Source: a virus (taxonomy: Duplodnaviria > Caudoviricetes). From it: a stretch of DNA of 57,807 nucleotides. Where the stretch lies: the IMG/VR virus record IMGVR_UViG_3300043466_004381, positions 1 to 57,807 of that record; one strand, written 5' to 3'. Every line of letters begins with the position of its first letter. Position 1 is the stretch's first letter. Shown piece after piece: positions 1-57,807 of the stretch. The notes beneath the pieces are model-generated. The model was not told the DNA's origin. It did no database searches and saw nothing but the letters and a program-made list of their open reading frames with translations. The position numbers and the translations under genes were made by a program.

Positions 1-3000
1 GGAATTTGGAGTACAAGTACTAATAGACTTAGTGTTACTTATACGCCTTTTGGAGGCTCTCCAATTTCAATTACATCGTTTATAGGAGGCGGCGGGTATA
101 ACTCTGGAAGTATCTCTTTGGAGTTTAGAAATAATACCTTCGTTACGAAGCCATTAGCAGAACAAAATATTTCAGGAGTAGCTGCAGAGTTAAAAATCGA
201 ATCAATTCAACCACAAGATCCTGGTACACCCTTCACTACAGTAGGTAGAGGTAACTTTGTTCACGGATTAACGCTACAGGGCGGTCATCCTAAGTTTACT
301 AATGGGTCAGATCACTTTCACTTAATTCAAAACGGCGCCGGTGGTGGATATCAAACAATTAACGGAGGTTATACTCACACGTCGCAGCGCATCACACAAC
401 ATACACAAGCATTTAGAGGACCTGAAGTAACAGCGCCTATTGTTGCTGCATACGGAGCATCTTTAACTGCAAACCAGATAGCACCGCCTTATACAGTCGA
501 CCCAGTAAGTGATAGCAATTACCTAGCAGTTTGGACAAGTAGCTATAATACAAGTCTAACTGTTGGTAAAATAATATATTTTTCTGTCTCCCCTACTGGT
601 ATAGATAACGAGTCCTTAAGAAAGATAGGATTTACAGCTGCATCGTTTCCCGCAAAAATTATTTCAGTAAACGATACGGGCACAGCACAATCTAATGCAG
701 ATATACCTGCAGGTCAAGCTCTACCCGCAACTGCAACGAAGCATTTTAGATTACAGCCGTTTAATCTCTCAATAGATAACTGGCTGGGAGCTACTACAAC
801 ACGCGCAAGTCTTGTACCAGCCTTTACAAACAGTGTAATAAACACAGCAGAGGTTATAAGACTACCAGGAGATCCGCTATTAGTTCCTGACTCGCAAATT
901 ATTTCTTTAAGTTCAAAAGGAGGTTATAATACCGTATCTATGCGTAATAGTTGTGAGTTAGTGTTTAATACAGCTAATACTCCCTTGTTATCAGCAAAAC
1001 TACCGTTTCTTTACGAGAGTCTTCCTGTTATTGTGTTGTTGTCTGATTCTAGAGACTTAAGTGCTATTAACTATAATGGACTAACGCCAGATAGTTTAAA
1101 AAGTCAGTATGGTATGGTACGAGGAGCAAACGGGGAAATCATACCATCAACGCGAAATTACTCACAACAATCATATGACGGGTATATATACAGATCTTCG
1201 CCAACTGAAGTTATAATACGGTTAGGCCAACAAAGAGGAACAGAAGAATCTCGACTCCAGAAATTCGCAACCCCAAACATAGAATTTTTCTTGGATAGAC
1301 CGGGAATAACGAATGGTACTTTCAGTTTAACAACACCACCTAATGGACTATCTTCTGTGGATCTAAATGGATATATAGTAAACAACATTAGTCCAGCATT
1401 CCGTAATAATAAGTTCGGTATTTGGTCAAGTAATGGTGTTAATTATACGCTGCCGCCAATTATGAAAAGCGGATTGGAATTTGCTTCATTTGCTCCTATT
1501 TCTTCTTCTGATTTACAGCTGTATGTTTATGCTGGAAACAAAGACCCTGTACATAGACCAGTAGCTGGTTTGCAGCTTTTCTCATATGAGCGTTATCCTA
1601 CCACACAGTCAGAATTAAAAGAATCCGGAGGTGTAGTTTCAAGATTTGCTCTAGGACCAAGTTGTGAAGGGTTTGATAGAGATACCGCGGTTGTAGGATT
1701 TGGATCTACAGCTTATCATTATAGAAGCATGGCTATAGGACATAGAGTTGAAACACTCTCAGCCCAAGAAATAGCTATAGGTATTGATGAGAGTGTATTA
1801 AGAGTAGGTCTAAGCAGTCTATCTATATCTCCAGCTATGTTGAGTACTAACGGTGTAGATACGTTTTTAAAGATAAAGCGAGACAATGGACCTATGTATG
1901 GTCTTAAATTGCGTTCTCTTAGCGCGGCTTGGGAAGAGTCAGCAGAGATTTTACCAACAGTAACCAACTATCTTTCTACAAATAATGTAATATTAAGCTC
2001 AGCTACTATATTAGATACACTCTCTGCTAGAGCTTATGTAAATAACCCAACAGGTAAGACGATATATGTCGATGCTGCTACAGGTACAGATACACGAACT
2101 GGTCTTAGTAAATATGATCAATTCAAACCATATCGCACACTTAGTGCTGCTATAGCTGATTCTTCTGTAGCAACTGGTGATCTAGTTTATGTAAGAGCAG
2201 GAACATATGCAATTAATTCTCAGATTAATTTAAACCTTAAAGGTAATTTATATTTTGAAAATGGAACAGTTGTTAATATAGCATCAGAAATTGTAGCATT
2301 TTCATATAGTCAAAATTCTGTTCCGATTACTATTAGAGGATATGCAGATTTCATATTGGCTGCAGGTGCAACAGGTGTATTAACAATGCCTAGTGGTAAT
2401 GATACAACGGTTGTTAATTTTGAATGTAGCTCTATTGTTAATCTAACAAATAATTCTACTGGCTCGCTCTTTAATTGTGCAGTTGGTGTGTTGGGTATTG
2501 ATTCAAGATTAATACAAGCAGTAGCAGCTACTGTGTTTAACATTACAGGTACTGGAAAGGTTACATCAAGAATTCCATATGTGTATTGTGGAGTATTTTT
2601 AAATGGTGCTGGTGTTTATGGAGCGCAAATTAATGCTGATATTTGGACATTAATAACATATAATACAACAGCGGGTATAGCTATATCTTCTATTACAACA
2701 AATTTTAGAATGGTGAATTACAATCACTATGGCGTTGGTATTGCATATAATTGGACAGAAAATACAACAACAGAAGCTCATGGTTTCCAAGGAATTACTT
2801 GGAATAGTAATGGTCAACCTAATATAACATTTAACTCTTCTGCTGGTTCAACAACTTCAAAACTTATTAGATTAGACCAAACAAATATAATGCGATACGC
2901 AACGACAAACAGTTTAAGCTCTAATGTGCCTATAAATGTAGCTACATATGGTACATTTGCATCAGTGTCAGCAACTCCAAATATTACATTTAAAGTGGGA

Positions 3001-3036
3001 TCATTTACCGTAGACGCAGACGTAAACGCTTATTAA
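1..3036 (+). CDS. Tail fibre/tail spike protein with C-terminal parallel beta-helix (5'-truncated)
   Basis: The frame is open from base 1 (GIWSTSTNRL...), so the true start is upstream of the window. S/T/G/N-rich. The C-terminal part begins TIYVDAATGTD...PYRTLSAAIA...GDLVYVRAGTY, typical of pectin-lyase-like beta-helix caps. Confidence 0.7.
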   Translation, partial: GIWSTSTNRLSVTYTPFGGSPISITSFIGGGGYNSGSISLEFRNNTFVTKPLAEQNISGVAAELKIESIQPQDPGTPFTTVGRGNFVHGLTLQGGHPKFTNGSDHFHLIQNGAGGGYQTINGGYTHTSQRITQHTQAFRGPEVTAPIVAAYGASLTANQIAPPYTVDPVSDSNYLAVWTSSYNTSLTVGKIIYFSVSPTGIDNESLRKIGFTAASFPAKIISVNDTGTAQSNADIPAGQALPATATKHFRLQPFNLSIDNWLGATTTRASLVPAFTNSVINTAEVIRLPGDPLLVPDSQIISLSSKGGYNTVSMRNSCELVFNTANTPLLSAKLPFLYESLPVIVLLSDSRDLSAINYNGLTPDSLKSQYGMVRGANGEIIPSTRNYSQQSYDGYIYRSSPTEVIIRLGQQRGTEESRLQKFATPNIEFFLDRPGITNGTFSLTTPPNGLSSVDLNGYIVNNISPAFRNNKFGIWSSNGVNYTLPPIMKSGLEFASFAPISSSDLQLYVYAGNKDPVHRPVAGLQLFSYERYPTTQSELKESGGVVSRFALGPSCEGFDRDTAVVGFGSTAYHYRSMAIGHRVETLSAQEIAIGIDESVLRVGLSSLSISPAMLSTNGVDTFLKIKRDNGPMYGLKLRSLSAAWEESAEILPTVTNYLSTNNVILSSATILDTLSARAYVNNPTGKTIYVDAATGTDTRTGLSKYDQFKPYRTLSAAIADSSVATGDLVYVRAGTYAINSQINLNLKGNLYFENGTVVNIASEIVAFSYSQNSVPITIRGYADFILAAGATGVLTMPSGNDTTVVNFECSSIVNLTNNSTGSLFNCAVGVLGIDSRLIQAVAATVFNITGTGKVTSRIPYVYCGVFLNGAGVYGAQINADIWTLITYNTTAGIAISSITTNFRMVNYNHYGVGIAYNWTENTTTEAHGFQGITWNSNGQPNITFNSSAGSTTSKLIRLDQTNIMRYATTNSLSSNVPINVATYGTFASVSATPNITFKVGSFTVDADVNAY

Positions 3037-3051
3037 TTAAATCTATTTAAT

Positions 3052-3294
3052 TTAAATGTTACCGAGTATGCTTTCTACTTTGAGATCATGCTTCATACTA
3101 TGAAATCTCTCTTCAATATAGTTTTGTATTGCTAAGGGTTTAATCCAGCAATCATTTTCACGCCCTATATTGTTTGTTTTACACGCTTTAGAAATGTAGT
3201 CTATACCTTCTATCAAACACGCCCATCTCACAAACTCATCAAATTCCATAACCTTCTTACTGCCATTTTTTAGCGCAAATTCAAATGTCTTCAT
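3052..3294 (-). CDS. Hypothetical protein
   Basis: 80-aa ORF tightly packed in a minus-strand operon. Confidence 0.6.
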   Translation of the reverse strand: MKTFEFALKNGSKKVMEFDEFVRWACLIEGIDYISKACKTNNIGRENDCWIKPLAIQNYIEERFHSMKHDLKVESILGNI

Positions 3295-3301
3295 AATCGT
3301 A

Positions 3302-3709
3302 TTATACGGTAGTTCCTTTTAATTTATCAAACATACTTTCGATATTCACAGGCTCTGTAATTAGCTGTGTTTTAATTTCTGTTACAACGCGAAAGGTATT
3401 TTTACACGCTTCACATTGTATTGTGATGTCTTCTTTTGGTGAAAAAACAATATTTTCCGTGTATTTTCCGCATGGGCAAGGTACGTTTATCTGTTGAGAT
3501 TCTATCAAGCTATCAAAATTTTGTGTTAATTCTGTGATTGCTGCAGAATTATTATTTAACGTAAAATTTTTCCATAAAAAAGAAACTAAAAATTGTAAAA
3601 TAAAAGACAAAGTAAATATTTCCCAGAATCCTAAAAGCTCTCTGAGTGAAAAAGCTAATCCTAAACTAATGCAGCTTGTTACTAAAACAGATTTAATAAT
3701 ATTAACCAT
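3302..3709 (-). CDS. Membrane protein with C-terminal Zn ribbon
   Basis: Two N-terminal hydrophobic helices, then CPCG...CEAC. Confidence 0.65.
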   Translation of the reverse strand: MVNIIKSVLVTSCISLGLAFSLRELLGFWEIFTLSFILQFLVSFLWKNFTLNNNSAAITELTQNFDSLIESQQINVPCPCGKYTENIVFSPKEDITIQCEACKNTFRVVTEIKTQLITEPVNIESMFDKLKGTTV

Positions 3710-4034
3710 TTAACGACATTATAGCGAGGTTACCTTCTAAATCAAGTATTTTAGTAGTAATTTCATCTACCTTTACTTGCAATTCTTCTAATTCTTGTTG
3801 TTTTACTACAGGATTGTTTTTAGCAAGACTTATTTTATTACGAACTTGTGATAGAGTTACAAAAATATTTGCTAGCAAGGGCTTTAATTCTTCGAGCGGG
3901 TCAGGTAAAACAGGCGGCGCTTTAGCATTTTTTTCGTCTTGCTTAATAGTTTTAAGCTGGCTACCAAGCGAGCTTTGCTGTAAAACAGGGTCTTGCGCTG
4001 TACCTATTTGATGTGGATTTGTTGTATTAAACAC
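3702..4034 (-). CDS. Hypothetical late protein (coiled coil)
   Basis: GTG start 5 nt after a CATAAATA late-promoter motif. Confidence 0.6.
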   Translation of the reverse strand: MFNTTNPHQIGTAQDPVLQQSSLGSQLKTIKQDEKNAKAPPVLPDPLEELKPLLANIFVTLSQVRNKISLAKNNPVVKQQELEELQVKVDEITTKILDLEGNLAIMSLNG

Positions 4035-4039
4035 ATAAT

Positions 4040-4061
4040 TATTTATGCATGAGAATAAATA
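4040..4061. promoter_or_regulatory. Back-to-back T4-type late promoters
   Basis: CATAAATA (minus, 4040-4047) and AATAAATA (plus, 4054-4061), each 5 nt from a start codon. Confidence 0.7.
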
Positions 4062-4066
4062 ATTGT

Positions 4067-4501
4067 ATGAGTAAATTTCAAAATAAATTTTTTGCAGTTT
4101 TAGCGGAACAAGATAGCAATTTAGACCGTGCAGCTATGGAAGATAGCTTAGATGCAGAAACAAATGCATCGGATTTCGATGTAGATATGGAACCTTCGCC
4201 AGAAAATAACGACCTTGCAGCACAAGCTGCAAAGATAAAATCAGCGCAAGCACAATCCATGCAAGCAGAACTACAAACATGGGTAGATCGTTGCGATGAA
4301 TTTTTAACGTTTTTGAACGGTACAACAGGTGAATCGATACAAACAAAATTAGCTAATTCGGAGCCTGATACAATTTTTGATAGAATGAAGCAATCTGAAC
4401 AACGCAAGATTGCTCGTGTTGCGACAGAGTTGGCATCGTTAACAGAATCATTTAGAGGATATATTGCACAGACTGAAAATCCTACGTTTAAGTATGTCTA
4501 G
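4067..4501 (+). CDS. Acidic late protein, candidate internal head/prohead core protein
   Basis: Start reassigned to ATG 4067 (MSKFQNKFFAVLAEQ) after the late promoter. The N-terminus resembles a capsid-targeting sequence ending in L-A-E. Confidence 0.6.
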   Translation: MSKFQNKFFAVLAEQDSNLDRAAMEDSLDAETNASDFDVDMEPSPENNDLAAQAAKIKSAQAQSMQAELQTWVDRCDEFLTFLNGTTGESIQTKLANSEPDTIFDRMKQSEQRKIARVATELASLTESFRGYIAQTENPTFKYV

Positions 4502-5528
4502 TTTTTTTAATTTCTGCTAATTTAATTATACCTGTGAGACCTTCACAGGTATTTTTTTGTATGAAGCTTTCTGATATTTCATTAATATTACAATACATAG
4601 CAATATCATTAAAGTCTTTGAATCGTTTACCGTATTTCTCCGGCCATAAAAATACCTTTTCACCTTGATGTAATAGCATCTCTGTCTTTTTAAGTGAAGC
4701 GGTATCACACCACTGAGAGTCTAAAACCCATATTTTTTTATGGAAGCGTATTACTGTATTAAGCTGCTCTTGCTGTCTATGTGTGAAAGTTTGTTTTCCT
4801 TCGGTAATTCCTGCGACAGCTATGCTATTTTTTGTAAAAAAGGCATTTAGAGGACCTTCAAAGATATATACATTTTCGTTTAAAGGGTTTATTTTATTAA
4901 TATTAAAAAGTGTCTTTTCAGCGTTTATTTTGGATAGATATTTTGGCTTTTTTTTATCTGTCTGTAAAATAGTACGTGTTTGATAAAATTCAATAATTTC
5001 GCGCTCGTTTATAAACGGTATAACCAGTCTATTCTTATGTACTTTATCGCAGAGTGATAGGTATAGATTATCAGGTCGATTTATAGCTGTATCGAGCTTG
5101 CGATGTTTTATAAGTTGTATGCATTCGCTTAGTATGTTGCTTTCTTTAAAGTATTCAAGCTGCGCTGTATCAAAGATATTAATACAGTTTTCAGGTAGGG
5201 TATCAACTGCACGCTTTTCATGTAATGTTATAGGATGTTCTTCTATAGCGAGACTTGAGTTGTTTTGTTTAATGTCTTCGATTAATTCTAAGGTAGACAT
5301 TCCTGAAACCTCGCAAATCCATTTCGCGGGCTTACTTGACCATCCGCAATTATGACAAAAAATATTATCCTTATCAGGTATAAAATAACATCTCTTTTTT
5401 TTCCCTAGAGATGCACCTTCTTTACATATTGGACAACTGCATTGATATGTATTATTAAATTTATTATGCTTCGGGTAATATCCAAGCTCATAAAATTTTG
5501 AAATAACATAATCAGCGGGTAAAAACAT
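4488..5528 (-). CDS. gp61: DNA primase (T4 gp61-like)
   Basis: Zn finger CPIC...CHNC, RLVIPF, KYLS, Toprim FEGPLNA, and KDFND motif. Confidence 0.9.
   Translation of the reverse strand: MFLPADYVISKFYELGYYPKHNKFNNTYQCSCPICKEGASLGKKKRCYFIPDKDNIFCHNCGWSSKPAKWICEVSGMSTLELIEDIKQNNSSLAIEEHPITLHEKRAVDTLPENCINIFDTAQLEYFKESNILSECIQLIKHRKLDTAINRPDNLYLSLCDKVHKNRLVIPFINEREIIEFYQTRTILQTDKKKPKYLSKINAEKTLFNINKINPLNENVYIFEGPLNAFFTKNSIAVAGITEGKQTFTHRQQEQLNTVIRFHKKIWVLDSQWCDTASLKKTEMLLHQGEKVFLWPEKYGKRFKDFNDIAMYCNINEISESFIQKNTCEGLTGIIKLAEIKKTRHT
4528..4558 (+). terminator. Intrinsic terminator embedded antisense in the primase 3' end
   Basis: atacctgtga-gacct-tcacaggtat stem-loop running into T7, about 27 nt after the 4501 stop. 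Confidence 0.65.
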
Positions 5529-5544
5529 TCAATTGCGATTTGTA

Positions 5545-5847
5545 TTAATCTTGTTTAATAATGGAGGTTTTATTATAAAGAAATTGTTTCTCGGCTACCT
5601 TATAAACAGATTTTGGAGCTCGCTCTACAAATTCTATTATATTAAAGTTCCATGCAAATTCAAACTTTTCTTTCGGGACTTCTCTATTAATTAGTTTAGG
5701 TATTGACAAAAAGTGATAGGTGTTGTTTGTTTCTTCTATATAAATAAACATTTCACCTACATAGTCACCTGTTGTAACAGCATAAATGTTGCGCTTATTT
5801 GGATGCACTTTTTCCTTTTTAAAAAGTCTCTTCATAATAATCACCAC
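5545..5847 (-). CDS. Hypothetical protein
   Basis: ORF in operon; the start may be the second Met (MKRLFKK). Confidence 0.55.
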   Translation of the reverse strand: MVIIMKRLFKKEKVHPNKRNIYAVTTGDYVGEMFIYIEETNNTYHFLSIPKLINREVPKEKFEFAWNFNIIEFVERAPKSVYKVAEKQFLYNKTSIIKQD

Positions 5848-6136
5848 CTCCAGGTCTTAATTCTTTTGAAAATACTCTCATCAACAGAGACATTAACGCC
5901 TCATTTTTTTCAACAGTCGGAGAGACTTTTACAACACATGGATTTCCTTCGAAATCATAACCTAATATTAAAAAGCTACTTAAAAACTCTTCTATTGTGC
6001 CTATAAGAGCGGTATTTATGTTTTTTTTATTTCGCTTACGCTTCTGCGTTTCTATTTGTAATGATAGCGCGTCTCGTATTAAATCTTTTAACTTTTCATC
6101 TTCTGAAAAATCATCAGATGTAGAGTCTGGTTCCAT
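5819..6136 (-). CDS. Hypothetical protein
   Basis: ATG 5 nt after GATAAATA (6142-6149, minus). Confidence 0.6.
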   Translation of the reverse strand: MEPDSTSDDFSEDEKLKDLIRDALSLQIETQKRKRNKKNINTALIGTIEEFLSSFLILGYDFEGNPCVVKVSPTVEKNEALMSLLMRVFSKELRPGGGDYYEETF

Positions 6137-6140
6137 ATTA

Positions 6141-6467
6141 TTATTTATCTGTATCTAATCGTTGCTTAACGCCTGCTTCGATAAGTTTAGAAACCACTAC
6201 CTCTATAGAATTTGTCTTGAGAGAAAAGTTTTTAGGAAACAGATTACCACCGTCATTAAATTCAAACATTACATCGCCTTTAAAGGATATATTTTCATAG
6301 CATGTAATAAACACAGATGTCACACCCGGGTCTACTAATATGGTCCATCTACGCGAGTCAGCTTCTGAATAGTTTTTAAATATTTTAAAAGTAGTAAACT
6401 TACTATCTTTAAGTCTCTTTAAAAAGTACCCTGGTGTAGAAATTTTATTTTTAATATGTCTGTTCAT
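6141..6467 (-). CDS. Hypothetical protein
   Basis: 108-aa ORF overlapping the upstream gene's stop codon. Confidence 0.6.
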   Translation of the reverse strand: MNRHIKNKISTPGYFLKRLKDSKFTTFKIFKNYSEADSRRWTILVDPGVTSVFITCYENISFKGDVMFEFNDGGNLFPKNFSLKTNSIEVVVSKLIEAGVKQRLDTDK

Positions 6468-7189
6468 TGTGTAAGAGAGGTAAGTATATAAGATAGCTTT
6501 GTATTGTTTTGCTTCATGGTAAAAATAAGAACACCGTATTGTGTGTTAATATTTACATCTATATTATCATCTAGCAACGTCATTAATCGTATATTATCAA
6601 AATTTACCGGTATAGGTTGTAAGTGAAAGTCGACATCACATAAAGCTATAGAGTAGCAGTCTGTATTATGTCTCGCTTTATCGGTCAATTCGCCTATAAG
6701 CTTTCCATTATCTGTATATAAATACAGCTTGTTTGTTTCGGTAATAAAGGAACTACCTTTAATTATTGTTTGTAAAGATTGTTTGGTAAGCTTGAATGAA
6801 ATATCATGTGTAAAGTTTTTTATTTTCTCTACACTAAGAGCGGGCTTAGTTATAAAGCCTTCTTCAAATAAATGATATTTAAACTTTATACTTGCTCCGC
6901 GATACTCAATACTATTATTATTGAGTATTAATTCAACATCTTCTGTATTTACTGTATCTAGTACACGTACTAGCTTTTTACTATCAGGTATATTCAGACT
7001 TATATTATAGTTTGAACTACAAGCATACTCACCATGAGCAATTAATGTATTGTCAGGCGAAGCGGTAATAATAGATAGTTTACTATCTTCCAGCTCTCCG
7101 ATAAAGGAGTCGTTTATTTTTGAAAAAGAATCTAAATATTTTGTAAATTCACTCCGACCCTGTATATTTAATTTTCTTTGGCTTGACAT
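6464..7189 (-). CDS. gp45: DNA polymerase sliding clamp (T4 gp45-like)
   Basis: 241 aa; FSKINDS at the N-terminus, KFKYHL, C-terminal LSYIL; located in the replication block. Confidence 0.75.
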   Translation of the reverse strand: MSSQRKLNIQGRSEFTKYLDSFSKINDSFIGELEDSKLSIITASPDNTLIAHGEYACSSNYNISLNIPDSKKLVRVLDTVNTEDVELILNNNSIEYRGASIKFKYHLFEEGFITKPALSVEKIKNFTHDISFKLTKQSLQTIIKGSSFITETNKLYLYTDNGKLIGELTDKARHNTDCYSIALCDVDFHLQPIPVNFDNIRLMTLLDDNIDVNINTQYGVLIFTMKQNNTKLSYILTSLTQ

Positions 7190-7562
7190 TTGTTGCTTTT
7201 TCTAGTATATTACCAATACGACTAAGATTCAAGTTTATTTCTGATAAAGCTGTAATTATTTGTTTTTCATTTTGTGATAGTTGCATCGGTGGCTTGTCGA
7301 GGCCTGGTAGCTTTATTTCTTCAACTTGGCTGTGAGGTATAGCAGGTTGTATAACCTCTATTGATTGTACAGGTGTGAAGGTATCACGGGGTATACTTTC
7401 CTGTATTGGTGCGCGTAGTATCTCTTCAAATTTATCACGTATACTACCACTTGTTGGTTTTAAAAATTGAGATTGACCAACAATATCTTGATCTAGTTTA
7501 TGAGACAAGCCATAAGTTTGTCCCATAAACTGAAGGATAGTTTTTTGTTCTTCTGGTGACAT
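7149..7562 (-). CDS. Hypothetical protein
   Basis: 137-aa ORF between gp32 and gp45. Confidence 0.6.
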   Translation of the reverse strand: MSPEEQKTILQFMGQTYGLSHKLDQDIVGQSQFLKPTSGSIRDKFEEILRAPIQESIPRDTFTPVQSIEVIQPAIPHSQVEEIKLPGLDKPPMQLSQNEKQIITALSEINLNLSRIGNILEKATNVKPKKIKYTGSE

Positions 7563-7563
7563 G

Positions 7564-8406
7564 TTATAGATCTTTTAACAGCTCTTCGATATCATCTTCA
7601 ACAGTATTTTCGACAACCTGCGATGCAATAGGTGTAGAATAGTTTACAGCAGGGGTGGATTGTGGTTTACTTACTGCTTCAACTTTTTCTGTAATTGGTG
7701 TTGCGTAAATATGCTCATCAATCATTTCTTTTAATTCGTCATAAGATTTAATAGTGAATACTTCTTCGAGATTGTATACGCTGTTGTAGATTTTATCTTG
7801 CTGCTCTTGCGAAAGACTAAGCTTACCCGATGAGGTAAATCTCGATGATACGTAGGTCGGATAGTCACCTTGCTGTTCTACTTTTACTTTAAAATTGACA
7901 CCTTCCGATCCTAGATCGAATATACGCGCGCCAAACTCTTCTGCATCTTCCCCTTCAATAGCTTCCATAATAATTTTTTGTAGCTGCTTACCATAACGTA
8001 ACATTTTTACTGTGCCATTATTTTCAGGATTGGAAGGGTCTTCAACCACATAAACATTAACGAGCCATTTTTCAGATCGTCTTACAGCTTGCATTTTTTC
8101 TTTTTCTTCTTCAGTGCCCGTGCGTAAGATCTTAAAGCGCTCTTCTGAAATCGGATCTCGTTCGTTAAACGTTTGAGGAGATACTGCCTGTACATACTGC
8201 CCTGTTGAAAATGAGGTCCAGCCATGTACAAAATAATGAAAAAATGTTTTAGATGGGTCTTTAGCAAAAGGCAGCAACCTCACAGTGTAAGTATGACCAG
8301 CAGGTGTCTTGAGAATTTCATTAAAAAGACCGCCGGTATTTTTTTCTTCGCTCTTTGTAAGAGCTGCTTTAATTGATTGAAACATGTTTGTATTAAATGT
8401 ACTCAT
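7564..8406 (-). CDS. gp32: Single-stranded DNA-binding protein (T4 gp32-like)
   Basis: VRLLP...HGW, VNVYVVEDPSNPENNGTVK..RYGK, IFD..GVNFKVK..YPTY.SSRF, acidic C-terminal tail. Confidence 0.9.
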   Translation of the reverse strand: MSTFNTNMFQSIKAALTKSEEKNTGGLFNEILKTPAGHTYTVRLLPFAKDPSKTFFHYFVHGWTSFSTGQYVQAVSPQTFNERDPISEERFKILRTGTEEEKEKMQAVRRSEKWLVNVYVVEDPSNPENNGTVKMLRYGKQLQKIIMEAIEGEDAEEFGARIFDLGSEGVNFKVKVEQQGDYPTYVSSRFTSSGKLSLSQEQQDKIYNSVYNLEEVFTIKSYDELKEMIDEHIYATPITEKVEAVSKPQSTPAVNYSTPIASQVVENTVEDDIEELLKDL

Positions 8407-8429
8407 ATTTTTTTGGTTGATTATATATA

Positions 8430-9092
8430 TTATTGTAATGATGCTTCTGTGAAAATCAATAATTTTTTATCTATTATTTTTAGTGCTGCTCTAATAGTGT
8501 TTTTAAGTTTTTTAGAGCGAATAAATTTAGATCTTGTCGTGTTGTATGTCTCGTTAAAATTATCAAACATGAAATTATAAAGATCTATATCATTCAGCGT
8601 AAGTATGTTATTAATTTCAAGACCGTGAAGGGTATAAAAATTTATTTTATGTTCTTTAATATGCTGCAGTACCAAAGGTATGTTTGTTGCTTTCTGCTGT
8701 TTATACTCTCCAAGCGTTATACCTGCTTGCTTACAGAAATAATATATAAAAGCGCAGCTTTCTTTACATTTTAAAATAGTATTATCACTATCTGGATCAT
8801 CAAGCTCACGATTTTTAATATATTCTACGTAGCACTTAATCGAGCGACGGGTTATATAAAACTGTAGATCGAAATAATCTTCTTTGTTATATATAGAATA
8901 TGGCGCAATAAAGAAATCATTGTAATTGATGTTTCTATGAGACTTAAAGAAAAGATCTAACTTTTTTAAGATAAGTAGGGTAGTGTTATCTAGATCAGAA
9001 AATTTTGTACGGGGTGTAAAGGGCTTGTTTTTAACAGTGCGGGTTGCGTGTAGAAAAGAATTGTATATATTCTTTTGTGTATCGCTTATCAT
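8430..9092 (-). CDS. Hypothetical protein, possibly gp59-like helicase loader
   Basis: Size (220 aa), basic helical composition and position immediately upstream of gp32, as in T4; no firm motif. Confidence 0.4.
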   Translation of the reverse strand: MISDTQKNIYNSFLHATRTVKNKPFTPRTKFSDLDNTTLLILKKLDLFFKSHRNINYNDFFIAPYSIYNKEDYFDLQFYITRRSIKCYVEYIKNRELDDPDSDNTILKCKESCAFIYYFCKQAGITLGEYKQQKATNIPLVLQHIKEHKINFYTLHGLEINNILTLNDIDLYNFMFDNFNETYNTTRSKFIRSKKLKNTIRAALKIIDKKLLIFTEASLQ

Positions 9093-9385
9093 AGATTTAA
9101 TTTTGGATTTTCGTTTAAGAACTTGGTAACGTATTTACTCGTTGTAATAAGTGGATCGTATTCTACGAATAGTTTAACTACCTCATAAGTAGTATCAATA
9201 CTTAAAATTTCTTTTATTATATCTCTTAATTTAGCATCTTGCAATATTAAAAGAAAAACGTTTTGAAAGCTAAGCTTTTTACCTTTTAGCAGAGTACAAA
9301 ATGTACAAAACGATAGTAATAAGTGTTCAGTTTCAGCTTTAATAATATTTTCAGAAGGTAATTCTGCTATTTCTAATTTTAACAT
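9089..9385 (-). CDS. Hypothetical protein
   Basis: 98-aa ORF overlapping both neighbours. Confidence 0.55.
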   Translation of the reverse strand: MLKLEIAELPSENIIKAETEHLLLSFCTFCTLLKGKKLSFQNVFLLILQDAKLRDIIKEILSIDTTYEVVKLFVEYDPLITTSKYVTKFLNENPKLNL

Positions 9386-9819
9386 GGTGATAGTGTTTTT
9401 GTAAAGTTTAGAAAGGTTTTTGTTATTATACCTTTAGCAAAATTATTAGACATATCATCACATTCTCCACCGCAGATTATTTTAGCAAGATTGCATAAAT
9501 TTAAACTACATGTTTTTTCATTTCTCTTAAGAATAATTTTTTTCTGCGAAGGTATAACAATTATAGCGATTGCTGCAGCTAGCTTATTAACCATATGATC
9601 GAAAAAATCTTCATAGAAATCATCTGCAAGACAGCTAACAACTTTTTGCTCCTTTACTTTACCTTTAAAAAAGGTTGTATTAGCAAGCGTATCTTTATAT
9701 ACCTGTAAATATAATTTTATATCGACGAGGTCCTGAGTGGTGAAAGCTCTTTCACCACTCTTAAAGGCGTCTACTTTAGATTTTAAATTATAATTTTTAT
9801 ATGATATTAAATCTTTCAC
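9379..9819 (-). CDS. Degenerate DHHA1-like domain protein
   Basis: IILKRNEKTCSLNLCNLAKIICGGECD resembles the DHHA1 C-terminus (S.R...D...LA....GGGH), with GGGH lost; no DHH domain. Confidence 0.4.
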   Translation of the reverse strand: MKDLISYKNYNLKSKVDAFKSGERAFTTQDLVDIKLYLQVYKDTLANTTFFKGKVKEQKVVSCLADDFYEDFFDHMVNKLAAAIAIIVIPSQKKIILKRNEKTCSLNLCNLAKIICGGECDDMSNNFAKGIITKTFLNFTKTLSPC

Positions 9820-9843
9820 TCCTTTTATTTATAAATAAAAGGA
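9820..9843. promoter_or_regulatory. Perfect 24-bp palindrome carrying TATAAATA on both strands
   Basis: tccttttatttataaataaaagga is its own reverse complement; the minus-strand motif ends 6 nt before GTG 9819. Confidence 0.7.
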
Positions 9844-9849
9844 ACCTTT

Positions 9850-11199
9850 TCAACTTGAGAATGCGGCTAACGTATTTAGTGTATCGTCATCTCCAAAGTC
9901 ATCTAAATCATCAGCTTGGGTAATTGTTAGTGTGGGGTAATCAATACGCATAGGCTGGGTATGACCGCGTGGACCGTAGCGATTTTTCATCATTCCTAGT
10001 CTTATAATGTTTAGTTCGCGATCTTCTTCGTTTTGGTAGATTGAAACGATGACATCAGCTGTAGCTGCTAGACCGATAGATTCAGAAATGGTATTAAGAT
10101 CGGGATTTGCTTGATCAAAACCAGAGCGATTAAGTTGTGTAGCGCTTATTATAGGGCAATTAAAAATATAACTCATAGCACGGCACTGTTCTGTTACGTT
10201 TTTAATTCGTTCGTAAGAATTACTACCTACTGTCGTATGCAGTAGGTTTAAATAATCTAATACTATAGCGTCTATTTTTATGCCTGTATCGGTAATCTTT
10301 TTAACAAATGATTTGAGCTGATTCGGTGTGATGGTTGCTGGAGGAAATTCTTTAATAAAAATATTACCGCATCCCTTTATCTTTTGTTCAGCGACTGCTT
10401 GTCTCAGCGCGTACGGGTTATTGCTTAGCTCTTTAAGTGGTATTTTTGAGACATTAGCACAGAGTCTTTTTGCATATAATAGCTCAGACATTTCCAAGGA
10501 TACTAATAGAACATTTTTACCCTGTGCTGAAATATTCGTTGCTATGTTACCTAAAAATATAGATTTACCAATGTTTGTTTCACCCGCAAATACATAAAGT
10601 GCACGCCCGTTCTCTAAAAACCCTCCATTCAGAGCTTCGTCAAGCCATGGCCAGGTACTTGGTATTGTTTTCTGTATAGTTGTTAGGTCTTCAATAACGG
10701 TATCAATATTTCCATACAAATCAAGACCAAGGTCTGTTACAAGACTAACATTACAGGATTTTTCAAATTTATCTAATGCCTTGGATGTATCAACATTACC
10801 CTTTGCAATATCTTCTGCGATAGCAAGCATAGTATGATATACAGCTTTTTCTTTTATGAAACGCTCTGTATTTTCATATAGCTCGTCTTTATCAAAAGTT
10901 TTATCTATATCGTTAAAGGATTGGACAAGTGATTTAAAAGCTTGTCTAAGTTCATCAGTCACGAGATACGACTTAATCTCTGTCGTCGTAGGTAGTTTTT
11001 GTCTTTTATTATAAAATTCTGATATAATATTAAAAACATCAGCAATATTTTTTGTCTTAAAATATGCCGGTTTAATAAAATCTATAATAGATGCTAGGTA
11101 TGTCGTGTCTGTAAGAGATTTGTATATAACAATGCTCTCAAAATAATCTAGATCGAGTCTACTCACGCTTTTATTATAGCTGACCTTTCCATTTTTCAA
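9850..11199 (-). CDS. gp41: Replicative DNA helicase (T4 gp41/DnaB-like)
   Basis: Walker A GETNIGKS, SLEMSE, IKEFP, VLDYL, SATQLNR, SESIG, KNRYG. Confidence 0.95.
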   Translation of the reverse strand: MKNGKVSYNKSVSRLDLDYFESIVIYKSLTDTTYLASIIDFIKPAYFKTKNIADVFNIISEFYNKRQKLPTTTEIKSYLVTDELRQAFKSLVQSFNDIDKTFDKDELYENTERFIKEKAVYHTMLAIAEDIAKGNVDTSKALDKFEKSCNVSLVTDLGLDLYGNIDTVIEDLTTIQKTIPSTWPWLDEALNGGFLENGRALYVFAGETNIGKSIFLGNIATNISAQGKNVLLVSLEMSELLYAKRLCANVSKIPLKELSNNPYALRQAVAEQKIKGCGNIFIKEFPPATITPNQLKSFVKKITDTGIKIDAIVLDYLNLLHTTVGSNSYERIKNVTEQCRAMSYIFNCPIISATQLNRSGFDQANPDLNTISESIGLAATADVIVSIYQNEEDRELNIIRLGMMKNRYGPRGHTQPMRIDYPTLTITQADDLDDFGDDDTLNTLAAFSS

Positions 11200-11830
11200 G
11201 AAACCACTTTTGACCTTCGTTAAACTCAGGAGTAAATTCTTTTAGACCGGGAGATGCGTGTGTGATCATAATATCCGAAACACCTAGCTTGAATCCTGCT
11301 TTATGACAAGCAAGACTGTAGTCTAGATCATAGAAATGAAATCCTGCTGGATTTGTTTCATCAAATCTGACTTGTGTAAAGACTTTTTTACTAATGCATA
11401 AAAATACACCGTCTAAGAGAAGAGATCGCTTCGGATAGGGTCCAAAAAACGTCATTGATTTACTTTTTTCGTCGCCATGAGCTACGGCACCGTGTAGATT
11501 ACTTGATCCAAACCCACCGCCCATGATATGCCAAAGAGCAGGCTCTTGAAGCTTACACTCTGTAGTACCAGCTACCCCAATAACATCATAATCGTTCATT
11601 AATGATGATATTTTATAAGTTAAATCAGATTCTATGATAACATCGTCGTGACAGAGTACTAAAAAATCGAAATCTTCCTGTATAGCAAAGTCTATTGCTT
11701 TGTTATAAATGACAGGCAATGGATCTTTGTTGTTTTCTTTAAAAATAAACTCATTATATGTAGAATGATTGTTAGCTAACAATGTTTTCTTTCTACTTCC
11801 TTTAGTTGCTGAAAAATAGAATGTTTTCAT
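11174..11830 (-). CDS. GT-A fold glycosyltransferase (Glyco_tranf_2_5-like)
   Basis: YNKAI, LCHDDV, IGVAG, LLDGVFL, FDE...FHFYDLDYSL. Confidence 0.8.
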   Translation of the reverse strand: MKTFYFSATKGSRKKTLLANNHSTYNEFIFKENNKDPLPVIYNKAIDFAIQEDFDFLVLCHDDVIIESDLTYKISSLMNDYDVIGVAGTTECKLQEPALWHIMGGGFGSSNLHGAVAHGDEKSKSMTFFGPYPKRSLLLDGVFLCISKKVFTQVRFDETNPAGFHFYDLDYSLACHKAGFKLGVSDIMITHASPGLKEFTPEFNEGQKWFLEKWKGQL

Positions 11831-12492
11831 AAGAATAAAAATGGTGATTTAACTTCAAAATGATTAACCACCTCCCATGTTGTATAATCTCTAAGCATTA
11901 ATATAACACCTTCTGGTACTACCTTAAATCCTTCACCTCCAAGTGTAGAAAAATCGCCATTATCATTGTAATGAAGTATAGATCCTTGTCTTGCAAGGTA
12001 AATATCGTTGCAATCTGTATCAATAATGCATAAAGCAAAGGTACCTTCAAGAATATTAAGAGCTTTCTTAATAATTTCATGTCCAGGGCACTCTTCTGTG
12101 CACTCTTCAGTGAAATATTGCAGTAGATTAGGAATTACTGCAGTATCTACAGGATTAACATCCCAATTTACGTGTTTTGAGCGTATTTCCTCGTGATTTG
12201 TAAGTACGCCGTTGTGTAATACCGACCAAGATAGTGATTCGAACGGGTGAGATGTGTCATATGACCATATTCTCTTAGCAGATGTAGGTGCTTGTACGTG
12301 TCCGACGTAATAATCACACGATTCATCTAGCTGAATCTGGTCAAAATCGATTGTACCTTGCTTTTTAATAGTTTGTTGATTGTTATGATCATACAAGCTA
12401 ACAATTCCAGTAGCAAAAGTACCACGTGGTAGGTTAGCAGTATACATAACTTCAAGTTTTGAAGTGTTTTTAGAGCCAATAATTGCACACAT
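11827..12492 (-). CDS. Class II (Ntn) glutamine amidotransferase, stand-alone
   Basis: N-terminal nucleophile MCAIIG, RG, GHVQAPT, SHPF, HNGVL, DTAVI, LEGTFA. Confidence 0.85.
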   Translation of the reverse strand: MCAIIGSKNTSKLEVMYTANLPRGTFATGIVSLYDHNNQQTIKKQGTIDFDQIQLDESCDYYVGHVQAPTSAKRIWSYDTSHPFESLSWSVLHNGVLTNHEEIRSKHVNWDVNPVDTAVIPNLLQYFTEECTEECPGHEIIKKALNILEGTFALCIIDTDCNDIYLARQGSILHYNDNGDFSTLGGEGFKVVPEGVILMLRDYTTWEVVNHFEVKSPFLFL

Positions 12493-12501
12493 TATATTAT
12501 T

Positions 12502-12819
12502 TTACAGATATTCTCGCTTATCTTTTGAAATTCTCCAGAAAAAATCAATTTTTCCCGTCAAAATATTCTTTGCAAGTGCGTATGAGGGGTATTCTAACCC
12601 ATCTTCCATCAAATACCACGATTTTCGTTCTTTTTTCGTCTTTTCTATACCTAAATTCTTAAGAGTTCTCGATCCTAACCCCTTTATTTTAAAGAGGTCG
12701 TTGTTAGATCTGAATGGTCTATTAGCGATTATACGATCTGCTGCTTTTTTACCTATTCCAGGGAGCTCGCATAGCTTATTGTATGCTATTTCGTTAAAAT
12801 CTTTCCAATTTAAGTGCAT
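12502..12819 (-). CDS. Helix-hairpin-helix DNA-binding protein (ComEA-like)
   Basis: LCELPGIGKKAADRIIANRPFRSNNDLFKIKGLG tandem HhH. Confidence 0.85.
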   Translation of the reverse strand: MHLNWKDFNEIAYNKLCELPGIGKKAADRIIANRPFRSNNDLFKIKGLGSRTLKNLGIEKTKKERKSWYLMEDGLEYPSYALAKNILTGKIDFFWRISKDKREYL

Positions 12820-12837
12820 ATTGTATAAATATGTTAT

Positions 12838-14250
12838 ATGAGTTCTTTTAGTAATCTACTCTCACGTGCATATTTATTAGCTGAAGCAAGAATATCGCCT
12901 TACGCTGCAGCACATCCATCATTTGGCAATGTGACTACACCTATGTCTGATAGAGGTTTGAGCTCTGCCCCGCTTCATACAATGCAGTTTATTAGGGAAA
13001 TTTTGTATAATTTAGATATTATAACACATGATGAGTTACTTTTGCTAAAAAAACCAGCTACTTTTTCTGGAAAAAAACAAGCCTTATTACAAATGCTTAG
13101 AGATAAAGAAAGAGAAATAAACGCTAAAACAAAAGAAATAGAAGAAAGAGTTTCGGATACATTAGATAACTTTATTAACGAAATGATGTTGCGTAACGAA
13201 GAAAAGTACGTTGCGCAGGCTGCAGCAAAAGAAGTAGCAAAGCAAATGAGACAAGCTAGGTCTGGTAAACAAATGGACGATGCTTTGACGGATATAGTTA
13301 CCGATGATTCAATATTAGTTCGCTCTGCCGTTGCACAAATTCTTAATAATATCGAAATGAATTTAGGTGAGCCAGGGTTCGATATAGAAGAAGATGCACT
13401 AAGAGAGGTGGTAGATTATTCAGATCAAATTAATAGCTTACCGACTTTAAAAGCTTACATTAGAAAAATAGCTGTTGAACCCGGAAAAGAAAAAATAGCG
13501 TCATATTTATATTCTGCCGTTAAGCCTATTTCGCAATATATAAGTGCAGGCAATGACCAAGTAAGTGTTGAAGATGAAGAAATGCAAGGATATGCGGGTG
13601 ATGAAGCAGAAGAAGGTGAAGGTAGTGGTAGTTTTGAAGGGTTAGCACAAGATTATAGCGATACATCATTAGTTCCTGAAGTTAAGCAGGTACAATTAAA
13701 AGTACTTGACATGCTTACTGGCTCAGGAGCTTCTGGAACAGAAAAATATGTAACAGAGAGTTTGAGAGGTGCGGTAGCTGGAGTAGGACTTGCAGCAGCA
13801 GCAGTAGGTGGATCAAAAGTAGCACCATATGTAGGTGATGCGGGTAGAGAAGTTGTACGGGTAGCAAAGGATATTAATTCAAAAGGCGGTAACGAAGAGT
13901 TTTTAAATCAAATTACTAACCCTAACGATCGTAAAATGGTCAAAGATGAATTAAAAGCTTTAAAATATGCTGGTCGGGATGCAGAGCTTTCCGGTAAATC
14001 TAGTGCTGTTATGGATAAGAGACTTAAATTTGGCGAAATAGAAAGACAAATGCGCACAAAATATAAAATCTCACCGGAAATTAAACTAACAACAGAAAGT
14101 ACTACTCCGAATACAGCTTTATATCTTACGGAACAAATTAAAAAAGATTCTTTCTATAAGCCTAGTAAAGAAACCCCCGTTACGTTTAAGAACAAATATA
14201 AACCAAAAACGCATTGGCAGCTTGAAGAGCTACGAAGCTACGGGTTATAA
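12838..14250 (+). CDS. Late protein, candidate internal head protein
   Basis: TATAAATA 12824-12831 lies 6 nt before the ATG. N-terminus MSSFSNLLSRAYLLAE; further L/V-T-E sites. Opposite strand to its neighbours. Confidence 0.6.
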   Translation: MSSFSNLLSRAYLLAEARISPYAAAHPSFGNVTTPMSDRGLSSAPLHTMQFIREILYNLDIITHDELLLLKKPATFSGKKQALLQMLRDKEREINAKTKEIEERVSDTLDNFINEMMLRNEEKYVAQAAAKEVAKQMRQARSGKQMDDALTDIVTDDSILVRSAVAQILNNIEMNLGEPGFDIEEDALREVVDYSDQINSLPTLKAYIRKIAVEPGKEKIASYLYSAVKPISQYISAGNDQVSVEDEEMQGYAGDEAEEGEGSGSFEGLAQDYSDTSLVPEVKQVQLKVLDMLTGSGASGTEKYVTESLRGAVAGVGLAAAAVGGSKVAPYVGDAGREVVRVAKDINSKGGNEEFLNQITNPNDRKMVKDELKALKYAGRDAELSGKSSAVMDKRLKFGEIERQMRTKYKISPEIKLTTESTTPNTALYLTEQIKKDSFYKPSKETPVTFKNKYKPKTHWQLEELRSYGL

Positions 14251-14991
14251 TTCGATACAATTGTTTTCTTCATATATCCCATCAAGCTTATCCTGTTGCA
14301 GGTACTTGATGGGATCTTTATATCCTGCGCTAATAAAGCCTTGAACGCGTAAACTACTAGAAGGTGTGGTTGCATCAGCAAGGCTATCTTCGCGATTACT
14401 ATAACATGTCCATGTGTTCTCGAACTGAACACCAAGTCTCACACCTTCTCGTATAATATCTGCTTTCGACAGGGAGAGCAATGGAGCTTCAATTAGGATT
14501 CTATGTTGTCTGTTGAGAGCTGTTAATTGATTGATACTATCAACAAACTCTTGAGATCCATCCCAGTAGCCGGCTAGTGAGTCTACTTGCGCTGCACCGT
14601 ACCAAACCGTCTCAGCACCGAGACTCTCTGCGTAAGCACAGCAAATCGTAATAAACATTTGATTACGAAACGGAACATATGAAACGGGTTGTGCATCACC
14701 AGCGATTTTATTTATATCAGGATTATCAATATCAAGATTAGTTAACGAAGATGTAGGAGAGATATCCTTTAGATAGCTTACATCTAATACCTTATTTGTA
14801 AATTTAACATTGGGATATTTCTCTTCGAGGTCCCATTTCTGAAGCGGTACACACTGCATTTCACGGCGATGTCTTTGACCATAATCAAAGGTAATAGTAT
14901 GAATTTCTTCATAACCTCTCTCTGCTGCCATAAAAAGAAGTACAGAGCTATCCATACCTCCTGAAAATGCTAATACTAATTTATTTTTCAT
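14245..14991 (-). CDS. queC: 7-cyano-7-deazaguanine synthase QueC-like, Zn-motif-degenerate
   Basis: PP-loop SGGMDS, FDYGQRH, YVPFRN, GYWD, APL...K, TWTCY. The downstream CGxCxxC is replaced by DATTPSS. Confidence 0.9.
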   Translation of the reverse strand: MKNKLVLAFSGGMDSSVLLFMAAERGYEEIHTITFDYGQRHRREMQCVPLQKWDLEEKYPNVKFTNKVLDVSYLKDISPTSSLTNLDIDNPDINKIAGDAQPVSYVPFRNQMFITICCAYAESLGAETVWYGAAQVDSLAGYWDGSQEFVDSINQLTALNRQHRILIEAPLLSLSKADIIREGVRLGVQFENTWTCYSNREDSLADATTPSSSLRVQGFISAGYKDPIKYLQQDKLDGIYEENNCIEL

Positions 14992-15157
14992 CTCTAAATA
15001 TAAAAAAATCTGTCTCTTTTATTTTTCTTTCGTTTAATTTAACAGCTCCTTGTTTTAAATCTTGTCTAATTTTAGATTTAGAGTAATCAATGTTCCACAC
15101 TTTTTTCCAGACCCACTGTATATAATCTACAGCTTTATAACCTTTATACTGCATCAT
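14981..15157 (-). CDS. S4-like RNA-binding microprotein (58 aa; not in ORF track)
   Basis: Translated by hand: MMQYKGYKAVDYIQWVWKKVWNIDYSKSKIRQDLKQGAVKLNERKIKETDFFIFRDEK. It overlaps the uvsX stop and the queC start. Confidence 0.7.
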   Translation of the reverse strand: MMQYKGYKAVDYIQWVWKKVWNIDYSKSKIRQDLKQGAVKLNERKIKETDFFIFRDEK

Positions 15158-16238
15158 CTATCTCTTCTGGAGTTTCTTCTTCAAGATTACTATATGACCA
15201 TTCCTTTTTAATTCTCTCTTCAAGTTTTGGTAGAATGGTTTCTTCCCAGAGCTTACTATCCTTCCGCCACGATTTATAATAACCTAGCTTAGTACCATCT
15301 TCTAGAGCATACGTTGAGCCGTTCTGAATAACTACTCCAAGACCGACAGCAAGATCAAGCATGCCGTAATACCTATCCAATCCGTTAGCAAAGGATAAGT
15401 ACATCTCACCTTCGAGATACTGTTTAATAAATCTGTTTTTACGCGTAAGAGCTCTAATAATAATACCTGCATAAGATTTTTGACCAACGGCGAGTTCACC
15501 GTCTGTTGTTTTACCGTCATCAGACTTCATAGGCTTGCGCGCAAGCTGGACGGTTACTGATGGAAGATAGACACATGCTTTACCACCTGGCATATGCTTC
15601 TCAATTGATGGAAACATCGCAGCTGGATCATCATAGACGTGGTTAGTACAGAGAATAGTAGTTTGTGTTACTGCGCCTAGATTGGTACAGGTCTGCATTA
15701 GTGATTTCATCGCACGAGCTTTTGTACCCATGTCAGCTGAAGTGCTATCTTTACCCATTCGAGCTAACTCTAGTTCTGATTGAAGGTTACCGAGTGAATC
15801 AATTGCAACAATAAACTTACCTTCGAGTTTCTTTTCTTTTACTGATGTAAGAAACTTAAACAAAGCATTACGTGTTTGTTCGATACTGATACACGGTACA
15901 TACTTTACCTTACTAATATCAAGACCTAGACGTTGGGCTCCTTCAGGATCAATAGCATTTTCAGTATCAAAAATTACAGGTATAAGACCTTCTTGTTGTG
16001 CTTTGGCAAGAATCTTTTGTACAAACAAAGACTTACCCGTCATAGATTCACCAGCAAGCATAGTAACTCGACCTTTAGGAATACCACCGTGAATAGAACC
16101 AGAAATGATAGCATTGAGAACATAACTACCTGTATCTACCCATCCTCTAACGCGGCTAAGCGTACTATCACTCAAATAAGTAGCGAATGGATTTACATCG
16201 TCAATTTCATTTAGAGCGCTTAAAATATCTTTATCCAT
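15144..16238 (-). CDS. uvsX: RecA-like recombinase UvsX
   Basis: DTGSYVLNAIISG, Walker A GESMTGKS, FDTE, IDSLGNL, DMG, TNHVY, PGG. Confidence 0.95.
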   Translation of the reverse strand: MDKDILSALNEIDDVNPFATYLSDSTLSRVRGWVDTGSYVLNAIISGSIHGGIPKGRVTMLAGESMTGKSLFVQKILAKAQQEGLIPVIFDTENAIDPEGAQRLGLDISKVKYVPCISIEQTRNALFKFLTSVKEKKLEGKFIVAIDSLGNLQSELELARMGKDSTSADMGTKARAMKSLMQTCTNLGAVTQTTILCTNHVYDDPAAMFPSIEKHMPGGKACVYLPSVTVQLARKPMKSDDGKTTDGELAVGQKSYAGIIIRALTRKNRFIKQYLEGEMYLSFANGLDRYYGMLDLAVGLGVVIQNGSTYALEDGTKLGYYKSWRKDSKLWEETILPKLEERIKKEWSYSNLEEETPEEIDDAV

Positions 16239-16244
16239 AAAAAT

Positions 16245-16271
16245 ATTATATATTATTATTCAGGTAATCAA
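16245..16271 (-). promoter_or_regulatory. Sigma70-like promoter of the uvsX-S4-queC operon
   Basis: TTGATT-N15-TATAAT-N6-ATG. Confidence 0.55.
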
Positions 16272-16286
16272 GGGATTATATTATAT

Positions 16287-16324
16287 ACAAAACCCCTTGT
16301 TAGCTAGCTAACAAGGGGTTTTGT
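16287..16324. terminator. Perfect 38-bp palindrome, probable bidirectional terminator
   Basis: acaaaaccccttgttagct|agctaacaaggggttttgt. Confidence 0.8.
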
Positions 16325-16339
16325 TGACACATACGCAAA

Positions 16340-16675
16340 TTAATCTTCAAAAAGCTTAATTACTTCAGGCTCTCCTTCAGGCTGTACAGGTGGTGGTGTA
16401 TTAATGTTATTGTATTGCGCTACAATACGCTCGTCGAGCTGTACAGAAGAGGTAGCAATCGACGCTTTGTTAAACGTCCAATAATTTTTCTCGCGACTTT
16501 CCGTACTAATAAATTCCATAAACAAATATGGAAACGACTGAACTTGAAGCTGTCCGTTTTGTGGATTGGGCTGTACATGAATAATAACAGGATTATCTAC
16601 TACAATAGTAGAATCCGTCTCTTCAACTAACTTTCCAATAACCGTTCTGCCAATTTGATCTACAAAGGTAATCAT
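16340..16675 (-). CDS. Small beta-barrel (Sm-like) hypothetical protein
   Basis: GRTVIGKLVEETDSTIVVDNP pattern resembles Sm-fold proteins common in T4-like phages. Confidence 0.5.
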   Translation of the reverse strand: MITFVDQIGRTVIGKLVEETDSTIVVDNPVIIHVQPNPQNGQLQVQSFPYLFMEFISTESREKNYWTFNKASIATSSVQLDERIVAQYNNINTPPPVQPEGEPEVIKLFED

Positions 16676-16714
16676 ATATTAAAATTTATAATGTAAATTC
16701 ATATTTGCAAGCTT

Positions 16715-19282
16715 TTAAGCTGAAAATAAATCAAATAATTCGCATTGTACATTTTCGGAGGGTTTTCTTATTTGCCAATTAACAGTTTGATAGAATCTCT
16801 CGATTGAATTAAAAAGAATTTTTTCAAACATCTTTTCATAATTAATTTTAAAGATAGTTTTATATTCGTCAGGTAGGTTGTATTTGAACCCTATTACATC
16901 TATACCGTATTTGTTGGGTTGTTGTACATAAAAGTAGCGTATTTTGTCTCCTGAAGTAATATCTTCGTATTTGTTTTGAATATTATATTTTGAATTAATA
17001 TGGTTATGTAAATATGCTGCTTTAACATGAATAGGTGTACCTTTACCTATATTAAAATCTTTACATGTTTTAGCGTATTTTTCATATCCCTTTATACCCA
17101 TAACGAAAGCTATATCTTCTGCTGCTAATGTTTTAAACGTATCATACGTTTTGTACAAAATATCATTTGTTTGTTGTAATGATCTAGTCATTAACATTGT
17201 CTCAATAATTTTTTTAGCATAAGGCTTAATAGCATTAGGCATTGTTGTTCTTACAACCTCAACCCCTGTATATTTAAATTTATTAACTTTTATTCCTTCA
17301 TCGTCAAGAATATGCATTACGTATCTCTTCTTCTGAAGAAAGACACCAACATCACTTATACATTCACGTTTAAAGACAAATCGACAGTCTTCTGTCTTAA
17401 GTGATTTTATTGCCCATGAGGCAATGTGTGTGTTGAGATAGTCTTCAAGTTTTTGAACCGTCTCATAAAATTTAGGGTTTAATTCTTCACCCACTTTAAT
17501 AGGTACCTGGTTTTCGATACAACCTAAAGAAAAGTAACAAGAATCTGTATCAGAGTAAATCCAACTTTCATCTAGAGCATGTTCATCTGTAATGTTATGG
17601 TTTTCGCGCAAATACTGTTGTAAGAGTTTACCAGCTTGCTTAATGACAGCTTGACCTGTTAAAGTTACAGAAGAAGCAATATCATCATCTCCAATAGGAG
17701 CTTGTTTGTTACCCATGTAGCCATAGCACGAATTAACGAGAATCTTTATAACCATTTGTTTTGTGTTAAGTCGCTCTACCTCAAACAGTAACTCTTTATA
17801 TTCTTTGTCTTTCTTGTCTAGAGTAGATAGTTTTTTCTTTGCTTCAAATAATTGTTTTTTTATCTCAACTCGTTCCTGATAATAATAATCAAGAAACTCG
17901 GGTATAATACCTTTCTTTTTCTGTGTGAAAAGAAACCCTGCTTTGGTAAGTGAACATTTTTCTGCTTTCATATAAGCAGAAAATTTTTCAGGCTCTAGCT
18001 CTAAGCTCTTACCCGATACATGATATACGGTAATCTTACCGTTATGATTTTTTTCAACTCTACCTATCTTTGTCTCTGGTGATAGGTTTAACGATATCAT
18101 CACGTTAGGGTATAGGGAATTAGCATCAAAAGATACAATATTTGTTTTGAAGCCGTTTTTTGGTTCTGCAACATACGCGCCAGGGTTTTTGCCTATTCCC
18201 TCTTTACGTACAAAGGTAGATAAAACTTCACCGCGTTTTCTTGCTCTAATTGTAAGTGCGCCGTTAATGACAGATATTGTACCCATTGCCCCTTCAAGTG
18301 TCGTCAATCCAACATAGGATAACATTCGTAGCAGTGAAATATACTGCAGTTTTTCCTCCAATTTAACAAGAAGGTTAACGTCCTGTATGTTATAGTCAAT
18401 AAATTTATTCCAATCAGTATCTGCTAATGTTGCAAGATTTATATCACCATAATCTATTTTATTTTCACCTAGCTCTATCTCAGCAATAGCGTCTAATTTA
18501 TAGGATTCGCGTAATTTAAGACAAAATCTACGGTAAATATCTAAATAGTCAATTGACGACATACCGTCAATATAATACCGCTTTTGATCTCTACCGAACT
18601 TACCTTTAATTGTTCTAAAGTATACGTTACGCAGTGGTGATAATAATTTTACATACTCTTCACCGAGTATTCGTTCACATCGAGCAATAATATATGGTAT
18701 ATCAAAAAACTCTGAGTTCCATCCGCTTAATACATCGGGATAATCTTCTTCGAGGTAGGCAAAAAATTGTTTAAAAAGTTCGCGTTCATCTTTACAATGC
18801 TTGTAAATTATATTATTCGCTTCACCCGTATAGGGTTTGAGACCAAAAGTGTGGAACTTTTTACTACAGGTATCATAACACGTTATAACATTTACAGTAT
18901 GAGTAGGGTCTTCGATATCAGGAAAAGTATCAACGGAGTACGTCTCAATATCTATAAAAGTTACTTTAAGTGGAAACTGCGAAAATTCTACAGTCTCGTT
19001 TTTTGTCCAGAAAGTATCTATCAAGTATTGTTGTGACGCGGGTAGATTTTCATAGATGCGTTTTATACCTGAATCACTTATAAATTTATTACGGTCAAAA
19101 GCTGTGTTAAAGATACGCTTCTTGGCTTTTGTACCGTAGATTGTTGTTTTATCTCCGCTCTGATCTTCAATGTAAAGATATGGATTAAAAGAAACATTAT
19201 GCATTACCCGTCGACCGTCTGTATCCCACGTAAAAAGATTTACAGACTGATCACGTCCACTGTATACAGCGTTTCTATACAT
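16715..19282 (-). CDS. gp43: Family B DNA polymerase (T4 gp43-like)
   Basis: Exo I DIET, Exo II GWNSEFFDIPY, YNIQD, SFDANSLYP, KILVNSCYG, YSDTDS, KKRY. Confidence 0.97.
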   Translation of the reverse strand: MYRNAVYSGRDQSVNLFTWDTDGRRVMHNVSFNPYLYIEDQSGDKTTIYGTKAKKRIFNTAFDRNKFISDSGIKRIYENLPASQQYLIDTFWTKNETVEFSQFPLKVTFIDIETYSVDTFPDIEDPTHTVNVITCYDTCSKKFHTFGLKPYTGEANNIIYKHCKDERELFKQFFAYLEEDYPDVLSGWNSEFFDIPYIIARCERILGEEYVKLLSPLRNVYFRTIKGKFGRDQKRYYIDGMSSIDYLDIYRRFCLKLRESYKLDAIAEIELGENKIDYGDINLATLADTDWNKFIDYNIQDVNLLVKLEEKLQYISLLRMLSYVGLTTLEGAMGTISVINGALTIRARKRGEVLSTFVRKEGIGKNPGAYVAEPKNGFKTNIVSFDANSLYPNVMISLNLSPETKIGRVEKNHNGKITVYHVSGKSLELEPEKFSAYMKAEKCSLTKAGFLFTQKKKGIIPEFLDYYYQERVEIKKQLFEAKKKLSTLDKKDKEYKELLFEVERLNTKQMVIKILVNSCYGYMGNKQAPIGDDDIASSVTLTGQAVIKQAGKLLQQYLRENHNITDEHALDESWIYSDTDSCYFSLGCIENQVPIKVGEELNPKFYETVQKLEDYLNTHIASWAIKSLKTEDCRFVFKRECISDVGVFLQKKRYVMHILDDEGIKVNKFKYTGVEVVRTTMPNAIKPYAKKIIETMLMTRSLQQTNDILYKTYDTFKTLAAEDIAFVMGIKGYEKYAKTCKDFNIGKGTPIHVKAAYLHNHINSKYNIQNKYEDITSGDKIRYFYVQQPNKYGIDVIGFKYNLPDEYKTIFKINYEKMFEKILFNSIERFYQTVNWQIRKPSENVQCELFDLFSA

Positions 19283-19318
19283 ATATCGTTATTATATAAC
19301 GATATATTATTTTTTCAA
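19281..19318 (-). promoter_or_regulatory. gp43 promoter with overlapping inverted repeat (candidate operator)
   Basis: TTGAAA-N16-TATAAT-N8-ATG; 11-bp arms atatatcgtta/taacgatatat span 19281-19307. Confidence 0.65.
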
Positions 19319-19325
19319 CGTAAAC

Positions 19326-20546
19326 TTAATTCCACTTTTTGAGAAATACTCTCTCAGAAGATCCATAGGGAGTGTTTAAGGCTTCAAGGTGACAGCCAAT
19401 ATTTTCAGGTAGTTCTAGAACCCGTTTTAATCCTATAGAGCGTAAGGTATCAATACTCTTATAGTACTTTTGTCTATTTTTATAATTTAAAATTATGTCT
19501 ACCTTTTCAGCAAATTCTTGTATGTTATTAAATTTAAGATCTGCAGGCGCCGAGGAGTATGTTTCCATGTCTTGACACAAACACGGTATACCGAGTGTTG
19601 CAGCTTCAATATACTTAATATCAGATTTTGACTTGTTAAAGCTATTATTTTGTAACGGTGCAATCATTAATTGAACATCAAGAGCTGCTATAGCACGAGG
19701 ATATTGTAATAAGTCTTGCCATGGGTGAAACTCTATTTCTCTTGTTTGAACGTATTTTGCGAGAGGCGGGGGAAACGACCCCATAAATACCCATTGATAT
19801 TTGTGTCTTGTGTCAATAACAAATTGTAATAGTTGTTCAAAATCGTCTTTACCGTTAACTTTGTTATCTACATCGTAATGTGCACCTGACCCGGTATAAA
19901 GAATACGCGGCTTCTTTTTGTTACTTTCATAACTTTCATAGACTTTTTTACGGTCAAAAAGATGTCCCATCCAAGAGTATGGCACAAAATTTGGTATTAC
20001 AGTTATTTCTTTTTTACCAGTTCGTTCTTGATAAAGCTTTTTCATATAGTCGCATGTAACGGTTACTTCATCACACATGTTAATTATATCAATACAGTTT
20101 TGCCTTATTTCATCATTATCAAAAGCAAACTTAAATTTATTATAGTCGGGGATATCTTCTCTAAATACCACATCATCTACTTCATATATTATTTTAAAGT
20201 TGTGTTGCTTTTGGACTTCTTTCAAAAATCCTAAAAACTGTTTTTGTGACGTGCTTGCTTGTCTTTGTACCTTTACACACTTTACACCTTCATACCAACG
20301 TGGATCGAAAACCATTGATGTTAAAGACGAAGAACAGCCTACCCCTGTAGCATTAATTATTTGTTCTGGCCATAATATTCTCCAATGTCCACAGCCGCTA
20401 TAATCTGCTAAATAATTTACATATCGCGGTAAAGATAATTCTCGCGGAGTCTCCACCTGTGTATGTTTTTGCTGCGTCGCATTTACTGCTTGCGGAAAAG
20501 GTTGCGGAAAAGGCGAAGAAAATGGTGTAGGTTGTAAAATAAACAT
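19326..20546 (-). CDS. GT-B fold glycosyltransferase
   Basis: SGCGHWRI, VQRQ, YEVDD, VTVT, VIPN, IAPLQNNSFNKSKSDIKYIEA..LGIP. Confidence 0.85.
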   Translation of the reverse strand: MFILQPTPFSSPFPQPFPQAVNATQQKHTQVETPRELSLPRYVNYLADYSGCGHWRILWPEQIINATGVGCSSSLTSMVFDPRWYEGVKCVKVQRQASTSQKQFLGFLKEVQKQHNFKIIYEVDDVVFREDIPDYNKFKFAFDNDEIRQNCIDIINMCDEVTVTCDYMKKLYQERTGKKEITVIPNFVPYSWMGHLFDRKKVYESYESNKKKPRILYTGSGAHYDVDNKVNGKDDFEQLLQFVIDTRHKYQWVFMGSFPPPLAKYVQTREIEFHPWQDLLQYPRAIAALDVQLMIAPLQNNSFNKSKSDIKYIEAATLGIPCLCQDMETYSSAPADLKFNNIQEFAEKVDIILNYKNRQKYYKSIDTLRSIGLKRVLELPENIGCHLEALNTPYGSSERVFLKKWN

Positions 20547-20580
20547 TTGTAATAATTAGCTAATATTATTAAATTTTCAA

Positions 20581-22392
20581 CTAAACATCTTCATATTGTA
20601 TGCGTTTTGTTATACCGTTTTGTTTTTCGAGGAAAATTACATTACCTTTTCTACCTGTAGCTTTTATAGATTCTTTTCTGTGAGAAATAATCATAGTACT
20701 TTCATCAAGCTCTTCCACGCGGTCTCTTAAAATATTAGTAATTAGCTCGAGACCTTTTTCATCAAACGATGAATCAAAAAGCTCATCATACATAGCAATA
20801 TTATATTGTACACCACCTTGCATTCTTCTTAAATCTGAAAATGTAAAAAGGCACGCTAAATCAATAGACTTACGTTCCGCACCCGAAAAGTTAAAATAAG
20901 AACATACCTTGTTCTTTTCGTTTAAAATCTCTTCTTCAAAATACTCATTAAAGATGCAGATAGAGCTTGAATCGAGTTTTTTTAAATAAAATAGTAACCT
21001 ACTGTTTAGAAGGTCAAGTAATTTATTAACTATATATGACTTAACACCCTCTTCACTTAAAACAAATTTAACAATATCAAGCTCGCTTATTTTTTTCTTT
21101 TTTTCTTCAATTTCCGCTGCTAGGGTTTTATGTCTTACACTAATTTCATCTATTACGCTATCAAAATCTGTATTGTTGTTACTTATGACAGAGAGATCTA
21201 CCTCTAGCTCTTGTAGTCGATTATCGAGTTGTCTAATTTTTTCAAGCTTATTATTTTTACTTTGTATATTTAAAAGTGATTGATTAATCTCAGATTGAAA
21301 TTGTACGGTCTTATTTTTTATTTTAGTTTTTTTGTCGGTCATTTCATTAAGAGAGGTAATATTTTGCTTTACTTTAAGCGCAATTAATTCTATTTCAGCT
21401 TTAATTTTTTTCTTTTCTGCTTCTATTAAATTAATATTATGTTCCTCTATTTCTCTCAAGCATACTGGGCACTTTTCGTCTGATGTACCTATTTTTTCAT
21501 ACATACTTTTAAGTGTAAGTATGTGATGTTTGTCTGTTGCGATTTCTGTTGTTAGTTTTGTAATCTTATCTTCACAGACAGCAAGACCTCTTTCACAATT
21601 TTCAATATTTTCTCTATGCGCTGAGGTATCTATCTCGTGTATCGAACTAACCTCCTTAGTAATTTCTTCTTTTTCAAGTATAATATTTTTTTGTCTTTGA
21701 AGGTGAAGTGTTTTTGCTTCATTTCGCTTATTGATAATATTTTCACGCTGTTGAATATAGCCTGCATGCGAGCGTTGTATCTCTTCTAACGCTGTATTAT
21801 TTAAATCATAATCGCGTTTTATGTCGTTATATTCACCTCTAAGCTGGGATATCATTTCACTAAAAACCTCTAGTCCAAAAATATCTTCAATAAATTTTCG
21901 CTTTTCAATTTTTGTTTTTGCCATAAATGGAACTGCGTTATTCACTGTCATTATAACGCAGTTTTTAAAAATCGCAGGTGATGCGCTTAATAAATCTAAT
22001 ATATATTTTGTTGTATTGGCTATACTATCGTGTGTTTTATCGGTATCATTTTCATAAATTTGTAGCTTTGATGGTGAGAGAGTACGAATAATGGTATAGC
22101 TATTTTTCGATGTTGGTGTTATTATTTCAAAATCTAACTCTATGTGTGTTTTACCACTGGTTAGATTATTAGGTATAAGATCTTTTTTTATTTCTCTTAA
22201 CGTTTCACCGAAGATAGCAAAATAAACAGAATCAGCGATAGTAGATTTACCTATAGCGTTTCGTCTTTCAGGTTTATCTTTATTAATACCAGTAATTACA
22301 TGTAAACCTTTTTTAAATTCAACAATAACAGGCTCCTCGCCTATAGATAGAAAATTTTTTATTTTTATTTTATTAAAATTTACTCTTTTCAT
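20581..22392 (-). CDS. gp46: Recombination exonuclease ATPase subunit (gp46/SbcC-like)
   Basis: KNFLSIG, NAIGKST, Zn hook CPVC, FSGAE, YDELFDSSFD, IISH. Confidence 0.95.
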   Translation of the reverse strand: MKRVNFNKIKIKNFLSIGEEPVIVEFKKGLHVITGINKDKPERRNAIGKSTIADSVYFAIFGETLREIKKDLIPNNLTSGKTHIELDFEIITPTSKNSYTIIRTLSPSKLQIYENDTDKTHDSIANTTKYILDLLSASPAIFKNCVIMTVNNAVPFMAKTKIEKRKFIEDIFGLEVFSEMISQLRGEYNDIKRDYDLNNTALEEIQRSHAGYIQQRENIINKRNEAKTLHLQRQKNIILEKEEITKEVSSIHEIDTSAHRENIENCERGLAVCEDKITKLTTEIATDKHHILTLKSMYEKIGTSDEKCPVCLREIEEHNINLIEAEKKKIKAEIELIALKVKQNITSLNEMTDKKTKIKNKTVQFQSEINQSLLNIQSKNNKLEKIRQLDNRLQELEVDLSVISNNNTDFDSVIDEISVRHKTLAAEIEEKKKKISELDIVKFVLSEEGVKSYIVNKLLDLLNSRLLFYLKKLDSSSICIFNEYFEEEILNEKNKVCSYFNFSGAERKSIDLACLFTFSDLRRMQGGVQYNIAMYDELFDSSFDEKGLELITNILRDRVEELDESTMIISHRKESIKATGRKGNVIFLEKQNGITKRIQYEDV

Positions 22393-23444
22393 AAATAGCA
22401 GCTTTTATATAGCTTTAATGTATAATCTATAATAGCTTTTTTATCCTTAATTTCAAGAAGATTAACAAATTCAACTATAGCTTGCTCGATGTCTACTCCA
22501 GATAGATCTTCACGTTGTTTGCTTTCATCTATTAGCCGGTTAAAATTAATATCATAATCTACGGTAAGTTCTTGAGGCTTAAGCAGACTAATTTTTTGAA
22601 GAAGTAAATCAACATCCTCTTGTGAGATATTTTTATCTATCTTGAGTTTAACAATATTATTATGTATGTTGTTAATTACCTCAGATGTAAAATTGCCTGC
22701 ATGTACGAGGTCGCTGAGTGATATTTTCTTGTATTTTGGTGAAATTGTATTTTCGAAAAATTCGTATTCTGAGGTATCGATATTAAGAGTATAGTACCCC
22801 TTGCTATTATCCAAATCACCAAAATCCATTTGAAAGGGATTGCCAACATACTGTATGGTGCCATTACTGTATTGCTTACTATGTCTTATATGGAAGTGAC
22901 CAGAAAATAATAAGGGACATTTATTTAAAATATCTTTTACTTTAATACCCTCTTCGCAAACTTTATACGAGTTCATTGAAAATGATTCAATCTCAAAGTG
23001 TCCAAAGACAATATCACTCTTAGTAATATTTGTAATGTCTGTATTCCATGGGCAGAAGGTTATTGTTTTACCAAACTGATTTATCGTTACTGTATTTGCA
23101 TCTATAATAGATATATTTTCTCTATTTTTAAAGATAGAGAGAGAGTTAACATCTGTTCTATGTTTGTAAAACAAATCATGATTTCCAGCAATAGCTATAA
23201 TATTAAAATCACTTAATATTTCTAAAATATCCGCCGACACCTGTAATGTATTAACGGATATTTCATTACGATTATGATGCCAATCACCACAAAATACTAT
23301 ATCTGTTATTTGTTTTTTGTGGAGTTCATCTCTTAGCCATTTCGCCCAGTTAAGTGCTATACCATGCCAGGTAGTGCTATTTACATGTATGCCAAGATGG
23401 AGATCTGAAATTACTGCTATGGTAGAATTTTTAAATTTAATCAT
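22389..23444 (-). CDS. gp47: Recombination nuclease subunit (gp47/SbcD-like)
   Basis: SDLHLG, GDWHH, GNHD, GHFE, SGHFH, YVGNP. Start reassigned to MIKFK. Confidence 0.92.
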   Translation of the reverse strand: MIKFKNSTIAVISDLHLGIHVNSTTWHGIALNWAKWLRDELHKKQITDIVFCGDWHHNRNEISVNTLQVSADILEILSDFNIIAIAGNHDLFYKHRTDVNSLSIFKNRENISIIDANTVTINQFGKTITFCPWNTDITNITKSDIVFGHFEIESFSMNSYKVCEEGIKVKDILNKCPLLFSGHFHIRHSKQYSNGTIQYVGNPFQMDFGDLDNSKGYYTLNIDTSEYEFFENTISPKYKKISLSDLVHAGNFTSEVINNIHNNIVKLKIDKNISQEDVDLLLQKISLLKPQELTVDYDINFNRLIDESKQREDLSGVDIEQAIVEFVNLLEIKDKKAIIDYTLKLYKSCYL

Positions 23445-23883
23445 CGCTATAACTGTCGCTATCACCAACAGGCTTTACATAAATATGTCCATTACATATC
23501 TCAGGGTCAGACATAATATCTTCGTACATTTTTTCTCTATAGTTTTTTACCGCTTCGTGGTGTCTTTTTTCTTTTTTAATACGGTTAATAAATGCGTGAA
23601 AGGCTATTGTTGTGAAGTAAGAGAAGGGGTTAGAGTTATTATCAAAATTATATTTTTTATACTTTAAAGCAGCATACATTTTAATAAGAGCATCTCCAAT
23701 CATATCATCCTTGTAAGTATAGTTTATAAAGGATGGATTATAGCTCAGGCCATAAGCAATTTTTTTAATATTTTCTGCAAGATCATCAGTCATAGTATCT
23801 GATTCATAATAGACCCTTAATGATTCTTTAAATTCTTTTGGATCAATATAATAATGATCTTTGTCTTTTACTTCTTTAGCCAT
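23437..23883 (-). CDS. gp55: Late-transcription sigma factor (T4 gp55-like)
   Basis: HYYID..EF, KIAYGLS..PSFINYTYKDDMIGDA, NPFSYFT.IAFHAFINRIKKEK. Start reassigned to MAKEV after TTGATA-N16-TATACT. Confidence 0.92.
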   Translation of the reverse strand: MAKEVKDKDHYYIDPKEFKESLRVYYESDTMTDDLAENIKKIAYGLSYNPSFINYTYKDDMIGDALIKMYAALKYKKYNFDNNSNPFSYFTTIAFHAFINRIKKEKRHHEAVKNYREKMYEDIMSDPEICNGHIYVKPVGDSDSYSDD

Positions 23884-23915
23884 CTTACTTAAGTATATTT
23901 TATTAATTTTATATA

Positions 23916-25352
23916 TCAAGTATTTTTAATATATTTTGTTGTAAATTTTATTTTTTCCTTTGTGTAAATTTCTTGTCTTTTTAAACTATGTGCTAAGCTG
24001 TAACGTAAATTGTCTATTAAATCTATTATAATTAATTTTTCTTTATTAGTATGTTTACGTAGACCGCGACCGATAGATTGGACGGTTCTAATAAAAGATT
24101 TACCCCCAGCAGCAAAAATAATATTATGTAAATTTTTAATATTTATACCTGTAGAAAAAATAGCACTTATAGCAATACATATTACATTGTTGTTTTTTTC
24201 CATTTGTTGTTTTATTTGTTCGCGTTCTATAACATCAACTTCACCTCGTATAAAATACACCTGCTTGTTAGTTAGTTTAGCGATTGTTTTGAAAAGAACT
24301 TCACCGTGTTCTATATAATTTACTAAAATTAAAGTATTGTTTTCGAGCTTGTTACATATACTTCGTATTAAATTATTTCTAAATTCATTATTGTTTATAA
24401 ATTGTAGCTCGTCTCTATAATTGTTACCGGTAGTGTTAATTGGTGATTCACAATAGTCAATATTAATACCTTTTACTTCTGCGTTTACTAAAAAATCTTC
24501 TACACGAAGTTCAAAGCTATTTTTTTCAAATATAACAGGTCCAAATTTACCTATAATGGTCCAGATGTCGATTTGATCTTCAGGTAATGTACCAGTAAAC
24601 CCATACCTGTTCTGTGTTTTAATTTTTGAAACGATTTTACTAATCTTATTATCTGATTTTATTTTATGACATTCATCAACAATTAAAAGATCGACATATT
24701 TTACCCAATCGTTATCATCAAATTGACTTTGTAAAATACCTATATTGCAAATAATTGTATTAGCGGTAAGATCGGGTGTATGTGAGCCTGTCCATTTTGT
24801 TACTTTAAAGGTTGATCCGCAGTTTTTAAATTCTTCATAAGTTTGTTCAACTAACCCAAGGTCAGGTACTATTACAAGACATTTAAATAATTCTTTATTT
24901 TTTTGTTTTATGAAGTAATTCTCAATAAGCGCAGCGGTGGTAAATGTCTTACCTGCACCTGTACCTAAAACGCATGTGCCACGTCCTACTTTTAAAGCTT
25001 TTTCAAGAACATTAATTTGATAATCTCTTAGTTCAAATTTAAACGTTTTATATACGCTGTGTTGCGACCCTGTGTTTAATATAGCTTTTAATTTTTCGGT
25101 TAAAACTATGTCGCATATAATTTGATTATCTATAAAAAACTTGCGTATAAGCCAGTATAGCCCTAAATCACACGCACCTAATGGAGTAATAATGTATTTT
25201 CGTTGCGGTATATATCGACTATAGCGACGCGCGAAACGAGCTCCTGTATTTTCTACGCTAAAATAATCTCTTAAACGTGTAAAAGTATCCTTATCTTCTA
25301 CTTTAACGATAAGTTTTGTAGTATTACTATTATAATCGAACGTAACATTCAT
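23916..25352 (-). CDS. uvsW: SF2 helicase UvsW
   Basis: LRDYQ, TGAGKT, DECH, GFTGT, STGINIKNLH, QSIGRGLR. Confidence 0.93.
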   Translation of the reverse strand: MNVTFDYNSNTTKLIVKVEDKDTFTRLRDYFSVENTGARFARRYSRYIPQRKYIITPLGACDLGLYWLIRKFFIDNQIICDIVLTEKLKAILNTGSQHSVYKTFKFELRDYQINVLEKALKVGRGTCVLGTGAGKTFTTAALIENYFIKQKNKELFKCLVIVPDLGLVEQTYEEFKNCGSTFKVTKWTGSHTPDLTANTIICNIGILQSQFDDNDWVKYVDLLIVDECHKIKSDNKISKIVSKIKTQNRYGFTGTLPEDQIDIWTIIGKFGPVIFEKNSFELRVEDFLVNAEVKGINIDYCESPINTTGNNYRDELQFINNNEFRNNLIRSICNKLENNTLILVNYIEHGEVLFKTIAKLTNKQVYFIRGEVDVIEREQIKQQMEKNNNVICIAISAIFSTGINIKNLHNIIFAAGGKSFIRTVQSIGRGLRKHTNKEKLIIIDLIDNLRYSLAHSLKRQEIYTKEKIKFTTKYIKNT

Positions 25353-25747
25353 TATAACTGCTCCATCTGATTAATTTGTATAATGTTTTTTATTTCCCAA
25401 TGAATAGAACTGAATATTTTTTCAACTTTTTCGAGATATTCAATTATAAAATCGAGTTCTTTAAGTTTATCATTAATAATTTCTATATCTGAGGTGTTTT
25501 CCGCGGCAGCTTCTGCTGTCTGCGTTGTTATTTTGATAGGACTTTCATTAATAATACGCGCTACAAGTTCTTTTTTGTGTTGTTTTTTCTTAGAAAGAAG
25601 TTTGGTTTTATTTATTTTTGCGTCCATTAATCTCGCAACCCAAAAATGTTTACGAGATGGTAGTTTCATTTGCGAGTCTTTAATGTTAAAGTCATCAATT
25701 ATAAGATCTTTATTGACTTCTTCTATGTATCTTTTAAGAGTCTCCAC
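25352..25747 (-). CDS. uvsY: Recombination mediator UvsY-like
   Basis: 131-aa helical protein, DLIID...YLEKVEK...WEIKNII; adjacent to uvsW. Confidence 0.8.
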   Translation of the reverse strand: METLKRYIEEVNKDLIIDDFNIKDSQMKLPSRKHFWVARLMDAKINKTKLLSKKKQHKKELVARIINESPIKITTQTAEAAAENTSDIEIINDKLKELDFIIEYLEKVEKIFSSIHWEIKNIIQINQMEQL

Positions 25748-25753
25748 AGCATT

Positions 25754-25781
25754 ATTATAAATATAAATGTAATGGAATCAA
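25754..25781. promoter_or_regulatory. Overlapping divergent promoters
   Basis: Minus: TTGATT-N16-TATAAT-N6-GTG (uvsY). Plus: TATAAATA 25756-25763 overlapping that -10 box. Confidence 0.6.
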
Positions 25782-26002
25782 GGGGAAAATTCGAGCGTCG
25801 CTTTTTAGTGGTTTTACAGGAAGATTCCACAGTAGCATCTACTGTAGGTAGTTCAGCGGGAGGCTATGATCCACATGCAGGTAGTATTAATTCTAAAGAT
25901 TCTTATGCAACTGATGATATGCGTATAGCAACACCGCCGTCAGTTATACAGACTCGTAAAGGTGCTATAAAACGTAAACGTAAATTAAAGCGTAAAAAAT
26001 GA
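25772..26002 (+). CDS. Small late protein with capsid-N-arm-like motif and basic tail
   Basis: Start reassigned to ATG 25772. GSINSKDSYATDDMR matches gp23 GSINSTDSYANGDAR; C-terminus KRKRKLKRKK. Confidence 0.65.
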   Translation: MESRGKFERRFLVVLQEDSTVASTVGSSAGGYDPHAGSINSKDSYATDDMRIATPPSVIQTRKGAIKRKRKLKRKK

Positions 26003-26412
26003 AATATGGTCATTGGAAAACAGATTTTATTTTAGAAGAAGCCAGTGAAGTTCCTTTTGGGTTTATTTATGAAATAACTAATCTTACAAACAACCGTAAA
26101 TATATAGGCAAGAAGCAATGCCTTAGTGTTAAAAAGCGCCCTCCTTTAAAAGGCAAAACAAAAAAACGTCATCAAATTGTTGAGACGGATTGGAGAACCT
26201 ATACATCCTCTTCGAACGAACTCAATAACGATATATCTATCTTAGGTATAGAAAATTTTTTATTTAAGATTATAATGTGGTGTAATTCTAAATGGGAACT
26301 TAGCTATCATGAAGCTAAGTTACAGTTTGAAAAAGAAGTACTTTTAAACGATGAATATTATAACGGCATCATCAACCTCCGAATCGGTAAAAGACCAAAA
26401 CGAAGTTTATAG
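25999..26412 (+). CDS. GIY-YIG family endonuclease
   Basis: GFIYEITNLTNNRKYIGKK...DWRTYTSSS...YYNG. Confidence 0.85.
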   Translation: MKYGHWKTDFILEEASEVPFGFIYEITNLTNNRKYIGKKQCLSVKKRPPLKGKTKKRHQIVETDWRTYTSSSNELNNDISILGIENFLFKIIMWCNSKWELSYHEAKLQFEKEVLLNDEYYNGIINLRIGKRPKRSL

Positions 26413-26908
26413 TCATAATATACGTGGTATAAATTTTGTTAATTTAGATAAATTTTATCAGGAGGCATTTTTTGCTACAAATCGAACTGCTTATGAATAT
26501 AATATAGAGTTTAATTTTAAAAATAAAGATATAAAAAAAATTTTTTATAATGCTTTTATTTTTACTTTGTGTGAGTTTTTGAAAAACAATAAGCATTCAA
26601 ATGTTTTTTATTTTAACAAGAACACAGAAAATAAGCATTATTATTTTATTGTTAATAAATGCAGGGTACTGTTACCTATCCATGTGCTTATAAAAAGCAT
26701 ATCCTTTAAAGATGTTATTGATCTTATTAACAATAACGATGCAGAAATGTGTTCAGAGTTTGAAACAATTATAGCATGTATGCGGCAGTTTGATGTGTAT
26801 GGTTTTAGTTTTAAACGATTAAACAGTTTTTTAAGTAAGAATGAACTCAATTTTCTCAAAAATACATATTTTACACAGCATCAAATAAAACTCACGCTTT
26901 TAACATAA
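26351..26908 (+). CDS. Hypothetical protein
   Basis: 185-aa ORF in the plus-strand run; start uncertain. Confidence 0.5.
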   Translation: MNIITASSTSESVKDQNEVYSHNIRGINFVNLDKFYQEAFFATNRTAYEYNIEFNFKNKDIKKIFYNAFIFTLCEFLKNNKHSNVFYFNKNTENKHYYFIVNKCRVLLPIHVLIKSISFKDVIDLINNNDAEMCSEFETIIACMRQFDVYGFSFKRLNSFLSKNELNFLKNTYFTQHQIKLTLLT

Positions 26909-26916
26909 ATAATAGC

Positions 26917-27339
26917 ATGAGTAAGTTTCTCAAAATAGTAGAGGAGAATAGACCGCTCACCTCTCAAGAGCTAGATAAAGTTACACCTATTAAGCGTATT
27001 TTTCAGAAAGCGTTGTTATCTAATGAAAACAAGTCTATGCTCGATAATCTTGGGCTATCTAAAGTTGAAGTAACAGATAATAGCAATGATATTACACTAA
27101 GATTCAAAGACGGATTTGTTGTTATGTATACAGCTGAAGCAATGAAAGAAGAGGAAACAGAAGATCCGGTTACTAGTGCTGCAGAAACAGTTGCTGCAGA
27201 AGACCCACAAGGAAAAAAACCAACAACCCAGGCGCTCAAACGATATAGAACAATATTAAGAACAGTGGAAACCAAGTTACCTACTGCTCTTGACAACAAA
27301 ACCGCTGGTTTAAAATCTGTAGTAAATAGTATAAAATAA
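26917..27339 (+). CDS. Late protein, candidate internal head protein
   Basis: CATAAATA 26904-26911 lies 5 nt before the ATG; N-terminus MSKFLKIVEE. Confidence 0.6.
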   Translation: MSKFLKIVEENRPLTSQELDKVTPIKRIFQKALLSNENKSMLDNLGLSKVEVTDNSNDITLRFKDGFVVMYTAEAMKEEETEDPVTSAAETVAAEDPQGKKPTTQALKRYRTILRTVETKLPTALDNKTAGLKSVVNSIK

Positions 27340-27698
27340 TGAAAACACTTAAACTTATTGACAAATATATAAGGCTCTTAGAACAAGATATGCAGCCTGT
27401 ACCGCAGCAGTCTGATCAGACTGCGGAAGCTCCACCGGTAGATGCTACGGATATTGCAACACAACCTGAAGAACCGGAAGTATTACCTTTAACATCCATG
27501 GGTGAAAAAAGGCTTATTATGCTTCTTGTACAGGCGTTTGAGCATTCACCGACTGAACAAGAGCTTGAAATTGTTGATGCGATTGATTTAGAATTTAAAG
27601 AAACAAATCCGAAAGAAGTTGTTAGTACAATTCTAAGACTTCTTAATAGCACTTCTACAGGTGATAAGGAGATGATTGATAGAATAGATAATCAATAA
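27339..27698 (+). CDS. Acidic late protein, candidate prohead core protein
   Basis: MKTLKLIDKYIRLLEQ followed by a P/E/Q/A-rich linker. Confidence 0.55.
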   Translation: MKTLKLIDKYIRLLEQDMQPVPQQSDQTAEAPPVDATDIATQPEEPEVLPLTSMGEKRLIMLLVQAFEHSPTEQELEIVDAIDLEFKETNPKEVVSTILRLLNSTSTGDKEMIDRIDNQ

Positions 27699-27734
27699 AA
27701 TTAACAAACAAAGATTTTTTTTATAAATAATATT

Positions 27735-28178
27735 ATGATCAAAAAAGAAGATCAAAAATCTCTTGCTCACGCTTATAGCTTAGTTGTAGAAATGAATTTA
27801 GGACCAGCAGGCGCAGGGATACAGCCTGTAGGCAAGCCAGTCATTGTAACGATGGATTTACCTGGCGCGCAGCCTGAGTTTGAAAAAGATGAAACTAGCG
27901 AACAGGAAGAAGAACATGATTGCAGTGAAATTGAAATGGCTGCAGCAGATCTGTTTAAAATTGCAGAATATGCACCAAAATTACAATCTGTAATTTCGCA
28001 AATGCCAGGTCTAGAAGGGTGGGTTGCAGCTAAAATTACAAAAGCTAGTGACTATTTATCATCTGTTTATCACTGGCTACATTATCAACAGAATAGTAAC
28101 AATAATACTACAGATACAGCTACAAACGCAGGAATGTTTAATGCTGGATATGCAGATAATGAAGATTGTTGTAATTGA
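27735..28178 (+). CDS. Late hypothetical protein
   Basis: TATAAATA 27722-27729 lies 5 nt before the ATG. The LEGWVAAKITKASDYLSSVYHWL motif resembles one I recall from T4-like phage hypothetical proteins. Confidence 0.65.
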   Translation: MIKKEDQKSLAHAYSLVVEMNLGPAGAGIQPVGKPVIVTMDLPGAQPEFEKDETSEQEEEHDCSEIEMAAADLFKIAEYAPKLQSVISQMPGLEGWVAAKITKASDYLSSVYHWLHYQQNSNNNTTDTATNAGMFNAGYADNEDCCN

Positions 28179-28180
28179 TA

Positions 28181-28624
28181 ATGAAATCGTTCAAGCAATT
28201 TTTTGAAAAAACAATAATAGGTCTTATTGAGCATATAGACCTTCATGGTATAGGTACTGTTGAAGCGAAAATCGACTCAGGTAATGGGGCGTTTAATGTA
28301 TTACACGGGGAAGATATTACACAACAAGGTAATAAGGTTACTTTTACAACCGTTAACAATAAGCGTATTATTAAAGATGTAGAAGATACAATTGTTATTA
28401 ATGTAGGAGCTGGTAACACAGAGGAAAGACCGGTTGTAAAATTCCGTATGAAATTTGGAGGTCGTGAGTTTGATAATGTACCGTTTAGTATAGGTAACAG
28501 ATCATCAAATGAGTATAAAATACTAGTTGGTAAAGACTTTATTAAGCAGCTTGATGCATTAATTGATATTGATTCAAAACATATTGCGGATAAGCAACTT
28601 GTGGTACAGATTGATACCAAGTAG
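28181..28624 (+). CDS. Retropepsin-like aspartic protease (RimK-associated family)
   Basis: AKIDSGNG, ERPVV, NRS..EYKILVGKDFI; N-terminus MKSFKQFFE. Confidence 0.85.
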   Translation: MKSFKQFFEKTIIGLIEHIDLHGIGTVEAKIDSGNGAFNVLHGEDITQQGNKVTFTTVNNKRIIKDVEDTIVINVGAGNTEERPVVKFRMKFGGREFDNVPFSIGNRSSNEYKILVGKDFIKQLDALIDIDSKHIADKQLVVQIDTK

Positions 28625-29141
28625 GTGAATTACGTTTAGTCCAGACAGCGAAATCTTTATCATACATTATATACGCTCTATATTGTGCAATAACATCGAG
28701 TTTATTAAAATCCGTAATCTTACGACATTCACAGTCAGATGCTATAGCTACCGTAAAAGGTGTTAGCGATGCTTTTTGTATTGTGGTGTTATGTAAATTT
28801 TTGCTACACCAAATAATAAACTCTTTCGTAAAGTGTTCAGTTGAATTCGGCCATCTATACATACGCTCATTAAATTGTTCGAGTGTATGATTGACTAGCC
28901 ACATAAAGTTTTCCTTAGATTCACGAGCCCAAATAGAGCATTGATGCTTAGCATAACCTTTACCTGATTTACGCGGGTTACCTGTTTTTGTTTTAGGTGT
29001 TGAAGGGTGATTTAAAACTTCTTGTGGAAAAGCATGCGCTAACATAATCGCACCTTCAATTTGCATCTTCGAGCGTACGTGTTTATCGCAAAGATCCTGT
29101 GCTGCTAACACGGGATCTTCGTTAGTTACAAAAATGTTCAT
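28542..29141 (-). CDS. Pyrimidine-dimer DNA glycosylase/endonuclease V-like protein
   Basis: MNIF...DPVLAAQDLCDKHV..KMQIE..ML, HQCSIWARES..NFMWL, YRAYIM.DK. Confidence 0.75.
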   Translation of the reverse strand: MNIFVTNEDPVLAAQDLCDKHVRSKMQIEGAIMLAHAFPQEVLNHPSTPKTKTGNPRKSGKGYAKHQCSIWARESKENFMWLVNHTLEQFNERMYRWPNSTEHFTKEFIIWCSKNLHNTTIQKASLTPFTVAIASDCECRKITDFNKLDVIAQYRAYIMYDKDFAVWTKRNSPTWYQSVPQVAYPQYVLNQYQLMHQAA

Positions 29142-29163
29142 ACTTTATTTTAAGTATGTTCCT

Positions 29164-29826
29164 TTACCTCGCCATATCAATAAATTTATAGAACTCTGTA
29201 CGTGTCTTTTCATCATCCATAAAGTCACCTGTCAGCTTTGAAGTAATCATATAGCATCCTTCGTGCTTGACTCCACGATGACAAGCGCATGTATGTTGTG
29301 CTTTAACTACAACAGCTACACCACGGTTCTTTTCACATACTCTATCAATAGCTTCAGCAATTTGTTTTGTAAGCCCCTCTTGTATCTGTGGACGTCTAGC
29401 GTAAAACTCAACAATGCGATTTAACTTACTCAAACCAATTACCTTACCATCTAGAGAAGGAATATACGCAACATGTGCGACACCAGTAAACGCAAGATGA
29501 TGATGTGAGCAAAGTGATTTTACAGGAATATTGCATTGCGCAATAACACCATCATACCCATCAGTAGGAAAAGCTGTAACAGACGGTGGTTCATTATAGC
29601 AACCTGAAGCAATATCATTAACAAAAGCTTTTGCTACACGCATCGGTGTATTAGATGAATTGGGATCATTTCTCCAATCAAATCCTAGCGCGTCAAGATA
29701 CTTCTCATATGCTTTTGCGGCACGTTTAATAATAGTTTGTTTTTCCTTTTCTGTACGTGGCGCATTACCGTTAGCACTAGGCAATTTTACCACTTCACCA
29801 AACTCATGATCATCAAATTCTTCCAT
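29164..29826 (-). CDS. folE: GTP cyclohydrolase I
   Basis: [41 protein letters not shown]. Confidence 0.95.
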
Positions 29827-29832
29827 AAAAAA

Positions 29833-29870
29833 ATTATAATATGCTTAATTTTAAATTTCAACTATAAATA
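29833..29870. promoter_or_regulatory. Divergent promoters: sigma70-like for folE, late for the 29876 gene
   Basis: Minus: TTGAAA-N17-TATAAT-N6-ATG. Plus: TATAAATA 29863-29870, then 5 nt to the ATG. Confidence 0.75.
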
Positions 29871-29875
29871 TGTAT

Positions 29876-30838
29876 ATGCGTAAATTTTCACAGGCTGAAT
29901 TATTAAATGAAGCATTTCCAGATTTGTTAAAAGGCGCTGTAAAGCTTGCAGGTAGAGGTGCTTTATCAGCAGGTAAGGGTATAGCTAAGACTATTTCACC
30001 AACAGGATATAATATGGTCAAACAGGCAGGCGAAGCAGCAGGAAAAGCTGTTGCAGGTGTTGCACTTGAGGATCCAATAAATGTATTAAGATCAATGCTA
30101 GCATCTTCTGAAGGTAAAAAAACAATACAAAACGGTAAAATTGGAGCGGAAAAAAAACTTAATGGTGGCTATAGGCAAGTAGAGTTAACAGGTGAATGGA
30201 TTAGTGATCCTACACAACCTCCTACAGCATTTAGTACAAGTGTATTTTTAGTTAAAAATAATAAAAACGAGTGGACTTTCGCTGGGGGATTTGATACAGA
30301 TGGAAATTTTATTTTTAATAATAAAGCAACAAGAAATAGAAATACAACAACAGTCCCTATGGCAGCACAAGCAGCAACACCTCCTGCAGCACAAGCAGCA
30401 ACACCTCCTGCAGCACAAGCAGCAACACCTCCTGCAGCACAAGCGGCAACACCTCCCGCAGCACAAGCGGCAACACCTCCTGCAGCACAAGCAGCAGCAC
30501 CTCCCGCAGCACAAGCGGCAACACCTCCTGCAGCACAAGCAGCAGCACAAGCGGCAACACCTCCTGCAGCACAAGCAGCAACACCTCCAAATAACCAGCA
30601 GGCTAATACAGAAATAGGTACGAAGGTAAAGTGGCAAACAGCAAGAGGTAACGTTCGCGAAGGCGAAATTATTGAAAATGATCCAAGTAAAAACATTGAT
30701 CCTGCAACGCATATTTCTATTCAAGAGCCAGATGGTAAGGTTAATATTGTAAGAAAAGATAAGGTTATTAAAGAAAGTATGACACACATAAATCTTATTG
30801 AAAGTACGAAATTGGAAAATATTTTTAAGTTTAAATAA
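29876..30838 (+). CDS. Late protein with AAQAATPP repeat linker and C-terminal SH3/Tudor-like domain
   Basis: MRKFSQAELLNE N-terminus; repeat; IGTKVKW...REGEII...NIVRKDKV. Confidence 0.65.
   Translation: MRKFSQAELLNEAFPDLLKGAVKLAGRGALSAGKGIAKTISPTGYNMVKQAGEAAGKAVAGVALEDPINVLRSMLASSEGKKTIQNGKIGAEKKLNGGYRQVELTGEWISDPTQPPTAFSTSVFLVKNNKNEWTFAGGFDTDGNFIFNNKATRNRNTTTVPMAAQAATPPAAQAATPPAAQAATPPAAQAATPPAAQAATPPAAQAAAPPAAQAATPPAAQAAAQAATPPAAQAATPPNNQQANTEIGTKVKWQTARGNVREGEIIENDPSKNIDPATHISIQEPDGKVNIVRKDKVIKESMTHINLIESTKLENIFKFK
30362..30589 (+). repeat. Coding 24-bp tandem repeat, about 9.5 copies
   Basis: gcagcacaagc(a/g)gcaacacctcc(t/c) encoding AAQAATPP, with one half unit. Confidence 0.95.
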
Positions 30839-30842
30839 AAAT

Positions 30843-30933
30843 TTCCCGAATCCACTTGCAATCGTGGTCTCGGATGAATAAGTGGATTGTAGAGACCTGT
30901 ACGGAAGAGTTTATTTTAACTCACAAAAATAAA
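30843..30933. ncRNA. Candidate structured RNA (pseudoknot) of unknown family
   Basis: aatccactt 30849-30857 pairs with aagtggatt 30880-30888. Loop ggtctc 30866-30871 pairs with gagacc 30892-30897. GC-richer than other intergenic DNA. Confidence 0.45.
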
Positions 30934-30935
30934 AG

Positions 30936-30964
30936 TTGATATTTTCTGTTTATTACTTTATAAT
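30936..30964 (+). promoter_or_regulatory. Sigma70-like promoter of queD
   Basis: TTGATA-N17-TATAAT-N6-ATG. Confidence 0.75.
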
Positions 30965-30970
30965 ATTTTT

Positions 30971-31621
30971 ATGAGTAAATATCAAAGTACGAAAATCATC
31001 GAACTTGGCTCTTGTTCATTTAGACAATGGAGAGCAACACATTCACACTGTAGATTCTTACATGGTTATCAGCTCAAAGCTAAACTCTGGTTCGGCGCAT
31101 CGTCACTTGATGATAAAAACTGGTGTGTAGATTTCGGTGGTCTGAAAGAATTAAAAGCAAAGCTACAACACGTCTTCGATCACACAACTACCGTAGCAGC
31201 AGATGACCCTGAGCTCGAGACATTTAAAGATCTAGATAGACGTGGTATTATACAATTACGTATCCTCGAAAAAGGCGTCGGTGTAGAGCGTGTTGCTGAA
31301 ACAGTATGCAGTATTGCTGATAGCTATATTAAATCACTTACAAATAATAGATGTTGGGTCGAAAAGGTTGAAGTATTTGAACATGAAGAAAACTCAGCAA
31401 TATTTACAACGCAGGGTACTTCTACCTCCGTTAGTACAAAAAGCAATACATTAACTACTTCAAATAGTGTGCTTAATAAAGACGACGATATGTCTGCATC
31501 TTGCGAAGAAGATGTAGCAATTTGTTCAGGTATTCCTCTTATTAAAGATAATGCAGCACATGTAGGGTCAAATACTTCAGAGGGGAAAGGTAATTGGTTC
31601 GCTGGTACCACCTGGGGTTAA
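30971..31621 (+). CDS. queD: 6-carboxytetrahydropterin synthase QueD-like with C-terminal extension
   Basis: HSHCRFLHGY, VDFGGLK, FDHT, GVE..AE, VEVFEHEENSA. Confidence 0.9.
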   Translation: MSKYQSTKIIELGSCSFRQWRATHSHCRFLHGYQLKAKLWFGASSLDDKNWCVDFGGLKELKAKLQHVFDHTTTVAADDPELETFKDLDRRGIIQLRILEKGVGVERVAETVCSIADSYIKSLTNNRCWVEKVEVFEHEENSAIFTTQGTSTSVSTKSNTLTTSNSVLNKDDDMSASCEEDVAICSGIPLIKDNAAHVGSNTSEGKGNWFAGTTWG

Positions 31622-32367
31622 TGTTTCGCTTCTAAAACATCGACAATAAATCGTAAGATTTTACTTCTTACGATTTCTGTTTCACCAAACTTAAATGCGT
31701 AGATTTTATTATCTACGCATTTTTCATTATTAAAGCGCTTAAATATTTCTTCATATCCAGAAGCTTTCCCGATATCTGACTGCTTTAAATCGCCACAAAC
31801 AATATATTTTGTATTTTTACCAAATCGGGTTAATATTGTTACAAGCTCTCCCTTTGTTAGGTTTTGCGCTTCGTCAACTATAACCACAGAATCGTTAAAG
31901 GTTAAACCACGTACGAAGTTTACAGGTACGGCATGTATAATATTATTTGTTTGTAGTAATCCACAGGTACCATCATCAGTAACTTCTCTAACCTTTTCGA
32001 TCAAAGGCATTGCATATGGTAAAAACTTATCATCTACTTCACCAGGAAGTGCGCCAATAGACCTTGATGCGGACTCGATAACAGATCTAATATAGGTAAT
32101 ACCTCTCGTCTTTTGATCCTTTATTAATTCCAATCCAGCAAGTACAGCAATATACGATTTAGCGCTACCCGCTGGTCCATCAACAAACACCATGTTCGTT
32201 TCTTCATGCTTTATACATTCATAAAACGCCTTGTGATTAGTGTTGAAGTAGAAGGGCTTTTTAATTTTAAAATTAAAAAGCCAGTTTTTTTGGATAGAAT
32301 CTTCGATATCTACTAATTCATCCAAACCTGCATTTTTACGCTTACGCGTAGTGGACTTGTGAGTCAT
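31618..32367 (-). CDS. phoH: PhoH family ATPase
   Basis: GPAGSAKS, GALPG, FVRGLTF, VDEAQN, LTRFG, GDLKQSD, IVRS. Preceded by AATAAATA. Confidence 0.95.
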   Translation of the reverse strand: MTHKSTTRKRKNAGLDELVDIEDSIQKNWLFNFKIKKPFYFNTNHKAFYECIKHEETNMVFVDGPAGSAKSYIAVLAGLELIKDQKTRGITYIRSVIESASRSIGALPGEVDDKFLPYAMPLIEKVREVTDDGTCGLLQTNNIIHAVPVNFVRGLTFNDSVVIVDEAQNLTKGELVTILTRFGKNTKYIVCGDLKQSDIGKASGYEEIFKRFNNEKCVDNKIYAFKFGETEIVRSKILRFIVDVLEAKH

Positions 32368-32428
32368 GCATTAGTATTTATTCAAAAACACTTGATTCTA
32401 TTAGGAACTATGTCATAATATAAAGTAT

Positions 32429-33190
32429 ATGAGCGTAAACTGTGATACGGAAACTATCTTTTTAAGTGATGATCTTATCTTTTATACTCTTGAAGGCGAA
32501 GGTGAATATATTGGCCAACCATCTGTTTTTATGAGAATGTCTATGTGTAATCTTACATGCGTAGGATTTGCATCAGAGGATTCCCCTAATGGTTGTGACT
32601 CGTTTATCTCATGGTCAGTAAAGAATAAAAAGACTTTTAATGAAATCTTTGATCTCATGGAGACGGGTAATCACGTTACACATTTACGTGAAGGTGCTAT
32701 CTGGAAGCTCACAGGTGGTGAGCCTATGATTCAACAGAAACAATTGCTTAAGTTTGTTGAAGCATTTAGAGATCGGTACAATTTTACACCGCGAATTGAC
32801 TTTGAAACTAATGCTACGTTAATGCCAGATGAGCGTTGGGTTACAGAGTTTAATGCTACATTCACCACCTCACCTAAGCTTACAACGAACGGCGATCCGG
32901 AAGAAAAGACATATAAACCTGAGGTACTTAAGTGGCATAAAGATCATAACTCTGGTTTCAAGTTTGTAATTAGCAGATCTGAAGACATTGAAGAAATCTG
33001 GCGTAAGTATGTAAATGATAAGGCGGATATTAACGTACCGCTTAGTCGTGTATGGTTTATGCCATGCTGCGGATCACGCGAAGAACATATTGAGAAAGCT
33101 CTAGCTGTTGCTGAATATGCTAAAGCAATGCATGTTAATTTTAGTCCAAGACTTCACTTGCTTCTCTGGAACATGGCGCTTAAAGTCTAA
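32429..33190 (+). CDS. queE: 7-carboxy-7-deazaguanine synthase QueE (radical SAM)
   Basis: FYTLEGEG..IGQPSVFMR, CNLTC-x11-CDS, TGGEP, FETN, SPKL, FKFV, SPRLH. Confidence 0.92.
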   Translation: MSVNCDTETIFLSDDLIFYTLEGEGEYIGQPSVFMRMSMCNLTCVGFASEDSPNGCDSFISWSVKNKKTFNEIFDLMETGNHVTHLREGAIWKLTGGEPMIQQKQLLKFVEAFRDRYNFTPRIDFETNATLMPDERWVTEFNATFTTSPKLTTNGDPEEKTYKPEVLKWHKDHNSGFKFVISRSEDIEEIWRKYVNDKADINVPLSRVWFMPCCGSREEHIEKALAVAEYAKAMHVNFSPRLHLLLWNMALKV

Positions 33191-33792
33191 TGAAAACATA
33201 CAAGACCTTAGTACTAAATAAGTATTATTTTCCTGTTGCTGTAGAAGGTGTTCAAAAAACATTCGGCAATATCTTTTCCGGTGCAGTAATACCTTTGGAT
33301 ATTACTTACGAAGAAGGAGATGATGCTAGCGTTAATTTAGAAAACATTGAATATTTTACAACAGTACCGCATGTAAGTGATTGGTTATCACTCCCTATAC
33401 GACCATATGATGATTATTTACATACAGCTCGCGGACCTGTGAGAGTGCCACAAGTGGTAATATGTACGAACTTTGATAGAGTTATTTTTAATCGCGTGCA
33501 GTTTCCTACCAAACATAACATTTATAAACGCGATAATTACACATGCGTCTACACAGGTAAAAAGCTCACAAAAGAGCAGTTAAGTGTTGATCATGTTGTA
33601 CCTAGAAGTAAAGGTGGTAAAGATACATGGGAGAATCTTGTTACATGTGATCGCTTACTTAACTCTAAAAAAAGTAATAAGTATTTAAGCGAAGTGGGAT
33701 TAAAGCTTAGATACAGACCATATAGACCTAATAATGGTCTTACGTTCGATATCTATAAAGATGAGTGGTCATCATTCTTAAAAAATTGCTAA
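33190..33792 (+). CDS. HNH endonuclease
   Basis: RDNYTCVYTG...DHVVPRSKGGKDTWENLVTC...NSKK. Confidence 0.9.
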   Translation: MKTYKTLVLNKYYFPVAVEGVQKTFGNIFSGAVIPLDITYEEGDDASVNLENIEYFTTVPHVSDWLSLPIRPYDDYLHTARGPVRVPQVVICTNFDRVIFNRVQFPTKHNIYKRDNYTCVYTGKKLTKEQLSVDHVVPRSKGGKDTWENLVTCDRLLNSKKSNKYLSEVGLKLRYRPYRPNNGLTFDIYKDEWSSFLKNC

Positions 33793-33796
33793 AAAT

Positions 33797-34231
33797 ATGG
33801 AGAAAAAAACTGTTAATTATGACTATGTTTCGTTTATTGTAGATCTTTTAGAACAACGTGTTAGAAAAGATTATGATTTTATTGTAGGAGTTGGAAGAGG
33901 AGGACTTATACCTGCAACAATGTTAGCATATAAACTTAAAAAGAAAGTAATCGCTTTCGGTATTAACACGTATGATGATACAATTCAGACAGACAAATAC
34001 GTTATATATCAACCTATAATAATTCCTACAAAGCCATCAAAAGTGCTAGTTGTAGATGATATATGTGATACCGGTAATACGTTTAATATAATACGAGACA
34101 TTTATTCAAAAGAGAAACATCTCTCGTTCGAGTTTGCATCTCTTTTTGTAAAGGATAGTAAATCGCATCTTGTTGATTATTATGGACTATCTGTCTCAGA
34201 TGGAATATGGCTTGATTTTCCTTGGGAATAA
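33797..34231 (+). CDS. Type I phosphoribosyltransferase (xanthine/guanine PRT-like)
   Basis: GVGRGGLIPA, PRPP loop VLVVDDICDTGNT, C-terminal WLDFPWE. Confidence 0.9.
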   Translation: MEKKTVNYDYVSFIVDLLEQRVRKDYDFIVGVGRGGLIPATMLAYKLKKKVIAFGINTYDDTIQTDKYVIYQPIIIPTKPSKVLVVDDICDTGNTFNIIRDIYSKEKHLSFEFASLFVKDSKSHLVDYYGLSVSDGIWLDFPWE

Positions 34232-34267
34232 AAATTGATTATTAACAACTTCAACCTATATAATAAC

Positions 34268-34996
34268 ATGCGCATTGCTTTTTCAGGTACAGCCAACACT
34301 GGTAAGACGACACTAATTAAAAACTTTTTAGCTGTCTGGTCACAATATATAACGCCAGAAAAGACATATCGCGACGTTATAAAGGAAAAGAACCTTCCGC
34401 ATTCATCTCTAACTACCACAGAAACGCAATGGGAGATTCTCAATTTAATGATCGATCAACTACATTCTTATGACAAAAGTTCTAAGGTTGTCTTTGATAG
34501 ATGTCCATTAGATAACTTAGCTTATACAATGTGGGCATATGGCAAAGGCGTTGACGGTTTTGATAAAGAATATGTAGATAAATGCGTTGCACTGACAAAA
34601 GAATCAATGCGTCACATTGATATAATATTTTTACTTAACTACGACGAGACAATAAAAATTATTGATGGTGAATTACGTGATGTAAATCATGCGTTTATTA
34701 GAGAAATAGATAATATCTTTGCTGCTTTATACGAACAATATTATCAAAATCCTGAAGCAGATGTATTCTTTCCGAAACATGACTCACCGGGCATAATACC
34801 ACTCCCAACAAATCCACAACGTAGAATTGATATAATCTCTGAATATCTAACCCCTCAAGGTGATATTTACGGTAATGAGCATTCGCTTTTTAATCCTGAT
34901 AAATTAAACGAGCTTGAAGCTCTTGTAAGACAGCAAAAAGCAGCCCTAGATCAAGAAAATCGCGAAAAAGATCTCTATAAAAAGTTCGGACTTTAA
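34268..34996 (+). CDS. P-loop nucleoside-monophosphate kinase-like protein
   Basis: MRIAFSGTANTGKTT, FDRCPLDNLAY, DIIF..., DGELRD. Start reassigned to 34268. Confidence 0.8.
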   Translation: MRIAFSGTANTGKTTLIKNFLAVWSQYITPEKTYRDVIKEKNLPHSSLTTTETQWEILNLMIDQLHSYDKSSKVVFDRCPLDNLAYTMWAYGKGVDGFDKEYVDKCVALTKESMRHIDIIFLLNYDETIKIIDGELRDVNHAFIREIDNIFAALYEQYYQNPEADVFFPKHDSPGIIPLPTNPQRRIDIISEYLTPQGDIYGNEHSLFNPDKLNELEALVRQQKAALDQENREKDLYKKFGL

Positions 34997-35610
34997 ATAG
35001 TAGTAATACGAACCCAGCCACGCGTAAATGGTTGCCCGGAGAGCGCTTCAGTACCAGATATCGGTATTACAGTAACAGAATTTGTTGTTGCATCACGAAC
35101 CCTGAGATTTATTGCAATATCGTCTTTGTAATAACCACTAGTACTTACACAGTAGTTATCATCGGCAAAATTCGTAATATATTGAAGCTGTATTGAACCA
35201 TCATTATTAATAGAGCGAGGTTCATTTGAAAAGGAATTCATATTATTGCTCTTTAAAACAATAAACTCTGTACCATTACTAGATATTGTTGCAAAGGTTG
35301 CATCAGTTACTGTAAGAGACGATACAGCTTGTATTTGTGCTTCAAGATATACTTTTTGTGTATCTTGTAAAGTACTCAAAGTATTAACATTTGTTATAAG
35401 ATCTGTACTTAACGTAAGCGTAGTTGTAGATAAATCTCTAATAAGTTGTATAAAGGTAGTATTTTCTGGTGTAATTAAAAAATTACGAAAATCCATAATA
35501 CTTGTACCTAGAGATGTTTCCACAATAAGGAAATCACCATTATTAATATCTGTAACAACGGGTAGATCTTTTATATTAACAGCAAGCCTGTTACCACATG
35601 CAGTAGCCAT
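34993..35610 (-). CDS. Late structural (fibre/baseplate-associated) protein
   Basis: AATAAATA 35616-35623 lies 5 nt before the ATG. NIKDLP...GDFLIV motif; T/S-rich beta-rich C-terminus. Confidence 0.5.
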   Translation of the reverse strand: MATACGNRLAVNIKDLPVVTDINNGDFLIVETSLGTSIMDFRNFLITPENTTFIQLIRDLSTTTLTLSTDLITNVNTLSTLQDTQKVYLEAQIQAVSSLTVTDATFATISSNGTEFIVLKSNNMNSFSNEPRSINNDGSIQLQYITNFADDNYCVSTSGYYKDDIAINLRVRDATTNSVTVIPISGTEALSGQPFTRGWVRITTI

Positions 35611-35662
35611 ATAGTTATTTATTAGCGACTTGATTTTTTGGAATAAAAAATATAATTATTGT

Positions 35663-36520
35663 ATGAATATTGGTGTAGGTGTGGTTACTCGTAATAGACC
35701 TAAACATCTAAAGAATCTTCTATATTCTTTGGTACAATGCAAGTCAGATATAAATGAGTTAATTGTTGTAAACGATGGCGAACAGATTGACGATTTAAAG
35801 CATTTTAACACATCAAACCTAGATATTACGTGGGTGCAGAATCCTAAAAATATAGGGGTAGGTAAATCAAAGAACAAAGCTATGCAGCATCTTCTAGATA
35901 AAGGATGTGATTATATTTTTATTTTAGAAGACGATATTGAAATTACTAATAGCGATATTTTTAATAATTACATAAAAGCGAGTAAAATTACAGGTATACA
36001 GCATTTTAATTTTGGACCTGGTACACCCTTTAACAGAACACAAAATATTACACGATACGATCTACACAATAGACATCTATTAAGTAACATATCTAAACCT
36101 AACCCTAAAATAACAATACAATACTCATCTGATGTATCGATTGATTTATATGAGCATATTGCTGGGGTTTTTAGCTTCTTTACTAGAGAGATATTACTCG
36201 CAGTAGGGCTACACGATGATATATTCTTTAATGCGTGGGAGCACGTCGATCACACTTATCGGATAATTAAAGCAAACGGACATCCTGCTTTTTGGTGGTT
36301 TGCAGATATAACCGATAGCTCTACCATGATTACTATACCTAGCGATGCTATAGATACCAGCGTAACATCAAAAAATACAGATGAATGGTACGATACTGTT
36401 AACATCGGTCGTGAAGCATACAGGAAAAAGCACGGATTCTATCCAAATATGTGCCCGCTAGATACAAAACAAACAATCATCCAACAACTAAAGGAAATAA
36501 AAAATAAATGGAAGATCTAA
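35663..36520 (+). CDS. GT2 glycosyltransferase
   Basis: VVTRNR, VVNDG, NIGVGKSKN, ILEDD, WEHVD. Start reassigned after TTGATT-N15-TATAAT-N6. Confidence 0.88.
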   Translation: MNIGVGVVTRNRPKHLKNLLYSLVQCKSDINELIVVNDGEQIDDLKHFNTSNLDITWVQNPKNIGVGKSKNKAMQHLLDKGCDYIFILEDDIEITNSDIFNNYIKASKITGIQHFNFGPGTPFNRTQNITRYDLHNRHLLSNISKPNPKITIQYSSDVSIDLYEHIAGVFSFFTREILLAVGLHDDIFFNAWEHVDHTYRIIKANGHPAFWWFADITDSSTMITIPSDAIDTSVTSKNTDEWYDTVNIGREAYRKKHGFYPNMCPLDTKQTIIQQLKEIKNKWKI

Positions 36521-37923
36521 CATTAATTACATGCTCATACAATACACCTGACATAACACTTACAATGTTAAGATCGTGGATAGCTTCTCACGATATAACG
36601 CAACGAATAATCTTATGCGATAACTCTACAAACGATGAAACAAGTAATTTATTAAAGTTACATAACATACCGTTTATTGCATCTACTGGAGCAAGTCATG
36701 GTGAAGGTATTAATTACGCATTAAATCTATGCACAACAAAGTATGCTCTTCTTGTTGATACAGATGTTGTTTTTCTAAAAAATCATAGCGATATTTTTAA
36801 GCAATTTAAAGATATGGATCTCACCTTAATGGGTAAAATTGAAGGTGATAGAGGCGGTAAGTCTATACACAAACGCGTCAATCCTTGGCACTGTTTTATT
36901 AACGTTGAGGATATCAAAAAACATAATATTACCTTTTTTGATAGTGAAAGAATGAGAGAAAGCTTTTCTACAAATAAAATTTATGATATTGGATCAACGT
37001 TTTTAGAAGATATAAAAAAACACAATTTAAAAGTTGGTGATATAGATCTTCAAAATAAATTGTTTATTCACTTCGAAGGAATGAGCTGGTATAAAAATAA
37101 ATTTGACGATACCAAAGAAGATACAGGTATTGATTTTGGCGGCACCCACAACAACCCTGCATATTTACAAGCTTATAATTATAAGTATAACATCTACAAA
37201 AAATACGAACAGCAGTATAGAGATTATATAATAACTGACAAATTTATTTGTAAGGAGCCCAAACTACTAATAAAATTTCCAACAAGAAATAGAGTTAATA
37301 AATTTTTTGCAACACTTGACAAATATTATGAATTACTTTCGAATAAGCGCGAGGTTGAGTTTCTTATTACGTGTGATTTAGATGATGAAACTATGAACAA
37401 CTCTGTAGTAAGAGAGAGGTTAAAGCTGTATAAAAATCTTAATGTAGAATATAGTAATAATAAAAATAAAGTTGAAGCTATTAACTCTGGTATTAAAAAT
37501 CGAAATTTTGAAATTTTATTATTAGCTTCTGACGATATGATACCCATAATTAAAGATTTCGATTCTAAAATTATTACTGATATGTGTAATAATTTTCCAG
37601 ACTTTGATGGCGTTCTTTGGTACAATGACGGGGTACAGCGTAATAGACTTAATACCCTTTGCATTTTAGGTAAAAAATATTACAATCGATTTGGTTATAT
37701 TTATAACCCTGAGTACAAGTCACTATGGTGTGATATGGAATTTACACAAGTTGGTAACATACTCGATAAACAAAAATACTTTGACGAAATTATTATTAAA
37801 CACGCACACCATACAACTTTAAATGAAGAAATGGACGAGTTATATTTAAAAAACGAAACCTATGAAACAGTAGATAAAGATACTTTTTTAAGAAGACAAA
37901 AAACTTATTTTAATTTAAAATGA
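36508..37923 (+). CDS. Two-domain GT-A glycosyltransferase
   Basis: Domain 1: CSYNT, CDNS, VDTDV, YDIGS. Domain 2: KFPTRNR, ASDDM, SLWCDMEF. Confidence 0.85.
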   Translation: MEDLTLITCSYNTPDITLTMLRSWIASHDITQRIILCDNSTNDETSNLLKLHNIPFIASTGASHGEGINYALNLCTTKYALLVDTDVVFLKNHSDIFKQFKDMDLTLMGKIEGDRGGKSIHKRVNPWHCFINVEDIKKHNITFFDSERMRESFSTNKIYDIGSTFLEDIKKHNLKVGDIDLQNKLFIHFEGMSWYKNKFDDTKEDTGIDFGGTHNNPAYLQAYNYKYNIYKKYEQQYRDYIITDKFICKEPKLLIKFPTRNRVNKFFATLDKYYELLSNKREVEFLITCDLDDETMNNSVVRERLKLYKNLNVEYSNNKNKVEAINSGIKNRNFEILLLASDDMIPIIKDFDSKIITDMCNNFPDFDGVLWYNDGVQRNRLNTLCILGKKYYNRFGYIYNPEYKSLWCDMEFTQVGNILDKQKYFDEIIIKHAHHTTLNEEMDELYLKNETYETVDKDTFLRRQKTYFNLK

Positions 37924-38612
37924 AAATAAAAGCATTTACATTATTTACTGATTCACATAAACGGTTCTTAACAGATTATTTTATCCCTACTTTTCCGTAT
38001 CGTGAAGAGATAGAACTTACAATATTACACCGCTCACAACACTGTAAAACAGCTAGCTTTGAAACTGAGGGATGGCGTGATACAATGCGCGATAAAGTAA
38101 ATTGTTTTATTGAAGGTATAGAAAAATGTACCGAAGAAGAGATCTTTATGTTTATAGATCCTGATATTCAATTCTTCGGAGACTTTTACGATGATATTAT
38201 TAATAGCATAAAAAATAAAGATGCTGTTTTTCAAAATGATGTTATCGGAGGAGTGAATACAGGGTTTTTCGCTGTTAAAAACAATAAAAAAGTCCGATCT
38301 TTCTTTAAGACTATTTTAGGTAATTTAGACTCGTTTAGTCAGGAGCAAGTATTAGCAAATCACTTACTTGCTAATAGTAGTCAGTTTCCTTCAATCGCTA
38401 TAGATTGGTCATTTTTACCTTCAAAATACTGGACATATGGTCATATAGCTGCACTACCCGGTAAAAAGTCAAACCCATACCGTGGCAGTTGGACGCCTGA
38501 AGCTGATGATTTTAATGTACCGTCTAATATCATCATACATCATGCTAACTGGACAGCAGGTATTGAAAATAAAATTAAATTACTTAATATTGTTAGAGAT
38601 AAACTTAAATGA
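37920..38612 (+). CDS. Nucleotide-diphospho-sugar transferase (GT77-like)
   Basis: FIDPDIQF, VFQND, NTGFF, EQ..AN, HHANW. Confidence 0.8.
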   Translation: MKIKAFTLFTDSHKRFLTDYFIPTFPYREEIELTILHRSQHCKTASFETEGWRDTMRDKVNCFIEGIEKCTEEEIFMFIDPDIQFFGDFYDDIINSIKNKDAVFQNDVIGGVNTGFFAVKNNKKVRSFFKTILGNLDSFSQEQVLANHLLANSSQFPSIAIDWSFLPSKYWTYGHIAALPGKKSNPYRGSWTPEADDFNVPSNIIIHHANWTAGIENKIKLLNIVRDKLK

Positions 38613-39478
38613 TATTAAATTTTAAAAATCTTAGATTAGAGCCCGATTACGCTCCTTACCCGCCATATCACAAAGGAGACTATCTAGAAGAGTATTTTTA
38701 TAATTTTTATAAATCTCAAAAACAAGACTTTGATAAAATAGGCTATACACTTATACCTATTTTTTGGACAAATATATACTTAAGAAATATACCATCAAAT
38801 ATTATTCAAAGCTACATCGATCACCTTCCAAACAATACTAAGTATTTTACAGTAAGTCAGTTTGATGATGGTATTAAGGAAGATCTACCACCTAATACTA
38901 TTAATTTTGTCGCGGGAGGTAATATGGATGGAATACCTATACCTTTAATTTGCTCGCCTATACCGCAACAGTTATTAACAGAAACAGATAAAGATATTTT
39001 TTGCTCCTTTGTAGGTACTTATGTAAACAGTGAGCAATATAAGGTTCGGTTTGACCTATATAATAATTTTTCTGATAATAGTAATTACTATTTTTCTAAA
39101 CCACGTCACTGGGACCGAAGAATTGCAGAAGATAAGTTTCAAGAATTTATTAATATAACAAAACGTTCTATCTTTACACTTTGCCCACGCGGCTATGGGA
39201 AACAAAGCTTTAGATTATATGAAGCTATACAACTAAATAGTATACCGGTATTTGTATATGATGATGAATTTTTACCCTTTAAAGAAAAAATAAATTGGTC
39301 GTCCTTTTGTGTTCTTGTAAGCGTAAAAGATATTCCGAATCTTGACATAATTCTTAATAGTATTAGTACTGTTAAGCAACAAGAAATGCTCATTAAAGGT
39401 AAGGAGATTTACAACGAATACTTCACTATGGAAGGAATGTCAGTAGCTATACTTAATAGCTTAAAAGATTTCAAATAA
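38609..39478 (+). CDS. Exostosin-like (GT47) glycosyltransferase
   Basis: FCSFVG, SIFTLCPRGYG..SFRLYEA....IPV, LPF...INW. Confidence 0.85.
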   Translation: MILNFKNLRLEPDYAPYPPYHKGDYLEEYFYNFYKSQKQDFDKIGYTLIPIFWTNIYLRNIPSNIIQSYIDHLPNNTKYFTVSQFDDGIKEDLPPNTINFVAGGNMDGIPIPLICSPIPQQLLTETDKDIFCSFVGTYVNSEQYKVRFDLYNNFSDNSNYYFSKPRHWDRRIAEDKFQEFINITKRSIFTLCPRGYGKQSFRLYEAIQLNSIPVFVYDDEFLPFKEKINWSSFCVLVSVKDIPNLDIILNSISTVKQQEMLIKGKEIYNEYFTMEGMSVAILNSLKDFK

Positions 39479-39483
39479 TAATT

Positions 39484-40338
39484 ATGAATATTGTAAATTT
39501 TGTAGATAGTAGCTTTTTTTTAAATGAGCAATTTAAATCTAATGAGCCTTTTGCATGCGGTAAAATCGGCAATTGTGAATTAATGTGTATTTATAATTAC
39601 TATAGTTACAAGTCAAAATCTTTACCGGTAGTATGGTCACCTGTTGTGGAAAAAGAAATATATGAAAATGCAGGTGTTTTTCCTCAAGATGAGAAATCAA
39701 GAATAGAATTTATAGAAGAAATATCCAAAAGCTTACCGCATATAAATTCATTAGCTTCTTGGTCGTCCTTTAATAGAGATTTTGAGTATAATATTATAAA
39801 AAGCTATAATCCTAAAAGTGTACTAATTGATTTGCAAAGCTTAGAGCCTTTTTATTCTGGCTCTCCCTGGACAGAACATTTACATGGTAAACGCGTATTA
39901 GTTATTTCACCGTTTACAGAAACAATTAAAACACAATATAACAGGCGCAGTGAAATCTGGACCGATAAGCGTCTTCTTCCTGATTTTACATTATTAACTA
40001 TTAAACATCAACACTCTCCAGGTATAGACATACAGAGTAAATATTCTAGTTGGCTAGAAATGATATCCGATATTAAGGTTCAAATGGATAATATTAATTA
40101 CGATGTTCTATTAATAGGTGCAGGTGCATCATCTTTACCATTAATAGCACATGCAAAACAAAAAGGTAAGAAAGGTATACATCTCGGAGGACCTTTACAG
40201 CTTTTATTTGGTATAAAAGGTGAAAGATGGGATAAATCTAATATTGGTAAATTTTTCTATAATGATTCGTGGGTACACCCTTCTAATGAAGAGACTCCCG
40301 CTCTTTATAAAAATATCGAAGGTGGTTGTTATTGGTAA
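39484..40338 (+). CDS. Putative GT-D-like glycan-modifying protein
   Basis: GKIGNCE, LEPF...PW...L.GKRVLVISPF, DVLLIGAGA..LPL, IHLGG..QLLFGI. Confidence 0.6.
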   Translation: MNIVNFVDSSFFLNEQFKSNEPFACGKIGNCELMCIYNYYSYKSKSLPVVWSPVVEKEIYENAGVFPQDEKSRIEFIEEISKSLPHINSLASWSSFNRDFEYNIIKSYNPKSVLIDLQSLEPFYSGSPWTEHLHGKRVLVISPFTETIKTQYNRRSEIWTDKRLLPDFTLLTIKHQHSPGIDIQSKYSSWLEMISDIKVQMDNINYDVLLIGAGASSLPLIAHAKQKGKKGIHLGGPLQLLFGIKGERWDKSNIGKFFYNDSWVHPSNEETPALYKNIEGGCYW

Positions 40339-40378
40339 TTAACAGTTGAGTTACTTATAACACACTATAAATTATATT

Positions 40379-41176
40379 ATGAGTGTTGTTGTAAACCATA
40401 TTTCTGGAGCTAGACACGGTAATCAGTTATGTCAATATGTTATTGGTAGGATTATATCTGAAAAATTAAAATTTAAGTTGTTCGGTATAGATCAGAATCA
40501 TAGAGAGTTTGCCTTAAATGGATTTGATTTAAATTATAATCAACCAGATTATGCCGCTTATAATACACCTATACAAAAAATCGGCACTAGCAGTACTTAC
40601 CACTATTCTGAAACGCTTGAATGGGCACACCCCGATTTTGATTTAGATGCTATCTGTAATGACACTACACCGAGAAAAATTTTACTCGAAGGCTTCTTTC
40701 AAAGAAAGAAGTATTTCTTACCTTTTAAGGAACAAATTAAAGAATGGTATAATTTTATTAATTATGACATACCTTCTAATCATGCCGCTATACATATACG
40801 GTTAGGTGATTTGAGAGAATCTAATCATCCAGATCTTCTCCCTATTGAGTATTATCAACAAGCATTAGATATGCTCGACTTTAATAAACTTACTATCTGT
40901 ACAGACACACCTACAGATAGTGAATATATTTTACCTCTTATTAAAAAATATAATGCCGAAATATTTACAGGGGATGAAAGAGAGACGATTTGTTTTCTTG
41001 CCTCTCATAATAATCTAGTACTAAGTGCTGGTTCATTTAGCTTCTGGGCGAGCTTATTTAGTAGCGGTAAAAATATTATAAATGCAATACCAACAAAGGG
41101 TAACAATCGAATCGATCCCTATAACGGTGTTGATTTACTGATTCAGAGTCCAAATCACAAGTATATAAAATTATAA
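40379..41176 (+). CDS. GT11 alpha-1,2-fucosyltransferase-like
   Basis: GNQLCQY, GFFQ, IHIRLGD, YYQQA, SFSFWA. Confidence 0.88.
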   Translation: MSVVVNHISGARHGNQLCQYVIGRIISEKLKFKLFGIDQNHREFALNGFDLNYNQPDYAAYNTPIQKIGTSSTYHYSETLEWAHPDFDLDAICNDTTPRKILLEGFFQRKKYFLPFKEQIKEWYNFINYDIPSNHAAIHIRLGDLRESNHPDLLPIEYYQQALDMLDFNKLTICTDTPTDSEYILPLIKKYNAEIFTGDERETICFLASHNNLVLSAGSFSFWASLFSSGKNIINAIPTKGNNRIDPYNGVDLLIQSPNHKYIKL

Positions 41177-41191
41177 TGAAAAAGAACTTTT

Positions 41192-41962
41192 ATGAAAACT
41201 AACTGGCCATCTTTTAATGAAGCGATGAGATTTAACCGTAACTACAATCTTTATAAAACAGATTTGGATAAGTGGCTTTTTTTACAAAAAAAATATGAAG
41301 AAATTTTAAATAGACCACAACAAGAGCAAAAAATACCTAAGATTTTACATCAAATATGGCTCGGAAGCCATATGCCCGAAAGAGAAATAGAGTATTGTAG
41401 AAAGGTTAAAAATTCTCTACCAGTTGATTGGGAGTATAAACTATGGAGAGACAGTGATGTAAATCAACTAACCAACTTTACCCAACAAGAACTTTTTAAC
41501 GCTACACCTAATTTAGGACAGAAGTCAGATATATTACGTCTACATATTTTGTGTGAATATGGTGGTATATATTGTGATACAGACTTTATTTTACACAAAC
41601 CATTTAACGATCTTTTAGATTTAGATTTTTTTGCAGGTATTATGTATGATAACACACCTAATCTTGCAAACGGATTAATGGGCAGTAGTCCAAAAAATGA
41701 TCTTATTTTAGATATGCAAGTATTTCAAACACCTATTCAGCATAACGATGGTATGGCCATTATTAATACAACAGGGCAAGGCCATATAACTAGTAAGGTT
41801 TTTAAACATAAAAACACTTTCACTAATTTTGTTGCTCTACCTAATACTCTAGTTTACCCTTTTCCTAATTGCCCTACCTGTAGAGAGCTTGGTCCGGATT
41901 ATAATGCTTATATAACCAAAGAAACGTACTGCTGCCATTTATGGCACGGTTCATGGATGTAG
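41192..41962 (+). CDS. GT32 (OCH1-like, DXD) glycosyltransferase
   Basis: IPKILHQIW, SDILR, YGGIYCDTD, HLWHGSW. Confidence 0.9.
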   Translation: MKTNWPSFNEAMRFNRNYNLYKTDLDKWLFLQKKYEEILNRPQQEQKIPKILHQIWLGSHMPEREIEYCRKVKNSLPVDWEYKLWRDSDVNQLTNFTQQELFNATPNLGQKSDILRLHILCEYGGIYCDTDFILHKPFNDLLDLDFFAGIMYDNTPNLANGLMGSSPKNDLILDMQVFQTPIQHNDGMAIINTTGQGHITSKVFKHKNTFTNFVALPNTLVYPFPNCPTCRELGPDYNAYITKETYCCHLWHGSWM

Positions 41963-42001
41963 TAGTTGATATTGTAAGAATAATTTATATAATAGTAGAG
42001 T

Positions 42002-42625
42002 ATGATGATAAACTTAAATCGTGCAATTGAAAAATACAACATGCACATCACTGGTGTGATTCATGTTGGTGGTCATTTTGGAGAAGAATATGATACTTAT
42101 AAGGATATAATTTCAATAGAAAACATTGTCTTCTTCGAACCAGATAGGGATAGCTTCAAAAAATTAGTTCAAAAAACTTGCGAAGATAAAAAAGTGATAT
42201 GTATAAATAAAGCACTTGGCCCATTTTCATGTGAGGCTACACTCCACAGAACACCCAATCAGGACGGTCAATCAAACTCAATTTTGGAGCCGTTTAAACA
42301 TACCCACATATACCCAGGCATTATTTTTACAAATAAAGAAACAGTTAAAGTGGAGCCACTCGATAAATTTCAACCTAATCCAAGTTTGAACTTCCTAAAC
42401 ATGGATGTACAAGGTGCAGAGTTAAATGTTCTACTAGGTGCTTCAAGTACACTAAAAAATATTAAGTACATTCTTACAGAAGTTAATACAGATGAGTTGT
42501 ATAAAAATTGTGCTTTAATTGAAGATTTAGATTATTTTCTAGGTAAGTATAACTTTAAGCGAGTTGAAACAGTTTTAGATAAAGACAGTCAAGCCTGGGG
42601 CGACGCTTTATATATTAAAGACTAA
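42002..42625 (+). CDS. FkbM family methyltransferase
   Basis: HVGGHFGEE, FEP, NMDVQGAEL.VL.G, TEVN, WGDALY. Preceded by TTGATA-N16-TATAAT. Confidence 0.9.
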   Translation: MMINLNRAIEKYNMHITGVIHVGGHFGEEYDTYKDIISIENIVFFEPDRDSFKKLVQKTCEDKKVICINKALGPFSCEATLHRTPNQDGQSNSILEPFKHTHIYPGIIFTNKETVKVEPLDKFQPNPSLNFLNMDVQGAELNVLLGASSTLKNIKYILTEVNTDELYKNCALIEDLDYFLGKYNFKRVETVLDKDSQAWGDALYIKD

Positions 42626-42630
42626 AAATT

Positions 42631-43500
42631 ATGAATAATAGTTCCTTTATATCAGGTGAAAGGTTTCAAGCGTTAGCGGATGTTTCTATTATTCCAGAGG
42701 GTAGCGACCTCGGTGAGAGTAACTGTGGATTTGTATTAGCTCAGCAAAGTAATAACAATTATAATACATTCTATTATAACGAAAATACTTTAACTCTTCC
42801 CGATTATGTTCAGAACGCGCGAGTAATCTTTGTTAATACATATACACTTGACAAATTTTTTGTTAAGATTTTTCCACTATTACAACATAGCTATATTTTT
42901 ATATCGCATAATTCAGATAATGCTTTTACAGAAAAATATACAGAATATTTAAACAATTGTAAAGTCAAAAAATGGTTTAGTCAAAATATCTTAACACATC
43001 ACCCTAAATTATTTTCACTACCTATAGGTATTGCTAACCAACAATACCCTCATGGTAATTTAGAGCTACTTAATCAGATAATTAATACTTCACCTGATAA
43101 GGAACATATTGTATATAAGAACTTTGATATATATACTAATTTCCAAATAAGAAGTCATATAGACTATATAACCTCGCAAAACGGTATAGCTATGGACAGT
43201 AGGGTAGACCAACCGAACTATTTGACAAATATAGCTAAGAGTATTTTTTGTGTAAGTCCTCCTGGCAATGGAGTTGATTGTCACCGCGTGTGGGAATGTC
43301 TATACTTAAAGACGATACCTATAATAAAATATGATAATTGTTATGAACAGTTTAAACACTTACCTATTTTATTTATAGATGACTGGTCTAAAGTAACAAT
43401 AGATTTTCTTAACTCATCTGTAGAGCCTTTTCAACAAAACTTGAAAAATAACCTTGCAGAATTAAATATGTCTTACTGGAAAACAAATATATATGGTTAA
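42631..43500 (+). CDS. Exostosin/GT47-related glycosyltransferase
   Basis: SHNSD, WFSQN, LPIG, SPPGNGVDCHRVWECLYL..IPI. Confidence 0.75.
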   Translation: MNNSSFISGERFQALADVSIIPEGSDLGESNCGFVLAQQSNNNYNTFYYNENTLTLPDYVQNARVIFVNTYTLDKFFVKIFPLLQHSYIFISHNSDNAFTEKYTEYLNNCKVKKWFSQNILTHHPKLFSLPIGIANQQYPHGNLELLNQIINTSPDKEHIVYKNFDIYTNFQIRSHIDYITSQNGIAMDSRVDQPNYLTNIAKSIFCVSPPGNGVDCHRVWECLYLKTIPIIKYDNCYEQFKHLPILFIDDWSKVTIDFLNSSVEPFQQNLKNNLAELNMSYWKTNIYG

Positions 43501-44254
43501 TAATATATGTACAGTTCTTGTAACAAACGATGCTTTTTTTGATCGATTGATACATACTCTTGAGGGTATGCTTTCCTATGAATACATAGGGGATATATGT
43601 GTTGTTATAGGTGATGATTTAAAAGATTCTGATAAACTAAATCATCCACTGTTAGAGTCAAATAATATTATTATAAAATATTTTCCTGATATTATTTTTT
43701 CGGATGATTTTAACGTAAAATTCAACACAATGCCACGGGAAGAACACTGGCGTCGTAAAAAGTTCCAATATCATAAGTTAAATTTGTTTAATACCTTTTT
43801 TAAAAAATGGAATTATATATTTTATCTCGACGCAGGAATGAAAATATATAGCTCTGTAATGCCTATTATTAATGCTTATAAAAAAGGCAAATTTTTAGCG
43901 CATTCTGACGCTTATCCAGATTATAGCTATAACCTCACAACACAGTTTATAAAAGAAGACTTTATATTTTTTGACTTAAATAAAAAATATAATTTTTATA
44001 TCGATTTTCCGCAAACTACTATCATGCTATATGATACGTCTATTATAGATAATAATACATTTAGTGATTTAGTAGGTTTAGCGGAAGAATGTAAAATCTC
44101 AAAAACAAATGATCAAGGTATAATTGCTTTATACTTTACAAATATAAAACCTATATGGGAACAGATACAATTAGAAGATGAAAATACATGGTATTATGAT
44201 TATCTGTTAAGATCTAATAAAACAAACAAACCACATATTATGTTAAAAAGTTAA
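43493..44254 (+). CDS. GT8-like glycosyltransferase
   Basis: YHKLNLF, FYLDAG, NDQGII. Confidence 0.7.
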   Translation: MVNNICTVLVTNDAFFDRLIHTLEGMLSYEYIGDICVVIGDDLKDSDKLNHPLLESNNIIIKYFPDIIFSDDFNVKFNTMPREEHWRRKKFQYHKLNLFNTFFKKWNYIFYLDAGMKIYSSVMPIINAYKKGKFLAHSDAYPDYSYNLTTQFIKEDFIFFDLNKKYNFYIDFPQTTIMLYDTSIIDNNTFSDLVGLAEECKISKTNDQGIIALYFTNIKPIWEQIQLEDENTWYYDYLLRSNKTNKPHIMLKS

Positions 44255-44263
44255 CAAAATATT

Positions 44264-44980
44264 ATGAACACAACAATACCAGTTATAGAAAACAGTACAA
44301 TCGAAGATCTTTATACAAGATATGTAAAGATACACGATACTCCAGAATATCGAAACCAATATGTTCCACTCCCCGTTACAAAAAATAATAAAAAATGGAA
44401 ATGGGAGGGCAAGGATTTTCCGCGAATAATTTCACTTTTAGAATTTGAAAAATATATACAAAAGTATAATTTTAACATAAACGATCTTTTAATTTTCAAC
44501 GGCGAAAACGATCCGGAGTTAGAGTATCTAGAAGGCCGTATAAAAAATATACATCATGGGTTGTATGAACAGGATACATTTAATTACGACCTACATCGTT
44601 TTAATTTGCCCAAAAAGGATTACGATTTTATCTGCTTGCATCAAACGCTTGAGCACGTATATAACCCTTATCAATGCTTAGTTAATATTAAAAAACATCT
44701 CACTCCTGATGGTTATGTTTATATTAACGTACCTGCGTGCAACATACCACACAGCGATCCTTTTCATTATTATACCGGATATACATCTATGGGACTAACC
44801 GCACTAGCACATCAAGCTGGATTTAAGATTTTAGAAATTGGACAGTGGGGTAATACGGAGTACCTAGTTAACTTATTTACAAGACAGCCAGGTTGGAGTG
44901 ATTATACTCAATTATCAAACCCTGGTTTAAATGAGTTTTATAATCCAGTTATTACATGGGGGTTATTTCAAAATCAGTAA
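44264..44980 (+). CDS. Class I SAM-dependent methyltransferase-like
   Basis: YDFI...QTLEHVYNP...L.PDGYVYINVP. Confidence 0.75.
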   Translation: MNTTIPVIENSTIEDLYTRYVKIHDTPEYRNQYVPLPVTKNNKKWKWEGKDFPRIISLLEFEKYIQKYNFNINDLLIFNGENDPELEYLEGRIKNIHHGLYEQDTFNYDLHRFNLPKKDYDFICLHQTLEHVYNPYQCLVNIKKHLTPDGYVYINVPACNIPHSDPFHYYTGYTSMGLTALAHQAGFKILEIGQWGNTEYLVNLFTRQPGWSDYTQLSNPGLNEFYNPVITWGLFQNQ

Positions 44981-44987
44981 TATATAA

Positions 44988-45074
44988 CAATCAATCGGAT
45001 GGTCTCCTAATTACCCACTTAAAAAGGGCCTTGAGACTGTCTACCACTGGATAAAGGATCAAACTAACCTATAA
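44988..45074 (+). pseudogene. C-terminal remnant of an NAD-dependent nucleotide-sugar epimerase/dehydratase
   Basis: Start-less frame QSIGWSPNYPLKKGLETVYHWIKDQTNL* matches the LGWxPxxxLxxGLxxTYxWI C-terminal motif of extended SDRs. Confidence 0.7.
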
Positions 45075-45080
45075 TAATGT

Positions 45081-45662
45081 ATGATTATAGAACAAGCAAT
45101 TTATAACGGTGATTTTATTCATAAGCGCTTTGCGTATAAGTTCTTTAAAAAAGACACTTCGCCTTGCGGTAACATTGTAGCGTTTATTGCGCCAATGTAT
45201 GTTACGGATAATTTAATTGATCTTGAAGACTCTCTCTCAAAAGATTACATTTATAGTGATATAGCTATCAATTTCTGCTGGGAGATTCCTAACTTATGCC
45301 CTATAGGAGCGGTAGCATTTCAACGACTTCTTAACAACAATATCGGCTCAATGATAAGCAATCTTCTCAACAAGCCAGTAGTAGTTGAAGGAGATGATAT
45401 TATAGTTAGAGATAGATTTATTGGTAGCGATGGCGAAGAGCGCAATAGTGGTAAGGCTAGTGTTTCTATAACTTATTCGCAAAACAATATCGCTATCGGT
45501 CATACGGGTATTAATATTAGAGCGGGGAATAGAGCCCCGGGATTTGCTTATTCTACTAATATCGATGGCGTTCGGGCGCGTATACTTATGGAGTCTGTTA
45601 TTGATTTTTTCAATACAGAAATGCAAGATATGTTTACAGCGACGACTAAGGTAATCGTATGA
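45081..45662 (+). CDS. DUF366 family protein (BPL/LplA-like fold)
   Basis: YNG..IH..FAY, IVAF, IDLED...IYSD, QRLL, GDDI, KASVSI, HTGINI. Confidence 0.8.
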   Translation: MIIEQAIYNGDFIHKRFAYKFFKKDTSPCGNIVAFIAPMYVTDNLIDLEDSLSKDYIYSDIAINFCWEIPNLCPIGAVAFQRLLNNNIGSMISNLLNKPVVVEGDDIIVRDRFIGSDGEERNSGKASVSITYSQNNIAIGHTGINIRAGNRAPGFAYSTNIDGVRARILMESVIDFFNTEMQDMFTATTKVIV

Positions 45663-46033
45663 CAATTTTTGAAATAATTAATAATATTTTATTTAATAAA
45701 CAAAATACTACTGAAAATTTAGACGCAGAGAGCCTTCAACAATTTACACCATACATGGTTAATCGCTGGGAGTCTTTTTATAGTAAGTCGCAAGCTATTT
45801 TTGTAAACGAAAATACAAACAAATATAGTAGTCTTTTTGACGATAAAAATGATAATTATAAATTCTTCTGTAATATAACACCAACGCAGAAATTTAAGCG
45901 TATTAATTATATTAAAAAGAAAAAAGAAGACAAAGAAAAACCTACTAATAATGATATGTATGCTAAAACTAGCAATCTCTCTAAAAGAGAGATTGCTTTA
46001 TATATTGACTTAATAGAAAGTAATACTAAATAG
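45659..46033 (+). CDS. gp62: Clamp loader small subunit (gp62-like)
   Basis: FTPYMVNRW.S, YKFF..I..KFKRINYIKK, LSKRE...YI. Confidence 0.65.
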   Translation: MTIFEIINNILFNKQNTTENLDAESLQQFTPYMVNRWESFYSKSQAIFVNENTNKYSSLFDDKNDNYKFFCNITPTQKFKRINYIKKKKEDKEKPTNNDMYAKTSNLSKREIALYIDLIESNTK

Positions 46034-46037
46034 AAAT

Positions 46038-46454
46038 ATGGCGGCTAATATTGATCAAATTGCACCGACGCGTAATCTTATTGATTTAAGCTCGCATTCA
46101 TCAGGAGACTTTGGCCTAGACGATTATATTCTTTCATCAATTCTTGACGACATACTTTTAGTTGAGTTTGTAGATATGTCAGCAGATGGTGAAAGTATTA
46201 CGAGAAACGGGATATATATTCCTTCAAACGCGTTAGCTAAAGCATGGCGAAAAGGTAGAGTACTTTTAGCTGGGCCTAAAGCGCAATATGTAAAAGAGAA
46301 CGATATTGTAATTTTTCCTAATAATCTCGGCGTTACTGTCTCTAACATTCATGTCGAAGGTCATGGTTATATTAACAAAGGTATTTTCTTAAACGAAAAT
46401 AGAATTTTTGGTATATGTAAAGAAAACAATGGTAGTACAACGAACAACACTTGA
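46038..46454 (+). CDS. groES: GroES-like co-chaperonin
   Basis: DILLVE...RNGIYIP...KGRVLLAGP...VKENDIVIFP...LNENRIFG. Preceded by ACTAAATA. Confidence 0.8.
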   Translation: MAANIDQIAPTRNLIDLSSHSSGDFGLDDYILSSILDDILLVEFVDMSADGESITRNGIYIPSNALAKAWRKGRVLLAGPKAQYVKENDIVIFPNNLGVTVSNIHVEGHGYINKGIFLNENRIFGICKENNGSTTNNT

Positions 46455-46806
46455 TAATCTTTTACTCCAAAACGTTTGTGAAATTAGATTTGTAAGACGT
46501 ATACCTATAGTAGGTCGATCAGCTACTCGACGTATGTGGTGTACAAAAAGTTATAATTTATTAAATTCAGTTAATGGTCTTATTTCACTTAATTACAAGC
46601 CACCGACAGGTCCTAAGCGTATTAATGAAGCTATAGAAAATGTAGTTATAGTATGGGATATATTAATGCAGGATTATAGAACAGTAAGTGTCGATCGGTG
46701 TAATCTCTTGCAAACAATCCCAGCAGATGATACTTTTTGGAAATATTTTAATGAAAATCTTTATCCTCTCACCGCAAAACAAAAAATAGAATTTATGGAA
46801 CAATGA
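46429..46806 (+). CDS. SH3/WYL-like beta-barrel protein (DUF2693-like)
   Basis: VCEIRFVRR...TRRMWCT...VWDILMQDYRTV. Confidence 0.65.
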   Translation: MVVQRTTLDNLLLQNVCEIRFVRRIPIVGRSATRRMWCTKSYNLLNSVNGLISLNYKPPTGPKRINEAIENVVIVWDILMQDYRTVSVDRCNLLQTIPADDTFWKYFNENLYPLTAKQKIEFMEQ

Positions 46807-47144
46807 GTTTAGATTATTATAGTGAAATTTTTAAGCAGCTACTTTTACGCAAGGTAGTTATAAAATGTGGTACAAAAATTTATCGTACAGGTAAAATAAA
46901 AAACTTTGATATACGACAATTTTATATTAAACTCTTTATTGAAAATAATAAAAATAATATTAAACTCGTAGAGTTGCCATACCCGTATATAATTACAACA
47001 AATGGTAGCACAACGACTCTGAACTATCACACATCAGCTTTCTGTAATACAACATCAAAACCTTTTGTAAAGATAAATCTTTTTGACAAAAGTAACACAA
47101 GCAAATTCTATAATAATTTAATAGAAATTATTACAGTAGAATAG
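46803..47144 (+). CDS. Hypothetical protein
   Basis: 113-aa ORF overlapping the upstream stop codon. Confidence 0.55.
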   Translation: MSLDYYSEIFKQLLLRKVVIKCGTKIYRTGKIKNFDIRQFYIKLFIENNKNNIKLVELPYPYIITTNGSTTTLNYHTSAFCNTTSKPFVKINLFDKSNTSKFYNNLIEIITVE

Positions 47145-47171
47145 ATCAATAACGATATTACAATACTATTA

Positions 47172-48800
47172 ATGTTAGAGCTACTTAGCGCCTTCCCTAA
47201 AAATTATAAGCCAAATTCTGCACAAACAAAACTTCTAGCTGAAATACAGCATGCAATTAGTGATAACTTTAAATTTATTGTCTGCTGTGCACCTACAGGA
47301 TCGGGCAAGTCTTTTATATCTAAAACTATAAGCAATATTGCTTCTGAGCCTAGCTATAGCTATAGAGAATTAATTAACACATACTCTGCTTTTAAGCAAA
47401 ATTATATAGGAGGTTACTTACATGAAGAAGAATGCACCGAGGAACAACCACATGGTCTTTTTGCCTTAACGATAACGAAAACATTGCAAGATCAATATAA
47501 AGATCTTTTTAATGAAATTAACATTTTAAAAGGAAAAACTAATTATCAATGTGCAGTAAATACGAATCTTAGTGCAGAGGTAGCACCGTGTATATTGTTA
47601 AAAAGTCAAAAAGATGACTGCTGGAAGCAGAACAAATGCCCGTATTATGAAGCAAGAAACCAAGCGCTTGTTTCAACATTTGCAACTCTTAATTATAATA
47701 TGTTCTTTTCATTACCTGAACATGTTAAAAGGCGCGAGTTTCTTGTTTGTGACGAAGCTTCAGAGCTTGAAGATCAACTTGTAAAGCAATTTTCATGTAG
47801 TATAGAATATGATATATTAAAAAAGAGCGATATACAAATACCGCCATTTAATAGCAATAATTATAGCGCAGTATATAGATGGGTTAACACAGTAAATCTT
47901 CGTATCGCAGACAAGCTCGAAAAACTTAAAGAAGATCTAGCAAATAAAAACAAACAATTATTTTTTGATGTTAAAAAAGCTGAATATTTAACTTTAAGAA
48001 ATCTTAACACAAAAATCTCTACCTTACTAGATAATTGGAATGAATGTGAATATGTGTACGAGCCTACTATTAAAGGTATAAATTTTACTCCCTTGAAAGT
48101 AAATAACCTTTCTAAGTATTTGTTTGATTACGGCAAAACAATCATTTTAATGTCAGCAACTATTATTGATCATAAAAATTTCTGCAAAGCGTTAGGTATA
48201 GATAGTTATAAGTATATTGAAATAGATTCTTCTTTTGATCCGAAAAATGCTCCTATACATGTAAATACTAAACTTAAGTTAAGCTATAACAATCTTAAGC
48301 AAAACTTACCAAAAATTAAAAAGCAAATAGAAGAAATCTGCAATCATCACAAATCTGAAAAGGGTCTAATACATACACACACAAACACTATAACAGGATT
48401 TTTAAAACAACAGCTTAAAGGAGATAGATTTTTGTATAGAGAACCTGGAGTAAATAATGAAGCACTTCTCAACCAACACTACAATACAGACTCGCCAACC
48501 GTTATTGTTTCACCCTCAATGTCGCATGGCGTTGATCTAAAAGATGATCGCGCTCGCTTTCAAATTATTGTTAAAGCTCCGTATTTACCTATGAAGGATA
48601 AGCGAATAGAAAAATTAATAAAAAGCGATACGCAGTGGTATATTAATAAGATGCTCTCAGCATTAATACAAGCTTGCGGACGCGGTGTGCGATCTTCACA
48701 AGATCATTGCGTTACATATATTCTTGACGGTTCAATTATAGATAAAGTCATTACAAATAAAGATAAGCTTCCAAAATATTTCTTAGAAAGGTTTACTTAA
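47172..48800 (+). CDS. DinG/XPD-like SF2 helicase
   Basis: APTGSGKS, LQDQY, KGKTNYQC...C...C...CPYY (Fe-S cysteines), DEASE, MSATI, GVDL, QACGRGVR. Confidence 0.9.
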   Translation: MLELLSAFPKNYKPNSAQTKLLAEIQHAISDNFKFIVCCAPTGSGKSFISKTISNIASEPSYSYRELINTYSAFKQNYIGGYLHEEECTEEQPHGLFALTITKTLQDQYKDLFNEINILKGKTNYQCAVNTNLSAEVAPCILLKSQKDDCWKQNKCPYYEARNQALVSTFATLNYNMFFSLPEHVKRREFLVCDEASELEDQLVKQFSCSIEYDILKKSDIQIPPFNSNNYSAVYRWVNTVNLRIADKLEKLKEDLANKNKQLFFDVKKAEYLTLRNLNTKISTLLDNWNECEYVYEPTIKGINFTPLKVNNLSKYLFDYGKTIILMSATIIDHKNFCKALGIDSYKYIEIDSSFDPKNAPIHVNTKLKLSYNNLKQNLPKIKKQIEEICNHHKSEKGLIHTHTNTITGFLKQQLKGDRFLYREPGVNNEALLNQHYNTDSPTVIVSPSMSHGVDLKDDRARFQIIVKAPYLPMKDKRIEKLIKSDTQWYINKMLSALIQACGRGVRSSQDHCVTYILDGSIIDKVITNKDKLPKYFLERFT

Positions 48801-48816
48801 ATAAATATAAAAGGAA

Positions 48817-49944
48817 GTGAAAAAATACACGTATAATTTTGAAGTAAAAGACCTTTTAACGCAGTTTGCTGCAGCGTTCGATGATATAGTTATAAAAAGA
48901 TATAACGCTACACGCGAATCTAAAGAAGAAATTTCCGTTCGCTACGTACTCGGTCCTAAAGAAAGGGTAATGTACGATATTGTCAATAAAGCGCAAAATC
49001 TAACATTGCCTGTTATAGCAATTAACCCTACTTCGATATCTCGTGACTCTTCTCGTGTTTTTAACAAATTAGACGGCTTTTACAATTACAAAAACGAAGC
49101 ATATCTCAATACAATTAAGACACCGGTACCAATAAACATTACCGTTAGCGTATCAATTCTTGCGAGATATATGCAAGATATGGATCAAATAGTCTCTAAT
49201 TTTATTCCATACGCTAACCCATATATTATTATTTCGTGGAAAGAGCCTCTCGGTCTCACGACTGAAACGTTCGAGATAAGAACAGAAGTACTTTGGGATG
49301 GCAATATTAACCTAACTTCCCCAACAGATTTAACTTATAGTGATAAATTTAGAATTACAGCAGATACAACATTTACAATTAAAGGGTGGCTGTTTAAAGA
49401 TTCGAACGTAAATTACCCTTCAATATATAATGTTAAAATTAACAATATTACACCGTACACGGGATTCGATTTTAATACCCTTGATGATGATAGCTACAGC
49501 ACGAAAGCATACTCACTTACAGCCGATTCATCAACAGATATTATAAGCGGCGGACCGATAATAACAAACGCCTTCTACACCACACGCGGCTCAATGTTAC
49601 CTGTTACCCATCCTATTACCTTTAATAAACAATTAACAGGTAATAATAGCTTTTTGTTTTACGGAACAGGGTTGAGCAGCGTCACAACAGTATTGTTAAG
49701 TTCAAACAATAATACTTTAACATCTGGTCTGACATCTCTGAAATGTAAGTCTAATGTAATTTCTGGATTTAAATTATCGCCTTCATCTTATAATATTATT
49801 AATGATAATTTATTATCTGTAAATATTCCGTATCTTTCTGGCAGTGGTAAGGTAGATATACTTCTTTTTGCTCCGCAAGGATGCTTTTCAACATTTTCAA
49901 TGAATAACTTTCATTTTAGTGATACATATAATTTACCTTGTTAG
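48817..49944 (+). CDS. gp15: Tail sheath terminator/stabiliser (gp15-like) with C-terminal Ig-like extension
   Basis: QFAAAFDDIVIKR, YVLGPKE, TLP, PVPINI, DMDQIVSNFIPY.NP, FTIKGWLF. Confidence 0.8.
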   Translation: MKKYTYNFEVKDLLTQFAAAFDDIVIKRYNATRESKEEISVRYVLGPKERVMYDIVNKAQNLTLPVIAINPTSISRDSSRVFNKLDGFYNYKNEAYLNTIKTPVPINITVSVSILARYMQDMDQIVSNFIPYANPYIIISWKEPLGLTTETFEIRTEVLWDGNINLTSPTDLTYSDKFRITADTTFTIKGWLFKDSNVNYPSIYNVKINNITPYTGFDFNTLDDDSYSTKAYSLTADSSTDIISGGPIITNAFYTTRGSMLPVTHPITFNKQLTGNNSFLFYGTGLSSVTTVLLSSNNNTLTSGLTSLKCKSNVISGFKLSPSSYNIINDNLLSVNIPYLSGSGKVDILLFAPQGCFSTFSMNNFHFSDTYNLPC

Positions 49945-49982
49945 CTGTCATTTTTCGACTCATCTAATAAATATATACACTA

Positions 49983-51791
49983 ATGGCTGATCTTTCTACA
50001 TCACCTAATTCAAATCGTTCTTATGTTACAAATGATGGGCGTGGTAATACATTCGGTAGAAGTCTTGTAAGTTATATTCAAAATAGATTACCGTATACCA
50101 GTGTAACATATGACAATGATCAGATAAATCCTAAATATAAGCACTTTGCAAAAGCGGGTGTACGTCGCGCTGAAGCGCTAGCTAAGAACTCTATTTCACT
50201 ATCTAATGACTTTAATAATATGCCTCTAGGGGATATTAATAAAGATACATCATTTGGTGATATAATGTATGCTAACATTCAACAGGATAAGCCTGCTCGA
50301 TTAAGAGATTATAGGATTATGGCTGCTTATTCCGATGTAGCAGATGCACTTGATGAAATTTGTGATGAGGTAATAAATCCTGGTGAAAATAACAGAATAG
50401 TAAATCTAACATTCAACAATATAGACCTAACTGTTCTTGAAAAAGAGAAATTAGAAGAAGAATTTAATAAATACGCTGATTATTTTGAGTTAAAAACAAG
50501 AGGCTGGCAATACTTTAGACAGCTAATGATTGAAGGAGAAATATTCTTCGAATTAATTGTACACGAAGATTATCTTAAAGAAGGTGTTTTAGGTGTTATA
50601 AATCTACCTGCTGAAGTTATTGACCCTGTATACAGCAATATTCAAAATATGCTTATTAAAGGTTATATTTATCGGAAGCCTATTTTTGATAAGGTCAATC
50701 CTGAAAAGATTGAAAAAATTGAATTTATACCTATGGAAGAAAATCAAATTATATACATTAATTCAGGTGTATATAATGAGTCAAAGACTTTTGCACTTCC
50801 GTTTTTAGAGAATGTAAGAAGGCCTTATCGTCAGTTATCCCTTATTGAAGATTCAATTGTTATATATAGATTGGTGCGCGCACCTGAACGCTTGGTATTT
50901 AATGTAGATGTTGGAAACATGGCGCCGCCAAAAGCTGAAGCGTATCTTAAAAAACTAATACAACAATACTGGTCGCGTAAGACTTTCGATCTAAATCAAG
51001 CTGATACCGTTAAACAATTTAATCCACAATCGATGCTTGACGCGTTTTGGTTTGCAAAACGTCAAGGCTCAGAAGGTACTAATGTTACACAACTACCCGG
51101 TGGTTCAAACTTAGGTCAATTAGACGACTTAATGTATTTTGTTAAAAAACTATATAGATCACTTAAAGTACCAACATCACGTCTCGATCCACAAGATGCT
51201 TTCAAAGATGGAGCTGAGATACTTCGTGAAGAATTAAAATTTGCAAGATTTATAATAAGACAGCAGCAACGATTTGCATCAGGTATAAAGCGTGGCTTTG
51301 TAACACATCTCAAGCTTACAGGCTTGTGGGAGAAGTATGAACTTACACTCAATAATATTGAGGTAGACTTTAATGTACCGACGAATTTTTACGAGCTACG
51401 TGAAAATCAACGGCTAGAACTAAAATCAACCAGCTATAATAATCTAGCAAGCAATGAGTTTGTTTCAGCTACATACGCGCAGAAAAAATATCTAGGATGG
51501 AAAGATAGAGATATACTAGCAAACCGTGAATTTTTACGCAAAGACGCGGAAATGCAATGGGAGTTAGCACAAATACAAGCAGCGGGCCCAGCATGGAAAG
51601 AACAGCTTATCGCGAATGATATTAGCGGACAGGCAGGCGAAGGCGCTCCTGCTGCTGGTGGAGGCGGTGCACCTCCAGCCTTTGGTGGAGGTCCAGCAGC
51701 ATTGGGTGAAGAGCCTGCAGCAGAAGCAATACCACCTGAGCCAGGAGCAGAAGCAGGAAACGTCCCTCCCGCTCCTCAGCCAGCAGCATAA
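49983..51791 (+). CDS. gp20: Portal protein (gp20)
   Basis: YRIMA...DALDEI, QLSLIEDSIVIYRLVRAPERLVFNVDVGNM...KAE, TQLPGG.NLG, REELKF. Confidence 0.97.
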   Translation: MADLSTSPNSNRSYVTNDGRGNTFGRSLVSYIQNRLPYTSVTYDNDQINPKYKHFAKAGVRRAEALAKNSISLSNDFNNMPLGDINKDTSFGDIMYANIQQDKPARLRDYRIMAAYSDVADALDEICDEVINPGENNRIVNLTFNNIDLTVLEKEKLEEEFNKYADYFELKTRGWQYFRQLMIEGEIFFELIVHEDYLKEGVLGVINLPAEVIDPVYSNIQNMLIKGYIYRKPIFDKVNPEKIEKIEFIPMEENQIIYINSGVYNESKTFALPFLENVRRPYRQLSLIEDSIVIYRLVRAPERLVFNVDVGNMAPPKAEAYLKKLIQQYWSRKTFDLNQADTVKQFNPQSMLDAFWFAKRQGSEGTNVTQLPGGSNLGQLDDLMYFVKKLYRSLKVPTSRLDPQDAFKDGAEILREELKFARFIIRQQQRFASGIKRGFVTHLKLTGLWEKYELTLNNIEVDFNVPTNFYELRENQRLELKSTSYNNLASNEFVSATYAQKKYLGWKDRDILANREFLRKDAEMQWELAQIQAAGPAWKEQLIANDISGQAGEGAPAAGGGGAPPAFGGGPAALGEEPAAEAIPPEPGAEAGNVPPAPQPAA

Positions 51792-51815
51792 GCACGTTAA
51801 AGAATAAATAACTGT

Positions 51816-52961
51816 ATGTCATCGCCATGTGTAATAACGCCAGTTTCAGCGTTTCTTTCTACAAATTTAAATAGTAAAATAGATTGTTACGGTAAGCTTG
51901 GTGAACGCATACAGCGATCTTTAGGGTATCCGCTTATCACTCTTGAAATACATCAAGATCAGCTATTTGAAAATATACAGATTGCTATTGAATTTTTTAC
52001 AAAATTTGCTGGGTATACGACAGAATATTTAGTTTTTGATTCAAACCTATACGAAAAAAACAAAGGCATAAGACTCGATCATTTGTTTACTATTAATAAT
52101 AGCGAATATACCACCTCACAAAAACTTGCCGATACAACACCATTTCCTGGTCCTGGATTTACAGTCGAAACGCCTGAAGCTGTCTTTATAACAACAACAA
52201 GTATTATTTCTTCCGTTTTTGCACAATCAACAACACTTTCAAGCACTTTTAGTAAAGGTATAGAAGAATTGGATATTATAGATCAGACGATATATAGCTC
52301 TATTACTTCATTTAACGTATCTCTTTCAAGTAACTTTAAACAAACTATAAAAAAGACGCTCACGCTTGAATGCTCCAAAACGCAAGCTTCAACATACAGC
52401 AATGTTTTTGATTACGATATTATGGACTACCGTAAGGTAATTGATGTTGTTGATTTTCAAGAAGGCTCTACCACAGGTATAAACACTCTCTTCACTCTCG
52501 AGCAGACTCTAGCTCAACAAACATATTATAGTTATGCATTAGGCAATTATGGCTTTGACTTACTTTCATGGTACGCTGTAAAGGAGTTCATGGATACACG
52601 GGAAAAATTACTCGCTATTACGAGAGATCTCAAATTTGACCCTAGAACGCAATATCTAACAATGTATCCACAGCCTGGGAAGAATCGTTTTTATGGTGTC
52701 ATTTCGTGTTATGTAGAGCGACCTATACGCGACCTTATTAAGGAGCAGTGGGTTTATCAATATGCATTAGCTCTTTCGAAAATAACCATAGGTAGAGTTA
52801 GAAGCAAATTCGGTAACGTAACCCTACTGGGTGGAGGGTCGCTTAATTATGATCTTTTAGAAGAAGGTAAAACAGAAAAAATTGAATTGGAGAAGCGTCT
52901 TTTAGAGGGAGCATCTCCGGGCTTTGGCGACTCAGATCCTATACTATTTTATGTCGGGTAA
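51816..52961 (+). CDS. gp13: Neck protein (gp13-like)
   Basis: RSLGYPLITLEI..DQ, WVYQYALAL.K...G..RSKF...LLGG.SLN, PILFYVG. Confidence 0.88.
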   Translation: MSSPCVITPVSAFLSTNLNSKIDCYGKLGERIQRSLGYPLITLEIHQDQLFENIQIAIEFFTKFAGYTTEYLVFDSNLYEKNKGIRLDHLFTINNSEYTTSQKLADTTPFPGPGFTVETPEAVFITTTSIISSVFAQSTTLSSTFSKGIEELDIIDQTIYSSITSFNVSLSSNFKQTIKKTLTLECSKTQASTYSNVFDYDIMDYRKVIDVVDFQEGSTTGINTLFTLEQTLAQQTYYSYALGNYGFDLLSWYAVKEFMDTREKLLAITRDLKFDPRTQYLTMYPQPGKNRFYGVISCYVERPIRDLIKEQWVYQYALALSKITIGRVRSKFGNVTLLGGGSLNYDLLEEGKTEKIELEKRLLEGASPGFGDSDPILFYVG

Positions 52962-53404
52962 TGAAATTTATAAAAAATAGTAAATACAGACAGGGGATTT
53001 TTACCCCGATAAATAAAGAAAAATTTATCGGAAGCCACGCTATATATCGCTCAGGACTTGAACTTAAGTTTTTTAGATTTTGTGATATGAATCAAAATAT
53101 TATTCAGTGGGGAAGCGAAAATATTGTATTACCGTATATAAGCCCTGTCGATAATAGAGTACATCGTTATTTTGTAGACAACTATGTGGTTATTAAAGAA
53201 AATAATAAGCTTAACAAATATTTAGTAGAAATCAAACCACATAAGCAAACACTGCCGCCAGCTACAAAATATAAAAAACAGCAGCACTTATTATATGAAC
53301 AAAAACAATATGCTATTAATACAGCAAAATGGGAGAGTGCACGAGAGTATTGTAGAAAGCATAGCTTGACCTTTCTCATACTTACAGAAAAAGAATTAAC
53401 CTAG
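52961..53404 (+). CDS. gp4: Head completion nuclease (gp4-like)
   Basis: PINKEKF, YRSGLE, WGSE..PYISPVD..HRYFVD, VEIKP, N.AKW, LTEKEL. Confidence 0.92.
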   Translation: MKFIKNSKYRQGIFTPINKEKFIGSHAIYRSGLELKFFRFCDMNQNIIQWGSENIVLPYISPVDNRVHRYFVDNYVVIKENNKLNKYLVEIKPHKQTLPPATKYKKQQHLLYEQKQYAINTAKWESAREYCRKHSLTFLILTEKELT

Positions 53405-53437
53405 TAAAAGTTACCACTAAACAATAAATATATACAT

Positions 53438-54103
53438 ATGTCTTTAAAATTGAATCTCTTAGTAGAAAAACCAGTAATTGATGATAGCTTCGAATACATT
53501 GTTGAAGAAAGTAATCGCAATACACCAGCTACTCTCTATATAAAAGGTCCATATATGATGGCTGAAGGTATAAACAAAAATAAAAGACTTTATCCTATTG
53601 ATGAATTAAGATTAGAAGTTAATAGGTACAACGATGAAATGGTAAAGCCAGGCCGCGCAATGGGTGAACTAAATCACCCGACCTCAGCAGATGTTGATCT
53701 TGAACGTGCATGTCATGTTGTTACAGAGATGTATGAAGATAATAATGTTTTTTATGGGAAGTCAAAAGTACTATCAACGCCGTGTGGTTTAATAGTAAAA
53801 TCGCTTATTAATGATGGAGTAAAAGTAGGTATGTCTTCAAGAGCATTAGGTACTTTAGAAGAAAGTCGCGGTTGTAATGTTGTACGAAACATGAAGCTAG
53901 TAGCTATTGACTGTGTTGCAGATCCGTCTTTCCCTAAAGCTTTCGTCAATGGTATTCTAGAATCCAAGCAATGGGTCCTAGCTAACAATGGTAAGTTTGA
54001 AGAAGCGTATGATACCTTTGAAAAAACAATTAATACTTTACCACGCAAAGATTTAGATGCTTATTTACGCGAGCAAATTTTAAACTTTATTAATAAAATA
54101 TAA
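53438..54103 (+). CDS. gp21: Prohead protease (gp21)
   Basis: NKNKRLY, GELNHP, STPCG, GMSSRALG, DCVADPS. Confidence 0.95.
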   Translation: MSLKLNLLVEKPVIDDSFEYIVEESNRNTPATLYIKGPYMMAEGINKNKRLYPIDELRLEVNRYNDEMVKPGRAMGELNHPTSADVDLERACHVVTEMYEDNNVFYGKSKVLSTPCGLIVKSLINDGVKVGMSSRALGTLEESRGCNVVRNMKLVAIDCVADPSFPKAFVNGILESKQWVLANNGKFEEAYDTFEKTINTLPRKDLDAYLREQILNFINKI

Positions 54104-54123
54104 GTTCGAGCATAAATAATAAT

Positions 54124-54318
54124 ATGTCGCTAAATAGTATGAGTGAAAAGAAACAAACAGTAAAAAAAATAAAAATAAGCGAATCATCAAAAATTGCTGC
54201 GTTTATTACTGCTATTTCTAGTAAAAATTATGCTCAAGCACATAAATATTTAACAGCTGTCGTTAATAATAAGCTACAGGCAAGAATTAGTAAAGCTGCC
54301 AATGACCCGCTCTTTTAA
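54124..54318 (+). CDS. Small prohead core protein
   Basis: CATAAATA lies 5 nt upstream; positioned between gp21 and gp22. Confidence 0.55.
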   Translation: MSLNSMSEKKQTVKKIKISESSKIAAFITAISSKNYAQAHKYLTAVVNNKLQARISKAANDPLF

Positions 54319-54324
54319 ACTACT

Positions 54325-55170
54325 ATGAATATTACAAAAATGTTACCGGAACAAGTTACAGATCTTCTGACCGAAGAATCCTTAACATCAATACAGAACG
54401 CTATTAAAGATAAAACAAGTGTACTTGTTGAGGCTGCGCTAGTAGAACAAGATGAGCTATACGCAAAGAAGCTTACTGTATTAATGAGCGCTATTGATAA
54501 AGATCATACTGCTAAGCTTAAAAGAGTGGTTGAATCTATCGATCGCGTTAACGCTAACAAGCTTCTTAAAGTAGTTAAAAAATACGAAACAGAAATTAAC
54601 CAATCCGCAGCAGAATTTAAAAATACGCTTGTAGAGTCAATTTCGCAGTATTTAGAAGAGTTTATTAACGAAGCTATTCCTTCTGAAGCAATACAAGAAG
54701 CAACAAAGAATAGAACAGCTGTTGAAGTATTAAGCAACTTAAGAAAAGTGCTTGCTGTGGATTCAGCGTTGATGAGCGAATCAGTAAAAGATGCTGTTCT
54801 CGATGGTAAAAACCAAATTGATCAATTGACAGCTGAGGTTAAAAAGCTAAGCAATGAAAACAATCTTCTTAAAGAAAATTATAATAAGACAAAAGCTGAT
54901 CTTATTTTAGAATCGAAGACAGCAGGTCTTTCTGAGAAGAAAAAAGAATATATTAAGCGCGTACTTGGTGATAAAACACCTAAATTTATTGTAGAAAACT
55001 TTGATTATACCTTAAGACTCTTTGAAAAGAAAGAAGCAGAAAATCTTAATGTCATTAAAGAGCAAGCCTTTACAAAACGTACTGTAAAAGCGGATGCTCC
55101 TAGAGAGATTGTACGTGAAGAAAAACAACAAAAAAATCCGTACTTATCTGAACTTCAAAGAATGAAATAA
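54325..55170 (+). CDS. gp22: Prohead scaffold protein (gp22)
   Basis: Coiled coil with LTEE, LVESISQYL, ILESKT.GLS; directly upstream of the major capsid gene. Confidence 0.85.
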   Translation: MNITKMLPEQVTDLLTEESLTSIQNAIKDKTSVLVEAALVEQDELYAKKLTVLMSAIDKDHTAKLKRVVESIDRVNANKLLKVVKKYETEINQSAAEFKNTLVESISQYLEEFINEAIPSEAIQEATKNRTAVEVLSNLRKVLAVDSALMSESVKDAVLDGKNQIDQLTAEVKKLSNENNLLKENYNKTKADLILESKTAGLSEKKKEYIKRVLGDKTPKFIVENFDYTLRLFEKKEAENLNVIKEQAFTKRTVKADAPREIVREEKQQKNPYLSELQRMK

Positions 55171-55188
55171 AATTTTCCCTAAACAATG

Positions 55189-55226
55189 AGGTGCTAGACA
55201 CCTGAGTAACATGAGCTTAGCTCATG
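55189..55226 (+). promoter_or_regulatory. Twin hairpins in the gp23 leader
   Basis: aggtg-ctaga-cacct and catgagc-tta-gctcatg, followed by AAAGGA about 14 nt before ATG 55257. Confidence 0.5.
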
Positions 55227-55256
55227 AAGGTCGAAAGAAAGGAAATAAAGCTAATT

Positions 55257-56729
55257 ATGAATAAACCACAGTCATTTATCGATAGAAACAGAGCTGATAC
55301 ACTTCTAGAGAAGTGGGCACCAGTTCTTGATTTCAAGTCTGATTCTTGTAAGGAAATTCGTGACGAGCACACACGTCTTAACACTGCTGTTCTTCTTGAG
55401 AACCAAGAGAAGTGGTGTATGGAGCAAACAGTCGCAGGTAGCGGCGGTGGTGTTGTTGGTGCCTTTGGCGCTAACGCATACTCTGGTGGTCAATATAACC
55501 CACCAGGTTCAATCAACAGCACTGACTCTTATGCGAATGGTGATGCACGTCTTCCGAAGATTCTTATCCCAATGATTCGTCGTACGTTCCCTGAGCTTAT
55601 CTCCAACGAAATCGTCGGTGTACAACCAATGTCCGGCCCAGTCGGTCTTGCTTTTGCTTTACGCTATAAGTATGACACAACTGGTCTTGGTACTGGTGGT
55701 AGCGACGTTGGCTCAAATCCAAACCCACACTATACAGTAGGTAATGCAAATGGCCGTGAACTTGGTTATCAATATATTGATTCCAGATTCACAGGTACAT
55801 CTTCATCACGTCTCTCTGGTGCTGATGCTTGGAGATTTGCTGCACAGGATCAAGGTGTTGCTGAAATTCTCAAGAACTTTGAGATTCAAAACAACATTCC
55901 TCAGATTAACGTGTCCTTCGAGAAAACAGCTGTTGAAGCTGGTACTCGTAGACTCGGTGCTCGTTGGTCAGTAGAACTTGAGCAAGACCTCAAGAACATG
56001 AATGGTATCGATATCGATGCTGAGATCACAAACGCTATGTCGTATGAGATCCAAGCAGAAATCGACCGTGAAATGATCATGAGAATGGTTCAAGCTGCTC
56101 TTGGAGCTGGTTTTGGTGCAGGTTACTCCGTATGGAGCCCAGCATCTGCTGACGGTCGTTGGTTGGTTGAGCGTAATAGAGACTTCTATCAGAAGCTTAT
56201 CATCGAAGCAAACAGAATCGCTGTTCGTAACAGACGCGGTGCTGCTAACTTCATCGTTGCTACACCACGTGTTTGCGCGATTCTTGAAATGCTTCCTGAA
56301 TTCCAATGGGTCCCAGTTCAAGGCGATGTATCTACACAACCTGTAGGTATTGCTAAGATTGGTTCTGTTGGTGGAAGATTCAGCGTATACCGTGATACAC
56401 GTACCGAAGCTCAAAACTCCAATCTCTACGGTGATCAAGGATATACCAACCCAGACGTACCATCCGGTACTTATACATCTGGTGTTGAGTATGCTCTTCT
56501 TGGCTACAAGGGACCAGAGTTCTACGATACAGGTATCATCTACTGTCCTTACATTCCGATCATGGTACAAAGAACAATCGGACCACAAGACTTCGCTCCA
56601 CGCGTAGGCTTGCTCACCCGTTATGGTGTCGTCGATAATATCTTCGGCGCTAACCTTTACTACCATGTTGTTATTGTTTCAGGGCTAGGTACTGCGTTCT
56701 CTCCTGCAGCTCAGAACGTATACTTCTGA
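55257..56729 (+). CDS. gp23: Major capsid protein (gp23)
   Basis: LLEKWAPVL, LLENQ, GVQPMSGPVGL.FALR, ELEQDL, EIDRE, YCPYIP, TRYG. Start reassigned to MNKPQ. Confidence 0.98.
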   Translation: MNKPQSFIDRNRADTLLEKWAPVLDFKSDSCKEIRDEHTRLNTAVLLENQEKWCMEQTVAGSGGGVVGAFGANAYSGGQYNPPGSINSTDSYANGDARLPKILIPMIRRTFPELISNEIVGVQPMSGPVGLAFALRYKYDTTGLGTGGSDVGSNPNPHYTVGNANGRELGYQYIDSRFTGTSSSRLSGADAWRFAAQDQGVAEILKNFEIQNNIPQINVSFEKTAVEAGTRRLGARWSVELEQDLKNMNGIDIDAEITNAMSYEIQAEIDREMIMRMVQAALGAGFGAGYSVWSPASADGRWLVERNRDFYQKLIIEANRIAVRNRRGAANFIVATPRVCAILEMLPEFQWVPVQGDVSTQPVGIAKIGSVGGRFSVYRDTRTEAQNSNLYGDQGYTNPDVPSGTYTSGVEYALLGYKGPEFYDTGIIYCPYIPIMVQRTIGPQDFAPRVGLLTRYGVVDNIFGANLYYHVVIVSGLGTAFSPAAQNVYF

Positions 56730-56753
56730 TATTAATCAAAGTAAAAGTTATTT

Positions 56754-56787
56754 AAAATGGCGGGGACCGAAGGCCCCGCCATTTTTT
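56754..56787 (+). terminator. Intrinsic terminator after gp23
   Basis: aaaatggcgggg-accgaagg-ccccgccatttttt. Confidence 0.9.
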
Positions 56788-56822
56788 ATATAAAAAAAGT
56801 ATGGGGAGGAATAAATAATAAT

Positions 56823-57230
56823 ATGCCAGTCATTAACTTTAACAATCAAGTTCTCTCAGCATTCGGTACACCTCCAGTAAATTTAAGCTGGTCTCTTTCC
56901 AGTACAGGTCAATTTAAGACAGTCGAACTTCTCACCACTGGCACAACAGCCTCAAAAGCAGTCCGTGGAGTAGCTTTCAATACACTTCTTTCATCAGCAG
57001 TATCTCCTGCTTCCGGTACTGGTTCGTTTGCTACTCTTTCAGCATTTGCCGGTACAACATTTAGAGTTGATAGCGCATACAACGGCCAGACAATGGCTGT
57101 TATTTTTACAGATGAGTCATCATCACTATTCACAGTTGTTACAGGTACTGCACTACAGACTCTTACAGCAAACGGATTTGATACATCGTTTCCACAGATT
57201 CAAAAGGAAGTATATCTAGGTTATCGTTAA
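56823..57230 (+). CDS. Late structural protein (candidate head decoration)
   Basis: AATAAATA 56810-56817 lies 5 nt before ATG 56823; T/S/A/G-rich; follows gp23. Confidence 0.6.
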   Translation: MPVINFNNQVLSAFGTPPVNLSWSLSSTGQFKTVELLTTGTTASKAVRGVAFNTLLSSAVSPASGTGSFATLSAFAGTTFRVDSAYNGQTMAVIFTDESSSLFTVVTGTALQTLTANGFDTSFPQIQKEVYLGYR

Positions 57231-57249
57231 TACTTCTTCTTCATATACT

Positions 57250-57281
57250 AAAAGAGCCGATCGAAGATCGGCTCTTTTTTT
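57250..57281. terminator. Bidirectional intrinsic terminator
   Basis: aaaagagccgatc-gaa-gatcggctcttttttt between convergent genes. Confidence 0.9.
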
Positions 57282-57282
57282 A

Positions 57283-57450
57283 TTATAGTGTCGTAATAGC
57301 TTCTTCTTCACTTTCAAACCAATACCATCCATCTACTGGATATTCATATTGATCTTTATTTTGCGCTACTAACACAAACCCATTTCCTTCTACTATGTTT
57401 GGAGCATAGAAAAGTTCCTCATTATCTTTTTTGTAAAATCCTGATGTCAT
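57283..57450 (-). CDS. Small hypothetical protein (55 aa; not in ORF track)
   Basis: MTSGFYKKDNEELFYAPNIVEGNGFVLVAQNKDQYEYPVDGWYWFESEEEAITTL; directly downstream of a structural gene. Confidence 0.65.
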   Translation of the reverse strand: MTSGFYKKDNEELFYAPNIVEGNGFVLVAQNKDQYEYPVDGWYWFESEEEAITTL

Positions 57451-57454
57451 AAAA

Positions 57455-57805
57455 TTATGCTGTTACTGCCCAGCCTTTTAATAGGGCTGTTCCAGTTCTT
57501 AATTGTCTAAATGTTAAACTATTTGCACCCCCCGCAGCCATTTGTCGTGATACTGTAATGCTTACGTTGGGGTTAATTGATACAACTTCTGTACGATAAC
57601 GTAAGGTTCCAGAACCGTTTATCGTTAATGCTAGTGCTGGACCACCTAGAGTTGCTGCTACTTGAAATGTTCCAGCTGTAGCATTGACTACATAATAAAT
57701 TCTATTAGTAACAATACCAGTCGTTGTTACTATAGTTGCAAAAGAAACTTCATCTCCATTACTTAAACCATGTGATGCTAAGTTGACCAGATCGCCAGCA
57801 TCAGT
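57455..57805 (-). CDS. C-terminus of a virion structural/fibre protein (5'-truncated)
   Basis: Open frame ...HGLSNGDEVSF...YYVVNATAGTFQVAATLGG...LLKGWAVTA*. Confidence 0.7.
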   Translation of the reverse strand, partial: TDAGDLVNLASHGLSNGDEVSFATIVTTTGIVTNRIYYVVNATAGTFQVAATLGGPALALTINGSGTLRYRTEVVSINPNVSITVSRQMAAGGANSLTFRQLRTGTALLKGWAVTA

Positions 57806-57807
57806 AA

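Follow-up and report, generated by a model that had tools for sequence, protein, structure and literature searches.

A microprotein of uncultured T4-like phages copies the cut site and N-terminal arm of the major capsid protein and may be an internal head peptide

Why would a T4-like phage encode, beside uvsY and 24 kb from its portal gene, a tiny basic protein whose middle reads like the N-terminus of its own major capsid protein? The question is raised by a gene of 76 codons and a TGA stop at 25772..26002 on the plus strand of a 57,807-nucleotide stretch of viral DNA (here the window; IMG/VR record IMGVR_UViG_3300043466_004381), an open reading frame backed by homologues and by dN/dS. The record, a 57.8-kb piece of a T4-like phage, has a completeness estimate of 27%, and the DNA sequencing runs that contain it are labelled lake water or freshwater.

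Pfam and PHROG matches place uvsW and uvsY in the window, which also holds a set of head genes: a portal, a head-closure protein, a gp21-type prohead maturation protease (53438..54103, plus strand; phrog_207, E 2.6e-55), a gp22-type scaffolding protein (54325..55170, plus strand; phrog_237, E 2.2e-4) and gp23, the 501-aa major capsid protein (55224..56729, plus strand; Pfam Gp23, PF07068, E 1e-85; phrog_138). The microprotein thus shares its genome with a gp21-type protease and a gp22-type scaffold, the company that CTS-bearing internal proteins keep; from its type, the protease is the enzyme expected to cut gp23 and the microprotein alike, and the scaffold would be the docking partner of the microprotein leader or arm within the prohead. 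The window gp23 is only ~32% identical to gp23 of isolate phages, the best matches being T4-like cyanophages and a Pelagibacter phage, and is 63–81% identical to at least 599 IMG/VR stretches. Three complete relatives have genomes of 209–230 kb, and none of these three genomes holds a gp24-type paralogue of gp23. The large aquatic phages described in PMC12619734 are another lineage.

The initial annotation had noticed that a 15-residue motif, GSINSKDSYATDDMR, is shared between the microprotein (aa 37–51; 25880..25924, plus strand) and gp23 (aa 95–109; 55506–55550) with 11/15 identity, preceded in both proteins by E-x(1-2)-TVA...GG-(x)-Y-x-P. Coordinates, translations and identity proved exact, and the preceding pattern is present in both. 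We found that the likeness far exceeds what composition would give: the local BLOSUM62 score of the microprotein against gp23 is 66, while the runner-up among the window's 290 open frames scores 38, and 0/2000 shuffles reached it (mean 28.5, sd 4.4, maximum 57). An independent search of the record recovered the pair at E 6.3e-4, and profile–profile comparison with HHalign aligned microprotein residues 11–62 with gp23 residues 62–120 (probability 98.1%, E 1.1e-13). The claim of a copy of the gp23 N-arm at the protein level is therefore borne out, and the copy reaches further than had been described, taking in the cut site as well.

The template of the microprotein, as defined by HHalign and alignments, is gp23 aa 62–120 (55407..55583, plus strand), which runs from the end of the propeptide over a cut site (C-M-E followed by Q) into the N-terminal arm. 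On the microprotein side, the capsid-arm copy occupies aa 18–62 (25823..25957, plus strand; HHalign) and consists of a Gly/Ser-rich stretch, then GSINSKDSYATDDMR, then IATPPSVIQTR; AlphaFold2 predicts this segment to be disordered. The HK97-type body (P, A and I domains) is absent from the 76-residue microprotein, which has no Pfam match; PF07068 itself spans gp23 residues 111–476, a stretch that the microprotein lacks. The relationship holds across records: the microprotein profile matches the gp23 N-terminus in 16/18 records, and the window gp23, used as a query, finds microproteins in 8/10 other records with 50–67% identity over gp23 70–115. In the two records closest to the window, the same query gave no microprotein match at E<=0.001. 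Among the best family representatives, 130/150 keep D-x-Y-A-x-G-D-x-R-[IL]-P-K; in gp23 itself, the positions invariant among 26 clade sequences are Y103, A104, D107, R109–K112 and L114–E124. In some members (P0047, P0099 and P0112 among them) the copy runs unbroken through the gp23 motif ending RRTFPE, and the poly-Lys run of members with this longer copy either follows the motif or is inserted before it.

In an alignment with T4 gp23, the copied stretch falls at aa ~60–105, so that its T4 equivalent is the L-T-E cut site before A66 together with the N-terminal region of gp23*. This region of T4 has been described in some detail in PMC9546572. There, gp23* aa 66–105 lack an ordered structure and face inward as long as the head is unexpanded; they probably contact the scaffolding core, gp22 being the partner that the region is thought to touch. 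Upon expansion the arm is externalised; its contacts within and between capsomers are extensive. M98, which lies within the copied stretch, touches a portal whisker, and the head-length mutations A66D, A94V and G97S all map to the stretch (PMC9546572). The same account has scaffold peptides leaving the T4 head via openings of 14–17 Å; a peptide of ~60 residues would therefore need an anchor to stay inside.

How old is the likeness? The shared residues had been said to use mostly different codons, and the five codon pairs listed in support are right, but the generalisation does not stand: the same codon is used at 7 of the 15 identical degenerate positions, where gp23 codon usage predicts 6.7, so codon identity is at chance level and not mostly different. 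Eight microprotein/gp23 pairs taken together behave alike, with the same codon at 75/184 identical positions against 83.6 expected, and in all 10 paralogue pairs dS either cannot be computed or is 0.95 or higher; the dS between the G024 and G035 orthologues is 0.65. The accompanying claim, that the microprotein is not a recent DNA copy, agrees with both measures. Chance-level codons and saturated dS indicate that the likeness is old and has been held by selection at the protein level. Independent recent duplications and recent gene conversion were considered and are ruled out by the chance-level codons, by these dS values and by the syntenic locus; older, episodic gene conversion may have contributed to the likeness.

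The microprotein is a member of a sizeable family. Close homologues number 10, of 76–80 aa, and viral loci 15, while a profile built from 27 members and run against 1.84 billion proteins returned 561 representative clusters with E<=1e-3, of which 138 reach E<=1e-10. Most of the best 150 representatives are short, with 106 at or below 100 aa and 19 above 150 aa; one of the 150, P0104, is a spurious repeat protein. We met the family only in uncultured T4-like phages with genomes of ~210–230 kb. A tblastn search of isolate phages (50,697 records) with three family members gave one irrelevant match at E 5, in a search whose low-complexity filter may have masked some matches. Pfam and PHROGs offered no family for the window microprotein, a profile search of solved structures found nothing (best E 0.78), and the ESM Atlas returned unnamed viral clusters only.

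Within the clade, the gene appears universal. All 3 complete genomes have it, G012 in a divergent form that the profile missed although the gene sits at the expected place; divergent copies are present in every longer record examined. Pairwise dN/dS is 0.05–0.22 in 12/14 microprotein pairs, the other two being saturated, and the reading frame is a real gene under purifying selection. That it might be a decaying gene fragment is ruled out by these dN/dS values and by conservation across the family.

The surroundings of the gene are conserved to a similar degree. A uvsY-like gene (25352..25747, minus strand; phrog_231, E 4e-8) diverges from it in the window, and such a frame lies upstream on the opposite strand in 25/26 microprotein loci, the exception being G014. 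The downstream neighbour is a SegE-like GIY-YIG gene (25999..26412, plus strand; PF19835, E 2.5e-31), whose ATG overlaps the microprotein stop (ATGA). In front of the gene, the late-promoter-like motif TATAAATA occupies 25756..25763 on the plus strand, starting 16 nt before the microprotein ATG; it is found at this 16-nt distance in all 15 loci L005–L019, and ATAAATA occurs within 45 nt upstream in 7/13 more divergent loci, as it does just ahead of where the portal, prohead-protease and gp3-like genes start. The window is AT-rich, and TATAAATA occurs in it 15 times against 15.2 expected, that is, not above chance. The late promoter of the initial annotation thus keeps its conserved position but gains nothing from frequency, and what weight it carries as a promoter comes from position and conservation. 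Contigs of an RNA-labelled run cover only 25428–25814 and are probably DNA, and a metatranscriptome run gave nothing; neither bears on expression.

Both ends of the microprotein carry features of their own. The leader (aa 1–17, MESRGKFERRFLVVLQE; 25772..25822, plus strand) ends in L15-Q16-E17, and a prohead-protease cut is predicted after E17; the basic tail (aa 63–76, KGAIKRKRKLKRKK; 25958..25999, plus strand) includes KRKRKLKRKK. These two elements had been read correctly from the sequence at the outset, and [L/I]-x-E and the basic tail are conserved family-wide. In T4, gp21 cuts after L/I-X-E, and the internal proteins carry targeting propeptides of 10–19 residues, in which residues 4 and 7, aromatic or hydrophobic, serve targeting and residues 8 and 10 processing (PMC9026906).

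Cleavage of the microprotein after E17 would follow the same rule. The triplet [LIMVFCY]-x-E stands upstream of the core motif in 136/144 representatives, at a median of 26 residues before it and with L or I at P3 in 108/136; the 136/144 count is weak by itself, as [LIMV]-x-E is common by chance in 50 residues. The predicted cut therefore leans more on the fixed E17 column of the family alignment, in which this residue is nearly invariant, and on the site's persistence in longer proteins that hold the module internally. AlphaFold2 predicts a leader helix at residues 6–19, in a model that is otherwise of low confidence (pLDDT 63.5). Across the family, leaders take the form M-x-x-[FY]-x-x-[LFI]...[LIMV]-x-E; G014, for instance, has MKTFDQLYTKIME and G011 has MITFKQFVMNE, and the T4 IPII/IPIII leader MKTYQEFIAE can be set beside them. 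The first part, M-x-x-[FY]-x-x-[LFI], stands out clearly in G014, G011, G013, G018, G024, G035 and G032. The window leader is three residues longer than this CTS-like pattern and has its aromatics at 7 and 11, not at 4 and 7.

At the other end, a basic run is present in 143/150 best family representatives, the poly-Lys run being the most constant feature of the family after the core motif. The window microprotein has a pI of 10.4 and 17 Lys and Arg residues, and we infer that its tail binds DNA.

The window protein is the bare module, without a cargo domain. In the long forms, that is, the 19 of the best 150 that exceed 150 aa, other domains are attached to the module. DUF5661, a domain without known function, follows the module in P0022, P0142 and P0061 (3/10 long forms scanned), and in P0061 there is, in addition, an ART-PolyVal match too weak to pass the Pfam cut-off; P0016 and P0020 show a weak ParB-like region and two PHROGs of unknown function. 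The order is reversed in P0132, P0158, P0076, P0152 and P0160, where a CTS-like leader and cargo come first and the module after them, and a module behind cargo retains an x-E site of its own directly ahead of the Gly-rich start. Forms of 122–129 aa (L010–L019) have Cys-rich tails, a C-terminal Cys-containing extension for which Pfam and PHROGs gave no name. Multidomain phage proteins that are packaged and injected are a known theme (PMC5512222).

If the arm copy works through contacts with the capsid protein of the same phage, it might be expected to follow that protein as it changes, a check that the initial annotation had proposed. We compared 11 independent microprotein/gp23 pairs, each from a single record and with the duplicate G033 left out, and found that the sum of cognate scores was reached by 29/200,000 permutations; for the variable stretch alone, from the cut site to the core motif, 79/200,000 permutations reached the observed value. 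The signal is concentrated in few lineages. For the whole stretch, removing G035 raised the count to 177/200,000, removing G024 as well to 1171 and G014 as well to 10,097, and the same successive removals gave 525, 3008 and 25,957 of 200,000 for the variable part. Co-variation is carried by the G024/G035 clade and by G014, and weakly by the window.

Individual records tell the same story. The cognate gp23 is the best match for the microproteins of the window, G014, G013 and G035; in G014 the two proteins share 13 consecutive identical residues, 6 of them with the same codon, and in G024 the cut-site context N-E-D-N-T-A is common to both. The cognate gp23 is among the worst matches for G016 and G018, and it is not a good match in G016, G018, G032 and G012. 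Tracking of the cognate capsid protein is hence present overall, but in 2–3 lineages only, and is absent in four records, and the poor matching in these four argues against a strict matching requirement in the Gly-rich part. Where matching is found, it could reflect selection to match, or rare ancient conversion followed by purifying selection.

We propose that the microprotein serves as an internal peptide of the head, one that is brought to the prohead, is trimmed by the gp21-type protease, binds DNA and relies on capsid mimicry to be incorporated or retained; judged from sequence, we consider the chances of this proposal to be about even. The leader would carry the microprotein into the scaffolding core of the prohead, where a gp21-type protease would cut after L-Q-E17, creating a new N-terminus from which the next ~45 residues copy the mature gp23 arm. 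The arm copy could then use the contacts of gp23's own arm, so that the peptide would be incorporated and kept in the head and would not leak out as scaffold fragments do, while the Lys/Arg tail would bind the packaged DNA. In relatives, the same module would carry cargo, acting as a general packaging and retention tag.

The initial annotation had placed the protein in an N-arm binding site of the shell, where it would tether DNA, or had made it a regulator of capsid assembly. Of that interpretation, the copy, its age and the conservation of leader and tail hold, and the expected co-variation holds in part only. The cargo fusions and the T4-CTS-like leader point to a packaged internal protein in the first place, a reading that is broader than the earlier idea and compatible with it. 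It does not account for everything: if a T4-type leader were sufficient for targeting, the internal-peptide model alone would leave the strong conservation of the arm copy unexplained, and it does not explain the tracking of the cognate gp23 in some lineages.

In a more specific, in our view improbable, reading, the cleaved peptide would dock in the shell as a surrogate gp23 N-arm, stay in the mature head and pin DNA to the shell with its poly-Lys run. Docking would take place where the arm is missing or distorted, candidates being the surroundings of the portal and, in this gp24-less clade, the gp23 pentons, and the lack of a gp24-type paralogue in the 3 complete genomes makes the reading more attractive. 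It suits the members whose copy covers the whole arm to RRTFPE, since the mature N-terminus would equal that of gp23*, and the tracking of their own gp23 by the G024/G035 clade and G014, which bears no sign of recent DNA exchange; the capsomer contacts of the T4 arm and the M98–portal whisker contact (PMC9546572) also speak for it, and P1 DarA-Hdf, which sits on the inner capsid surface at penton–hexon junctions and contacts DNA (PMC12810830), is a precedent. The T4 arm, however, is externalised on expansion, so that such a peptide's N-terminal portion would lie outside and the peptide would span the shell; the poor cognate match in G016, G018, G032 and G012 is hard to square with strict docking, and relatives that bear cargo are easier to reconcile with a protein meant for delivery than with a fixed structural element. 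Equally doubtful is the fullest form of this thought, in which the processed peptide would be a free-standing N-arm surrogate at the portal ring or pentons that co-evolves with gp23, pins the genome and doubles as a transferable cargo tag. A role during assembly is possible, though on the whole unlikely: the microprotein would compete with, or add to, the contacts of the gp23 N-terminus with the core and so tune initiation, head length or the timing of expansion. The T4 head-length mutations A66D, A94V and G97S fall in exactly this region, thought to contact gp22 (PMC9546572), and T4 has in gp67 and gp68 small core proteins that gp21 cuts and that likely act in size determination (PMC9026906); gp68 also ends in a basic run, and a gene that is apparently universal in the clade (3/3 complete genomes) would suit such a function. 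Against this, the microprotein has no sequence similarity to gp67 or gp68 and its gene lies outside the portal–protease interval, and regulation explains neither the poly-Lys run nor the cargo fusions.

Two further readings seem to us very improbable. One would have the microprotein present the gp23 cut site in trans, as a decoy or pacing substrate that buffers or times gp21; the cut-site context common to the microprotein and its cognate gp23, such as N-E-D-N-T-A in G024, would fit, and T4 encodes near uvsW a head protein, inh, annotated as a protease inhibitor. The best-conserved motif, D-x-Y-A-x-G-D-x-R-[IL]-P-K, nevertheless lies a median of 26 residues past the cut, beyond any plausible protease subsite, and a decoy would need neither basic tail nor cargo. 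The other would keep the protein out of the head altogether, making it a DNA-binding protein of the cytoplasm, produced late, or else a partner of the SegE-like nuclease, and its gp23 likeness a relic. The ATGA overlap with the SegE-like gene, which follows in 17/24 loci with enough flank, and the strongly basic character of the protein speak for it; yet the nuclease gene is missing in 7/24 loci while the microprotein is still there, and the arm copy is under purifying selection and kept with its cut site even inside longer proteins, as a relic would not be.

How does the proposed internal head peptide relate to systems already described? That internal proteins can be targeted by a leader and trimmed by the prohead protease is already known. 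T4 IPI, IPII and IPIII, and Alt, resemble the microprotein in being small, basic and late and in having an N-terminal propeptide that ends in L/I-x-E, and their mature parts are diverse (PMC9026906). Beyond the leader pattern, we found no homology between them and the microprotein in Pfam or PHROGs; the mature part of the microprotein is homologous to gp23, and the combination of arm copy and poly-Lys run in a mature part is found in no T4 internal protein. T4 gp24 is, as the microprotein would be, a duplicate of gp23 that serves as a separate head component, and it is trimmed by gp21 (PMC9546572), but it retains the whole HK97-type body where the microprotein has only ~55 residues around the cut site and arm. 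The small T4 core components gp67 and gp68 are cut by gp21 and have suspected roles in head size (PMC9026906); gp68 shares a basic C-terminus with the microprotein, while gp67 is highly acidic. Their genes lie between portal and protease in T4, the microprotein gene lies beside uvsY, and no homology is detectable.

The nearest functional precedent for a capsid–DNA tether is P1 DarA-Hdf, whose N-terminus is removed by the prohead protease, whose positive face rests on DNA and which is released with the DNA (PMC12810830). The DarA-Hdf proteins, large and folded, do not resemble their capsid protein and bind by domains of their own, whereas the anchor we propose for the microprotein is a copy of the capsid arm. 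Within the main texts of a limited literature collection, we found no report of a free-standing copy of a capsid cut site and arm, alone or with cargo. If the proposal is right, mimicry of the capsid protein would be a second way of loading small peptides and cargo into large capsids and holding them there. In T4 this arm governs head length and capsomer bonding, and the family supplies natural variants of it by the hundred, some together with the cognate gp23; the module might also serve as a packaging tag with which to engineer uncultured phages of an abundant group. The longer family members come closest to polyvalent proteins (PMC5512222), with a leader, cargo (DUF5661, weak ART-PolyVal), the module and cut sites between them; the window microprotein differs from these in being the bare module and not two or more disparate domains.

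Three further ORFs in the window, all on the plus strand, begin with leaders resembling the capsid-targeting sequence (CTS) of T4 internal head proteins: a 140-aa ORF at 26917-27339 (MSKFLKIVEE), a 147-aa ORF at 28181-28624 (MKSFKQFFEKTIIGLIE) and a 470-aa ORF at 12838-14250 (MSSFSNLLSRAYLLAE). Judged by these leaders, the ORFs starting at 26917, 28181 and 12838 may encode additional prohead-targeted proteins; none of those scanned had a PHROG match. An ATAAATA motif lies upstream of two of the three (starts 26917 and 12838), and across the window (N)ATAAATA was found 6-16 nt ahead of the start codons at 48817, 49983, 51816, 53438, 26917, 27735 and 12838, a spacing far shorter than that in T4. 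The genes with this close motif include those for the portal, the protease and a gp3-like protein together with several unknown genes; neither gp22 nor gp23 of the window has (N)ATAAATA immediately upstream.

The microprotein itself occurs in longer forms of 122-129 aa in the related loci L010, L011, L013, L014, L016 and L019, where an acidic linker is followed by a conserved C-terminal extension with two cysteines, the cysteine-bearing part of which ends in CRQGKIWKKK. This extension, for which we found no Pfam or PHROG family match, is also present in the family cluster representatives P0092 and P0107. At L031, the locus whose gp23 has the highest identity to that of the window (81%) among the IMG/VR matches listed, the frame from the matched ATG reaches a stop after four codons (L031:1501-1512); this early stop may reflect a sequencing error, a shift of frame or the use of another start codon.

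Both the order of the microprotein gene and gp23 and the distance between them vary among relatives. In the window, gp23 is downstream of the microprotein gene at a distance of 29.5 kb; the distance is approximately 36 kb in the related records G002 and G024, and approximately 58 kb in G014, where gp23 is on the opposite side to that in the window. The gene upstream of the microprotein in G014 is not uvsY. Downstream, the window encodes a SegE-like GIY-YIG protein of 137 aa (25999-26412, plus strand), whose start overlaps the microprotein stop (ATGA); many related loci, but not all (17 of 24), have a SegE-like gene in the same place, and mobile homing endonucleases do not usually show such positional retention.

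In the complete related genomes G011, G012 and G032, we detected only one gp23-like gene per genome (E<=1) and hence no gp24-type vertex paralogue; the pentons of these phages are presumably built from gp23.

At 29164-33190 and 35630-37923, the window also carries a 7-deazaguanine-type DNA modification gene set (GTP cyclohydrolase, QueD-like and QueE-like), which is interrupted by an HNH endonuclease gene (33190-33792) and followed by two glycosyltransferase genes.
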